The notes under the pieces: generated by a model
Databases searched by the model: none
Told to the model about the DNA's origin: nothing
Seen by the model: only the letters and a program-made list of their open reading frames with translations
Origin: Vitrella brassicaformis CCMP3155
Taxonomy: Eukaryota; Protista; Chromerida
NCBI GenBank assembly: GCA_001179505.1
Contig: CDMY01000407.1
Span: 1 to 64,000 of the forward strand
Length of the DNA stretch: 64,000 nucleotides
Direction: 5' to 3'
In this document: one piece after another, positions 1 through 64,000 of the stretch
Numbering within the stretch: position 1 is the stretch's first letter
How the letters are laid out: every line of letters begins with the position of its first letter
Translations under genes and position numbers: made by a program

Positions 1-195
1 CTGTCTGCGTGGGGGAGGGAGGGGAGGGTTTGCGGGACTGGGGTGTGCTGATGGGGCGGGGATTGATCCCTCCTCCCCTTGAGCCTGTTTGAGTCTGCGT
101 GCTGATGGGACTGTATTTGTATGAGTATCACGGACACACAGACGAGTGTTACGGTTAATGACAGTTTTCCCCCCCCTGCGTGTGAGTATGCGTAC

Positions 196-306
196 CCTGG
201 GCTCGTCATATTGGCGCCTTTTCTCGTCGTCCAGCAGGGTGTCTTTGGCGGTGTTGATTTCGGCCATGATCTGGCTGTTTTGGAGGACATGGCGATCGGG
301 ATGCGC
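196..306 (-). CDS. Exon encoding the C-terminal half of a DnaJ J-domain; the gene continues off the window edge and its 5' exons are unresolved
   Basis: Bounded by ctttctctgtgcag| and |gtacgc. It is 111 nt, phase 0, and reads AHPDRHVLQNSQIMAEINTAKDTLLDDEKRRQYDEPR, with the HPD motif and the LxDxxKRxxYD J-domain tail. Confidence 0.7.
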
Positions 307-1289
307 CTGCACAGAGAAAGAAAGGCCCCAGCATGATACGAGACCCATGCAGCTCATGGTCCGCACACACAGCAACACACACACACAGCACGTGGATGGA
401 CCAGAGAGAGAGGGCGAGGGAGGGATACGTCTGATGTGCATGTGGGTGGTGTGTGTTGCTGGCTGGCTGGCTGCAGGCCGTCGTGTCAATCCCCTGGACG
501 TGTACAGCCGCCCGCGTGGCCTCGCTCTCCAGAGGGCCTGTGTGTCCCCCCACCGACATGGGCGAGCGTGAGGTGGCCGAGATGATCGCCATGATGGCCA
601 CACTGCCTACACTTTATATCCCGTTCGTCCTCTTCTCAAGCAGCCGACATCGTCAACTTCAAACCAATCGTCAGTCAGAGAGAGAGACACACATACTCAC
701 CTTGCACATGGCTGGCTGCAGTGTTCATTGGAGCGTCCGCATGAACACACAAGGCATTCATTCGGACAAATCGAGCAGCACTGCAGGACACCCTGCAGAG
801 ACCAGGGCGGCGAGTCCGGCTCACCAAGGTTTCCATTGGCTATCCCTGGGTTTCACATGCCCCGTATTTTAGAAGCGCGGGGGAAAAGCGCCCGGCCCTT
901 GTTTGATATCCCGTCGGGCGACGGCTAACACGTTCTCACGAGAAACAGACTCCTTCTCATTCAAACAGACTCGAGAATGGCCAGGAAGGGATTGAATGAG
1001 GGCAGCAGCTTGCAGTCAGTGCAATCATTGGATGGCTGCAAATGGTGAATCAGTGATATAAAACGTTGACGGGACATTTTCGCTCTTTGTGCTGCTATGC
1101 GTTGAGGAAATGAAAATGAGGCGACCAGGGTCAGCAATTTCAGTCTATATTCAGCTTGATCAATCAATGAATCAATCAATCAATCATTATCCATCATGTC
1201 ATCCATTCACCATGTCGCTGTCCTCCCCCACACCGCTCGCATGACCCTCTCGAACCGTTGCAGGCCGTGGCAGCCTGGAATACACAGGC

Positions 1290-1348
1290 AGTGAGGTCGA
1301 GTAAAGGCATATTCTCTCTGACCTCATCTGCCTTTACTCGACCTCACT
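1290..1348. repeat. Perfect 20-bp inverted repeat with a 19-nt loop (hairpin)
   Basis: agtgaggtcgagtaaaggca (1290-1309) is the exact reverse complement of tgcctttactcgacctcact (1329-1348). Confidence 0.95.
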
Positions 1349-1870
1349 TTACTTGAGAAGGTTTGAAGGGAAGACACACGAGTGTCTCATTCTGAATCGT
1401 TGACATACAATAAACCTACCTCGCCACCCCCTCGCCCTCCACTAGATGAGACACAGACAAGGTGAGACACAGCCGAACAAATATAAAACGTAGACAACGA
1501 TCTGCTGGCACTCCACACTCCCGCTCCATGACCTGAAGGACACGGGAGAGCATACCATTGTGACATTACTTTCTATTGTGGTTTCCCCCCGGCCTCCCGC
1601 CGACATACCACTCACTCAATCGCCCGCCCACCTCTCGGCCTGCCTCTCCAATGTTCACTTCGTCAAGCCAAATTGGCCGCCAGACACAACCAAATCAACG
1701 AAACATCGACGCAGAACAAGGCAACACGTACACCACAGGCGGTACAGCAGACCACACAGTGTGTTTGTGTACATCACACGACCGTCTCTCGCCCCTCGCT
1801 CTCTCACGTGGCAATGGATGCGTCAAAAGGTGTACACAGCGACACAGACAGACACACACTCATCCCACAG

Positions 1871-2578
1871 CCAGACACGGCACACCTCACTCTCCTCTCA
1901 CACGCATCCAACGAGGAAGCAACCTCCCTAGTGCTTCCTTGCCTGTCGGTGGTTATGAAAACCCCGCCAGACCACACACATCTCCCCCAGGTGTGCACGG
2001 GCAGCTCCTGAATCAGACACACATGATTGTCGGACGGCCATACAGAAGATGAGATGGACGGCCCATTCGCAGGCCTCTCACAGATACACGTTGCCGGCAA
2101 GGAGGCAAGCATCACATCCTACCTAGAGCGTGCCTGCCTGTTGGTGAGAAAAAAGAGCAGCCCACAAACAGCCACACACCATACATTCCCCCCCCTCATT
2201 AACCAACTCACTGCTGGTCTGTGTGTGTGTCGCTCCAATGGATGTGCATCCCTCCATCCATGCATGCAGCTGCTCGACGAGTTCATGGACACCACCGCCC
2301 CTCCCGCAGGCACTGTGGCAGACTACTGGCAGCCTATCTACTTGCCGCCTGACTGGCTGCCGCCCCATCGCTTAGGCGATGTCGGGGCGGCAGCTCTCCA
2401 ACAGTCCCTTAACCATCAGGGACGAGTGGGCGTAAAGGCTCCTCACTGCCCTCACCACCTGCTGGCTGCCCTTACGCAGCAGCAGACGTCTTCTCCGGGC
2501 TGCTGGCATGTCACCACCCAGGTCCCTCCCCGCCTCTCCCACAAGGCCACGTCCCAGTGGGTCAGTGCGCTGGCGTAG
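1871..2578 (+). CDS. Hypothetical spliced protein; 5' end uncertain
   Basis: GT-AG introns at about 1991-2046 and 2144-2269 join ...PHTSPP-EDEMDGPFAG...ACLL-LLDEFMDTTAPPAGTVADYWQPIYLPPDW... to a stop at 2578. No recognisable domain. Confidence 0.4.
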
Positions 2579-2699
2579 AAGCCAGCCTCGTTGTCGCCCC
2601 ACTCCTCGACAGACACCTCCAGCCGGTAGTATCCATGTGGTGTGGGGGCGGCTGCTCTGCCATCTGAGTGGCTGTGTGCGTCGGCGGGTGGGGGTGGGG

Positions 2700-4300
2700 G
2701 TGAGTGGCGACGGGAGCCGGGGGCGAGTATGGCGTGGTCTTCTGCACTTGTGGTGTGGTGGATGTGGGTGCAGGGGCAGCAGGGGGAGTCGATACGGGTT
2801 CGGGGGAGGGGAAGGGGGAGGCAGGAGGAGTGGGCGATGGCAGGGGTACCAGCTGCAGAGCGCTGGGTGTGGGCATTTTGGCGTGAGTGGCCGGACTGCT
2901 CGACAGCGGAACGGAAACAGCCTGAAGGAGGACACAACCAACACAAATGCGTCCATCCATCCATCCATCCATCCACAATGCCTTTCATCGAGATTATGGA
3001 TGCAGGCGGGTACACATGGACGTACCGTGTGGTTGGTAGTGCTCGGAGTGGCCATCATCTTCTTGTGCAGCTTCTGATGAGCATCCACTGCAGAGCAGCC
3101 GGGACACTTGCACCCTCTGCCCGTCTGATGATGACTCCATTGCTCCGTCGCTCACCTTCTGTGGATTCTATCTGTTGATTTCTTCCGGATGGCAAATCAC
3201 GGGCTCAATGCTGGAGCGATGTGTTTGCTGAGGCAACTGACGCCGCACGGGCCGGATTCTCGCTCCAAGCCGTGACAGTCTGGAATATGCAGCAGAGCAC
3301 AGACTGCACTATGCCTCTGTGCTCATCTCTCTGCCCCGGCATTCTCACTTTGGTCTCGGTCGTTGATAAGTGAGACACAGCCACACAGATATAAAATGTA
3401 GACGGCGACTCCCAGCGAACTGCAATCGCCCAGCCGACAGTAAGCAACGCAACACACACAACGGCGCTCCGCCCCACAAGCTGACCTTGTTGGATCGACA
3501 ACAGAACCTGACAGAGAGACAGACACAACACACATGGACACACTTGTGGATGGATGCGTTGCTTACTGCGATGGTCACGATCTGTATGAGCATTGGGTGC
3601 CTGGTCATCCGAGGGGGCACGTCCATCACCTGACACACACCAAGACACATACAGACAAGACCGCACCACTCACCACACAACTCACCCCCTCACCCATCCA
3701 TCCATACCTTGATGCGCTGCAGACGTGACTGACGCAGTGGTTTTCCCTTCTGCAGAAGAGGTCCGTTGACGAAGTGAGACACAGCCGACGAAATATAAAA
3801 TGTAGACGGCGATTTCAAGGCGTGTCTGCTGAGCCGAAAAGAGGGAGGCGCACAACACACATCTTCCACGCATTCTCTATCTCCCCCCTCGACGCAAAGG
3901 GCGAAACGCCCAGAAGCACATAGTGGGCCAGCACAAAGCGGTCCGGCGCTGTGAGCATAAGGCGGTGGTTCGTCTGTGTGAGTGTGTGTGGGAGCGGCTT
4001 GGGGCATGGCTGGGGGACGACTGCAGTCGGGGGCAAGTATGGCGTGGCTTTCTGCACTTGTGGTGCGGCGCGTATGGGTGCAGGGGCAGCAGGGGGAGTC
4101 GATGTGGGGGAGGGGGAGGGGGACGGTGAGGGGGTGGGAGGCTTCGCTGGCACCACGACGAGCTGCAGCCCGCTCGGTGTCACGGTGCGGCCGTTGGTGG
4201 GCGAACTGCCGGCAGCCGAACTAGCTACGGGCGGCTTAGCCGCGGCCTGAAGGAGTGCACAACCAGCACACACACATCCATCCATCCACAATGCCTTTGG
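2700..4300. repeat. Local direct duplication: about 2700-2990 is paralogous to about 4020-4300 (Pro-rich exon plus preceding GATG-rich intron on the minus strand)
   Basis: The minus-strand translations share STPPAAPAP...PQVQK.TPY.PP. Both copies have the intron ggcattgtggatggatg...ccttcag. Confidence 0.85.
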
Positions 4301-5431
4301 TCAAGGTTGTGGTCGCAGTTGGGTAGTGCGCGCGTACATACCGGCTGGGCGGTGTCGGTGGGCTTCAACTTCTCCTGCTCACACAGGAACTGGAGGGACA
4401 AACAACGGGAAGAAGGAAGGGTGGATGTGTGTAGATATGTGTAGGGTGTGTGTGGATCTCTGTGTCGCCCTCCTGGTACCGGCCGCATTCCTTGGTCCAC
4501 ATGGCCATGATGCCCTTGCGGTTGGCTTCACAAACGCCCTGCACCATCCAGGAAGAAGCCAGCCGCCAACAGCACAGGAAGCACGCGATGGATATGCCCG
4601 CAGTGGATGGAGTGTTCGAGCGCGTGTGCGTACCATCTTATAGTCATAGGCCTCCCTCTTGTCCTCATCCAACAGCAGTTGCTGGGCGCATGCAGAAGGC
4701 AGGACGGCCAAATCTCCGCCCTCCCTCCCAGAAATGTCCGCTGGCAGGTGAGACAGACAAGGTGAGACACAGCCGAACAAAAAAAAATGTGGACAGTGAT
4801 CTGCTGGCAAGCTCCACACCTCGCTCCATGACCTGAAGGACACAGGAGGGGCATGACTGATGTGAGGAGCCTCTGCAAGAAACAGGTTTCACACGATGGG
4901 GTATTGTTGGTAGATCTGGGGAGATGGTCATGTGCGGCATGTTCATCGTCATGAATGGCGGGCGAGGCGCGTAGTATGCCGAGATGGGGTATTGTTGGAG
5001 CACGTGGGCAGGGATGAATGGGTGGATCGGGCGAGGGATGGAGGGGCCTGGGTGGAACAAGCCAAACCCAGGTCTCGGAACACCGAACGGCCGGCGATCG
5101 GCATCGGCAACATAACATGGGCACTGCACCACACACCACACCACACACCAACAGGAAAAGAAGTGTTTGAGCCGCCGCATGCAACAACGCTGCTCTGCTT
5201 ACTTCTGGTACCTCTGCGTCTGCGGTCCATCCTGCAATGGTAAAGAGCAGCCAAACAACACACGGATGGATGGATGGATGCAGCTGCCTGGCCTCCTATC
5301 CCGTTCTGCGCTTCCTATGCATCCCCTTCCCGTGCCATCTCCCCATTTGCGTACCGTTGGGTTGTATGCGATTCTACTCTGGGCACCGCCCCTGCGCGCA
5401 CATACGGCGGCACATAGCCTTGCGGCCTCAT
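3700..5431 (-). pseudogene. Chimeric, probably decaying gene: inverted copy of the kinase 5' exons joined to J-domain-like and Pro-rich segments
   Basis: There is an ATG at 5431, and exons 1-3 mirror the kinase gene but their phases do not join cleanly. Downstream pieces read QLLLDEDKREAYDYKM (4634-4681) and HYVLLGVSPFASRGEIENAWK (3863-3925). Confidence 0.4.
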
Positions 5432-5707
5432 CGACAAAGCGCAGCGCGATTCGAGTCGGGTCCTGCGTCAGGAAGGGCAACAAGGGAGAGAGGGGGAAGA
5501 GGTACACCATTCATGATGACATCATCATTTTCTTGGCCGTCTCCGCCCCCATTGGGGGCGAAATTCTCGACCACACAAGTTTCACGGCTTGCAAGATCGT
5601 TGTCGCGTGTTGAAGAGGGAAGATTAGCTTGTTGGTGCCCTGTTTGGCCGCTCTTCCACACTGGAATGTTCTAAGGGGTGATCTCGCCGTACGAGTCGCA
5701 CATCGCT

Positions 5708-8700
5708 ATGGGCAATGCGCCGATGGGGCTGCAGGGCCGTGCGCCGCAGGGGCGGCAAGGCCACGTAGGAGGTTCCGGCGCGCAGAATAGCATCGCTGCC
5801 ATCGCAAATCCAACGGTACGCAAATGGGGAGAGGCACGGGAAGGGGATGGAAAGGAGGCCAGGCAGGTGAGATTCTGGCTGATGCATCCATCCATCCGTG
5901 TGTTGTTTGGCTGCTGTTTCCCATTGCAGGATGGACCGCACACGCAGACGTACCATGGCCAGAACCGCAAGAAGTCACAGCAGAAGTAAGCAGAGCAGCG
6001 TTGTTGCATGCGGCTCAGCAGTTGGTGTGTGGTGTGATGTGGTGTGTGATGTGGTGTGTTGTGGTGCAGGGTCCACGTTGCGCTGCCCGTGCCGTTCAGC
6101 CAGGAGTTGTTCGGTCTTCCGAGACTCGAGTATGGCCCCTGCTACCCAGGCCCCTCCATCCCGCCGCAAATCTACCAGCAATACCACGGACCCCCTTCCC
6201 ACATGGTCATGGCGCCGCACATGATCATGGCGCCACACCGCCCTCACCGTCACGGCCCCCCTCCGCTGCCCCCACACACCCACATAGACGAAGGCCCTCA
6301 CATGGCGAACCTCGTGCCACCCCACCTCATGCCACCGCACATGCTACCGCAGAACCCTCGCCCTCCCCCGCACGGCCCCCCTCCCCCTCCGCCACACTCC
6401 CACATCGACGACGAGCCGCCAAGGCCAGCAGAAGAGGAGCAGCCACTTCTCTTTTCGGAGGTGTCTGGTGAGGATGGCGAGGTGGACTCGTTTCGGGGGG
6501 AGGGCGACTACCCGCACGATCCGACGGCCTACCCGGTGATGCCGTCCCGCTGGCCGTACGATGAGATCACCAGATTCTACTTCGTCAAGGTAGGCAGGAA
6601 AAAACAAAGGGAGGGAGAACAGAAGAGGGTGTGACTGCACTCTGTGTGGTGTGGTGTGGTGTTGTGTGGTGTGTGTTGTGTGGTGTGTGTTGTGTGGTGT
6701 GTGATTGCAGTATCCGTACGTTGAGTTGGGCAGGGGCACGTATGGCTGTGCAGTCAAGGCTTGGAGCAAGCAGACGGGCGAGCCCGTGGCCATCAAGGTC
6801 GCATTCCGAGAGCATCACCACATACGCAGCCAAGTGAGCGAGCGGGGAGGGGGAGACCACACACACACACATCCACCGACATATGACACATCTGTGTGTG
6901 TGTGTGTGTGTGTGTCGATGACGTCTGTGTGTGCACGTGTGTGGTGTGTGCAGATCGACAACGAGATCAGCATCATGACTGTGCTGCAGCCTTACCCGGA
7001 CTACTTCGTGCAGATGATCTCCGCCCACCACACGAGAGATTTCACCTACATCATCATGGAATACTGCGAATATGACCTACCGAGATGGACCTGGGAGTGA
7101 GCAGACCGACACACACAGACACTGACAGAGACACGCACTTTTCCTGTGTGGCGTGACACATGTGTATCCGTGTTGTGGTCAGGGTTGCATCGGGGATGAC
7201 GCCCATACCTGTCGTGGCCCTCTGGACGCGGCATACCGTCAAGGCCCTGGACATCCTCGCCACCCTGTAATACACAGCAGGCCTTCCCCCCATCTGTATG
7301 TGTGTGTACGCGCGTGTGCTGTGTTGTGTTGTGTGTGCCTTTTCAGGGGCATACAGCACAGGGACCTGAAGGTGAGACCCAGCCCCCCACCATCCCCACG
7401 CCCACACACAGACAAAACACATCCTCCTCTCCATCTGTGTTTGGGTGCGTGTGTGTGTGTGTGTATGTGTGTGTGTGCAGCCGGCCAACTACCTCCTCAA
7501 GCCGATGACGCTCAACCTGCCCCCGCATGGCACGCGCACGTTTTGGATGCCGAAGATCTGCGACTTCGGCACCGCCACACGCAGCTGAAGACTGGGTGGG
7601 CAGCAAATGCCATGCATGCCGCCCAACACACGCACACACTCGCTTTGGTCACCTCTTCTTGTCCGTGTGTGTGCGTGTGTCCTTTGTGCAGTCGCGTGGG
7701 TAGCATCGACTGTTCGGACCCGCAGCTTGACGCAGGCCTACCGCATCGCCCCTCATCGGACATGTTCTCAGCGGGTACTCATCCAACGACGACGACGACC
7801 ACCGCCGCCGTCACACACTCGTGTGTGTGCGTGTTGCGTGGTGTGTGTCAGGCCTCACGAGTTCGTTCATGCTCATCAACCTTCTCGTCCTGGGCGGGGC
7901 GCCCTACAAGCGGGCGGACGAGAGGGGCGTGCCGGACGACAGCTATGACGACGAGCACATTGAGGTACTTCACCCCTCCCACCGACACACAGAGAGACAC
8001 ACGTGGATGGACGGATGGATGGATGGATGTGTGTTGCAGAAAGTCCGTGAGGAGGTGTGCAATCCCGACTGGCCCAAGGGCAAGCTGTGGCAGAAGCTCG
8101 AGGTGGCCCACAAATTCGGCCACAAGGCCCCCTACACCGAACTCCATAAGCTGCTCGACTTCCAATCAACCATGCTGGCCCTCGACCCGGACAAGAGACT
8201 CACCGCCCAGGAGGTGGGTGCAAGAAACAAACCACCACACGCATTTCAATGACCACATCACATCACATCACATCACATCTGTGTGTGTATCCTTTGTGTG
8301 TTGTTCAATTCATCCTTCAGATTAGTGACCCCATCACCTTTCACCCGTTGGTCGTGTGGGCTAGGGAGGTGGCCGATCGGCTGCTGTTCGGCACGAGCCC
8401 GAGGGACCTCAGCTACTTCCGTCTAATCGAGGCCGCCTACAACTCCCAGACCAAGGAGTACCAATCGGTGACCTCGACGCGACGAGAGAAGTTGCCGCCC
8501 CCGGCCGCCCTCCCCCAGACACCCGCACCAGCCCCACCGGTCAAGAGCCCCCCGCCGAGCCCCACCAGACTCATCAAAAAGCCGAATGCGGGCTCGTCTG
8601 TGAAGTAAGCTGCAACGGGTGGGTCGGGGGGTCGAATGGATGGATGGATGGATGGATGGTACTGCAGGCCTCGTTTCGATTCCCCCGGTGGCTCAGAGGG

Positions 8701-9462
8701 CTTCATGGACCGCAACAAGGGCACACAGGTGAGTGTCTGTATGGGGGCGAAGACGAGGCTGGGCATTGAAGCGATGCTTGGTGGCCATGTGCAGGTGTCT
8801 GTGGAGGCGTACCGTCCGTTTGACGACCTCGACGCGACGCTGCACCACTGCAGCACCGCCCTCGGTGAGCAGGCAAAGGAGGGTGGAAATAAGACACACA
8901 TCCTGGGCGCGCTCCACGGGTCTCTGTGTGTGTGTGGGCCAAGCAGGTGTGGCGGGGCGGTTCCGCCGGGTGGCATGCCCCAACAGGGGTGTGCACACGG
9001 CTGAGTTAGGGTGTTTGTATGAGTTCGACGATACCGCCTTTGTTAGGATTCGCATGAGTGAGAGTGGTTTGGAAGGTAGGTGAGCGGGCGACCGAGACAG
9101 ATACCCCAAAACACACACACACACACACACACACATCGCACATCGCACATCGCACATCGCACATCGCACATCGCACATCGCACATCGCACATCGCACATC
9201 GCACATCATGGCCGTATATCCCTCCCTCCCTCCTTGTCTGTCTGTCTGTCTGTCTGTCTGTGTGTCAGTCCTCTCCATTAGTGAGCCCATTAGCCACTGG
9301 GGGGGCCTGCGTGAGTTCCTGGCCTCGGTCGGCATCGAGACGCCGCCCCCCATGGTTCCACTCAACACACAGAAAGGCCAGACCACCACACAGCCAGGTG
9401 CCACCAGCAGCAGCAACACGGGGGGGCCATGGGTGTGGAAGGACTTGGTTCCGCCCCCATGA
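5708..9462 (+). CDS. Ser/Thr protein kinase with a Pro/His-rich N-terminus and a C-terminal extension (about 16 exons); apparent 1-nt frameshift after DFG
   Basis: The spliced model gives GRGTYG (6711-), VAIK, HRDLK|PAN, KICDFG (7562-7570), GSIDCSDPQ, SDMFSAG and MLALDPDKRLTAQE. It continues through the intron at 8605 (aa|gtaagc) to a TGA at 9462. The DFG frame stops at 7586-7588. Confidence 0.85.
9132..9207 (+). repeat. (CACATCG)n heptamer tandem repeat, about 11 copies, inside a kinase intron
   Basis: Read directly from the sequence; it follows a (CA)n run. Confidence 0.95.
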
Positions 9463-9760
9463 GCGAAGGCAGGCATACTCACGGATGGATGGATGGATCG
9501 ATAACTAGGCTACCGTAGGACACATACGCACCTGGCTGGCTTTCAGTACTACTACTGCATTATGGGATGGGTTGGGGGGTTGGTGGTGCAACAGGCAGGC
9601 AGGCAGGCTGTGTTTGGGATGGATGGATGGATGGAGGCCTGCTGCCCGAGGGTGCCCGACAGTGGAGGATAGCAGCGCGTGTGTGCGTGTGTGTGAGAGT
9701 GTGAGAGTGTGTGTGTGTGCATTGTGGTCGCATGGATATGTCTGCAGTGCTGGGAGGGGA

Positions 9761-10060
9761 NNNNNNNNNNNNNNNNNNNNNNNNNNNNNNNNNNNNNNNN
9801 NNNNNNNNNNNNNNNNNNNNNNNNNNNNNNNNNNNNNNNNNNNNNNNNNNNNNNNNNNNNNNNNNNNNNNNNNNNNNNNNNNNNNNNNNNNNNNNNNNNN
9901 NNNNNNNNNNNNNNNNNNNNNNNNNNNNNNNNNNNNNNNNNNNNNNNNNNNNNNNNNNNNNNNNNNNNNNNNNNNNNNNNNNNNNNNNNNNNNNNNNNNN
10001 NNNNNNNNNNNNNNNNNNNNNNNNNNNNNNNNNNNNNNNNNNNNNNNNNNNNNNNNNNNN
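9761..10060. other. Assembly gap (300 N) followed by a G-rich (GGGGAGA)-like repeat
   Basis: Run of N; gggaggggagaggggggagggg... at 10061-10105. Confidence 0.99.
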
Positions 10061-12297
10061 GGGAGGGGAGAGGGGGGAGGGGAGAGGGGGGAGGGGAGAG
10101 GGAGGCGGGATTCTTACCCTTAGATAGTCGAGACTGAGTGGACGGATGGCCGGCTGTGTGCTTGGCTGACTTGAGTAACCCAATGCATCGTTCAACGATC
10201 CACCTTAGTCTCACACGAACACACGCATGGCATGGACGCATTCTCAATTTGGCTCACCTACCTAACGCAATCACACCTATCTCTCCCTCAGCTGCACATT
10301 CTCAGCTGTACACCTCCAGCTGACGCACTCTGTTGCCCTCAGTCGTGAAAAATCAAACCACGCCACACAAACGATCCACCACGCCACACGGCACCGCGTC
10401 CCATCACGCCTCTCTCTGGCTGGGCTGCCTTCTGACTGACTCTTCTCTGCCATGACGCCACGGATCCGTTCGCAGACGACACATCGACAGCCCGACACAC
10501 CACAACGAGAAAGGGAAAAGCAAAGATACGGTGAAAAAATGTACGCACCTCGGATATGTGTGTTGATTGAAACGACGAGATAGAGAGACTGGAGGTCATG
10601 GGCAGGGAGAAGAATGGGGCGATAACAGACAGACAGACAGAGATGGGCGCAGTGAGTCGAGTCAGTCAGTCAGTCAGTCAGGCAGGCAAGAGGGCAGAGA
10701 GGAGACTGGATGGAGTTGAAATGGTGAGCGAGAAAAAGATTGGCGCAGTAGACAGACAGACAGACAGACAGAGAGAGGGGAGAGAGGCAGGGGAGATTCA
10801 GGAGGTGCAGCAGAGGAGAGGAGAGAGAGCAGATTCAGACACAGGTGTCTGTCTACCTGGATAGACTAGATAGTAGGTAGGTAGGTAGGTATCGTCCGTC
10901 GGACAATGCAATGCAATATCAATGCCGGCTGCGTCAACGCCACGCCCACCATGTGCCAAGAAACCACATGAAAAATGGCACATGTCCACCCCTTCCTCCC
11001 TCACCCATCCCCGCCTCCGTCTCTATCTCTGTCTGTGTGTGCTTTCCGTGAGGAAAACGAAAGCGCCTGACCAATCGGCCAGCCATCGACGAGTGTGAGC
11101 GCATCTGGATATGTGGTCGGTCGGTTAAAACCCTCTCCCCTCTGCTCTCCGCGCTCTGGCTCTCTGGTCTGGTGCTCTCTTGTTTCGCTCTCTCTCTCAA
11201 GATCGATCGGCACACACAGGCCGCCCTCAGGTGACTGACGTGGATGTCTCTGTCTGTGTGTATGTGTGTCTATACACGGATGAACGGATGGATGGATGGA
11301 TCATGGATCGCTCTGAATTGGCTCTTTCTACCCGGCCTGGCCTGACATGACAAGAGATGCCCTGTACACCCATTGGACCACCCATCCCATTGACACACAC
11401 ACACACGCACACACACACCCCTCCGAAGATGATAGACATCCACGGATGGACACACGCATGCCATTCACCAGCCGCCCTTTTTGGTATGGGGGGGCCATTC
11501 GATGGACAAAATCCGGCAGGTACCTCACGTCACACGTACTTGTTTTGCTCTCCCCTCACTCCCCTGTCTATGCCCATCGGTACGTCAGGTGCGAACGCGC
11601 AAAATCCTTACCTACGATGCGTTGCGTTGTACGCACGGCTGTCTGTCTGTCTACAGTGAACACGGATGCGGAAGGCGAGCGCAGGGTGGCTCGACTGCAG
11701 TCAGGTAACTGGTGTGTCTTGTGTTCTTGTCTGTCTCCCTTGGCCATTGAGGTGAGTGAAGAGAGAGAGGCAAGATGGAAGAACGAAGCGTTGCGCCAGC
11801 ACAGAGGCCAGCGGAGCATTGTGTACCCCACCCACCCCACCACAGACCCAGGACGCACCAAAAAGACCCCAAGACGAGTCGCATCGACCAGAAACCCATT
11901 CACCCCGGTCATCCCTTGCTTCGTTGATAATTGAAACTCTCCCTCTCTCATATGTGGGTGCGTCGTGTGTGTGCACGGTGCGCCCCCGCCCCTCTGTACA
12001 GCTTCCATCGCCTGGTATGGCGATGGATGAAGCGAGGCAGGAGCGACCGAGGCCCGCCACGACGGCCACACACACACACACACACTACCACGGACATGGC
12101 AGTTCCATCCATCCATCCATGTAGCTGCCTGGCTGATTGACAGATGGACTAAGGACATCGCCTTACTCTGTCCCATCAATCAGCATCCACAGGGGTAGAA
12201 TCCCTCCCCTCCCCCCCTCTCCCCTTTCCCAGACAGCATCCGGTCGACAAAAAATACCGTCCATCTATCTATCTGTCGTCGGTATTCTTCGATCTCA

Positions 12298-15200
12298 TCA
12301 TCTTGAAAAGAGTCTCATCATCTGCGACAACTGCGACTCGTGCTGCCTCTTCTCGTCACCCTCCCCAGCAGCAGCAGCCGCATGGAACGCCGAGGGCGAC
12401 ATCCCAGCAGGCGCGGCCTTCATGGCCGTCCGCATCGACTCGTCGGTGCTGCGCCTGGGGATCTGCCGCGAGATGGGCGGGGCTTGGGCCTTGTTCATGC
12501 TGGGCTGCGGGGGTGCTCCCGTGTTGCGCCGGGCGACCTTCATGATGAGCCCGTTCTTGGTGTGGATGGTGGCGCCGGTCTTCATGCCGACCTCGTGGGC
12601 GGGCACTGCCAGCTCGAAGGAGAACCTGTCGGCCGATTGACAACGCAAAGGAATAGGGAAGGTGGAGAGGTGCACGAGACGTGTGTCTGTGGGTCTGCCT
12701 GTTGCCCGCCAGCCCACCCACTGACTGACTGACTGACCTCCTGAGCAGCAGTGAGAGGGTCACGGATGCCTCGAGAAATGCGAACTGGTCGCCCACACAT
12801 TTGCGCGTGCCCTGACGGATGCACAGATGCCATTCCAGGCCAACCACCTCGCTCTTTCTTCTTCTCAAGTGTGTCGTGTCGTACCCCTCCGAAAGGCAAG
12901 AATGCGAAGTCAGCCATGGTCTCTGTGGGGTATAGCGGGCCGAACTGACCCTCTTCGTAGTAGAAGCCGCTCTCGGGGGGCTGGTAGCCACGCCAACTGC
13001 ACGCAATGCAACCAACAGCAACAGGCCAATAGGTGTGTGTGTGTGTGTGCCTCTTCTGGAGAGTGTCCCCGCGTGTGTGTCTGTCTGTCTGTCTTACGCA
13101 GGGACGTCAGGGTTTGAGTGCGGCCTCAGGAATCTCTCGGGGTCGAACTTGTGTGGGTCCTCCCAGAAGAGCGGCGAGTGGTGGATGTTGTAAATGGCCA
13201 GAAACACGTCCTGACCTCGCATCATCCGACAGCTGGCCGATCCACGCCATATACCACACACACAAACAGAAGGAAAGGAACGCACCGGTTACGTCGAGTC
13301 GATGAGTGGATCGTTTCTCCTTGTTGTATCTCTGACATACTTGAATCCCGCGGTGCCCTTAGGGAATGTATCGTCCTCGAGTGCTCGTCGGATGAGGAAT
13401 GGCGGCTCCGGGTACTTGCGCAGCGACTCAGCCAGACACAACCGCAGCAAAGGCATCTTGTTGATCAACTCCCACGTGGGCGTCTCGTCACCCAACACGG
13501 CATCAACCTGAAAGCCATCAGATCAGCCATGGACACACGATTACCCACACTGATGCGTACGCCTCTCTCTCTCTGTCTCCCGTCTCACCGACCTCTTTAA
13601 GCACTTTCTGGAGGATCTCGTTGTTCTCCGGCAGTGACAGCTCGTACAGCGCCCACGTGAGTACACTGGCGGTTGTCTCGTGCCCGGCAATGAGGAGTGT
13701 GGCGAGGTCGTCCCTCAGCTGTTTGTTGGACTTGTCGATGTCCTCCCCCCGGAGGTCGACCAAAAATCTGAGCAGTGAGGCGTCGCTGCAGGAGGCGTAG
13801 TCTCGGTTCAGCAGCGACTCGAGATCCTCCTCACGACCGCCGGCCTGCGCCTGAGGCAACACGCCAAGGAAGGGAAGGGCAGCACACAAACGTGTTGGTT
13901 CCTGTGTGTATCGGTCATTGTTTCTGGTCTTGGCTGGGTGCTGAGCTGACCTTGGCTTGTTCGATGAGCTCGTCGAGCACCTCGTTGACCACCTTCAGAT
14001 CCCTGTTGAACCTGCACACACACGGGGATGGACGGATGGACGGATGGACGCCCCCATGGCCATGTGAGTAGGTGGCTGGTGTTGCTGACCTCCTGAGTCT
14101 GGGGACGAGTTGGTTGGCGAATGGGAGTTTCCAGTAGGGGAGGGGGATGGTCGACCGGTGCTCAGCCTCCTGCAGCAGACTGTACACGGCCTTGATCACA
14201 GGAGACTCCTGATCGACACACACATCGAAACAGACATGCCTGGACAGTCTGGCAGATAAAGGCACGTGCGCACCTCTGTAACGGATCTGAATTCGTAGTT
14301 GAAGACGCTCTTGCCGATGATGTCAAGTGACACGCTGTTAAATGCGCTTTCCATGTCCACGACCTTGCCCTTGTCGACGGCCTTGTGCAGCTCCTGGACC
14401 AGCAGGTGGTTGCAGTCGTTGTAGACACCCACCATGTGGTCCAGCCACATCTGATGGAAGGCTGGAGCCAGCACCCGACGACGCACCTGACCAACCAATC
14501 CAGCGCATTGACAATGTTCATGTGCAGTCACACAGTGTCTGTGCGTGTGTGTGAGTGGGTGTGTGTTGGTGGTGGGGGTTACCTACCTTCCAGGTGGCGG
14601 GGTCAGCGGGAATGAGTCCCTTGCCCATGATGGGTTCGAGTATCTCGGCGAGCACGCCCTTGTCGTACTTGTGTGAGGCCCCCTTGAGCAGGTGCTTCAT
14701 GATGATGGGGTCGCTCACCACGATGAACGACTTGGGGCCGAACAGCAGCTTGAACACCCCGCCGCTCTCCTTGTAGTTGTCATATAAGTCCAAAAATATA
14801 GCATCCGGGTCCGTAATGCGACCTGAGCAGACACACACGCATAGATATGGAGATTGTGTGGTGTGTGTGTGTGTGTGCTGGAGATGAGATGTGATCTGCT
14901 GACCTTCAGCCACGGGGGCGCCGTCATAGCTGGGTTGATGGTCATAGACCTGGTCGATGTTCTTGACAATGACCGCCAGCTGGTCGCCCACAGTGACCGG
15001 CTCACCAGGCTTGCCCCGCGGGAACATCGAAAACAGCCACTCCCTCCCCTTCTCTATCGTCTCATCCTTATACGAGCTCACGATCCGCATATCGCCAGCA
15101 TGAGGGCAAGCGGCCGGAGTGCTCCCCCTCGTCTCCGTCTGAGCGGCCGCCATCTCGCTATGCGGACAGGCAGACGCAGACTCGAGAGGAGCTGCAGGAG

Positions 15201-15507
15201 CCGTTGCGGCAGCAGCATGGTCGGTGTGTTCAAAGGGGCACTTCTCTCCCGGTTCGCTCTCGTGGTGGTTGGCCTTGTCGTCCTCCGCGTCGATGAGGGT
15301 CGGCGGAACAGGGGCGTTGTGGTCCGGCAGGTCAGGAAGGACCGTCACGGAAGAAGTGGGCAGTGCCGCGTCTGTCTTGGTGCTCCTCAGAGACGAGGAC
15401 GCAAATCGCGACGAAGACGGTCGAAAGATGAACGCAGCGCCGCCCCTTCTCTCCACCGCCCTCCCTCCCTTGAGCAGCAGCAACAAGGTGGAAAGAGCCA
15501 GGATCAT
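12298..15507 (-). CDS. CYP97B: Cytochrome P450 of the CYP97 (CYP97B-like) carotenoid hydroxylase family, plastid-targeted, multi-exon
   Basis: Motifs: [24 protein letters not shown]|[22 protein letters not shown] (I helix), [10 protein letters not shown] (ExxR), [21 protein letters not shown] (heme Cys) and [11 protein letters not shown]. The N-terminus [12 protein letters not shown]...[11 protein letters not shown] looks like a bipartite signal plus transit peptide. Confidence 0.93.
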
Positions 15508-16098
15508 GCCGGCACGCGCTGAACCCGTCCGTCGCCTCCTGCGCCAGTCGATGCATGGCGGGGAAAACGGTAAGGGGGAGGGCGGGGAGGGGGATGAACC
15601 ACTGCCACTCTGTCTGCGAGGGGAGCATGACGCGCTAGGGGAGCATGCCGCCTCGCGACATGGATGGCAGGACGGGGGTGCACTTGGCGCATCTCGAGAA
15701 GACTCCTCCATCTGCACAACACAGACAGAGGAAACAGCCATGAACTTCAGCGCAATCAAGACGCCTCCGTGCCATGCTCTTCATCGTGACCCGAGCAGGC
15801 AGCCGCTGGGTTTGACTTTCAATGAGGACTTCTGGAGTCTGTGATGCGGGAGGTTCAAGATCAGAAGAGCACTCCCTCTTGCCAGCCAGGCGCACCCCTG
15901 ATGACTTCATTTCGCTGACCACAGCTGCAGATCTCGGCTCGCACCGCAACGCGAGCTACGAAATCCGGGCGTGCCTTTCATTTTGTGCAAGTGGGCTCCT
16001 CCCGCATCCCTGAGGGCATTTTAGCCCTTGCTGGCCACCGCCAAGAAGGAAGCTGTTGTTGGCTTGAAGGTGGCTACTCTGTGCTGTATCTGCTGACT

Positions 16099-16984
16099 AT
16101 GGGTGGTGTTCTCGACACCATCAAGGTGACCTGCACACGTCCTCATGACTCTTCCACCGCATTTGACACTCTGTGTGATTGTTGCGTGGGTTCAGGAGAC
16201 CTGTGACTCCTGTTGCGGTGCGGGTCAAGAGCCCTCCAAGGACCGCTTCAACATTCAGGTGGTGGGGGCGCAGGACCCGCCAAAGCGGGAGGATGTGGCC
16301 GTCTTCCCTCCCCCACCTGGCCCACAAATGAACGGCACCAAGGCAGCGGATGACCCGCCCGCATTCGGCTCAGCGGCCGAGCCAGAGGCACAGCCCTCCG
16401 AGCGGTCCCCGGCAGCGTACAGCGGGGCTCCCGAGGTGCCCGACATGGCCCCGCTGTCGCAGGAGACCAAGAAGTGGGACCTGGATGGGATTTTGCGCGA
16501 CCCTGAAGGCGCTGACGCGGAGCTGCTGCGTCAGCTGTTCGACACGTGGGTCAGTCCGTCGCTGGGCGTGGTGACGCTGGACGGCGTGGCGCCGCTGCAG
16601 TCCTTCTGCCTGGAGAGTGCTAGCGGGTTGAGCGACACGGCCTTCAGCGAGAAGCTCTTCCACGTGCTCGACGGCAACGGCAACATCGACTTCTGGGGCT
16701 TCCAGACGCTCGTGAGCGAGACAGCCGTCAACCAGCAGGAGGTCATCGAGACCTTCATGAAGATGAACCCTGAGCATGACGCCATCAGCGCATTCGACGC
16801 CCGGACGGCCCTGCGGACACTGGGCGAGAGGCTGGAGCTGACGGACGGGGAGTGGGACGTGGTCCTCGACGCACTCATGCAGAGCGCCGACTTCAGCGTG
16901 AGCCTCGACAGCTTCCTCATGCTCTACGGCAGGCTCCAGACCATCGCAAGGGCCTACAAACTGGCCAAGACCGCAAACACATGA
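16099..16984 (+). CDS. EF-hand-like protein with a predicted N-terminal myristoylation/palmitoylation signal (2 exons)
   Basis: Exon 1 (16099-16125) reads MGGVLDTIK, and exon 2 starts at 16196 with ETCDSCCG. It contains the degenerate EF-hand-like segments LFHVLDGNGNIDFWGF, FMKMNPEHDAISAFD and DFSVSLDSF. Confidence 0.7.
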
Positions 16985-17516
16985 GTGATTGATCTTGATG
17001 GAGGCAGGGATTGACGGATGGTGTGTGATTGTTTGATGGAGCGAAACCTGAGTGGTGTGTGGATGGAGCGGCTGGGCGCGAAATAGCGTCTTGCGAGGCT
17101 GCATGGCTCAAGTGACTGGATGGCGGCTGGTTGCAATTGACTGGTGTGGTGAGGGGTGGCTGATCGATCCGACCGACTGACTGCATTGCCTGCACGGGTG
17201 TGGTGTTTTCTCGCTGCGATGCGTGTGCTGCGTGCCTGCTGACATTTGAGGGAATTAACGAGTGATCAATCGCTAAGGCCGTGACTGTCACACACAGAAA
17301 GAAAGAACCAACCCAAATCCCACCACACACAGACGTACGTCAGGTCACGTCAGATGGTCTGATCCATCCCATCACAAGGCACTCGGTCGTCATCAGGCAG
17401 GACATTATTCGAATGACCTGGCCGACCAACGAACGCATCGCAACGCACCCCCACACCACACAACGAAGGGCAAGGCAAGCCACACCGCTAACGACGTCCG
17501 TCGTCCATCACATCAG

Positions 17517-20500
17517 TCAGTAGTTGACGTTGGCATTTTTGGGTCCGATGTAGTCGTACCCCAACTCCAGGTACTTGGCGGGCACTTTCTGGAAGCTGTA
17601 GTGCGGCACCGCCCGGTGGTCGGTGTGGATGAAGAGCCCGTTGAGCCACAGGAGGCCGAAGTGGTTGACGAACTCGAATTTCTTGGGGTGGTAGTGGTAC
17701 AGCACCGTCAGCTGAGACTGCAGCACCGACACTATCGCACCTGCACACACACACAGAGAGAGAGAGAGAGAGTGGGAGTGTGGGCCGGTGGGTGGGTGCT
17801 GGAGAGGCATCTGTGGTGTCTCGCTGACTGACCGAATTTGAGCCCTTTGTGTTCTTTGTCGTAGCCGTGGATGGGGTCAGACGGGATGATGAAATTGTCA
17901 CCCAGCGTCTCGATCTTGGGCGGCTCGTTCTTCAGAGTCTGCCACCTGCAGTACACACCATACCAGACACAGTACAGCCACACACATGCATCTCCCCCAC
18001 CCTCAGCTGTCCCGCCCGCTGACCCACCGACCAGTAAGCGCCTGCAAGGAACTTCCTCCATGTGAATTTGAGGTAGTCAACACCATCACCCCAGTCGAAT
18101 CGCATGGCGTCGAGGACCGGCCGCCTCTCCCAGTGCTCCTTGGCGTCGATGCCGCCCCACCGGAACTCGTCCAGGATGGGCCCCAAAGGCATCCCCCGCC
18201 ACTCGGCCGGGAACCAGGTGTTGTTGTGGTCGATAACGTAATCGTTCTTCATGTCGTTGAAGGAGCGACCGTACAGATCCTGCAGACATCCACACATGTG
18301 GATGGGGGGCATGTTGTCTCTATGTCTCTGTCTGACTGACTGACTGACTCACTTCGTAGTATCTCATGGCCTCGACTACGTCGTCGAATGTCCAAGTGAA
18401 GTTGCCGTAGAACTCGTCCTGGTAGCCGCCCTCCCAGTCCTGCCGTGTGGGCTGCGGCACCAGCTGACCCGTCTCGTTGAGCTTGGCCACGATCTTCTCC
18501 TTCAGACGCCGACGACGCCGCGGCTTCTTGGTCGGCTCGGGCAACGGCGTCAGCACCTACAAACACACACACACAAGCGGTTGTGTGTTGGCCGGTGTGT
18601 GTGTGTGTGTGTGTGTTGTGACTGACCTTTCTGAGGACAGGTTTGGTGAGGCTCTCGAGTAAGTCTTGCAGCTGCGCCTCCTCCTCCTTCATGATCCTCT
18701 CGGTCTCTGTCATGCCCGTGTCCTCGACGGCCATCGCCGCGCCACGCGAGTCCGTCACACCAGTGCCCAGGCCACGGCGCTCGGGGTCGACGAAGTCCAT
18801 GAGGCCGGTGTCCTCTGGCGGCGCCGGCACCCCCGCCTCGGACACCTGCCCTTCCTCTGCGAAGTCACCTACACGGACAGTGGGAGAGAGACGTCCAGGC
18901 ACCCACCCATTTCTATGCGCCGGTAGGTACGCACCGGGCAGCAGTGGCGGGGGAGGCGGCAGTGAGGGCTGCTGCTGGCTCCTCTGCGTGAGGACGGCGA
19001 GCGCCTGCCTGAACACGGGTCCCCATCGAGGGTCGTTGTGGTATCTGTGGACGCGTCGGCCCAGCTTGAGGTTCCACAGGTCGACGTCCCACGGAGGCTC
19101 GGACGGGATCACAAACTTGATCTTCAGGTCATCCTTCTTCTCTATCTCCTGGGCACACAACACACACAGAGGAAAAGGTGGGTGAATCGGCTGCCTGTGA
19201 GGACGGTGGCTCTGTGATGTGTGTGTGCCTACCTGGTACTGCAGCACGCCCCTGGCGAGTCTCTCCAGCTCCTGGGCGATCTTCTCGTCCTTCTGGGTGT
19301 ACATCAGACCTGAAGCGAAGAAAGGGCCAACAGACACACACACAGCAAACATCAGCTCATGTGTGTGTGTGTGTTCTCGTATAAGTGAGTGGGTGGCGTA
19401 CCCAGCTTGTCGAGGAAGTCCGTGGCGCCCGGGATCCGCCTCCTCAGAGTCACCTGGCGCCGCCGGATGTCGTGAACCTGACATACAAAACACACACACA
19501 CACACGGAGGTAGTGGTGGATGCGGCCTCGCTGGCTCACCTTTTTGCCGAGAGCGTATCCCTGGAACTGGCTTGGCCATGGCTTCTCGCGCGGCACGAAG
19601 TAGCTGATGTCGATGCCCCTGACGGTGCCGTAGAGGTTGAAGAAGTACTCCAGACACAGACAGGTCTTGATCAGGTCGATGTATGTGCCGGGAATCGCTG
19701 ACACCTGGGCGGCACGAACTGAACAGACATATAGAGAGGTGGTCGAGTGGATCCATGTGAGCCTGTGTGCCCACCCAGCTCGTTGAAGGTCATTTCGTTG
19801 AGGTTTTTGGTCTGCTTGGTCTCGCGGACTCGCTCCAACACGTCAGCTGCAACCAAATAGACGAACACACAGGCAGGCAGGGAGGAGCCATCCGTGTGCA
19901 CGCAGCTGCAGCTGTCTGTATGTGCGTAAGGCAATCAGCAAGCATGGCATACGTGTGAGTATCTGGTCCTGCAGTTCCGACCACCCCTCAAAGCCCAACG
20001 CCTCCAACTCTGCCTGCCACTCAGGGTGACGCTGACACACACACACACACACACACGCCCACATCGACAAAAGACAGCTCTCTCTCTCTCTCTCTCTCTC
20101 GCTCTGTGTGCGTGTGTATGTGTGTTCGTCGTTCCTTGGCTCAGCTCACTTTGATGTAGAGTCCCTCTTTCTTGACCTGGCTGTACTTGCGGCCGAGAGC
20201 ATAGCCCCAGAAGTAACGCGGCCAATTGGGGTCTTGGTCAGGGATGGTGAATTTGACCATCATCTTGACGGTCCCGTAGAGGGTCTTGTACACCTTGAGC
20301 AGATTCAGCAGCGCCTCAAACTCCAGCCGCAGGTCACGCTCGAGGCCGCCATCCGTCGAAAACACCAACTTGCCCACCCTGCACAACACAACACAACATT
20401 GTTGACACGACACACAGATGGACACCTGCGTCGATATGTGGATGTCTGTCTGATGTGGGCGTATCGTACCTGCCTCCCCTCCTGAGCCTGAATTCGCCGA

Positions 20501-20924
20501 TGCCCACCCCTGGTGGCGGCTCCTTGTCCTTCGCATCGAACAATGGGCTTGTGTCGTCAAACAGGGGGGCGGCAGAGGGCACCTGGTCCACACCCACCTG
20601 ACAACCAAACAGCGACAGCCACAATGAATGCACCCACCCCACCCGTACAGATGCCGCTGAGTGGCGTACTTGTTGTGATGGCGGTGGCTGATCGTCGCCC
20701 CTCCCCTCACTCAAACACACCACACCCATTGGCCGCCTGTACACCCTCCTCTCGCCCACGTTGGCCCTCAGCGCCCTCCCCATCCCCCTGTACACGACCG
20801 ATGCCCTCCCCACAAAGGCCGCTGACTCCCTCAGCGCCATCAACAGAGATAACACAGAGATCCACAAGGCTGTTTGCCATCGAAAGCAATGGCCGAGTGA
20901 ACAGACGGGATGATTCATCGCCAT
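17517..20924 (-). CDS. Plastid-targeted protein with about 5 degenerate helical repeats resembling the helicase-associated (HA) repeat type; about 13 exons
   Basis: The exons join in phase. The presequence is ...LWISVLSLLMALRESAAFVGR... The repeat unit is Y...YG......F.(I/V)P...(P)W.....G..LG..V...R......L..LGF.W. Stop at 17517. Confidence 0.75.
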
Positions 20925-21235
20925 GGCAGCATACGATGAATCATCCGAGTGTGCCTCGGGATAGGAAGCCTCGTGGCACCTTCCCAGATCCTCAGTCGTC
21001 TTCATGGCCTATCGCCGATGCATGAGTTCTTCCCGTCTGGAGTCTGGAAGAATGAGCAGACAAGTCGACAGATCTCCCAAGCTGTCAGATCACGCTCACG
21101 CAGCAGTGAGATGCAGAACAGTGGTTGACTGAGGAGGTTTGAAGCTCCTGCGCCTCTGCCTGGTGACACTGTGTGTGCTCCGTTACACGTACATCCTAAA
21201 CCCTCGCAAGACGCAGAGCGCTGAAACGAGGGGCC

Positions 21236-24177
21236 ATGATGCGCGCAAGAGATGTGCTCTTGGATGCCACTCTGCTGCTCTTTTCACTTATCTTCATGGC
21301 GACTCCACGAACGGCAGCCAAGCTCATCCGCAGATCCAGCACATCCACACACGGCAGGCAGCATTCGGGGCCTCCCGCCTCTGCATACGTCCACTATCCG
21401 CCAGAAGGACCGACACGCATCGGCTTCCACCCCAGCCATGCCCCATTTCCACGACGTTTCATCTCTCGCCTGTCGACCATCAGGGCGCCAACCCGCCGCT
21501 ACTCGAGCAAGGCCGGCAGTGCTCCAGATCTGGCGACGTTGATACGGCAGAAGAGTGCGGCCGAGAAGCTGAGTCGGCTGCGTGAGCTGATGAAGGAGAG
21601 GGGCGTGAATGTGTATGTGGTCGGCACGAGGGACGCCCACAACAGCGAGTACACGGCTGACAGGGACGCCAGGAGGGCTTACGTTAGTGGATTTGACGGG
21701 TCGGCCGGGACGGCTCTCGTCACAATGGACAAGGCCCTGCTGTGGACAGATGGCAGGTGAGTGAACAAAAAGTCAGTGCACTGGGTGCCCTAATGGTCCT
21801 CTTCTCTCCCTTTGTGTGTTGTTTCGTTGCAGGTATTTTCTGCAGGCTGAGCAGCAGCTGGATGGCGACCACTGGGCGCTCATGAAGACAGGCCTCCCCG
21901 ACACACCCACACTCGAGAAATGGATAGACGAAAACGTCCCTGGTAACTAACGCACAACAGGCCGACCACCGCTCGAATCTGCTCTCCATCCTCTATCCTC
22001 CTTTGCAGACGCCGTGGTCGGTATTGACCCCTACACCACGTCGATCAGCGGTCTGAAGCAGCTGAAGAAGCAGCTCAAGCGCAAAGAGGTCAAGCCCATC
22101 AACGGCAACCTGGTTGACGAGATGTGGGGCGCCGACCAGCCGCCGATGCCGTGCGAGCCGGTGTTTGTGCACGCTGAGGAGCTTGCTGGCAGGAACACGA
22201 CCGAGAAGCTGGCAGGCATTCGGAAGAAGATGAAGGAGAAGAAATGCGACCTGATGGTCGTCACGGTGAGAACTGCACTCGGGAGGGGGGAATGAGCGAT
22301 GCAGCCCCCATCGGACTGTCTGTTTGTGATTGACTGTGTAGGCGTTGGATCAAGTGGCGTGGCTGCTGAATCTTCGCGGGTCCGACGTGGCCTTCAACCC
22401 TGTCTTCTTCGCATACGTCACCATCACACCAGACGATGTCACGTACGCCCACCCGCCCCCCCACACACAGAGGAGGGGCAACCGCAAATCACACTCTCAT
22501 CTCCCTTCCTGCCAGGATTTACTGCAACTCTGAGCGCCTCACCGCCGAAGCGCGCACACAGCTGCAGACACACGATGTCAGCATCCAGCCTTATGAGTCA
22601 CTCACGGCCGACCTGACAGCAATGTCAGCAAAGCTATCGCCCGAGGGCAGGGTGTGGGTGGAGCAGGCGTGCAATCTCGCCGTCAAGACCGCGCTCGAGG
22701 CGGGGCTGGACGAGGAGAGGCGGAAAGGTGGCGACGACGACGACTGGCTGATGCTGCAGGATACCCCACTGGCGTTGGCTAAGGCCAAGAAGAACGATGC
22801 GGAGCTGGCGGGTGTGCGGGAGGCTCACGAGAAGGATGCGGTGGCTCTTGCCAACTTCTTTGCGTGGCTCGACAAGGCAGTCGAGACCGGGGATGTCTGG
22901 AAGGAGGATGAGTGCACTCTGGCTGAGAGAGTGGAGGCATTCAGGGCACAACAGGTGGGCGAGAGAGATGCCGAGTGGGAGGGCCCGCGCATATCTCTTC
23001 CTCTCCGCCCGTTCAGGCTGGTTTTCGCGGTCCCTCGTTTCCCACCATCTCGTCAGTTGGGCCCAGTGGCGCCATCATACACTACAGGTGAGTGCAGTCG
23101 AGACCAGCATGAGAGACCCATTGCGATGCGATGTCCCCTCTCCTCTCTGTGTCCATCCTGTCATTGCGCTGCAGGCCTGAGGAGGGCAATTGCCTGACGG
23201 CCCAGCCCGTCATGTATCTGCTGGACTCGGGAGGCCAGTATGAGGAGGGCACCACTGACGTCACGAGGACTGTCCACCTGGGAGACCCTAGTGACTTTGA
23301 GAGACAATGCTGGACACGAGTACTCAAGGTGAGAACGACGTAAGGGATGGAATACACAGCCTTGGTCCACCCATCCATCGATCTCTCCGTGTGTGGTGGT
23401 TGCATTCAGGGTCACATAGCTCTAAGCCAGTGTGTCTTTCCGCCCAACACCAAGGGCCCCCAACTGGATGCCCTCGCGAGGACGTCACTGTGGGCCTACG
23501 GCCTGGACTACCGACACGGCACCGGCCATGGGGTGGGCGCATTCCTGCACGTACATGAAGGGCCGCAAGGCATCTCGCCCAACCTCAAAGTGAGACCATG
23601 AGCAGAAACAAACTTCACAGAATGAGTTAATCCCGTGTGTGTGTGTGTGTGTGTATATGTGTGTGCGGCACAGGGCAGCTCGGCTGAGACGCCGCTTGAT
23701 GTGGGCATGATCGTGTCCAACGAGCCCGGCTACTACCACGACGGCCACTTCGGCATCAGAATCGAGAATCTCATCACCGTCAGGGAGGTCGACACAGCGC
23801 ACTCATTCGGGGGCAAGAAGTACCTCGCCTTCGAGCCTCTCACTCTGGTACGTGCCTTGCCTAGCCACCAATGACACAAACGAAACGACCACCTGCGGTC
23901 AGTATTTCTCTGTTCACAGGTGCCATTTCAGCGCAAGATGATCGACCTGTCACTGCTGAGCGATGATGAGATCAAGTGGGTCAACGCCTATCACGAGAGG
24001 GTGCGCGAGACGGTCGAGAGGCGGCTAAGGGAAGAGGAGCAACGCTCCAGTGGGTCCCCGACAGTCGATAACAGCGATGTGATTGCATGGCTGAGGGAGG
24101 CCACCGCCCCACTGACGCGGCCGTCAGCGGCAGGAATGACCGAGAGAAGGGAAATGGAGACTGTGGCAGCTGCGTGA
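21236..24177 (+). CDS. XPNPEP1: Xaa-Pro aminopeptidase (aminopeptidase P, M24B, XPNPEP-type) with a long N-terminal targeting-like extension
   Basis: Motifs: [20 protein letters not shown]|[55 protein letters not shown] and [15 protein letters not shown]. Confidence 0.95.
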
Positions 24178-24436
24178 GCTCTTGTACATTGCTTGATGCG
24201 TTCTCGCGGCTGTGAGTTTTTGTCCCTTTTGGCCTTTCATGTCTTTGTGTGCGTGGGTGGAGTGGATGTGAGACCCGCTGGCAGATAGGGCGTGTTGTGT
24301 TGTGTGGACTCGCAACAGACAGCATGGTGAGTGACATGACGATCGATTAATACCAAACTGGTCCGACGACAGACAAACAGCAGCTGTCAGCAACGAAAGA
24401 AACCGAAGAACACCCCCCAGCCCTACACGAATGAAT

Positions 24437-24736
24437 NNNNNNNNNNNNNNNNNNNNNNNNNNNNNNNNNNNNNNNNNNNNNNNNNNNNNNNNNNNNNNNN
24501 NNNNNNNNNNNNNNNNNNNNNNNNNNNNNNNNNNNNNNNNNNNNNNNNNNNNNNNNNNNNNNNNNNNNNNNNNNNNNNNNNNNNNNNNNNNNNNNNNNNN
24601 NNNNNNNNNNNNNNNNNNNNNNNNNNNNNNNNNNNNNNNNNNNNNNNNNNNNNNNNNNNNNNNNNNNNNNNNNNNNNNNNNNNNNNNNNNNNNNNNNNNN
24701 NNNNNNNNNNNNNNNNNNNNNNNNNNNNNNNNNNNN
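24437..24736. other. Assembly gap (300 N)
   Basis: Run of N. Confidence 0.99.
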
Positions 24737-24746
24737 GGTTCTGCAC

Positions 24747-26135
24747 TCAAACAGGCTGGTCGTCATCTTCTTTGTTGGTCTTGGTGTTCTGTCTCTCAGG
24801 TGGAATCTCAGACGTCTGCCACTCGAACGAGACAAACGACGGCCGATTCTCCATGTTGTTGGTCCCCCCTCCCTCCTCATCCCCCCTCTGATCCCCCTGC
24901 CCCTCCCCAAGTTGCTGCTGGGGCTGCTCGAATGGCGCGAAGGCTCCGCTGCTCGACAAGAGGACATTGCTGCTTCGCGACTGGCTCCGGTGGGACTGGC
25001 GAGAGACGCGCCTGCTGCCCCGTCGTGAGGAGGGGAGGAACTTCTTGTTGTCCTTTATGAACCGCTTGGCGCCGCACTCGGGTGAGAAGTAGAGTGTGGA
25101 TGTGAGCAGCCGGATGCAGACGGTGTCGGAGGGGTTGGTCACGCCGCCGCTGTTCCAGGTCAGGAAGAAGAACCACGTGCAGGAGGGCTGAACCTCACCC
25201 TCAGCCACTGCAGCATACACAACGGAGCGGTGTCGTCCTCGGTGTCTCGTCTCTCTCTCACTCTCTTTCTCTCTCTTTCTTTGTGTCGACCTGTCTGGCT
25301 GTACTTCTCGATGGTGATGATTTCATTGAAGGGGACCATTCTCGTCTTGGCGACGAATCTGAGGATGTACTTTCGCTTCTCGACGTCCCTCGTCAGTGTG
25401 AGGGGTATGCGGATAACGAACCACACCCAGAAGGGGACGAATGGGATGATGCACACCATGGCAAGGGGGTTGTCCGTCACCATCCACAGCGACACTATCA
25501 GGCCGATTGCTATGATCAAAGTACCTGAGACAAGAGAGGGAGGGAGGAAGGCAATGCCAGAAAGATCTTTCCTTGCTGTCGTTTCGTGGGTCTTTCTTCT
25601 CACCGACGAGGGGATTGATGTATGATGCAATGAACTCGGGGTAGTACACTTTGGTGTCTGTCTGGGTCAGGGCCTCCCCATTCAGCACCTTTTTCATCAT
25701 CTCGGGCGGCAGACTGATCTCCACGCTCTTGCGCCGCTGCTCGACGCTCCGCCCCTTCTCACCCTCCACCACTTTGACCCTGAACGACGACCTCAGCGGG
25801 ATATTTCGCGCCACAGGAGTCTTGCTCACAATGCTGCCCCGGTTCGCAGGCGACGTGAGAGGGCTGAGGGCGTCAGCATAGATGTTGTCGTCACTGAGGA
25901 GCTGCTTCGGCGGCACTCGGCTGCTCTGGACAGGAGGGGGCCTCGGGACGAAGCTGCTCCTCGCGGCTTCTCCGGCTTGGGGTGAGGTGGGGGGACTGTG
26001 TCCGTGGTGGGGCTCGTCCTGTTGTGCTGGGGTGCCTACCGGCATTGGGGTCTCTGTCATGATGAAGTCCTGCACGGCGTCGTCAATGCTGTTCAAACGG
26101 TCAGCAAACTCGGTCTGAAGGATGTGCACCGCCAT
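24747..26135 (-). CDS. Hypothetical membrane protein (2 predicted TM helices followed by a PH-like beta region), about 3 exons
   Basis: It begins MAVHILQ..., then an exon reading GTLIIAIGLIVSLWMVTDNPLAMVCIIPFVPFWVWFVIRIP...KYSQT|, then |VAEGEVQPSCTWFFF...DDQPV*. Confidence 0.65.
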
Positions 26136-26334
26136 ATGTCGCTTCGACAGAGGCCCCAAAAGATCGAGGCCCCCAAAACCAACCGCGGCGTCTCAGCTCG
26201 TTCACTCGCTCGCCCTTCGGCCGCCTTGATCAAGCCCCGATTGTACCGTCAGGCGTCGAAGGAGCCTCTGCCCTTCCCCCGTCCCATCTTCCGTCGCCAC
26301 CTTCTCTCCCCCCGGCACAGAGACTGCGCTCGAC

Positions 26335-26646
26335 ATGTCAGCAGCGGCCCCTCCAAAGGATCCCGAGGTGCCTCTGGCCGTCACGAAGGAGGTCCACATG
26401 CACGCCGAGGAGATCGACTTCGCCATAGCCGCCGCTAAGAAGAGCTTCCAGTCTCTCATCCGCAATGACATCCGTCTCTGGCAGGAGGTGGCCGAGGCGA
26501 TAAAGAAGGAGTTTGATGCGCACTATAAGGGGACGTGGCACGTGATTGTGGGGCAGCACTTTGGCGCTTTCGTGACGCACGAGACGCACCACATGATCTG
26601 CTTCAAGATGGGCGGCGTCAACTTCCTTATCTTTCGACACGGCTGA
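26335..26646 (+). CDS. DYNLL: Dynein light chain, LC8 type, intronless
   Basis: VAEAIKKEFDAHYKGTWHVIVGQHFGAFVTHE matches the LC8 signature A..IKKEFD..Y..TWHCIVG..FG..VTHE. Confidence 0.93.
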   Translation: MSAAAPPKDPEVPLAVTKEVHMHAEEIDFAIAAAKKSFQSLIRNDIRLWQEVAEAIKKEFDAHYKGTWHVIVGQHFGAFVTHETHHMICFKMGGVNFLIFRHG

Positions 26647-26771
26647 CTCTGCGTACCATGCATGAACAAACACACGTACACGTACGTGCAGTGCATGGCG
26701 TCAATGACTTGCCAATGCAATGCACTCAATGGTTGCTCTGCTCTCGCCCCGTCCCATACATACACAATTCT

Positions 26772-28246
26772 TCACTGACATACGTGTTCGGAGGTCATGC
26801 GCGCACATACATACATACATGCATACAGACAGACAGACAGCCACACACGCTGTCTGTCGCACTCACACGCTTCTCGCACTCCATCTTGGCCTCACGCAAC
26901 CTGAATGCGATGAAGCCCCAAGAGGGAAATGGATGGCCAGTCGCAAATGCCGTGGGCATCGCTCCGTGTGCTGCTCACCTCTCCGCATCAGCCGCCCTGT
27001 GCTCGGCGGCGATATCGCGCTGCATCAACCTGCACAAGACAACGCAACACAACACAGACACTGAGAGCTTTCACTTGCCATTGTTGCGCCGTACGTGCCA
27101 TCGTGTGCCCAGAGCTCGCCAGCAACGCTGCAGACGTACACGAATTCATGCATTCAGACGGCATGTGCGACCGTCAAAATGCATGCATATGCCAGACAGA
27201 CAGACAAGAAGGCACACAGAGAAACAGACGGAAGAAGAAACAGGAGAGAGATTTTGGCTGCCTGATGTGATGCCCCTCTGCATGTATACATGTGGGGCTG
27301 TCCAGATTGATTGGTGGACGGATGCGTGCTGCCTGACTCATATCGATGGTCCATATGGTATGGAGGGGTTCACATGTTGACTTACTGACCCATTCACCTC
27401 AACCGAACACGCACGAATTCTCCCATAGTACTCACAACCACACACGCAGCACAGCACCCACCCACACAAACTGACTGACACAAAGAAAGGGCCCCTCCCC
27501 ATGGTCACGTCACACAAGCCAAGTCACGTCAGCCACGTATGTCTGCCGTGTCAGTCAACACAGAAATGACTTAATTACTTGCCGTTCACAAACTGCTGCT
27601 ATTCTATTCGGTGCCGATCACTCGTTGGCAAACAAACACTCACGAATGAATGCCACACGTACCGAAAAAGGCAGCAGCCCTCTGCCCCTCACCGCCCTCA
27701 TCGCCCTTACCGTCCTCCTGGTGCCTGGCGTCCCTGGGCACCAGCATGATGAGCGTCTTCTGTGTCGACGGGCTTGGGCGGAAAGGCCGCTGATCCTGAT
27801 GGTCACACACGCACACACGTGAGTGTCGATGTCACCTCCTTCGTGTGCAGCGTACGCGGAGGCAGTGGCTGCAGCAGCTTCACGATGATCGGATTCTCCT
27901 CACTCTTGCCCCTACGCACACACACAAGCCAGCCACACACTCAGTAAGTATGTCGACTGTGGGGTGCGGGCGGTGCGCCGTGGTCAAGCGCGTACTGTTC
28001 GCCGAACACCTCCTCGATGGTGTCATTGTCCTGAGCGTCGAGATGGCCGATGAACTTCACGTCGTCTGGGCCGGTGGCGCCCGGGAGGAGACTCTTCAGA
28101 GACCACTTTAGGTGCCGCACGGTCCTGAAGTTGCCCTCGTCGATGAGGGAAGTGCAATCGAAGGTGAGGACCGAGGTGGCGTGGTTCTCATCATAACGGC
28201 ACTGGAAGAAGCGGAAGTTCGGCGGAATCTCCATTCCCGACCACAT
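26772..28246 (-). CDS. Hypothetical multi-exon protein with a short coiled-coil C-terminus; middle exons uncertain
   Basis: The first exon reads MWSGMEIPPNFRFFQCRY...EEVFGEQYALDHG. In-phase 3' exons read VAGELWAHDGTYGATMASESS|QLMQRDIAAEHRAADAER|LREAKMECEKR. Confidence 0.5.
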
Positions 28247-28864
28247 TTCGTTGCCTCGTGATCGCAACGAACCAAATCAATAATGTGTAACAGTATTATT
28301 ATTGTGTTAGCATTTGGCCATGCATCGCTCGAGCACCCGCCCTCCACCCCGCACGCAATCGACCATGGCATTCTGGCACTGTCCCAAAACGACACGTACG
28401 CAGGGCACCACTTCCTTGTCTCCACGTTGCACGGCCATTCATTCTGGAAGGCCTCATCGCCCCTTCAACAGCTGAGAGGACCATGAGAGGACCAGGACAC
28501 GCAGCCCACAGAGCAGCGCAGAGATATGTACATGAAGAAAAGCCGTGCCCGCAACCACATAAAACGAATGCGGTTGTCAGTCCATCAGACGTCAGCCACA
28601 CTTGGTAGACATACCACCTTCTTTGCTAGGTAAGGACGCAACCGCACGCGAGAAAGCTGTCATCCCCTCAGCTAGCAAAAAGACACACACACGGCTGCAG
28701 ACGAGCTGAGCCGCTGGTCCTGACGCAAGTCATCCGTCTCTGATCGACACGACGGACAGGCTACTGTACACCCATCATATCATCCATCGCACATACGTAC
28801 AAAAACAACCACCCCTCCCTCCCTCCCTCCCTACTACCCAGGCAGCCAGTGGCCACACGACAGT

Positions 28865-29795
28865 CTAGCTGTCACTCACAACCAACAGAGTGATGACCCT
28901 CTTCATCCACTGGGATGGGAAGGCGTCGATTCGGTCCAGGAAGAAGTCGAGGAAATCCCGCGCGACCCCCGTATAGGGAGCCCCCAGCAGCCGTCTGCGC
29001 TTGCCGGCGTCTCTCAGCGCCCGGATGATGTTGTTCTCGCACTGCGGCGGCACAGCCACGTGTGGGGACAGCTTCAGCAGCTCTGTCAGGATCAGCAGCT
29101 GCAACGAGAAGGACGAGACGGAGCGAAAGACGCAAGAAGCATATGCACGGAGCTGATTTCTCTCTCCTGTCCTATGCTTACATTGTCATAGTGTTCGCAT
29201 TGGTCTGGTCGCGGGGACGTGTAGGGCCAGGACAGCACGAATGCCTGCATCCGTGACCTCAGTACCTCCATCTTAACACACACACACACACACACGCACA
29301 CAGAGGGGAGAGGCACAGAGGTCAGTGATGAGAGCAGATCGTCGCTTATTCTCGTGAGCTACCTGGTAGTGGTCGGCAAGCTGGAGGATCTCCACCACCA
29401 TCGAGGAAGGCAGCTTGCGCAGCTCACTCGGCGACAAGATGGTCTCCAACCAATCCTGATACGGCGAGACCAAACCAAACACGCCATACGAACACTCCAC
29501 ATGAGCTCTTCCCTTTGTTGTTTGCGTCCCGCCTCACCTTTCTGTTGAAGATCTTGAGGACGTCGAGCAGCCACTCAATCGCCTCCCCACTCACACGAGA
29601 CAGCGAGTCCCTGCTGCCGCCCAGCTGCCCGATGGTGATGGTTTTGGTCTCACTCTCATGCATCGACCCTTCCAGCTCCGCACGCAGGACTTCAGAGGCG
29701 TTGGTCAGCTGACTGGCAGGGACGATCACCTCTCTCTGACCCTCCTTGGCCTCGTAGCGCACATGCACAAAGTAATCCTCTCCCGAGACAGCCAT
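28865..29795 (-). CDS. BTB/POZ-domain protein
   Basis: SEVLRAELEGSMHESETKTITI, EAIEWLLDVL and VVEILQLADHYQV are typical BTB motifs, separated by GT-AG introns. Confidence 0.75.
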
Positions 29796-32074
29796 CTTCG
29801 CTCCGTATCATGTGAGCGGTCACAAGCACGTCATCTCACAGATCTCAGAAGCCTTCCTTGGGAACGAGGCCGTTGGGTCGTCAAATGCGGGTTTGCGGAA
29901 TAGGGCGCTCCTTGAAACCGCTGATGATGTCCAGAGGCGGGGGATAGCGCGAGGCCGACCAACGGCGCATGGGTGTCGTCGTAGGTTGCTCGAGGCCCAC
30001 ATCCTTCTCGAGGGTCAACAGACTGTGGTATGAGTTCGGTCGTTTCTGGTGCGCGATGCGGCGGCGAGGAGTGCTGGATCTGGTCATCTGGAGCTGGTCA
30101 GCTGCTTACAAATACAGCAGTGAGTACATTGATTGATGATATGATTGATGAGAGCCATCCATCATCTTGGTGGTCTGTGTGTGCATGTGTTTGCCACTTG
30201 TTTGCCTGCAGGTACAGCTGGTGTCGCCAGGTATGGAGTCTCACACATCCACACGTTCCCGGCTCCCTCGCGTCGAGGCGTGTCCAAGGCATGACACGGC
30301 CTCGACGTCACAGAGCATCTCATCTGCCCTGTGGGAGCCACACTGGCGGCCCTCTCTTTAGGCTGACGGCGCAAAGGCCTCGCTGTCAGTATAGGCGGAG
30401 GGCCACACTCGCTCACACACAGCAGAAAGGCCATGATGAGATGTGTCGTCCGTGTATTGTGCTGCTTGTTCAGGTTGAGTGCGAGGAGCGTGAAGCTGTC
30501 TTTATTGTGCATTGGTTGGACACACACGGGCCGCGGGAACATAACATTCGTCGGCTGGCGGCCCTTTGCACAATTTCGATGAGGCTCATGACGGCCTGGA
30601 CTGAAAGGTGAGTGAGCCAGCGCCCCACAAAGCTCAACCACCTGTGCAAGAACACTCATGTGTCGTGTGTTGTGTGTCCTGGGGGTGTGGGTCTGGGCAG
30701 CCCGTGATCCTTTCCAGCTCTTGCGCGGTGAGATGCGGGACGCTGTAAGGCCCTAAGCAACTATGCCAGGGCGCCCGAGAGCGAGGAGGGTAATTTCAGA
30801 GGGCAGTCATGATTCGCTGCCATGTCAAGCCTGCTGGCAAGTACAAGAACCTGGCTGTGCAGCTGGCGCTATCCTGCTCTACGCAGGTTAGTCGAAAGAG
30901 ACACTCTGACGAATGCAGCTGCCATCCATCCACCCACCTCCTTCCCTGTTGCATCATGTATGTGTGCAGCGGCTATGCGGCTTCTCTGCTGCTCGACTGC
31001 GTCGAAATCGCCCTCTCCTCTCCCTGGTTTGCTCTCGCGAGGCAGCCAAGGCTGTTTGTTTACGAGCGGCAGCCGAGTGCAACTCACGACGAGCCCCCAA
31101 TTCAACAGAGCGGGACAGGCCCGCTCTATTTTTGTTTTTTACATACCCTTGACGTGCGCGACGCGACTCTCGGGGTGGGTGCGTTATCGTTTAGGGTTTA
31201 GATGAGATGGGATGTGCAAGTGCACAACGCGGCCACATGTGTGAGACGACTCTCATGGGAAGACTGACTCATCATGTCTCTTGTAAATGGCAACTCGGAA
31301 GACGTCTGTCGCTCGGACATGGCATTCATTTACACCATTCATCGCCATCCCATTCATGTGTCTGCCTGCCTGCCTCTCTGCCTGCCCTCTAGCCGTCACT
31401 GGATGGATGGATAGATAGAATTGCTGCAGCCGAGACTCACAATGGCATACTGATTCAAGGCACTGGTTCAAGGCGACATGTCTCACATCGCCCTGATAAA
31501 AAATCTACCCAGACAGGCTGAATAGGCACCTCACAATCATATTTGAAAAGTGGATCGAGATCGAAAGGCTTCGACAGGGATGGAGGATGATAGTAAGAGA
31601 TCGATCTAATCGAAAGGCTCACAAACATATCGTTGACCAAAGAAAAGACACAAACACGCAACCGGACAAGCAGGCAAAAAAAGCTGTGGTGTCGTTTCCA
31701 ACCGCACGTGTAATTTTTTGATACGACCGTAATGCGTTAAGGGCGCGGTGCGATGCCGTGTAGGCAGGAGTGGGAATTAACTCATGCAGAAGGTCCGAGT
31801 GGGTCAAGTGCATACATGGTCCAGACAGACAAGGAAGAAAATATGCACAAAGACACCTCTATGGGGCGTCCAACCTGACAGAGTCCCATGCTTATGAGAA
31901 TGAAATCAGCCAGCCCGTCCCACGCGTACATACGCACGCGCACTCAAACGCACACGCACACACCGGCATTCAATAAAAGAGAATTGCATGGATGCACCCT
32001 TGTCGGAGCCACGCAGGCAGGCTTGGTCACTGCACGACGCCGCCCGTACTCCCTTCGTCAGTGCACATCATCCA

Positions 32075-32622
32075 TTACTTGAACGCGGTCAGCACAAACG
32101 ACCGCTTCGCCCAGTTGATGACCGGGGACCAGCGCAGCTGCTGCAGCGCCATCATTCCCAGCACGTTGACGCCCGCGAAGTGTCCGTGCGACCGCGAAAA
32201 CTGCACATCGGCACCCTCTTCAATTCGCACCAACATGCTTCGCAGCATGCTGCCGTCGGGGTACTTGCCCGCGCCAAGCGCCTTCATGGTCTTCTCGCTG
32301 AGGAAGCTGTGCGCCGTTTATGTGCTCACCACGAAGACCACGTTGAGCGACTTGCCCGGCTCCAAGCTGGTGCCGTCAGCTGCGTTGAGTGGCGGTGACT
32401 TCCGACACACCAAGGGGAGCATGAGGCGCAGGTAAGGACCCACCACCTTGCCCGCCTTGGAGTCGAGTTTCTTCGAGGCGGGAGCCGCCTCCGAGAGGTA
32501 CCCAACACCGAAGTTGGGCGTGCAAGTCGCTTGAATGTCATCCTCGTTCAGCTCAGTCAGGCACAGGTCCTCCTCGTGAGGCACAGGCCCAACGCCTTCC
32601 ACCGGCATCGCTACAGGAAGCC
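32075..32622 (-). pseudogene. Retropepsin-like (aspartic protease fold) protein, copy 1, with an in-frame TAA at the active-site position
   Basis: It reads ...LNVVFVVST*TAHSFLSEKTMKALG...SRSHGHFAGVNVLGMMAL... The TAA is at 32318-32320, and the sequence is colinear with the copy at 37682-38188. Confidence 0.65.
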
Positions 32623-33032
32623 CTGAACACGCAAAAACACACACCCACACACCAATTGCCACGCACACACACAGTCAAGAAGCCGACGCTTCTCTCTGTT
32701 GCTGATCTACCTAGGAGCTCGTCCCCTCACCACAAGGTCGTCGTACGTATTGCCGACGACGAGGTGCGCCCGAGGCGGCGGCTTACCCAATAATACAACT
32801 CGGGGATAGTTCAATCGCGAGCTGGAAACAGTAGTTAGTAGAAAGTAGAAACCCTAAAAACCCGAGGGATCGACCTGCAGCTCGCACAGAAGAAGTCCCG
32901 ACGCGTTTTCGCGCGAAGAGAGTTCTGTCTGACCAACATCCAACAGCGGAGCGTTCCCACCGCCAAACAGCTTGTATGCACGTGTGTGGGTCATCAGGGA
33001 GCTTGGAGTTTGGTAATTGAGAGCGGGAAACC

Positions 33033-35451
33033 ATGGCAGACAACGAAAGAAGGCCACATCTGAAGGTGTCAAAGTCATGGAAGACAGGCAGACAGGAAAA
33101 GGCCACATCTGGAGGTATTCACGCGGAGGAAGTCGGACACAGATGCTGCTGCAGATGAGGAGGCTGTCCGTTTCGTGCACATGAGAAGGTTGTCTGTGTC
33201 CAAGCCACATCTGGAGGTGAATTTCACACAGAGAAAGTCGGACACAGATGAGGGGGCTGTGCGTTTCGCGCGATGTGTTGTCGTGCGTGTGGAAGACGGT
33301 TATGTTGTGTATGTACAGGCACCTGCTCCTAGCAGCGTTGCTTCTGGCGAGGAGACGTGTCCATCCATCGGCCGACGCGTATTCATTGCGGTGCTGTGCG
33401 TGTGTGGTGCAGGTGGCGTTGAGTTATGTGCTGCTGTGTGTGTCCAGGCGATGTGTTGTCGTTCGTGTGGAAGACGGTGCAGGTGTGTCGAGTTGGTCTG
33501 TGGTGTGATTGCGGTGGTATGCGTGTGTGGTGCAGGTGGGGGAGATATACATGCAGGTGAAAAGCACAGGGCACAGAGAAGCACGTCTGTGCATGCATTT
33601 GTGTGTGTATGTGTGTGTGTGTGTGTGTGCGCGCGTAGGCTACTCAGTGATGGTGGCGAGTGCATTGCTGGAAGCACTGCTGGACGCTGAAGGCGCACTT
33701 GGCACTGAATTGCTGTGAGTGAACAAGGTAGGAATGAAGGAAGGAAGGAAATGGGATGGATGTGTGATTGTGCTCGTGTGCGTGACTGTATGTATATGTA
33801 CAGCTTACGCCTTAATGATTTTGTATTTGACGATGTGTGGTTCGTTGCAGGTGACGTACGGGCAGTGAGTGTGGTACACCTGGGCATCTGCTGGGACCTT
33901 TTCGCCGTCCTGATACACGTAGAGTGTCTCGTCGCTGGGGGCTGGGGAGAAAAGGATAGAGTAAGAAGAGGAATACAGAAGGAGACCAACGCCCGCCGGT
34001 GTTTAAGCCAACCAGCTCGCCGGCGTCGCGATACGGGCCCGCCTGCCTGCGTACCGGCAGCTGATTGACAACCAGCAATTCCCCATTGTCGACCGGGTGC
34101 AGAACAAGCGGTATGATGCCGTCACAGTCTTCGACGTGCGCCCTCCAAAGCTTCACTTCATCGACAGCATTGAGGAATACGTCAAGTGGGCTCTGCTGTA
34201 CTGTCGCAGGATGGCGAGCCCGTCACGGCATTCTTTGAATGTTTGCGGCGTCTGCAGGTGGTGCGCAGTCATTTCGTCGACCAGAACACAAATCAACCAA
34301 GGCCTCGAAGAGGACGTTGCGGCTTCCCCCGTGCTGGATGGCGCACTGAATGTGGTGAAAAGTCGTCGACGCTACCTGCAGCACGTGGCCACCACCGCCC
34401 ACCAACGGCTCCCAGCGCAGATTATCCAGGATGGGGTGCATCTGCTGCATCCCGTCCTTCACGAGCTCATCGAGCCCCTGGCAGCACTGGACGTGCAGTA
34501 CAGTGACGCCCTTCCTGAAGCCACCAAGAATCCTGCCACTGACTCGGCGTTCTTCCACCGTTTCGTCGAGTGCGGCAAGCGGTCTTTCAGCAAGTTCGGC
34601 CAGCGGCTGGATACGATTGTCGTCATGTCGCATGTGGCACCCATTACTACGGGGCGCTTCCTCAACTATGTCCTTCTCATGCTGGGCCTGTTCTTTGACG
34701 GCAACCTGCAGGAGGCCTTCTACCGTGCCTGGCTCATCACGAACCGAGCCCCGACCCAGGCAGACGCCCTCGCTATCGCTCGCCGGTACGTACGATGGAG
34801 GTCCTGCGCTTCGAGCCTGCCAGCACCAAGTGAGTCGACTGGACAGCTGCGAGGACCACACAAGCCCTGTGTGTGTCTGTGTGTGCGGATGTCTCTCTCC
34901 TCTGTCCTTACAGCATGTTCTTTTGCTACCTGGAGTCTGCCACCGCCGCCATCAGTGATGTCCTTTTGCGCAACACCATCGCCTACCCCGGTACGCCACT
35001 GGTACGGCATAGGACACAACTGCAATAGTCCCAGCCGGCCCCACACCCCCCGATGACCAGAGGGGGCTGTGGCGGCCGGCTGGCTGGCTGGCTGCGTAAT
35101 GCACGAGAGTGCGTCGTACCCTCCTTGTTCTTCTCGCATGTGTCCCGCCCTCAGATCGACACGACTACGCTGACCTTGGCGAGGACCGAGGCGGTGCAAG
35201 CCGCCATGGATGCGCGACGCAATGGCCTTCTCGACTTCCTCGAGACACATTTTATACGGCGGCCTTGCTCGCTACGCACGACACACGAGAACGGGCTGGT
35301 GTTCTGTTCTCTCGCTCTCTCTTTTTCGTTCTCTTTCTCTCTCTCTCGGCTTGTCACTAACAGTTGTGTCGCGTGCTCGTGCCTGTCCTCTGTGTTACAG
35401 TCCGGACCGCGTAAGTGGGTCAGCACAGGGCTGACCCACTTACGCGTTTGA
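33033..35451 (+). CDS. Hypothetical multi-exon protein; the 3' exon is supplied by the MITE, and the 5' micro-exons are uncertain
   Basis: A long protein-like exon covers about 34257-34786 (GLEEDVAASPVLDGAL...TQADALAIARR), and exon 35155-35298 is followed by an intron with a CTAAC branch site at 35357-35361. Confidence 0.5.
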
Positions 35452-35865
35452 CCCGCTTATACGTACTACAGAGCTGACCCACTTGTTTTCCAGCGACTTT
35501 TGGAGTGATATCTCGCTGTGAATGAATCACAGGAGCCTCTCAGAAGCCCATTGACTCTTTTTCTCGCTCGAAGTCACTCAAATTTACGAAATCCGTCGAT
35601 CATCTCAGAAGATGACAATCAAAATGGCTGTATTTCTCGATGGGATCACACTTTCATCGGTCCGCTCTTTCACAGAGAGATTCTTCATCGTCTTGCGGTC
35701 ATTTTGAGCCATGAATGGTCGGTTTGGATGGCTGATTTGAGTCTCTTTGGCAGGTGACCCGGTTATCCGGTCCGTTTTTGACTGTGTACGGAGTGATCGG
35801 GATGGGCTGACCCACATACGCAACTGACCCGCTTATGCGGTGACCCACTTACGCGGTCCGGACTG
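35398..35865. mobile_element. Non-autonomous Tc1/mariner-superfamily MITE (468 bp) with perfect 25-bp TIRs and a TA target-site duplication
   Basis: The left end is TA|CAGTCCGGACCGCGTAAGTGGGTCA (35398-35422) and the right end is TGACCCACTTACGCGGTCCGGACTG|TA (35841-35865). There are several subterminal TGACCC(A/G)CTTA repeats and no transposase ORF. Confidence 0.93.
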
Positions 35866-36943
35866 TAGCGGGCGACTGTATGTGCCACGGCAATAAATGT
35901 CAATGGGGTGTACGGCATTTTTTATTGACCTCCGTTAACTGATGATTTGCGTACCCGGCCTGGCCCAACGGGCACAAAGCACAAAATTCAATCCCTTTCT
36001 TCCTCGTGGAACGCACCCCAAACCCAACACCTCGAGATTCCCTTCCTCGTTGTGTCGTCGTGTCGTCGTCGGACTTTGTTCGCGCCCTCTCCCACCAAGC
36101 CTGCCAGCCTGTCTACTCCTTCAGCGTTTCAGGGAATGCCCTTGGAACTTTGCATAAGCTCGCGCACTCCCTTTTTCCTCTTGCCCCTCGGGGTTACAGA
36201 CACGAGTCTCGTTAAACACAATAACCAACCAACCAACCAACCAACCTTGCCAGCCGCCAGGGGAGAAACGTGGCAGTGAAGATGACGAGCACAGATCGAC
36301 CGGCAAACAGCAGCCGGGTGAGGCCATCTCCACGCAAAGCACTCTCTCAGATCAGTCACGAGCACACACCAAAGGAATGGCCAGAGTGACTGACCGGTGC
36401 TGTTGTGTTGTGTGTGTAGGTTTGCTGCCTCTTCGGAGGTCACTTACGAGCCCCCAAGTAGTGGAAGCGGCGAGCAGCCCACGGGGGGATTTACGGCTAT
36501 GAGTTGCAACGACGTAAGTACTATGGTACTGATGTGATGCTACAGATGAGTTGATACATGAGTTCACTTTGACTATGTTCATTTGCAGTGAGGCTGTGGC
36601 TCGCAATGTGCGCGTGCGACAATCACGGCGGAGCGGATCTGAGACGAGCATGCGGTGCCGACTCAGCTGCATGTCAGTAGCATGAAATGGTGACAGTCGT
36701 GGACTCTTTGAATGCATGATCGAAGCTACATTGCATTCGTCACGGTGACACAGATGCTGGCCACACGCACATGCCCACACCACAGAGACGGGAGATAGAT
36801 AGGCGAACAGCAAGGGAGGGGGATATCGGTCGGTCGGTCGATGTGTGTGAGTGTGGGTCGAGTGGGCCGTACCATGCAGCCAGCTGGAGTACACACGTTT
36901 GTGTGCATGTCATGTCATTGTTATTATTACACCCATTTCAGTA

Positions 36944-36975
<32 letters not shown>

Positions 36976-37681
36976 TTCTCTTCGAGTCAATTCATATGTG
37001 TTCGCACTGCAAACATATGTAGCTGTCTGTCAAATTCGTGCCTTCATGCTCCCATCCATCCATTGCCTCCATCCTTTCCCTTTGTGTGTGTGCAGCGTGG
37101 CCGGCTGTCAATTTCACCATGTCAATGTGCCTTTACCGGTCCGTGTACGCGTCCATGCATCCCATGACCAACGTGACTAAGGATTGTTGGCCGCCCGGAA
37201 TGCAATGGGTGTTCTTGATTCGTGTCTGTCCGCCGTACGGGCAGGCCCGCTCTTTTTTTTCCCCTAGCCTTGACGTCTGCGACGCGCCTCTCGGGGTGGG
37301 TGCGTTATCGTTTAGGGTTGACATGAGATGGGATGCGGAAGTGCACAACAATGCGGCTGCATATGTGAGATGGACTCTCATGGGAAGACTGACTCATCGT
37401 GTCTTTGTAAATGGCAAGTCGCAAGACGTCTCTCGCTGGTCGGCTGAGCTCGGCTGCTTGACTGAAAACCATACATCGCTTCTTCATTCATTCATTCATT
37501 CGTGTGTCTGTCTGTCTGCCCACTGTCTGCCTAACTAGAGGGATGGATACTCTCCCTGCAGCCAGACAGCATGTAGGCACCAATCAATCCCGTTCCTTGT
37601 CTGTCTGTCAGAGTATCTTTACCACTCACCTGTAATCGATCGTCCATCACTCGTTCTGGCGGCGGTGGTGGTCGTAGCGGA

Positions 37682-38188
37682 CTAGCACGAACGATTCGTC
37701 CTGGTAGTTGGGCAAGGCATTCGCTCGGAGGCCCTGAAGCCCGCTATACCCAACACGTTGACGGGCGCAAAGCTGTCGTGAGATCGGTGGCAGTCAATTA
37801 CATCATCGCCTATCCGCACCCTCATCGAGTTGGGCACATCTCGGCCGCCCAAGAGCGCACCCATGGCCCTCTCGGAGAGGAATGAAGACGGCGGCCCCGT
37901 GACCACCAGAAACAGTACGTTGACGGGCTTGGCAGCTGGGCGAGACTCGTCGCGGCACACGAGATTGATGAGCATCCGTGATGAGTCTCCCCAGATCGTG
38001 CCCGCCCTCCACCAGCCAGAGGTCGAAGTAGAAGGGGCCTCCGACAGATACTCGACGCCCAGCTTGTCCATCGACACATGCTCAAGGTCCGCTTCCCTCA
38101 ACTCGCTCGGCGGGAGCAGCGGGCCCGGTGCCTCCAGGCGAGTGACCACAAGCCCGGGCTGAGCCTGGCGTGACGTACTGGCTCCCAT
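37682..38188 (-). CDS. Retropepsin-like protein, copy 2, with VTG in place of catalytic DTG and an MGASTS N-terminus
   Basis: Open 168-aa ORF containing VNVLFLVVTGPPSSFLSERAMGALLG...SHDSFAPVNVLGIAGF. The MGxxxS start fits N-myristoylation. Confidence 0.65.
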   Translation of the reverse strand: MGASTSRQAQPGLVVTRLEAPGPLLPPSELREADLEHVSMDKLGVEYLSEAPSTSTSGWWRAGTIWGDSSRMLINLVCRDESRPAAKPVNVLFLVVTGPPSSFLSERAMGALLGGRDVPNSMRVRIGDDVIDCHRSHDSFAPVNVLGIAGFRASERMPCPTTRTNRSC

Positions 38189-39471
38189 CTGGCGGCCTGG
38201 GATGCTCGAAGGATGCGATTCTGGGAAGACGACGAAGGAAGGGCTTGTCAGCGACCGCCAAGGGGGCCTTTCCTCCTCTCAAATACGCCAGAGATAGACG
38301 AAGAGGGTGACGCTGCTCAGAGCACACCAGCGAGAGTAAGGCACGTCAGAATGTGCTCTGCGTGGTATCAGAGTGTATTCTGCACTCGTGTGCATGTGCG
38401 TCGTGCGTAATTCTTACCTTGGAAGCGTCAAAATCCGTGAGCCACAACGAAGATGCGAGCTTGGCTCAGGAAAGATCTGCCTGAGATGAGATTGGGCTTT
38501 CTGCCAACTTTCTGATTCATCATCTCTTCTCGCGTGCTGGGGCAGATGATACCAGATGATGACGATGAATGGGCTCTGGGAAGATGCTTCGATGAAGCGG
38601 CTGATGGACTCAGTATCGTCTGCCTCTTCGCCGCACAGGCAGGCAACCAAGATCGTGCACACTGCACACGCCATCCATCCATCCGTCCATCCGTCCATTG
38701 ATTCATTCCCAGTTCATTCATGCGCCACAGATGACTGACTTTGCACGTGTGTGTGTGTGTGATTTGGCGCCCAGCCACCCACGCATGCAAAAGACTACAG
38801 GTGGGTGGCTGGCGTGGGTGGCTAGGGGCGGTCACGTCACATGCATTGCAATGGATAGATGGTCGTGTGGGGTGTTTGTTGGGACTTCTTTGCTCCGTGT
38901 GGTGTATAATGTAATTAAGGTTGGGACTTCTTTGCTCCGTGTGCGAGTTGCTGCCCGAGGTGGAGGAGGACAACATCTGCATCAACTTCCTCGTGCGGCG
39001 TCTGAGCATCAACCTGCACTACGACCCCAACTCAGACGTACTTTGGACACTGCTGTCCACCGATCGCAGGATGCCGCCCAACGTCGCAGCCCACCGTGTA
39101 GGAAGCACCAAGAGCTACCCAGCTGGTCACTGGTTGCATCTGGTTGCTCAAGTGGTTAGGTAGAGCTCTAATTGAGACAGCACCGGTCTGTCAGCCAATC
39201 GTTTGCCTGACATGGACTTGTCCCATGCATGCATGGCCGATGCACTCACATGAATTCAAGACGTACGCAACCGAAACTATCAACAAAGAATCGACGACGC
39301 ACGCAGCGCAGACAGGGCCATACGCACTCAGACAGGGCCATATGCACTCAGACAGGAGCATCACATCACACTACATAAGATCACATGACATAAGGTCTCT
39401 CCGTGAGTGACGGCCTCCGTTTGACAGCGAAGAAATCCCACACACCCATAAACGTCCCATCCATCGGCTGA

Positions 39472-42405
39472 TCAGCCCATGGTGCCATGCGAGTCGACAC
39501 TGTACACAACATAGAATGCCACACCCCCCAGCAGCACGACTGTCAGGCCCACAGACAGCACCCTTTTCTCCCATGCCGTCTGCTCGAGCCGCCGGATGCG
39601 CTCCATTCGCCGCTGCAGCTCCTCTGACGCCCTCTCCACCTCCCTCTTGTCGTCCACACCGCAGAACCACCGCGCAAACGCACCCAACACACCCACAACG
39701 CCCCCCCGGCTCCTGTGGCGACGCTCCTCTGTCTGCTCCTGCTGCTCAGACGTGGGCGCGGGTGGTTGCTGGTGCTCATCTGGCTGGTCTTGCCCGTCAG
39801 GAGGGTCCGCTTGGCTGCCATCGGGCGGTGTCTCGCTCTCGTTGGCAACGCCCTCCATTGTGGTGGTGTATGATGCACGGTTGGGGTCATCTGCACCGTC
39901 ACCGTTCTCCTCATCTGCCTTGCGTTGGTCATCCCTGGCTGGCTGGATGTATCGCGTCCAGAAGGTGACGGCCGGCAGGGACTCTGGCTTGGGGGGCGGG
40001 GTGAGAAAGGACACCGTAAGGCCCACGATGATCGTCACAAGCCCCTCGAAAAGAGCCATGTACCTGAGTGAGCGTAGAGCGTAGATACACCACAGAGACA
40101 GAGGTCAGGTGCCCAGGTACGGCGTGTGTTCCTTGCCCAGCTCACATGTAGTGCATCCTGACGAAGAGCCACCGGCTGTCGGGCACACCGCAGGGCAGCG
40201 GCGGATCGGAGAACTGGAAGATCAGTCTGACGATGCCGACAGCTGTGCCGGCGACGAGGCCCCAGAATGCGCCCGCCTCGTTGTAGCGCGGGATAAGCAT
40301 CGACGCCAGGTACAGCACACAGACTGCGACGAAGGGCAAAAGAGACACGCATGAAGGTGCTCTGCTCGTATTGTGTTGGGTATGTGTTGTGTTGACTGAC
40401 TGGGCGGTGCGAAGAACGACGTGACAATCTGGATATAGTAGAAGACCACCCCGCCGTTGATCGCCTGGATGAGCGGCATCCACAGGACGCTCAGCGCCAC
40501 AACAATACCCGCACCAACCTTGCCCACCTATATCACCACCAACCACACAAAGGAAGGGGGAGAGCAAGTGCACGCCCGCCGACACACAAAGTGCCAGCAT
40601 GTACATGTGTATGGATCACATCACATCCACTCACGATCAAGAGTTCCTTGGTGGATGCCTTTCCCCTCCTGATGGGCTGCCAGACATCGAGGGTGAAGAG
40701 GGTGCTGGTGCTGCTGATGATCGAGTCCATGCTGCTCATGATGGCGGCCAGGAAGACAGCGACCATCAGCCCCCGCACTCCCTCTGGCAGCAGCCGCATC
40801 ACCAGCAGAGGGAAGGCAACGTCACTGCACCCAGATCTCTCGCCACACGCCTTTTCACACGCCTCTTCGCTGGCACACGCTATGATGTCAGGATACAGCA
40901 CTCTCGCAATCATACCTGAAGAGACAGAGGGAGTCACACAGAGAGGCAATTGATGGGCGGTGGGTGCATCTGTGTCGTGGCCTTTCCCTCACCAGGCATC
41001 ACGAAAACGTACAGCAGAGTCGACTTGACCACTGACGCGAGAAGGCATCCCCCCTGGGCGTGTGAAAGGCTGCGTGCAGCCATGGTTCGCTGTACCATCA
41101 TCTGGTCGGCACACCAATGCCAAATTGACGACAGTGACTGGCCGAACACGAAGCCGGCCATTGGAATGTCCTGCACACAAGAGCACACACACCCAGCTGG
41201 TCAAAGGGGGAGTCGGGAGCCTCACCGTGCGATAGGTGTGTGCCTTACAGAGCCCCAGGAGTCGCGAAGGAGAATCCAGTAGTCGTCTCTCGGCTGACCG
41301 CAGTCACCCACCGCACTCTCAGTGTCAGACGCAATGGCCATCGGGTACTGATCAACACACACCACAGACGACACCAGCAGCTGTGGAGCATTCTCCTGGC
41401 TGATCTCTCTCTCTGTCAGAGATACAACACACCTTTTCGATGAGTCCCCAGTACCCCCCGACTCTGTCCCACGCAATGCAGGCCAGCGTGACGGCGCCCA
41501 CGACCATGCAGAGGGCCTGCAGGGTGTCGGTGTAGATGACGGCTGCCAGGCCGCCACCGATGGTGCAGACGGCCGTCAGGGCGAGCAGACTCAGCAGCGC
41601 CGCATACATATCCCAGCCCAGCACGACTCGAAGCAGAAGTGCAGCTGATGGACGGACGGATGCACCAACCACACCACACCACGCAGCCAGATAGGCATTG
41701 TTCAGTGGCGTGGGTGTGTCGTTGGCTCACCAGTGTAGAGGTCCACGCTAGTCTTGACGAGCACGTAGAGAACGAGCGACAGAAAGGTCAGGTACCCCCG
41801 CAATCGGTATCCCCCATATCGCTTCGTCATGTACTCAGGCAACGTCGACACACCCGACGACAACAACACCTGCACACAGCCACACACAGCCAGCATCGCA
41901 TCAGAGCACATTCCCTCCTCGTGTGGTCTCCCCCCGTCTCACGCACCGGCAAGACGACCCATCCGAGCAGTGACAGGCAGAAGATTGCGTCCAGCTCAAA
42001 TGCACCCACAGATATCCCGAACTTAGCGGCAGTGCCTGGCAGGCCTATCCAGTGCTCAGACCCTTTGATTGCAATGAAACAACCACACATGCGAGAGCAG
42101 TCAGCCAACACGTCCTTGCCTGAGCTGTAGCTTCCTGGCCGTACCGATGTTTGACGCAAAGATGGAGGCCCCCACCATGTAGAAGGGCATCGCTCTGCCG
42201 CCGAGAAAGTACCCCTGGATGACAGACCGCTTCGTACGACACATTGACAGAGCCGTGGCGGCGAGCGTCTGTAAGTGAACAAACAGCGCGAGCACAAGCA
42301 CATGGCGTTCTTGTTCGTCTTGTGTGCGTCTTTTTGCCTCACCAGCGCAATGTACACCCCAATGGAAACATAGTCGCCGGTTGCCAGAGTGGCGGCGGAT
42401 ATCAT
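39472..42405 (-). CDS. SLC5A: Sodium:solute symporter (SLC5/SSF, SGLT/SMIT-like), about 11 exons
   Basis: Motifs: [24 protein letters not shown]|[66 protein letters not shown] and [31 protein letters not shown]. Confidence 0.93.
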
Positions 42406-42564
42406 ATTCGGCAGACTTGCAAAAAACAGACACAAAAAGCATCAGATCTCGTTGCAGTCAACATAAGGCCCTGGTGTTCTTTTTCTTCTCTCCTGGAGCT
42501 AAGCTCGCAGCATTTGCGAGCTCAAAAGAAACGCATAGCCGAGAAAAGGAGTGATTGCATATAT

Positions 42565-44957
42565 ATGCCAGGGGGAGACTGTCCACCTCGCACGCCACAA
42601 CCATCATCATCCCTGACTGTCGTGCTGCCGCCGCCATCTCGTGCATCGCCATTATCCCACCATCCGCCCCGCGCCCACTCTCCCGGCCCTTCACCAGCAC
42701 CAGCACTGGCGCGAGGCGGCGGCCCAGCGCCGGCTATCTACGGCCGCGTCGACAGCAGTGACAGCTCCGACGCACTCATGACGGCCAAGGGCGACCGCCA
42801 CCACAGCAGCAGCTCCGGCAGCGCATCATGTGTGGTCGAGCTCGAGATACTCCCGGAGATACGAGTGTCACCGCCCAGCAAGGGCGGCGCTGATACTGTT
42901 GGTGCGGTGCCGGCGATAGGGCCCATTTTGATCTCTGGGGCGGGGTTCCTGGCGGACGCGTATGACCTGTTTGTCATCGACCTGGTGCTGGATATCCTGG
43001 CGCACGAGGGGAGGGGTCCACGCCCACAGACGGCGGCAGACAAGGGGGTGGTCGCGTCGGCCACACTGGCGGGGGCCGTCATCGGCCAAATAGGTGAGTG
43101 AGGAGGGACGAGAGAGGGAGAAAGAGAGAGATAGGAGGATAGAGAGAGAGGCCGCGTCTGACTGGACTGCCCGCTGTCCCTCGTCTCTCTCTCTTATGCA
43201 GGTTTTGGTTTCTTTGCCGACTGGGTGGGTCGGCGTGTTATGTTCATCACAACTGCCATCTTGATTGTTCTGGGGGCCGTGCTGTCGAGCGTCGTGCAGT
43301 GGGGCAGCATCGCGGGGATGGGACTTTACGGGCAGCTGGCCCTCTGCCGCTTCCTACTGGGGCTGGGCATCGGGGGCGAGTACCCGCTCTCAGCCACTGT
43401 CAGCTCTGAGAGTGCGGCCACGAGACGGAGGGGCCGCACCGTCGCCATGGTGTTCTCCATGCAGGTGTGAGCGAGGGATGAGAAGAGAGGCAATCAGATA
43501 TTGTCTGTATGCCGAGTGATATGTGGATGTGTGCAGGGTGTGGGGATGTTGTTGTCGCCTGTGTTGGTGTGGATCTTCCTTAGTGCCAATATGAGCCTCG
43601 AGAGGACATGGCGGACTGTCCTGGCGCTGGGAGCACTCCCCAGTGCCCTTGTGCTCTACTTCAGGTCCAGCAAATGGCCCACAACGACACCAAACCACAC
43701 CCTGATGTCACTTCATTCTCCTTCTAATGTCACGCCATGCAGGTGGCGAATGGAAGAAACGAAGCTCTTCCGGCAGGCCGCCTCGCGAGCGGCCCCCCGC
43801 CCCCACCACAGCACCATCTCGCCCATAACAAGACAGTGGTCGCGACTGCGCAGCCGCGGGGAGGCCTTTGCGGCGCACTTGAGGAGGTCTTGTCGGATAG
43901 TCGGCACCTACTGGCGGCCCCTGCTGGGGACGACCCTCTCCTGGCTCCTCCTTGATGTGACCTTCTATGGAAACGGGTCGTTCAAGAGCAGCGTTGCGGA
44001 AGCTTTCAGGCCGGGAGACGAACAGACGAGTGAGTGACTGAGGAGCAGGGGAGAAGAGGCACACCACTATGTATGTGTGCGTCCTTGTGCAGAGCGTCAT
44101 GCGATAATGGCTGACGCGTCGTTTGGCGTGCTGGTGGCCCTGATAGCCATCCCGGGGTACCTCTTGAGTGTGTGCTTCATCGACCAGATCGGCAGGCGGC
44201 GGCTGCAGCTGTGGGGCTTTGTCGCCATGGGGGTGTTCTTCGCCCTCCTGGGCATCGAGCAGATTGCAGGCGGTGGAATCCTGTCCCTCGAGCTGATTCT
44301 GTTTGGCGGCACTTTCCTGTTCAGCAACTTCGGCCCCAACACCACCACTTTCATCATCCCCGCAGAGGTGTACCCCACTCTCATTCGTGCCACCTGCCAT
44401 GGTGAGAGAGGGAGGGAGGGAGGGAGGGAGGGAGGGACCACGTGACCACACACCAGACACAGGGGATGAACGGGTCATGTATCATTCTTGGTGCAGGTCT
44501 GTCCGCGGCGTCGGGCAAGATGGGTGCCGTGATCGGCACCGTGGCCTTCACCCCCCTGCAGCAGGCCCTGGGCCTCGGCCCCCTACTCATCATATGTGCC
44601 AGTGTGGCCGTCATCGGCGCCGTTGTCACCCTCCTCTTCACCGACGACCAGGAGGTCGACCTCACCCTGCTCGACAGAGACGTGCCCATCAACGACGAGA
44701 GCGACAAGGACGGCAACGGCCTCGGCAGCCCATCGGATGGGCGGCCGCTCCGTGCTGAGATGGATCTGAGTCTGTCTGACGATGAGGAGGACAGCAGCAT
44801 CCAGCAGGCCATGGGGGGGACAGCCATGGCGGCGTATGAGGGTGGTGAGTCCCCGCGGAGCCCTCAGCGTTTCGGGCGGGGGGACAGCTCAGATCTGGAC
44901 AGCAGCCCTGCCAGCGGGAGGCTGGCAAGGGATGACAGGCCTTTCCGAGGGGCATAA
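42565..44957 (+). CDS. PHT1: MFS inorganic phosphate transporter (PHT1/PHO84 family)
   Basis: Motifs: GAGFLADAYDLF, FADWVGRR, LGLGIGGEYPLSATVSSE, SWLLLDVTFYGN, FSNFGPNTTTFIIPAEVYPT.IRATCHG|LSAASGKMGA. An alternative start is the ATG at 42778. Confidence 0.92.
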
Positions 44958-45312
44958 GTGTAGTGGTTGGTCTGTGTATTCGATGGATGAATCCTTTTGT
45001 GCCCAAGTGCGTGTGTGAGTTGAGTCGAATGCCTCTGTGAGTCAGTGCCTTCTTCATGTCGATTTTGGCGAGTTCGTGCGAGTTAGTGTGTGTCTTTGTA
45101 CATGTTCATAGGACACGCTTTGGCCGACAATGTAATTCGTCAAAAGCGTTCGATTCAGCCCCTTCCCTCCAGCGATCCGACAGCAGCGGTTTCAGGGAGC
45201 ACCCTGCGATCCGACAGGACTGCGAGCTTAGACCTGTCTGCAGAAGGAAAGAGAAACGCACGCACGACCGCTCTACAGCCCCGCCCCAGCGCTTTCAGCA
45301 GTCAGTCACGCA

Positions 45313-45835
45313 ATGGTACGCATGAATGCATTTTCGACACACCTACGGCTGCCGATGGCGAAGAGGCAGATGTGCGTTCCGCATGGCCAAGTGTGATTTT
45401 GCTGCTCTGTGGCTGCTGCTGCTTCAGAGTGGTGCGGCCAAGAGGTTCCTCCCGCTGCTGGATCGTGTGCTGGTGCAGAAGCTCAAGGCTGAAACGCAGA
45501 CCAAAGCAGGGATCTTCCTCCCCGACACCGCTAAGGGACCGTCAAACCTTGCCAAGGTCACAGCGAAGCGAACACCGTACTGATGTGGCAGATGATGAGA
45601 GCAAGGGCATGTGTGGCTGTGTGGCTGTGTGGCTGTGTGGCTGTGTGTGTCTTGATGATAGGTGTTGGCAGTGGGGACAGGGAAGATCACCAAGGAGGGC
45701 GCGACGGTGCCGTGCAGCGTCAAGGAGGGCGACACGGTGGTGATCCCCGAGTACGGCGGCATGACCATCAAGATCGAGGGCGAAGAGTTCCACGTTTTCC
45801 ACAACGAAGACCTCATCGGGGTCATGAAGGACTGA
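45313..45835 (+). CDS. HSP10: 10-kDa chaperonin (Hsp10/Cpn10), 101 aa, 3 coding exons
   Basis: Exons are 45313-45315 (ATG only), 45428-45556 and 45662-45835. They read MSGAAKRFLPLLDRVLVQK...GIFLP...VLAVGTG...VKEGDTVVIPEYGG. Confidence 0.95.
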
Positions 45836-46383
45836 CCGACTTGATGTGATGACCCTCACTGGTCGGTTGATATGGGTCAGTGCATGCATTTCCGTTGTCG
45901 TGAGACCGTGGCCGTGCTGCTGCGTTCTGCCTTCCTCCTTCCTCTTTTTAATGATGACTAACTGACTGACTGACTGAACGACTGACTGTCTGATTGACTG
46001 ACGGAGGCGGTGGTCACCGACCCCGCTGCTGCGTGTGCCTGTTGTGGTCGGGTAGCTCTGCTGCACACAGCACAGCACAGCACGACGGATGGGCAGACGG
46101 ACAATACATACGAACGTGCCATGCGTAGCCACCCATCTATCTGTCCATGAGGAGTTTTTGCCATACGTGGAGTCGTGTGTCGGCCGTGCGTGCGTGAAGG
46201 ACCTGCATCGCATTGATGACCCGACTATCGATCGCCCATGCCTGGGTGACTGAGCGATGACCTTCATCCCCCATCCATCCATGAGTGAGTGAATCTATTT
46301 GTGCGTTCGTTTACCCATCCACCCACCGCACGGACGAAGCCAGCCAATGAATGTCACAGCAGCAGGCAATCGGTCTCTCTACA

Positions 46384-48447
46384 CTACGCGTCGATCTGCT
46401 TGGCCTCGTCGTGCATCTCGCCGTGCATGGTGGTGGCGAGGTGTGCCTTGAGCTGTTTGATGAGCGGGAGAGGGCTCCGGTTGGACTTCTTCATGTCGGT
46501 GATGGTCTCGATGGCCGTCCGGGCGAAGTCGGCGTCCTCGTGAGCTATCCTGTCCAGTCTCCTGTTGCGCATGAGACACAGACACCATGTTAGTGTCAAT
46601 CCATGTGTGTACGAGCCTTGCAGATCAGATAGACTCCACTCCCACTCACTTCTGCATGCTGGCACGCTCATCGTCTTTCGCTTTCTGAACAGCGGCACAA
46701 CACAAACAAGACAGACAACTGCCCTTCCTGCTGTGCTGACGGGCGACACACGGCAATCAGTCAATACAAGCGAGACCCACCTTACCTGGACTTCCCAGGC
46801 CTTCAGCTCTGCCAGCTGTCGGTTGAATGCGGCGAGGTCCTGCAGCTCCTTGAACCGCCGTCTCCGGTCCTCGTCGTCCCGCTCGCACATGGCACTGAAC
46901 GACGAGTGCCAGTGCTGCAACATCCGCTGATCCTCCGCTCTCCGCGCCTCCTCGTTCGCCTGGGCAAAGGACAAGGAAGAGAAGAGCAAGTCTCTTCCCT
47001 GGTTTGTTACAGGCACACTGTGTGTGTGTGTGTGTGTGTCTGTGTGTCTGTGTGTCTGTGTGTCTGTGTGTCTGTGTGTGTGTGTGTGTGTGTTGGCTGC
47101 CTTTTTCATGGCGAGTTGCTGTGCTCTGTGCTCTTCGATCATCTGTCTCTGCAGGCGGGCCTGCTCCTCTTTGGCCATGAATTTGGCGTCCTCCTTGGCC
47201 TTGAACTCTGCTGCCTGATCGTTTGATGAATGAGAGAAAGAGGGGATGTTTTGGCTTGTTAGTTTCGTCCTCACCTCCCTCTCAGCTCTTGTCTCGTCAG
47301 CCTCATGAATGGCCTGCAGCAGTCTGGCCTGTTCGTCGATCATCCTCTGCCTGGTGGCCAGCTTGGCGTTGAAGATCTCCTCGGACCTCTTCTGCATCTT
47401 CTCCTGCATCTCCTCCTTCCGCTTGGCCCAGCCGGAGATGGCGGCGTCCTGCTCGGCCTCCACCTGACGCTCGCGCTGCTTGAGCTCCTCAAAGTACTTG
47501 TTGGACTTGACCGTCTCTTCCAAGGTTTTCTGCGCCATCTCGCGGCGCTTGACCTCGGCGGTGCGCTCGGCGATGATGTCCTCCTCGGCCTTCTTCTTGA
47601 GCATCTCGCCCTGGAGGATCTCATCCTGGATCTCTTGCAGACGCCTGCGCTTCATTTCTTCCAGCTGCTCGGCGCGCTCCTTCTGTGTCTCGGACACCTT
47701 CTTCTCCCGCTCTAGGGACTCGGCAACCTCCCTCTCAAGCGCTCGGCGATACGCCTGCAGCGCATACACAACAAATTGATGGTCATGTGTGTTGCCTGCA
47801 TGCCGTCTGTCATCGACCTGCTGTTCTTGCTCGAGGTGGAAGGCCTCCCTTTGTTTCTCGAGCGCACCGAGCTCCTCCTTGAGCGTTCGCTCCTCCTCCC
47901 AGTCAGTGTGGATGTCTGTGAGCATGGCGTTGCCCTGGAAAGCCCTGAAGTGCTCGCCGTGCTGCCGAGACAGCTCCAGGGCCCGGCCGATGGCCTTCTT
48001 CTTGAGCTCCTTCTGGTAGGCAGCCTCCTCGTTGTCCACCGCCTTTGCAAACCAACCCATTACAGACAGACAGACACCGTGCTGCTCGTGCTCCCTGGGC
48101 ATGATTGGCTCGTAACACGTGTGTGCTGAGTGTGCTGACCTGCTTGGCTGCCTCCTCGTCTGCCAGGCGCTTCTTTCGCATCTCTATCTTCAGTCTTCGC
48201 GCACCTGAAAATAGAGGAAGGAACGAAGGCATATTGAAGGGCCCCTGGCCATTTGGCGATGGTTCGGCTCACCCTGCAGCGTGTTTGACCACCGCGAGGC
48301 CCTCTCCTGCGACTTTTTGTGGAGTGCGAGGCGGTCTTCGGTGCCGTCGTCCTTGCTGTCCTCAGCAAGGGACGAACGGGCCCTCATTTTCTCCAGCTCA
48401 CTGGCGCATATCACCATCTGTGTGTTTGCAGCTTTGAGCTCCGCCAT
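46384..48447 (-). CDS. Coiled-coil cilia/flagella-associated protein, CFAP210/CCDC173-like
   Basis: LHKKSQERASRWSNTLQG|ARRLKIE...DNEEAAYQKELKKKAIGRA fits my recollection of the CFAP210 N-terminal signature, followed by a long E/K/R-rich coiled coil. Confidence 0.7.
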
Positions 48448-48738
48448 TTCACGACGCGGGACGGCTGCCCCCGCGAGCTTAGCCGCGAGATGTGGGGGTG
48501 CCCCCTTCGTGGTGCACGTCCGGAGACGGAGGTGTCGGCCATTGCTCCGCCGTCGGTCGGTGCCTTGCCCAGATCTGAGGCTGGGAGAAGAGGAGGGAAG
48601 TTTACGTCCTCAGGAGATCATTCGCCGTGAAACCGTTACTCGTCGAGATCTGTGCATTTTCAAGGCAGGGAGGTCAAGGACGCACAGACTGTCGACTGGT
48701 CGCCTCGCAGCTCAGCGGTGACTTTCTGAGGTCTGGAA

Positions 48739-50071
48739 ATGAAGGCAGTCTGTGCGGTGCTGGCGTGCCTTTTGTCCGCCGCCGTGGCGGACCGATCTGC
48801 TTTCGTCCCTGCACTCAATGTCAGAAGGTAGGTAACGCATGAATCAGAGGCGGTATCCATCTGTGTGTCCAGTCAATAATCACATTCGTGATGGCATGGT
48901 TTGTCACGGGTGCTGCAGGTCGACGAGTGTCCCACGGCCCTCTGAGCAGCTCAGAATGTCCGCCAGCGACAGCGAGGGGTCCAATGCGCTCCTCGAGAGA
49001 GCCGGCAAGGTGCTGGGACCCGCCCTTGCTGCAGGAGCGCTCGGTGGCCTGATGGCCACGCAGCCAGCCGAGGCAGCTCCTGAGCGCCTTGTGCCATGCG
49101 CCGAGAGCAAGAAATTCGCCGCCAAGATGAAGGCGCAGGCAAGCAGACCACCACACTCGGCATTTGGTTGTGGCGTTGTTCACTGCAATGTGTGTCATCG
49201 TGATTCAGGAGAAGGGTCTTGAGGCTCGTCTGAAGAAGTACACGCCCGAGTCGCAGGGCGCGGCGCTGCTCAACGGCAGGCTGGAGGAGACCAAGACGCG
49301 CGCAGAGCGGTACAAGGCATCAAACCTCCTCTGCGGAAAGGTGGGTGGCTGTTGATTGACAATAATGAATGTGCTGTGTGTGGTTTTCAATCACTCGTCG
49401 GCTTCTATGTGTATCACGACGTGTGTGGTTCATTCAGGACGGTCTGCCCCATTTGATTGTGGACGTGAGGGGTCAGCATGCGGGTGAGTTCGCCGCCCCG
49501 GGTCTGCTCTTCCTTTACATTGCCGGCTGGATCGGCTGGGCGGGCCGCTCATACCTCAACGGTGTGCAGCTCGCCAGCAGCAACCCTGAGAGCAAGGAAA
49601 TCGTCCTCGACCTGCCTTTCGCTCTCCAGGTGCGATGCATTACCAACACAAACAGCATCACACGCGAAAGCGCCTATGTGTCTGTGTGACTGCACTGTGT
49701 ATGGTGTGGTGTGCAGGTGATGACTCGTTCGGCCACATGGCCATTCCAGGCTTTCGACGAGGCGTTCGGCAAGGGCGAGACGCCCGTGCCTTCGACGAAC
49801 TTCGACAACGCGCCCAACTACATCAGGTTCCTCGGTGTGTCGTCAGTGGCACTGACCATCTGGATGTCCCTCACCGCCGCCATGCTCATCCTCCTCAACA
49901 AGGCCTACCCAGGACTGCTCTTCTTCCCTGACCGTAAGTGACCATCGACCCATGCATCCATCAGTGATTCGATTGATGTGTGCACACCCAATGACGGTTT
50001 TGCTGTCGCCTTGTGTGTCTCTGGTGTGTGCAGTGAGCACCGACCTCTTCTCCCCTTTCTCTGGGAAGTAA
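48739..50071 (+). CDS. psaF: Nucleus-encoded photosystem I subunit III (PsaF) with tripartite targeting and a C-terminal PsaJ-like extension; 6 exons
   Basis: Exons are 48739-48827, 48919-49138, 49209-49340, 49438-49629, 49717-49933 and 50034-50071. It has a signal peptide plus SAFVP and a lumen signal ending AEA. PsaF motifs: [15 protein letters not shown]|[36 protein letters not shown] and KEIVLDLP. Confidence 0.95.
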
Positions 50072-51988
50072 TCAAGCAAGCCGGCACTACTGGGTGGGTG
50101 GGGCAGGCAGCATCTGAGGCGGCGCCGTTAGAGTGTGTGCTGACTCTCGATCTGGCAGCCAGTGCACTCCCTGACGGCTACGCAGCTGAGGCTGTCTTTC
50201 TCGCCCGTCCTTGGCCACAAGTGTTGCTTGCCGTCTTAGCGCCGTGTCATTTGACGTGTAGAGAGGAGGACAAGACGCGGCCTGGGGCGTGATCGATGTC
50301 ATGTGATGTGACGTTGGATGGATGAGTGAGTAGTTTGGGCTTTCTTGGTTGGTGTGGTGCATGCATGCTTGGATGCATCGGCTGACCGACAGACAGACAC
50401 CCATGTGCAATACCATCTCTGTCGAATTTTTGTCTGTGGTGTCTGTGGCTGGCCTTACAGCCAAACGGTCGGTCACCGCAGGAATGCAGCCACTCATCGA
50501 CAGTACACACGGACGCATTGGGCTTCCGTTTGTGGGCTTTGAGCCTATTCTGCAAGCGGTGCTCAATGCTCCTTCTGACGGAAGACTCGAATCACTACTC
50601 AGCACCGAAGGTGGTCCAAACAACGGTCTCTCTACCAGCCATCATCTGGCTCTTACACAACAAAGTGCAGCCCGCGATTGATTGTCCACCAGACATCGAT
50701 CGCCACACACAGATACCCAGCTGCAGCCAGAGACACGGACTGCAGCCATACACATGCCAAGCAAAGAATCGACAGACGAGACGAGGCTTTTGCTGCTGCT
50801 GCATCATGTTCTGACCTGCACACCCACCACAGACAGCAGAGCAGTCACACATGTCTGTCTGTCTGTCTGTCTGTCTGTCGGGTGTTGCATGCCTTTCCCG
50901 CCTCCCTCGCTGACCATAGGCACCATAACGGAGGGAGAGCGTGACAGATCTGTAGGCAGAACAACAGACGTACGTATGATGCGTCGACACATCCTGCATG
51001 CCTTTCTTCTCTCTCGCCAGCCAGGCAGGCGAAGCTGGCGTGGCCTGCGCCAGCTCCTGGCCACCACATGTGCATGCGCGTCTGTCTGCATATATCAGGC
51101 ATGCTACAAACACATTCTTCTGCACGGTGTGTGCACATACTATCCCCCGTACGGTACGCCCTCTGCATGTCGTGGGGGGACTTCTCCAGCCACTGCGCAT
51201 CAGCGGATGAATCTCATTCCGATTCAAAGGCCGACGCCACCGACACCTCCACCGTCTCTCGATAGCACCAAAAACGACCGCGCAATGGCTGATGCCATCT
51301 GGATGTGCGTGTGGTGCTTGGGGCGGACACGTGTGCTGAGGGGCAGCCCCGCAGGCAGCCAGACAGGTCGACCTGAGCGAGGGTCGATGGGAGACAGAGA
51401 GAGAGTGCTGTGGGTGTGGCTGTGGGTGTCATGGCTGTGTTGTGAGTGTTTTGTGTGTCGCGTACCTGAGGTATGTCGTCCTCATGGACCCATCTGATGC
51501 CCCATCCTCACTCGGCAACCCGATAGATCGCCAGACACTCACCACGACCAGCATGCTTCCACCACCCTACATACACACACACACGCACACACACACACAC
51601 ACACAGGGACCGATGAACCAATCAATGACCACAGCAATGGCTGCTGTGTGCTGACCAGCTGGCGGCAGTTTGCGACGAGAAGACAGGCGGTGAAGGCAGC
51701 AGAAGACAAAACACACAAGGCCTGCCTGCCTTTATGTATGCGGCAGTGGACGCGAGAAACACAGGCACATTGATTGCAGACAGTCAGACACACATGGGCA
51801 GGTAGGGTACACGCTCCCATGCATCGCATCGCATCGCATCGCATCGCATCGATTGTCAATCCATCACATCGATCGCACCGGAACTCACATAGCTATGTTT
51901 TCCCAACTCATGATACATGGATGCATGGAGTGCAGTGTAAAGTCACACCACCGATAGATACAACTGAATAAACCCCGCCGGCCAGACC

Positions 51989-52884
51989 TTAGCGGTCGGA
52001 CCTACCGTCCTGTTGGTGCGTCTGCACCAAGGGCATGTAGATATCGTCCGCTCCAACGTTCGCCCCATCCTGCCTCTCCTGTGCTCCTTCTGGCAGGGGC
52101 TCCTCAGACGATGGAAGTTGCCACACGGGATTCCATGGGCAAAGGAAACGCATCAGACGGCCGAAAACACTCCTGTACCAACACCGCACACCCTCACAAA
52201 CGACCGAACGAACCAGACGATGCATGCAATTGCAGAACGCACCTGCGAAGTCTGTCATGGGCTTCTTCTTTTGCTTTGATGTACTCGTCGAGTTTCTTGG
52301 TGTGCGCCTATAGCATGCATTGCCACAAACACACAGCACTTGAACCATCCACTGAGGCGACGGATTGATTCACATACATCGATTGCGTCGCATTGCACTT
52401 TGGTCCGTCTCTTCCTCTCCGCAATCTCGAATTGCTTCCAATCGTCCGTCCCCTCCTGGTGAGGGTCTGGGTGAGCAAACCACACATGGCGGCCACAAAC
52501 GATCAAAGACGGACACGTACGGCGGCCTGCCAGTGTCATAGTGTGTCTGTGTGTGTTTGTTGGAGGGTTACGCACGGCCTCTTGCTTACTCGGTCTGCGA
52601 GCAAACTCCCTCATCCATGGATCCTCCTCCTCCTGGGCAGGGCACACCATCGAACAATACAGGCAGGCACCGCGCCGTGGTGTGTGAGTCTTGCCTACCT
52701 CAGCGACATCCGCTGTCCGTCTAGATCTTCCTGCACCACGAGGAGGGACATACAGAGCCGGAATCAGTCCTGCGGGCCACAAACATAACCACAGCACCAC
52801 ACGTGGTCCACCATTGCGCTGGTTCGCTTCTCTGTTTCGTCGCTTACCATGCACATCCAGGCGAGGACCCTGACTGATTGCCAT
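51989..52884 (-). CDS. Hypothetical protein, 6 small exons
   Basis: All GT-AG junctions join in phase: MAISQGPRLDVH|GLIPALYVPP...VAE|EEEDPWMREFARRP|NPHQEGTDDWKQF...RTK|AHTKKLDEYIKAKEEAHDRLR|RSVFG...DR*. Confidence 0.6.
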
Positions 52885-53514
52885 TTTGTTCGTTCACTCT
52901 CCCTCGAGCTTCTCTGTCGCAGCGCTGCTCACCATGAATGCCTGCAGCTTGGCCAGCCCTGGATGGGAGGACGGGAAGAGGATAGAGCCAATCATCCGCG
53001 TGGACAGTCGGGTGGCGCAATCGACTGTTGCAATCGTTTACACGAAGCATGGCAATTGACTTGAGCAAGCATCCGCGTGAGTGCGCGTGCGCGTGCGCGT
53101 GCGCGAGTGCGTGTGTGTGCAGCCAAAGAAGTGCGTTTCGGAAACATTCGAATAACATGCCCTACATTCTACAGCTGTGTCCACGCATGCAGACAAGGAA
53201 AGTGAACATGTAAGGACACACCTTGTAAGTGAGTAAGTAATGGTGGGCGCATGACTCTTCCCCCGCTACGGCCACCATTATGCAAAATGCCATGGGTGAA
53301 TGCGTATCTAATAGATAACGTCAATGAATTATCGGCTTGGCATACATCGCGGGTGTCTGGCAAAGGGACGCCATCGTGACTGACGGAAAAACACCCAAAA
53401 ACACGCACGTACACGCGCGCATTGCCCGTCCCCTCTTCACAAATAGTGCAACAGCGACACGGCACCCGTCCCACCCTGCCCCGCCCCGTCGGCTGGTCGT
53501 GTGTGCATCAATCA

Positions 53515-54406
53515 CTATGCCCCTCTCTCCTCCGACTGCAAACATCACGCACACAGAGCCGTGAGGGCGAGGCCACCCACGGTGCTTCATGTGGATCCTG
53601 ATATGCTCACGTACCTGGCCGGCCCCTCTGATTTGATCAGGTACGTTGAGCTGTCCGCCGTCCTTGCCCAAGGCGGCGAGCACAATCATGATGACGATAG
53701 TGAGGCAGATGAGCCCGCACAGCATCTGGATGCACCGGTCCGACACGGCGTTGCGGGCGATGGTCCGCATGGTGGCCTTGGCGCGTGTCAGGTTGTTCTC
53801 GATGTCGTGCATCTGGTCGTGGATGCGCGCCATCTGGTCCGTCTGCTGATCCAGCCGCTGGACCACCTGCTGACCCACCTGCTCAGCGTCACCTGAACCA
53901 AACCAAACCGGACATTTAAATGAGTGTTGTGAGTGCTGTGTGCTATCTATCTGCCTCGTGTGCTGTGCAAATCAATCCGCACCGATCATCCGCTTCGTGC
54001 GGTCGAGTGACTGCTGTGTCTTGTCCTGCACCCTGTCGCCCGTGTCGATGATCTGCTGGGCGTTCATCTGGTCCACGTCTATGACCTCCTCCCCCACATC
54101 CACAGCGCCGCCCGTGAGCTGCTCCCGGTCCAGCTCGTTCTTCTTCCACTCCAACTGGTTGAGCAGCATCTTGAAGTCCCGCATCCGCTCGTCCAGGTTG
54201 GCCTTGTGCTGCCGGGCGTCCTCTGGTGCCAGGCTGCGCATCTCCAGCTGGTAGGCCTCGCGCGCCGTGCGGACCTGCTGGGCGATGAAGTCGCAGTCCT
54301 GGATGCGGGACCGACGCTGGCTCTTGTCCGCCTGCGATACGCTCTCGATGGCATCACGCAGCTCGTCCAGGAGCTTCAACAGCTCCCGGGACTGGCCTTC
54401 CGCCAT
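53515..54406 (-). CDS. NPSN: Qb-SNARE of the NPSN (novel plant SNARE-like) type with a C-terminal TM helix
   Basis: It has an N-terminal helical bundle, then the SNARE motif ...LDQQTDQMARIHDQMHDIENNLTRAKATMRTIARNAVSDRCI, followed by the TM segment MLCGLICLTIVIMIVLAAL. Confidence 0.8.
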
Positions 54407-54582
54407 CCAACAGTCAAATTAGCGAGCTGTGGGAGCAATCACACTTCTCGTAAGCGCCCTGAAGCACAGCAGACGTTCTGAAACGTTGAAGCCACTGCCA
54501 AACCACTGCGAGCTATTCGTTTTCACTTGCGAGCTTAGCTTGGAGACCGTGGGGTTTTTCCGCATGTTTCTGCTTGCCACTG

Positions 54583-57303
54583 ATGCATAGTCATGTGCTG
54601 CATCTTGCCGTCTTGACGCTTTGGTTCGCTATTGTCCCAGCGCTAAGATCGTCAGAGCATTCATCTTTCCTGGCTCCTCTGTGGCCGTCGAGGCGGTATG
54701 GGACCAGCAGAAGGCACAGGAGCAGGCTGCACGTGGCGGCGGCGGAAAGTGAGAGGTCTTCTTCTTCAGATCTGGCGATTCCATTCATTGATCTGTGTGT
54801 TTCCCCTGTCTGCAGGAGCCGAGCATGAAGCAACCGAGATAGCAGAGGCAGAGTGAGCGCCTGACACGATCTGCACGATGAGTCAACCGTCGTGCGTGCC
54901 ACTGGCTCTGCGTGTGTATTCACCACAGGCCGTCAGATCTGATGGAGACTGACCTCGGTGCTGTCTACGGCCGCAAAAGTCAGGTCCTCCGCGACATTGT
55001 GACGGAGCAGCTGCGTGAGGAGCTGGGGGAGGCCGACCCGTTCGACAACATGACCAAGGAACAGAGGGAGGCTCTCATTGAAGTGTAGGGGACTGATGAA
55101 CGCACACACACACGTTCATTCTGTGTGCGTGTCGTGTGTGCATGTCAGTCAGATGGATGCTTACCTTGAGAAGAGGTCGAAGGAGTTCGAATCGACGCGG
55201 CAACAGAGACTGCGAACGTGAGCCACCAACATTGCCGAGAGAGAATGGCAACGTCAATGCGTCACTCACTGGTCGGTGTGTGGCAGTATGCCCGCCACGA
55301 TCCCCCGGGAGCGCCAAACGTCCCTCCCCCTCGTAGCCATCATCGGCCGACCAAACGTCGGCAAAAGCACTGTCTTCAATCGGCTCACCGGTGGCTAAAC
55401 CAACGCCCAAACAATGCGTCTACTGCACGTCGATCGCTATCTATGTGTGTCCGTATGCGTCCGTATGCGTCTGTATGTGTGTGTGGTTCATTCAGGTCGT
55501 TACAAGGGTGGTGCGATAGTGGATGACGAGCCGGGCATCACGCGGGACAGGAGCTATGGCCGCGGCAGCTGGAATGGGTACAACTTCCGGGTCGTCGACA
55601 CCGGGGGCCTGCTGCTCGACGACCTGGAAGGGGTGAGGGGAGGGAGCGTCAAGCCATTTAATGTGATACTTATGGCGTTGGTTGTGTTGTCTTGTGTGTT
55701 GTGGCTCCTTTGCAGGACCCGTTCAGGTCTTTGATTCGAGATCAGTGTGTGCAGGCCATGAGTGAGGCGGATGTCATTCTGCTGGTCACCGACGGACAGG
55801 CGGGACTACACCCACAGGATGTCGCTCTTGCAGGTCAGCAAGCAATGAATCCACTGGCTGGGTGCGGCTCAAGCAGCGCTGTGTATTGGTGCTCGTGTTG
55901 CGTCTGTGTGTCAGAGTACCTCCGGAAGGCCCTGCCACGGCGGCCAACGCCGGCCAGATCTAACGAGACGAAGCCTATCCCCCTCTACGTGTGTGTCAAC
56001 AAGTGCGAGAGCCCTACCAAGGGCATCACACAGGTAGAGAACAACCGAACACGACAAGACAATCCGTCACTCAGTGCACTTTCCGTGGTATGTGTTGGAT
56101 GTCTGTCTACAGGCGCAGGAGTTCTGGAGTCTGGGGTTCGGCGAGCCCCACCCTGTGAGTGGCATCCAGGGCACTGGGGTGGGCGACGTGCTCGACAAGG
56201 TCGTCACACACATCCCTTGGGTGCCTGACGTAGAGGTCAGTCCACACAGCAGACAGACAAACAGACAGCTGGACGAGAGGCAGGCCGTGCCGTGTGTGAT
56301 GTCAGGTTGAGGACGACGAAGAGGTCAACATCGCCATCATCGGCCGCCCAAACGTCGGCAAGAGCAGCCTACTCAACAGGCTACTGGGCGAGCAGCGCGT
56401 CATCGTCTCTGACGTCCCCGGCACCACTCGTGACGCCATCGACGTGGAGCTCGAGCGCCAAGGCCGCGTGTACAGGCTGGTCGACACGGCGGGCATCAGG
56501 CGACGGTCCCGTGTGCTTGCGGGCCAGGACAGTGAGTTCTACATGGTCAACCGGGCGGAGCGGGCCATCGAACGGAGCGACGTGTGTCTGCTGCTGATCG
56601 ACGTGGTGCAGGGCATCGCCGACCAGGACCTCAAGCTGGCCGAGAAGATCGTCGAGGCCGGTAAGGCTTGCCTAGTGCTCTGCAACAAGTGGGACGCCGT
56701 CGACAAGGACGACAAGACCTATGACAAAGCCGTCGACTACATCCGCACCGTCCTCTACCCACTGAGATGGAGCGCTATTGAGTTCATCTCGGCCAAGACG
56801 GGCCAGAGGGTGGCGCGTATTCTCGACATGGTGGACGAGGCCGTCGAGCAGCACCGGCGTCGCATCCCGACCAGCCTGCTGAACGAGGTGCTGAGGGAGA
56901 CAGTGGGCATCAATCCGCCGCCAGTGGTGGGCGGGAGGCAGGCCAAGCTCTACTACATCCACCAGGCGTCCACACGGCCTCCCACATTCATCGTCTTCTG
57001 CAACCAGCTATCGTCCGGCCAGGCCCTCTTGTCCGACAGCTACAAGCGGTACCTCGACAGGAAATTCCGCGAGGCGCTGGGCTTCAAGGGCACGTAAGCC
57101 AACCACTACACTAACAGCCTTTTCTTCTCCCTGTCCCTCTCTGAGAGCGTGGGGGTGTGTCGACACGTGTGTATGTGTGTGTTTGTGTGCTGTGTGCTGT
57201 ATTTGGTGTCTGCAGGCCCATCCGTTGGATCTTTCGTGAGAAGAGATTGCGTCAGATGGTGCAGCAAGGCAGGAAACGAAGGCGGGCCGTCGTGAGGCGC
57301 TGA
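54583..57303 (+). CDS. engA: Plastid-targeted EngA/Der double-GTPase (ribosome biogenesis)
   Basis: The presequence is [21 protein letters not shown]...SSFLAP. GD1 has [21 protein letters not shown] and NKCE. GD2 has [31 protein letters not shown] and NKWD. The KH-like tail has PPTFIVF...[18 protein letters not shown]|TPIR. Confidence 0.96.
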
Positions 57304-57742
57304 TGGATTCATAGGATGGATGGATGGATGGATGGCGTTCTCCTAGTACTCTCTCTAGGACCGACAGCTGTGTTCGTATGTTCGTGTTATCGTGATGTAG
57401 ATCAAACAAACCGGCCAGTCTGACCAGTGTCGGTCATTGTCACTCAATCCGCACAACCAGAACGGTCAAAAACCATACATACACACAGACACACATACGT
57501 TCAGTCGTCCAGACATTCAGCCAGGCAGCCATCCCCCCTCCCCCCTCCCTCTCCCACCACCGACCCACCCACTTACTCAGTCACTCCCTACTGCACTCCA
57601 CCCGATCCTTCAAACTTGGCACATCCATCGCATGAAGCACCGGGTGCCTGTCTGTCTGTATGCAGTAGGGATGCTTGTGTGTGTATGGATGTGTGTGTGT
57701 GTGTGTGTATTCCTGGAGTGCATGCACGTGTGAGTGCGTCTA

Positions 57743-58561
57743 TCACCACTCAGATTCTGATGAGGCGGCGCCCGTATCATTGTCTCGCCTCCCCCGGCGC
57801 ATAGGCACCGGTGTGTGGCCAGCGTCCTGCAGCCGACGGTCGCCAGGTCGCTCCGACGGCCGACGGTCCCAATCGCCCGCGTGGCGATTGCCCCAACCGT
57901 CGAGTCGGCCCGCCTGGCGATGGCCGACGCGTTCGCCAGGCGGGGCGACGCGTCGCCCCGGCCGGCGGTCCACCTCATCCTCGGGGAAGAGGTCCCTCTC
58001 CCTCCTGTTGTCGCGTCGCCTGTCGTCCATGCCCCGTGTTGATGGCCGCCTCTCCTCCATGCGTGTGGGTGGCCTCTGGCGGGGTGGTGGGGAGGGAGGG
58101 CTGCCCCAATCATCCTCGTCATCGTCATCGCCCCACCCAGGGGGAGAGGGACGGCGACGCTCAACGGGAGGGACAACGGCGGGGGAGTAGGCGCGCGGGA
58201 CGTCGGGCGGGCCCCAGTCGTCGTCATCATCATCATCATGGCGGGGAGGCGGGCCTCTGTGATGAATGGAAGAGGGGTTCGGTCGGTCGCCAACCTCATG
58301 CCACTGGAAGAGGCGGCTGTCGCGGGTGTCACGGGTGTCACGGGTCTCTTGCTGGCCACGCAGACGGGTGATGTAGAGCATGTGCCGGCGCTGCAGGCCG
58401 TGGCGCCGGTCGGCTTGGCCGTCCCTGCGAGCGGACTGGCGTCGCGATCGGCGCTGGGCACGGCGCTCAATCACGGCCTCTAAGTGAGCCGGGTCGAAGT
58501 TGGGATGGTCTGAGAGACACAATACACGAGCTGTGTGGTGGACGGATACATCTCTCTTTCG

Positions 58562-58598
<37 letters not shown>

Positions 58599-61500
58599 TG
58601 ATGGTGACCTACCTGGGTCTATGTCAGATGGGTCAGGTCCTGAGACGACGCCGTCCGCGTCATCCTCCTCCTCCTCATAGTCGTAGGCTTCCACATTCAG
58701 CCCCAGCCGACGCATCAACGACTCCGAAGGGAACTGCACACCACACGGGCATCCATCGATTGCACATTGCGCCAATGGACGGACGTGCATATGATCCTTC
58801 CCTCACTCACCCCTTCCAGTAGGTCGCGGAAGTTGGCCATGTCGTTCGCTGGCATAAAGATCTCTTCCTGCTGCATCATGCGACGACGGGCCAGACGGTT
58901 GGCATGCTCCACAACTGACCGATGCCGACACACCCAACACACCACACCCCACACCCCACACACACATTGACACGCGGAGCGAACGAGAGAGGGCAGTCGT
59001 CCTGTGTGTGTGTTGTGAGTGAATATTGTGCGTGCGTCAGCTGACTGACTGACCTGGGTCGATCTGCTCCTCTGGCGGGACCTCTCTGCCGTTCCGTTCG
59101 TGCCGGTATACGCACCGCCGGCCGTATCGACAGGTGCCGGTGCGCTTGAAGTCGGGGCAGAGGATCTTCTTCTTGGACGCCAGGTGCTTCTCAACCAAAC
59201 GCCGCTTACGATCCTCACCCCTGACAACATATAATGTGAGTGACAACACGCCGGGTGCTGTGCTGTGTTGTCCGCTGGATTGTGTGAAAGCTTACACGAT
59301 GCATCGCGTCACCGGTACGATGAAGCCGTTGTGCGTCCTGCAGACGGGGCAGGAGAACGCCAGTGGGGCCTCGCCCTCCTCATCGACGTGAGCGGAGTCG
59401 ACGTCACTCTTACGACGCCACTGACACGACAACCGACACACCACACCACACCGACACATGAGCAGAAGAATGAGTGAAAGTGGGTGGAGGGGGTTGTGCT
59501 GCGTACGGTGAAGATGCAGTCCATGCAGAAGAAGTGTCCACAAATGGGCAGGAGGGCCAGCCGCGGCTCAAAGGTCGCCAGCTTCTCCATGCAAATCACA
59601 CAAGTCATCTCGCCACTCAACGCTTTGTCCGCCTCCAGCATCTGCAGCCCACAGAATGAAGACAATCCTGTCTGTCGATATGCCGCTTCCTCGTTCTCTC
59701 CCTCTAACTAAAGCCACCCACCTGGTATTCCCGGCATTGTTGCAGGTGCTTCATGACCGCCTCGTTCACTGCGCCATCCGGCGGTGATCCATCGTCCGAG
59801 TCCACCGACATCACCTCATCGCCACACAACGGACACTTGCCCTCGGCCGTCACGTGGCTGTCGGGACACTCAACACCTGCACCACACACACAACCACAAC
59901 CAGCCACCGGTCGCGAGCAAGCAACCAAGCAAGCATTTCTACGTACCTTTGGAGCAAGTGCCGGCCTGGAAGAAGCGGCACACACGCTCATCGTCCGGCC
60001 CCCCTGGCGGCGATGCAGCAGACGAAGGGCTAGGGTCAGCAGACGAAGTCGATGGCTCGTCGTGGCGGCCCGATAGCCGCTGGCGGCCCTCCAGCGGGTC
60101 GAACAGCATGAGGGGGTGGATGTCGGACGACACGGTAGGCGCCGGGACACTCGGTGGCTGGGGCTGGGGTGGGTCACGGCGGTCGACGAAGGCCATGGCC
60201 AGTTCCTGCAGCCCGCTCCTGAACCCTTCGTGAAGCCCTCTGAGTGCTGCTGCTGCCGGAACCGGGTTCCGGCGACGCTCGTGGTGGGCCGGTGTGTGTT
60301 GGCGGCGGTAGGGTGGTGAGCCATCACTATCATAGTCACCATCCCAATCCCCGCCCCTTCCCGGACGACCGCCCCGGGCCCTCCCGCGATTTCGCCCGAA
60401 GACCTCCATCCCCCCCGCCACAAGGTCCATTCGCCTTTGCGGCGGGTCGGGCCTCGCCCTTCCCCGGGGTGGTGTGGGTGGCCGAGGCGCACCCCACCCA
60501 CTGGGCTCCGGTGACCAGTCCTCCTCCTGCCTCGAGATGTCTGGATAGGGACTGTCTGCACGCGGACGGCGCGCTCCCGTCGATGGACGCGAATGCCGCC
60601 CTCTTACATCCCCCCCCACGTCGGCATCCCGAACAGACGTGGGACCGGTCCTCGGCACAGAGGGGGCCCGCCAGTCGTCTCGGTCGGCCGATGCACGCGA
60701 CTGCTGGTGCCGCCTAAGGTTCCTCTGGTAGCTTGGCTGCGGGCGCCTGGAGGAGCTCGAGCCCGAGTCGTCCCAGTCATGGCGGCCCCTCACCGTGCGA
60801 TGCGGGTCGTCAAAATAAGGCCCTCTGGGACCCATGTACGGGTCGTCATTGCGGGGGCGAGGATGGGGTGTCATCGCACGGTAGTACTGGCGCTGAGGGA
60901 GCGGGGGCTCGTGTGCGGCGGTGCCCCTGTCGCGTCGATCATAGAAACGAGGGTCACCGTCTGGCCTTCGCACGGCGGACCTGCCCAGACCGTCGCCCTC
61001 TCCCCTCCCACCGTCTCCCCCCACCGACTGGCCCGGGTGATCTCGTCGCCAGTGCCTCTCCTCGCCATCTGTGCGACGATCGCTGCCCGCAGATTGCACC
61101 GACTGATGGACTGGGGGAGCGGGTGGGGGAGGTGGGGGTGGGGGCGGGGCTGAGGGTGTTGGTGTTGGCCTCTCCTGCATCGGTGCGACGCTGCGCTCCC
61201 CAGGCCGGGGCAAGATGACAGGCGGAGGGAAGGCCGAATCGGGGAAGGTCGAATCGCCCACAGGCCGAAGCCTGACAGGGCTCTCGTTGACAGGCCGAAG
61301 CCTGACAGGGCTCTCGTTGATGCCGCTGCCGCTGGCCCCGACACCTCCAGGCGCTGCTGTGGCCGGACGCTCCTGCTGAGGCACTCCACTGCCTTGTGTG
61401 TGATGGGCGAGGGGAGGGGGAGGGGGGCCGTGACGGACAGGAGGGCGACGCGCGTGCGAGTGGCCGTGATGAGGTACAGGCCAGTACTCACGCCGGTCGT

Positions 61501-61944
61501 TGTGGCGACGGCCACCGCCCCTGCCGCCCCGCCCACCGCCTCTGCCGTGTCGTGAACCACCGTGGCGACGGTTTTGCCGCTGGTGCTGGTCCTGGTCCTG
61601 ATGGTGTGGAGGTGGCTCCAAAGGTCGGCCATGCGGCTCCCCTGGTCCATTCACGGGAGCGTCCTGGTTGTTGGTGGGCGAGGGCTGTGCCGGACGGCTC
61701 GATGAGTCTCGAACATCCCAGACATCCGACCCCCGCGGGCCGGGATGTCTGAACGGGCACTCATGTCCACGCCTGACAGAAAGACCAACACAACAGACAG
61801 CGACACCACCGCCAGCATTCTCTCTCATGCCGCTGGCTCACGTTCCTCTCTCTGTTCCTGTCTGTCTGTGTCGACTTGCCTGCAGCCGAGGCCAGTGGCT
61901 GGTTTGAAGTAATAACACACCCTGTCTTCCTTCCAACGAGACAT
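57743..61944 (-). CDS. MKRN: Makorin-like CCCH zinc finger / RING E3 ubiquitin ligase with long disordered regions
   Basis: CCCH1 is CYYFKPATGLGCR|RGHECPFRH and CCCH2 is CRFFQAGTCSKG|VECPDSH. These are followed by a Cys-His motif (CPLCG...H..QC), the RING CVICME...CGHFFCMDCI...CPVCR, and CCCH3 CPDFKRTGTCRYGRRCVYRH. An in-frame TAA lies upstream of the ATG at 61944. Confidence 0.88.
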
Positions 61945-62418
61945 GGGGGTACGATGGGAGGCGTCTCGGCGCACTTATGCCATCTGCTGCCCCGCTGCAC
62001 CACAGAAACGATGAGAGGGTCGCCCTGCACGCCGTACTCCTGCTCCTGCTGCTTGCGGGCGACCTGAACCGACGCACGCACAAACGGACGGAATGGCCTC
62101 TTTTCAGTTGTCGAGTGGTCGTGCTGCCCTCCCTGGCACCCCTACCTGCTGCTCACGTATCTCCTCCTATCTTCTGCTGCGCGCAACAGCGGCTGAAGGA
62201 CCGAGCGATTGTTGCCGGTCTGCTAACCAACCACAGCACCCACCGTGGGTGGTGAATTCACTCCAACAACAGCCCAGAGGAAAAAGGCGCAGTCAGCTCT
62301 TCTCCCCAAGCTCGCAATGGGAATCGCGACTCTGTCTTCCCTAAACCCCCCAAAGCGTAGGTGCCTCCTAACGCAGCTCCCACGCCTGTCAAGCAGCTTG
62401 GAACGTCAGTCGCGCAAC

Positions 62419-63357
62419 ATGACGCAAAACGCCGAGGCTGATTTCGCCGATGGAAACGCCCGGATGCAGGTACGTGACGCACACAGCAGAGGAGGCACAC
62501 AGGGCACGCCAGCGGTGCGATGGAAGCCACAGGAAGGCAGAGAGCTGCAGGGGAGGGAGGCAGAGTGGGGGGAAGGGGTGCGATCGACTGGCTGCATGTG
62601 GGAGAGAGATGGCTGCTGCGGCAGATCTAGCGCAGCGAGGAGGCTGTGTGTGTGCACATGGGGCGTGTCTGAGCAGCCGGATACGACAGGACAGATTGTG
62701 TGTGGCGCGGCGCAGACTTGTTCGCAGAGACACGTGTTCCCTTTCTGCCTGTCTGTCTGTCTGGACAGATATCGGGTTCCAAGAGTCGCAATTTCTACCT
62801 GCGTGTGGCCCGTCGCTTCTTCGGCGGCTCCAAGGAGCGGCCTGCGGTGGACGAGCTGCTCGTGACGGCGCTGGGAACCGCCATGAACAGCGCAGTCGCC
62901 ATCTCAGACTCGCTCGTCAAAAACCAGGTGAGCAACAAAGACGCACAGGCCAACCAGCAGACCAGCAGGGAGGCAGGCGTGCCGCGGCTGACGTGTGTGG
63001 TTTGTCTGCTGTGCGTATTGGGTACGGTGCGTATATATGTCAGGTTGCGACGGTGGTCAACATCGAGACCTCCTACTACAAGAGCGAAGACGAGAGCCGC
63101 GGTAAGTAAGAGAGCAACCAACCAACCACAAAGCACAGCACACAACAGCTGGCCAGTGGTGGCTGACGTGCCTGACGTGTGTCGTTCGTGTGTGTGTGTT
63201 GTTTGTAGGCACTTCTCGTTCCATTCCGAAGCTGAGCATCAAGATGAAGAAGAACCCCGACTGGAAGTACGAGCCGGAGGACGAGAAGGAGGGCGAGCAC
63301 GACGACACACACGAGGAACACGACGAAGCCGAAGAGGCACACGAGGAGGAGGAATAA
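62419..63357 (+). CDS. Alba-domain nucleic-acid-binding protein (apicomplexan Alba3-like) with an acidic, His-containing tail; 4 exons
   Basis: Exons are 62419-62469, 62769-62927, 63044-63101 and 63209-63357. They read ISGSKSRNFYLRVARRFF...DELLVTALGTAMNSAVAI...IETSY...IPKLSIKMKKNPDW. Confidence 0.85.
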
Positions 63358-64000
63358 ATGAATGCATCGACCCATCGACCACACAACACACATCACACGA
63401 CCGACCGACCGACCGACACACATCGGCAGGGCGGACGGGCGGGCGGGCGGGAGAATGGGGGCGGGCAACGGGAGGGAGTGGTGTAGTCCTATCAATATAT
63501 AACTAAATGGCCGGCCGACCGAGTGGCCGGCAGCCGCAACACGCAGCACAGCTGACCTGTGCTGCGTGTGTAAGTGGGTGCCTGGCTGGCTGGCTGGCTG
63601 GTTGGTTGGGTCGTGGGTATGATATGTACTTGTGTTGTATGTACTTGCCTGACTGCCTTGCCTAGGTACCATTATAACCCTGACTGACTCACTGACTGAC
63701 TGCCTGTCTGATTGTGTGTGTGTGTGTGAATCTCTGTAAACCCTTTCATTCATGATGTAGCACTCACGGAGAGGGAGGGAGGGAGGGCAAAAAGACAGAC
63801 AGACAGATCCCTCACACCATGTTTGGCTGGGCCGGCCACGCCACGTCATGCAGTCACGCACACACGCGCGCGAGGGACAGCACGATTGGGCAGTCGACAG
63901 AGCAGATGCGGAGGTGTGTTTTCACTTTCTGTGCCTGCTTTGTCCACCAACCGGTCGATGTGTCCTTCGCTCGTTCTTTTTGCCCATTTGCTGGATCATT

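What the first reader, a model, noticed from the sequence alone, without database searches (positions are those of the whole stretch)
49717..50071. Nuclear PsaF continues in frame into a PsaJ-like helix: an apparent PsaF-PsaJ fusion protein
Seen in the sequence: after the normal PsaF C-terminal region ([13 protein letters not shown]...), exon 5 has no stop. It runs on as [39 protein letters not shown]|[12 protein letters not shown]. Established knowledge: PsaJ is an approximately 40-aa single-helix subunit of the form xxYLSTAPVLxTLWxxxTAGxLIEINRFFPDxLxF, and psaF-psaJ are adjacent in that order in cyanobacteria and red plastids. Cyanophages carry a fusion in the opposite J-F order. The extension aligns position by position with PsaJ (FL..., V..T.W...TA..LI..N...P..L.F). 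Inference: the psaF-psaJ pair moved to the nucleus together and fused, so one tripartite presequence imports both subunits. A gene survey could score such a PsaJ as lost. I cannot confirm whether this has been reported.
Basis: partly seen in the sequence, partly recalled or inferred. Interest (0 to 1): 0.9.

Follow-up and report, generated by a model that had tools for sequence, protein, structure and literature searches.

The report
Vitrella nuclear PsaF–PsaJ fusion gene

Summary
The window is Vitrella brassicaformis CCMP3155 nuclear DNA. A six-exon gene (48739-50071, + strand) encodes a 295-aa protein identical to the public prediction.

- **Domains:** residues 74-228 are PsaF (Pfam 181.5 bits). 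Residues 248-279 are a true PsaJ domain (30.9 bits in the whole protein, 36.7 bits alone, gathering cut-off 22.4). They carry all 8 residues that are invariant in 20 cyanobacterial PsaJ.
- **Junction:** both domains lie in exon 5 with no stop or intron between them. The junction has no added spacer: the PsaF tail runs to P244 and PsaJ begins at N245.
- **Transcript:** a 1324-nt RNA contig joins all six exons exactly, including 49933/50034.
- **Gene order:** the fusion is collinear with the cyanobacterial psaF-psaJ gene pair, which I found in 77 of 80 fetched loci.
- **Chromera:** the protein aligns through the junction with Chromera velia PsaF (PDB 9HYU chain F). There, cryo-EM placed this C-terminus in the PsaJ site (Nat Commun, Dec 2025).

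Three points are new. Vitrella shares the junction, which suggests one ancestral fusion. Its PsaJ part passes the Pfam threshold, whereas the Chromera part does not (18.2 bits). A 2017 survey scored psaJ as lost in Vitrella. The same stretch was also noted elsewhere in this scan. Interest is modest.

The parts
48670..48738 (+). 5' UTR (start of the RNA contig)
   Evidence: The RNA contig in run X1 begins at 48670.
48739..48827 (+). Exon 1: start codon, ER-type signal peptide (aa 1-16, ...AAVA) and the start of the transit peptide
   Evidence: Hydrophobic segment at aa 1-26 and the ORF. RNA joint 48827/48919.
48919..49138 (+). Exon 2: transit peptide, thylakoid-transfer hydrophobic domain (aa about 52-75, ending AEA) and the start of mature PsaF (about aa 83). 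A GC-AG intron follows.
   Evidence: AF2 helix at 52-75 and low pLDDT at 18-49. Solved PsaF chains align from model residue 83. The RNA joint fits the GC..AG intron 49139-49208.
49209..49340 (+). Exon 3: lumenal helices of PsaF
   Evidence: Pfam PF02507, 33.2 bits on this exon alone. RNA joints.
49438..49629 (+). Exon 4: PsaF core with its transmembrane helix (aa 165-183)
   Evidence: Pfam PF02507, 91 bits. Hydropathy.
49717..49815 (+). Exon 5, first part: last PsaF helix and the stromal C-terminal tail of PsaF (aa 212-244, ending ...FDNAP, aligned to the canonical ...ITVSP(R) end)
   Evidence: Alignment A1 with 12 PsaF of 172-189 aa.
49816..49933 (+). Exon 5, second part: PsaJ domain (aa 245-284; [39 protein letters not shown]), a single transmembrane helix
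   Evidence: Pfam PF01701, 36.7 bits against a cut-off of 22.4. PDB PsaJ chains match. All 8 residues invariant in 20 cyanobacterial PsaJ are present. AF2 helix at 245-274.
49934..50033 (+). Intron 5 (GT..AG, phase 1, 100 nt). If it were retained, the ORF would end ...FFPDRK*.
   Evidence: The 49933/50034 joint appears in three RNA data sets. Read-through translation.
50034..50071 (+). Exon 6 coding part: 12-aa lumenal tail ([12 protein letters not shown]) beyond the PsaJ domain, then the stop codon
50072..50300 (+). 3' UTR. The RNA contig runs on about 138 nt beyond 50300.
   Evidence: X1 record positions 139-405 lie on 50034-50300, which leaves 138 nt further on.

Best explanation
This is the nuclear psaF gene of Vitrella brassicaformis. 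It carries the former plastid gene psaJ fused in frame to its 3' end.

Shown here:
- One spliced mRNA encodes a 295-aa precursor.
- A complete PsaF domain (mature part from about aa 83 to P244) runs straight into a PsaJ domain (N245 to about D284) with no added linker.
- The PsaJ domain is followed by a 12-aa tail encoded by a small last exon.

Inferred:
- An N-terminal three-part presequence (ER signal peptide, transit peptide, thylakoid-transfer domain) brings the whole chain to the thylakoid.
- The N-terminal domain of PsaF sits in the lumen. Its helix crosses to the stroma, and its natural stromal tail serves as the connector. The PsaJ helix then crosses back to the lumen. This is the topology that separate PsaF and PsaJ have in every solved PSI.
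- The PsaJ helix therefore occupies the normal PsaJ site beside PsaF, as cryo-EM showed for the orthologous Chromera velia PsaF (PDB 9HYU).
- The chain probably stays uncleaved.
- The junction motif is shared with Chromera (FDxxP, one residue, then xIxxxG...LTIW...FFPD). This points to a single fusion in a common ancestor of both chromerids. The fusion was made by loss of the psaF stop codon, the spacer and the first psaJ codons from an adjacent psaF-psaJ pair.
For: - **Gene model and identity:** the spliced model is identical to P0001, named Vitrella brassicaformis CCMP3155, with precomputed Pfam PF02507 + PF01701.
- **Transcript:** one 1324-nt RNA contig covers all six exons with the five introns removed. 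Two other data sets, one of them a sediment metatranscriptome, show the 49933/50034 joint.
- **Domains:** PsaF scores 181.5 bits over aa 74-228, and PsaJ 30.9 bits over aa 248-279 against a cut-off of 22.4. The PsaJ part alone scores 36.7 bits.
- **Solved structures by sequence:** PDB PsaJ chains match at E down to 3.2e-7. All 8 columns invariant in 20 cyanobacterial PsaJ are kept.
- **Fold:** model residues 83-229 superpose on solved PsaF chains at Z about 12. A separate helix is predicted at 245-274.
- **Junction:** the PsaF tail aligns to the canonical ...ITVSPR end up to P244.
- **Chromera:** 9hyu_F aligns collinearly across the junction, E 4.5e-11. 9HYU is the C. velia PSI structure, in which the PsaF C-terminus fills the PsaJ site.
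- **Gene order:** psaJ lies directly downstream of psaF in 77 of 80 cyanobacterial loci.
Against: - There is no protein-level evidence for Vitrella. PsaF was not among the Vitrella proteins identified by mass spectrometry in PMC5643376.
- Cleavage between the two domains after import is not excluded.
- The NCBIfam PsaJ equivalog model scores only 28.6-31.7 bits against a cut-off of 69.
- Some well-conserved PsaJ residues are changed. The near-invariant A-P of STAP is S-S, and the near-invariant Asp of P-D is Gly. The Glu of LIE(F)N, which is not in the invariant lists, is Leu.
- The AF2 model does not fix the packing of the PsaJ helix against PsaF (pTM 0.43).
- I could not scan the rest of the Vitrella nuclear and plastid genomes for a free-standing psaJ.
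Confidence: 0.88

Rival explanations
1. The fused precursor is only an import vehicle. After it reaches the thylakoid it is cut near residue 244/245 into separate PsaF and PsaJ subunits, as happens with the polyprotein precursors of some nucleus-encoded plastid proteins in dinoflagellates and Euglena.
For: Dinoflagellate PSI has a separate PsaJ chain with a stromal N-terminal extension (PMC10873603 and PMC10944487). No Vitrella PsaF peptide data exist.
Against: In the Chromera orthologue, cryo-EM assigned the chain in the PsaJ position to the PsaF C-terminus, connected through about 20 linking residues. The junction is conserved and collinear between the two species. There is no repeated unit and no recognisable processing motif at the junction.
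Confidence: 0.08
2. The extension is a fortuitous hydrophobic tail or a gene-model artefact (intron read-through, or a chimera of two neighbouring genes), not a homologue of PsaJ.
For: PsaJ is short and hydrophobic, so weak matches can arise by chance. Two unrelated repeat proteins did hit the 72-aa query in the 1.84-billion-protein search.
Against: The Pfam score is above the curated cut-off, at E 5.9e-9. PDB PsaJ chains match over their full length. All 8 invariant PsaJ residues are present in register. Both domains sit in one exon, and RNA contigs from independent studies are continuous across it.
Confidence: 0.02
3. Vitrella and Chromera fused psaF and psaJ independently (convergence favoured by gene adjacency), not once in a common ancestor.
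For: The adjacent same-strand psaF-psaJ arrangement is widespread. In 31 of the 80 cyanobacterial loci fetched, only the psaF stop codon separates the two in-frame ORFs, so such fusions are easy to make. The cyanophage J-F fusion shows that this pair can fuse more than once.
Against: Both chromerid proteins share the same junction with no added spacer, and conserved residues around it: VP..x..FD..P.xI...G. Cyanobacterial spacers would add 4-20 residues there.
Confidence: 0.1

Closest known systems
Chromera velia PsaF with a PsaJ-like C-terminus (PDB 9HYU chain F; Nat Commun 2025, PMC12830998)
   Same: Both are nucleus-encoded PsaF proteins followed in the same chain by a PsaJ-type transmembrane helix, in the same F-to-J order. 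They align collinearly through the junction (E 4.5e-11). In Chromera the helix occupies the PsaJ site in PSI.
   Different: The Vitrella PsaJ part is much closer to canonical PsaJ. It keeps the ...[12 protein letters not shown] end and passes the Pfam cut-off (30.9-36.7 bits). The Chromera part has a 6-residue gap there and scores 18.2 bits, below the cut-off. The precursor is shorter (295 aa against 326 aa) and so is the tail after the domain. No structure or proteomics exists for Vitrella.
Separate psaF and psaJ genes of cyanobacteria and red-lineage plastids (adjacent pair, F then J)
   Same: The order and orientation are the same, and both domains are complete. The fused protein is collinear with the gene pair in 77 of 80 cyanobacterial loci.
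   Different: In those genomes there are two polypeptides, separated by a stop codon and a spacer. Here there is one nuclear ORF with introns, a targeting presequence and no spacer-derived residues.
Cyanophage PsaJF fusion (for example Prochlorococcus phage P-TIM68; engineered version in PDB 4L6V)
   Same: It is a natural covalent fusion of the same two PSI subunits.
   Different: The order is the opposite (J then F), so the link is on the lumenal side and not the stromal side. It is viral and prokaryotic, with no presequence or introns.
Dinoflagellate PsaJ (Symbiodinium, Amphidinium PSI-AcpPCI structures)
   Same: It comes from a related alveolate lineage with a red-derived plastid, and PsaJ has extra stromal sequence at its N-terminus.
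   Different: PsaJ is a separate chain there. It was too diverged for the Vitrella C-terminus to match at E up to 10.

Membership tests
PsaF (PSI subunit III, Pfam PF02507) | Profile match above the curated cut-off over most of the domain | tested here: met
   181.5 bits against a cut-off of 27; aa 74-228 on profile positions 11-163 of 172.
PsaF (PSI subunit III, Pfam PF02507) | PsaF fold: lumenal helical domain plus membrane helices | tested here: met
   AF2 model residues 83-229 align to more than 50 solved PsaF chains, Z 10.8-12.3, 140-147 residues.
PsaJ (PSI subunit IX, Pfam PF01701) | Profile match above the curated cut-off | tested here: met
   36.7 bits alone and 30.9 bits within the whole protein, against a cut-off of 22.4; profile positions 5/6-37 of 37.
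PsaJ (PSI subunit IX, Pfam PF01701) | Conserved residues of the single helix and the N..(F/Y)P..L..P end | tested here: met
   All 8 columns invariant in 20 cyanobacterial PsaJ (W, T, A, I, N, P, L, P) are kept. The near-invariant A-P and Asp are changed to S-S and Gly. The Glu of LIE(F)N, which is not invariant, is Leu.
PsaJ (PSI subunit IX, Pfam PF01701) | NCBIfam equivalog NF002743 trusted cut-off | tested here: not met
   28.6-31.7 bits against a cut-off of 69. That model is tuned to bacterial full-length PsaJ, so it is the only family hit but lies below the cut-off.
PsaJ (PSI subunit IX, Pfam PF01701) | One transmembrane helix placed beside PsaF at the PSI periphery | not testable with these tools
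   A helix at 245-274 and a hydrophobic segment at 247-281 are predicted. Placement in PSI is known only for the Chromera orthologue.
Chromerid PsaF-PsaJ fusion (as in PDB 9HYU chain F) | One chain in the order F then J, collinear with the Chromera protein across the junction | tested here: met
   9hyu_F residues 217-299 align to Vitrella aa 200-284, E 4.5e-11, with shared VP..FD..P.xI...G..LTIW...FFPD. One exon and one mRNA.
Cyanophage PsaJF fusion | Order J then F | tested here: not met
   The order here is F then J. The phage psaJF matches only the PsaF part, aa 164-244.

The most novel reading that the evidence does not exclude
The fusion is older than the chromerids. It arose once, from the adjacent plastid psaF-psaJ pair, before or during transfer to the nucleus in an ancestor of the apicomplexan/chrompodellid line, or even of all myzozoans. 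On this reading the separate dinoflagellate PsaJ, with its roughly 31-residue stromal N-terminal extension, is a secondary split that kept part of the old PsaF tail. Vitrella would then preserve the least-changed version of an ancient two-in-one PSI subunit.
Probability: 0.12. Interest if true: 0.55.

Novelty: new member of a known kind. Interest (0 to 1): 0.3.

Why it matters
The finding corrects the record for Vitrella. psaJ was scored as lost in both chromerids in the 2017 photosystem survey, but it is present, hidden in psaF.

It also strengthens the gene-fusion reading of the Chromera cryo-EM structure. That reading rested on position in the map and about 30% similarity to a dinoflagellate PsaJ. 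Vitrella supplies a PsaJ moiety that passes curated profile thresholds and has the same junction.

The finding suggests that the fusion dates to a common ancestor of the two chromerid lineages. More generally, surveys of small plastid subunits that look only for free-standing genes will over-count losses.

It does not reveal a new mechanism. The principle is already published and is visible in public domain annotation.

Tried and rejected
- **Search for other fusions.** A phmmer search of exon 5 (72 aa) against 1.84 billion representative proteins returned only the protein itself plus two tandem-repeat proteins, P0002 and P0003. Those score by summed weak matches and I reject them as chance. 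Word-based searches with the C-terminal region and with the PsaJ part alone found nothing else. These searches are too insensitive to say the fusion is confined to chromerids; even Chromera was missed.
- **Structure search.** Foldseek and VIA-align on the AF2 model recovered only the PsaF domain. 9hyu_F was not among the rows shown. The model's inter-helix packing is unreliable (pTM 0.43), so it gives no structural test of the PsaJ placement.
- **Alignments for folding.** Alignment A2 misaligned PsaF tails onto the PsaJ region, and A4 misplaced the PsaJ rows. I used A3 for folding.
- **Apparent in-frame excess.** psaJ is in frame with psaF in 62 of the 77 cyanobacterial loci where it lies downstream, 15 being out of frame. 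I do not accept this excess as a finding. The 80 loci were the top of at least 560 ranked by tblastn with the fused query, and in-frame loci gain score from one long alignment through the stop codon.
- **Supplementary files.** None were held for the Chromera paper.

Full report
**What is in the sequence.** Region 48739-50071 on the + strand holds a six-exon gene. The exons are 48739-48827, 48919-49138, 49209-49340, 49438-49629, 49717-49933 and 50034-50071. Four introns are GT-AG and one is GC-AG (49139-49208). The phases are 2, 0, 0, 0, 1. The spliced CDS is 888 nt. Its 295-aa product is identical to a public protein, P0001, that sources name as from Vitrella brassicaformis CCMP3155. That protein carries precomputed Pfam domains PF02507 and PF01701. 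The window's G+C content of 53-63% fits a GC-rich nuclear genome.

**Is it transcribed as read?** I laid public runs on 48600-50300. One 1324-nt RNA contig (run X1) covers 48670-50300 with all five introns removed at the modelled positions. Exon 5 is unbroken, so there is no stop, splice or end between the PsaF part and the PsaJ part. A high-depth run from another study (X12) shows the same joints. A sediment metatranscriptome (X3) shows the 49138/49209 and 49933/50034 joints. Contigs drop rare variants, so minor isoforms are not excluded. If intron 5 were retained, the protein would end ...FFPDRK, still with a complete PsaJ domain.

**Is the extension PsaJ?** Yes.
- Pfam PSI_PsaJ scores 36.7 bits (E 5.9e-9) on the 41 residues from 49810-49932, and 30.9 bits within the whole protein. 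The gathering score is 22.4. The match covers profile positions 5/6 to 37 of 37.
- The last 56 residues match 57 distinct PSI chain sequences in the PDB at E up to 10. Fifty-five are named PsaJ; the other two are Chromera PsaF (9hyu_F) and the engineered J-F fusion (4l6v_F). The matches cover the full PsaJ length and come from cyanobacteria, red algae, cryptophytes, diatoms and plants. The best is 7y7b_J at E 3.2e-7.
- I aligned the region with 20 PsaJ proteins translated from cyanobacterial loci. It keeps all eight invariant columns (W, T, A, I, N, P, L, P) in register. Three conserved positions differ. The near-invariant A-P of STAP is S-S, and the near-invariant Asp after the conserved Pro is Gly. 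The Glu of LIE(F)N, conserved in most but not all of the 20, is Leu.
- The NCBIfam PsaJ equivalog is the only hit in that library, but it lies below its strict cut-off (28.6-31.7 bits against 69).
- Hydropathy and the AlphaFold model give one long helix at 245-274/281.

**The PsaF part and the junction.** Pfam PSI_PsaF scores 181.5 bits over residues 74-228. Model residues 83-229 superpose on more than 50 solved PsaF chains at Z 10.8-12.3, so the mature protein begins near residue 83. Upstream lie three elements:
- a hydrophobic signal peptide (1-16, ...AAVA);
- a low-confidence Ser/Thr/Arg-rich stretch;
- a hydrophobic helix (52-75) ending in AEA.

This layout is expected for a lumen-facing protein of a complex red-derived plastid.

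I aligned the protein with 12 PsaF proteins of 172-189 aa. The Vitrella tail ...PSTNFDNAP lines up with the canonical C-terminal ...ITVSPR, up to the invariant Pro (P244). The PsaJ homology begins at the next residue (N245, encoded at 49816-49818). The fusion therefore adds no new linker. The natural stromal tail of PsaF is the connector. Only the last PsaF residue, the stop codon, the spacer and the first two or three PsaJ residues are missing.

From established PSI structures, the PsaF C-terminus and the PsaJ N-terminus are both stromal. The F-then-J order therefore needs no change of topology.

**Relation to the ancestral gene pair.** A scan of bacterial genomes with a PsaF alignment fetched 80 cyanobacterial loci. 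A PsaJ profile found a PsaJ match in 78 of them. In 77, psaJ lies directly downstream of psaF on the same strand. The Vitrella protein is thus collinear with the classical psaF-psaJ pair. In 62 of these loci psaJ is in the same frame as psaF. In 31, only the psaF stop codon separates the two ORFs, so such fusions are mechanically easy. I do not read the in-frame excess as meaningful. The 80 loci were the best of at least 560 ranked by tblastn with the fused query, and in-frame loci gain score from a single alignment through the stop codon. The known cyanophage fusion has the opposite order: psaJF in phage P-TIM68 and the engineered version in PDB 4L6V.

**What is already known.**
- *Chromera cryo-EM.* The structure of Chromera velia PSI (PMC12830998, December 2025, PDB 9HYU) reports that the PsaJ position is filled by a 40-residue C-terminal extension of PsaF. 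The authors interpret this as a psaF-psaJ gene fusion, citing the cyanobacterial operon and the adjacency in Cyanidioschyzon. In that paper's main text, Vitrella appears only in connection with the superoxide dismutase subunit.
- *Direct comparison.* Chromera chain 9hyu_F (326 aa) is the best PDB match to Vitrella residues 196-295 (E 4.5e-11). It aligns collinearly through the junction, with shared VP..FD..P.xI...G..LTIW...FFPD. This argues for one fusion event inherited by both lineages. The Chromera PsaJ-like segment has a six-residue gap before FFPD. It scores only 18.2 bits on Pfam PsaJ, below the cut-off.
- *Earlier surveys.* This difference in score may explain why the 2015 genome paper listed psaJ as present in Vitrella and absent in Chromera (PMC4501334, supplementary files). 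The 2017 survey scored psaJ as absent from both (PMC5643376). Its mass spectrometry did not detect Vitrella PsaF.
- *Dinoflagellates.* Their PSI has a separate PsaJ chain with an extended stromal N-terminus.

**How far the fusion spreads.** This is unresolved. A full phmmer search of exon 5 against 1.84 billion representative proteins found only the protein itself at significant E-values, plus two repeat proteins that are chance hits. The word-based searches found nothing more. These searches also missed Chromera, so they carry little negative weight.

**Verdict.** The order of events (transfer together, then fusion) remains an inference. The phenomenon is already published for the sister chromerid and is visible in public domain annotation of this protein. 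This is therefore a new member of a known kind.

Three things are added here:
- the junction is shared and has no added spacer, which suggests a single ancestral event;
- a profile-level match shows the extension is PsaJ, which was weaker in Chromera;
- the 2017 "psaJ lost in Vitrella" call is corrected.

Another reader of this scan noted the same stretch (s1-235824). That note is not independent evidence.

Noticed in passing
L001-L080 (cyanobacterial psaF-psaJ loci): psaJ is in the same reading frame as psaF in 62 of the 77 loci where it lies downstream (15 are out of frame). In 31, only the psaF stop codon separates the two ORFs, and spacer lengths vary widely. The sample is biased, because ranking with the fused query rewards in-frame loci, so the excess needs an unbiased re-test.
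   Followed up: partly
window 48945-50059: Two sediment metatranscriptome runs (X3, X4) hold this transcript. X3, the one laid on the window, shows it spliced and nearly identical, with one C>T at 49057. Vitrella or a very close relative appears to be transcriptionally active in an environmental sediment sample.
   Followed up: no
window 49139-49208: Intron 2 uses a non-canonical GC donor (GCAAGC...CAG). The RNA joints in three data sets fit it.
   Followed up: yes
window 48062-48075, 50388-50399, 50856-50879: Short (GACA)n / (CTGT)n tetranucleotide runs flank the gene on both sides.
   Followed up: no
window 48830-49216 and 49294-50073: Run X10 (kind unknown) gives contigs that include the introns but stop near exon borders. 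It may be low-coverage DNA or unspliced RNA; I could not tell which.
   Followed up: no
window 46384-48102 (- strand) and 53321-54406 (- strand): The neighbouring ORFs look like a Glu/Lys-rich coiled-coil protein upstream and helical, possibly SNARE-like, ORFs downstream. No psaL was seen next to psaF here, unlike the consecutive gene numbers of psaF and psaL in Chromera (Cvel_23764/23765). I did not test this with a search.
   Followed up: no
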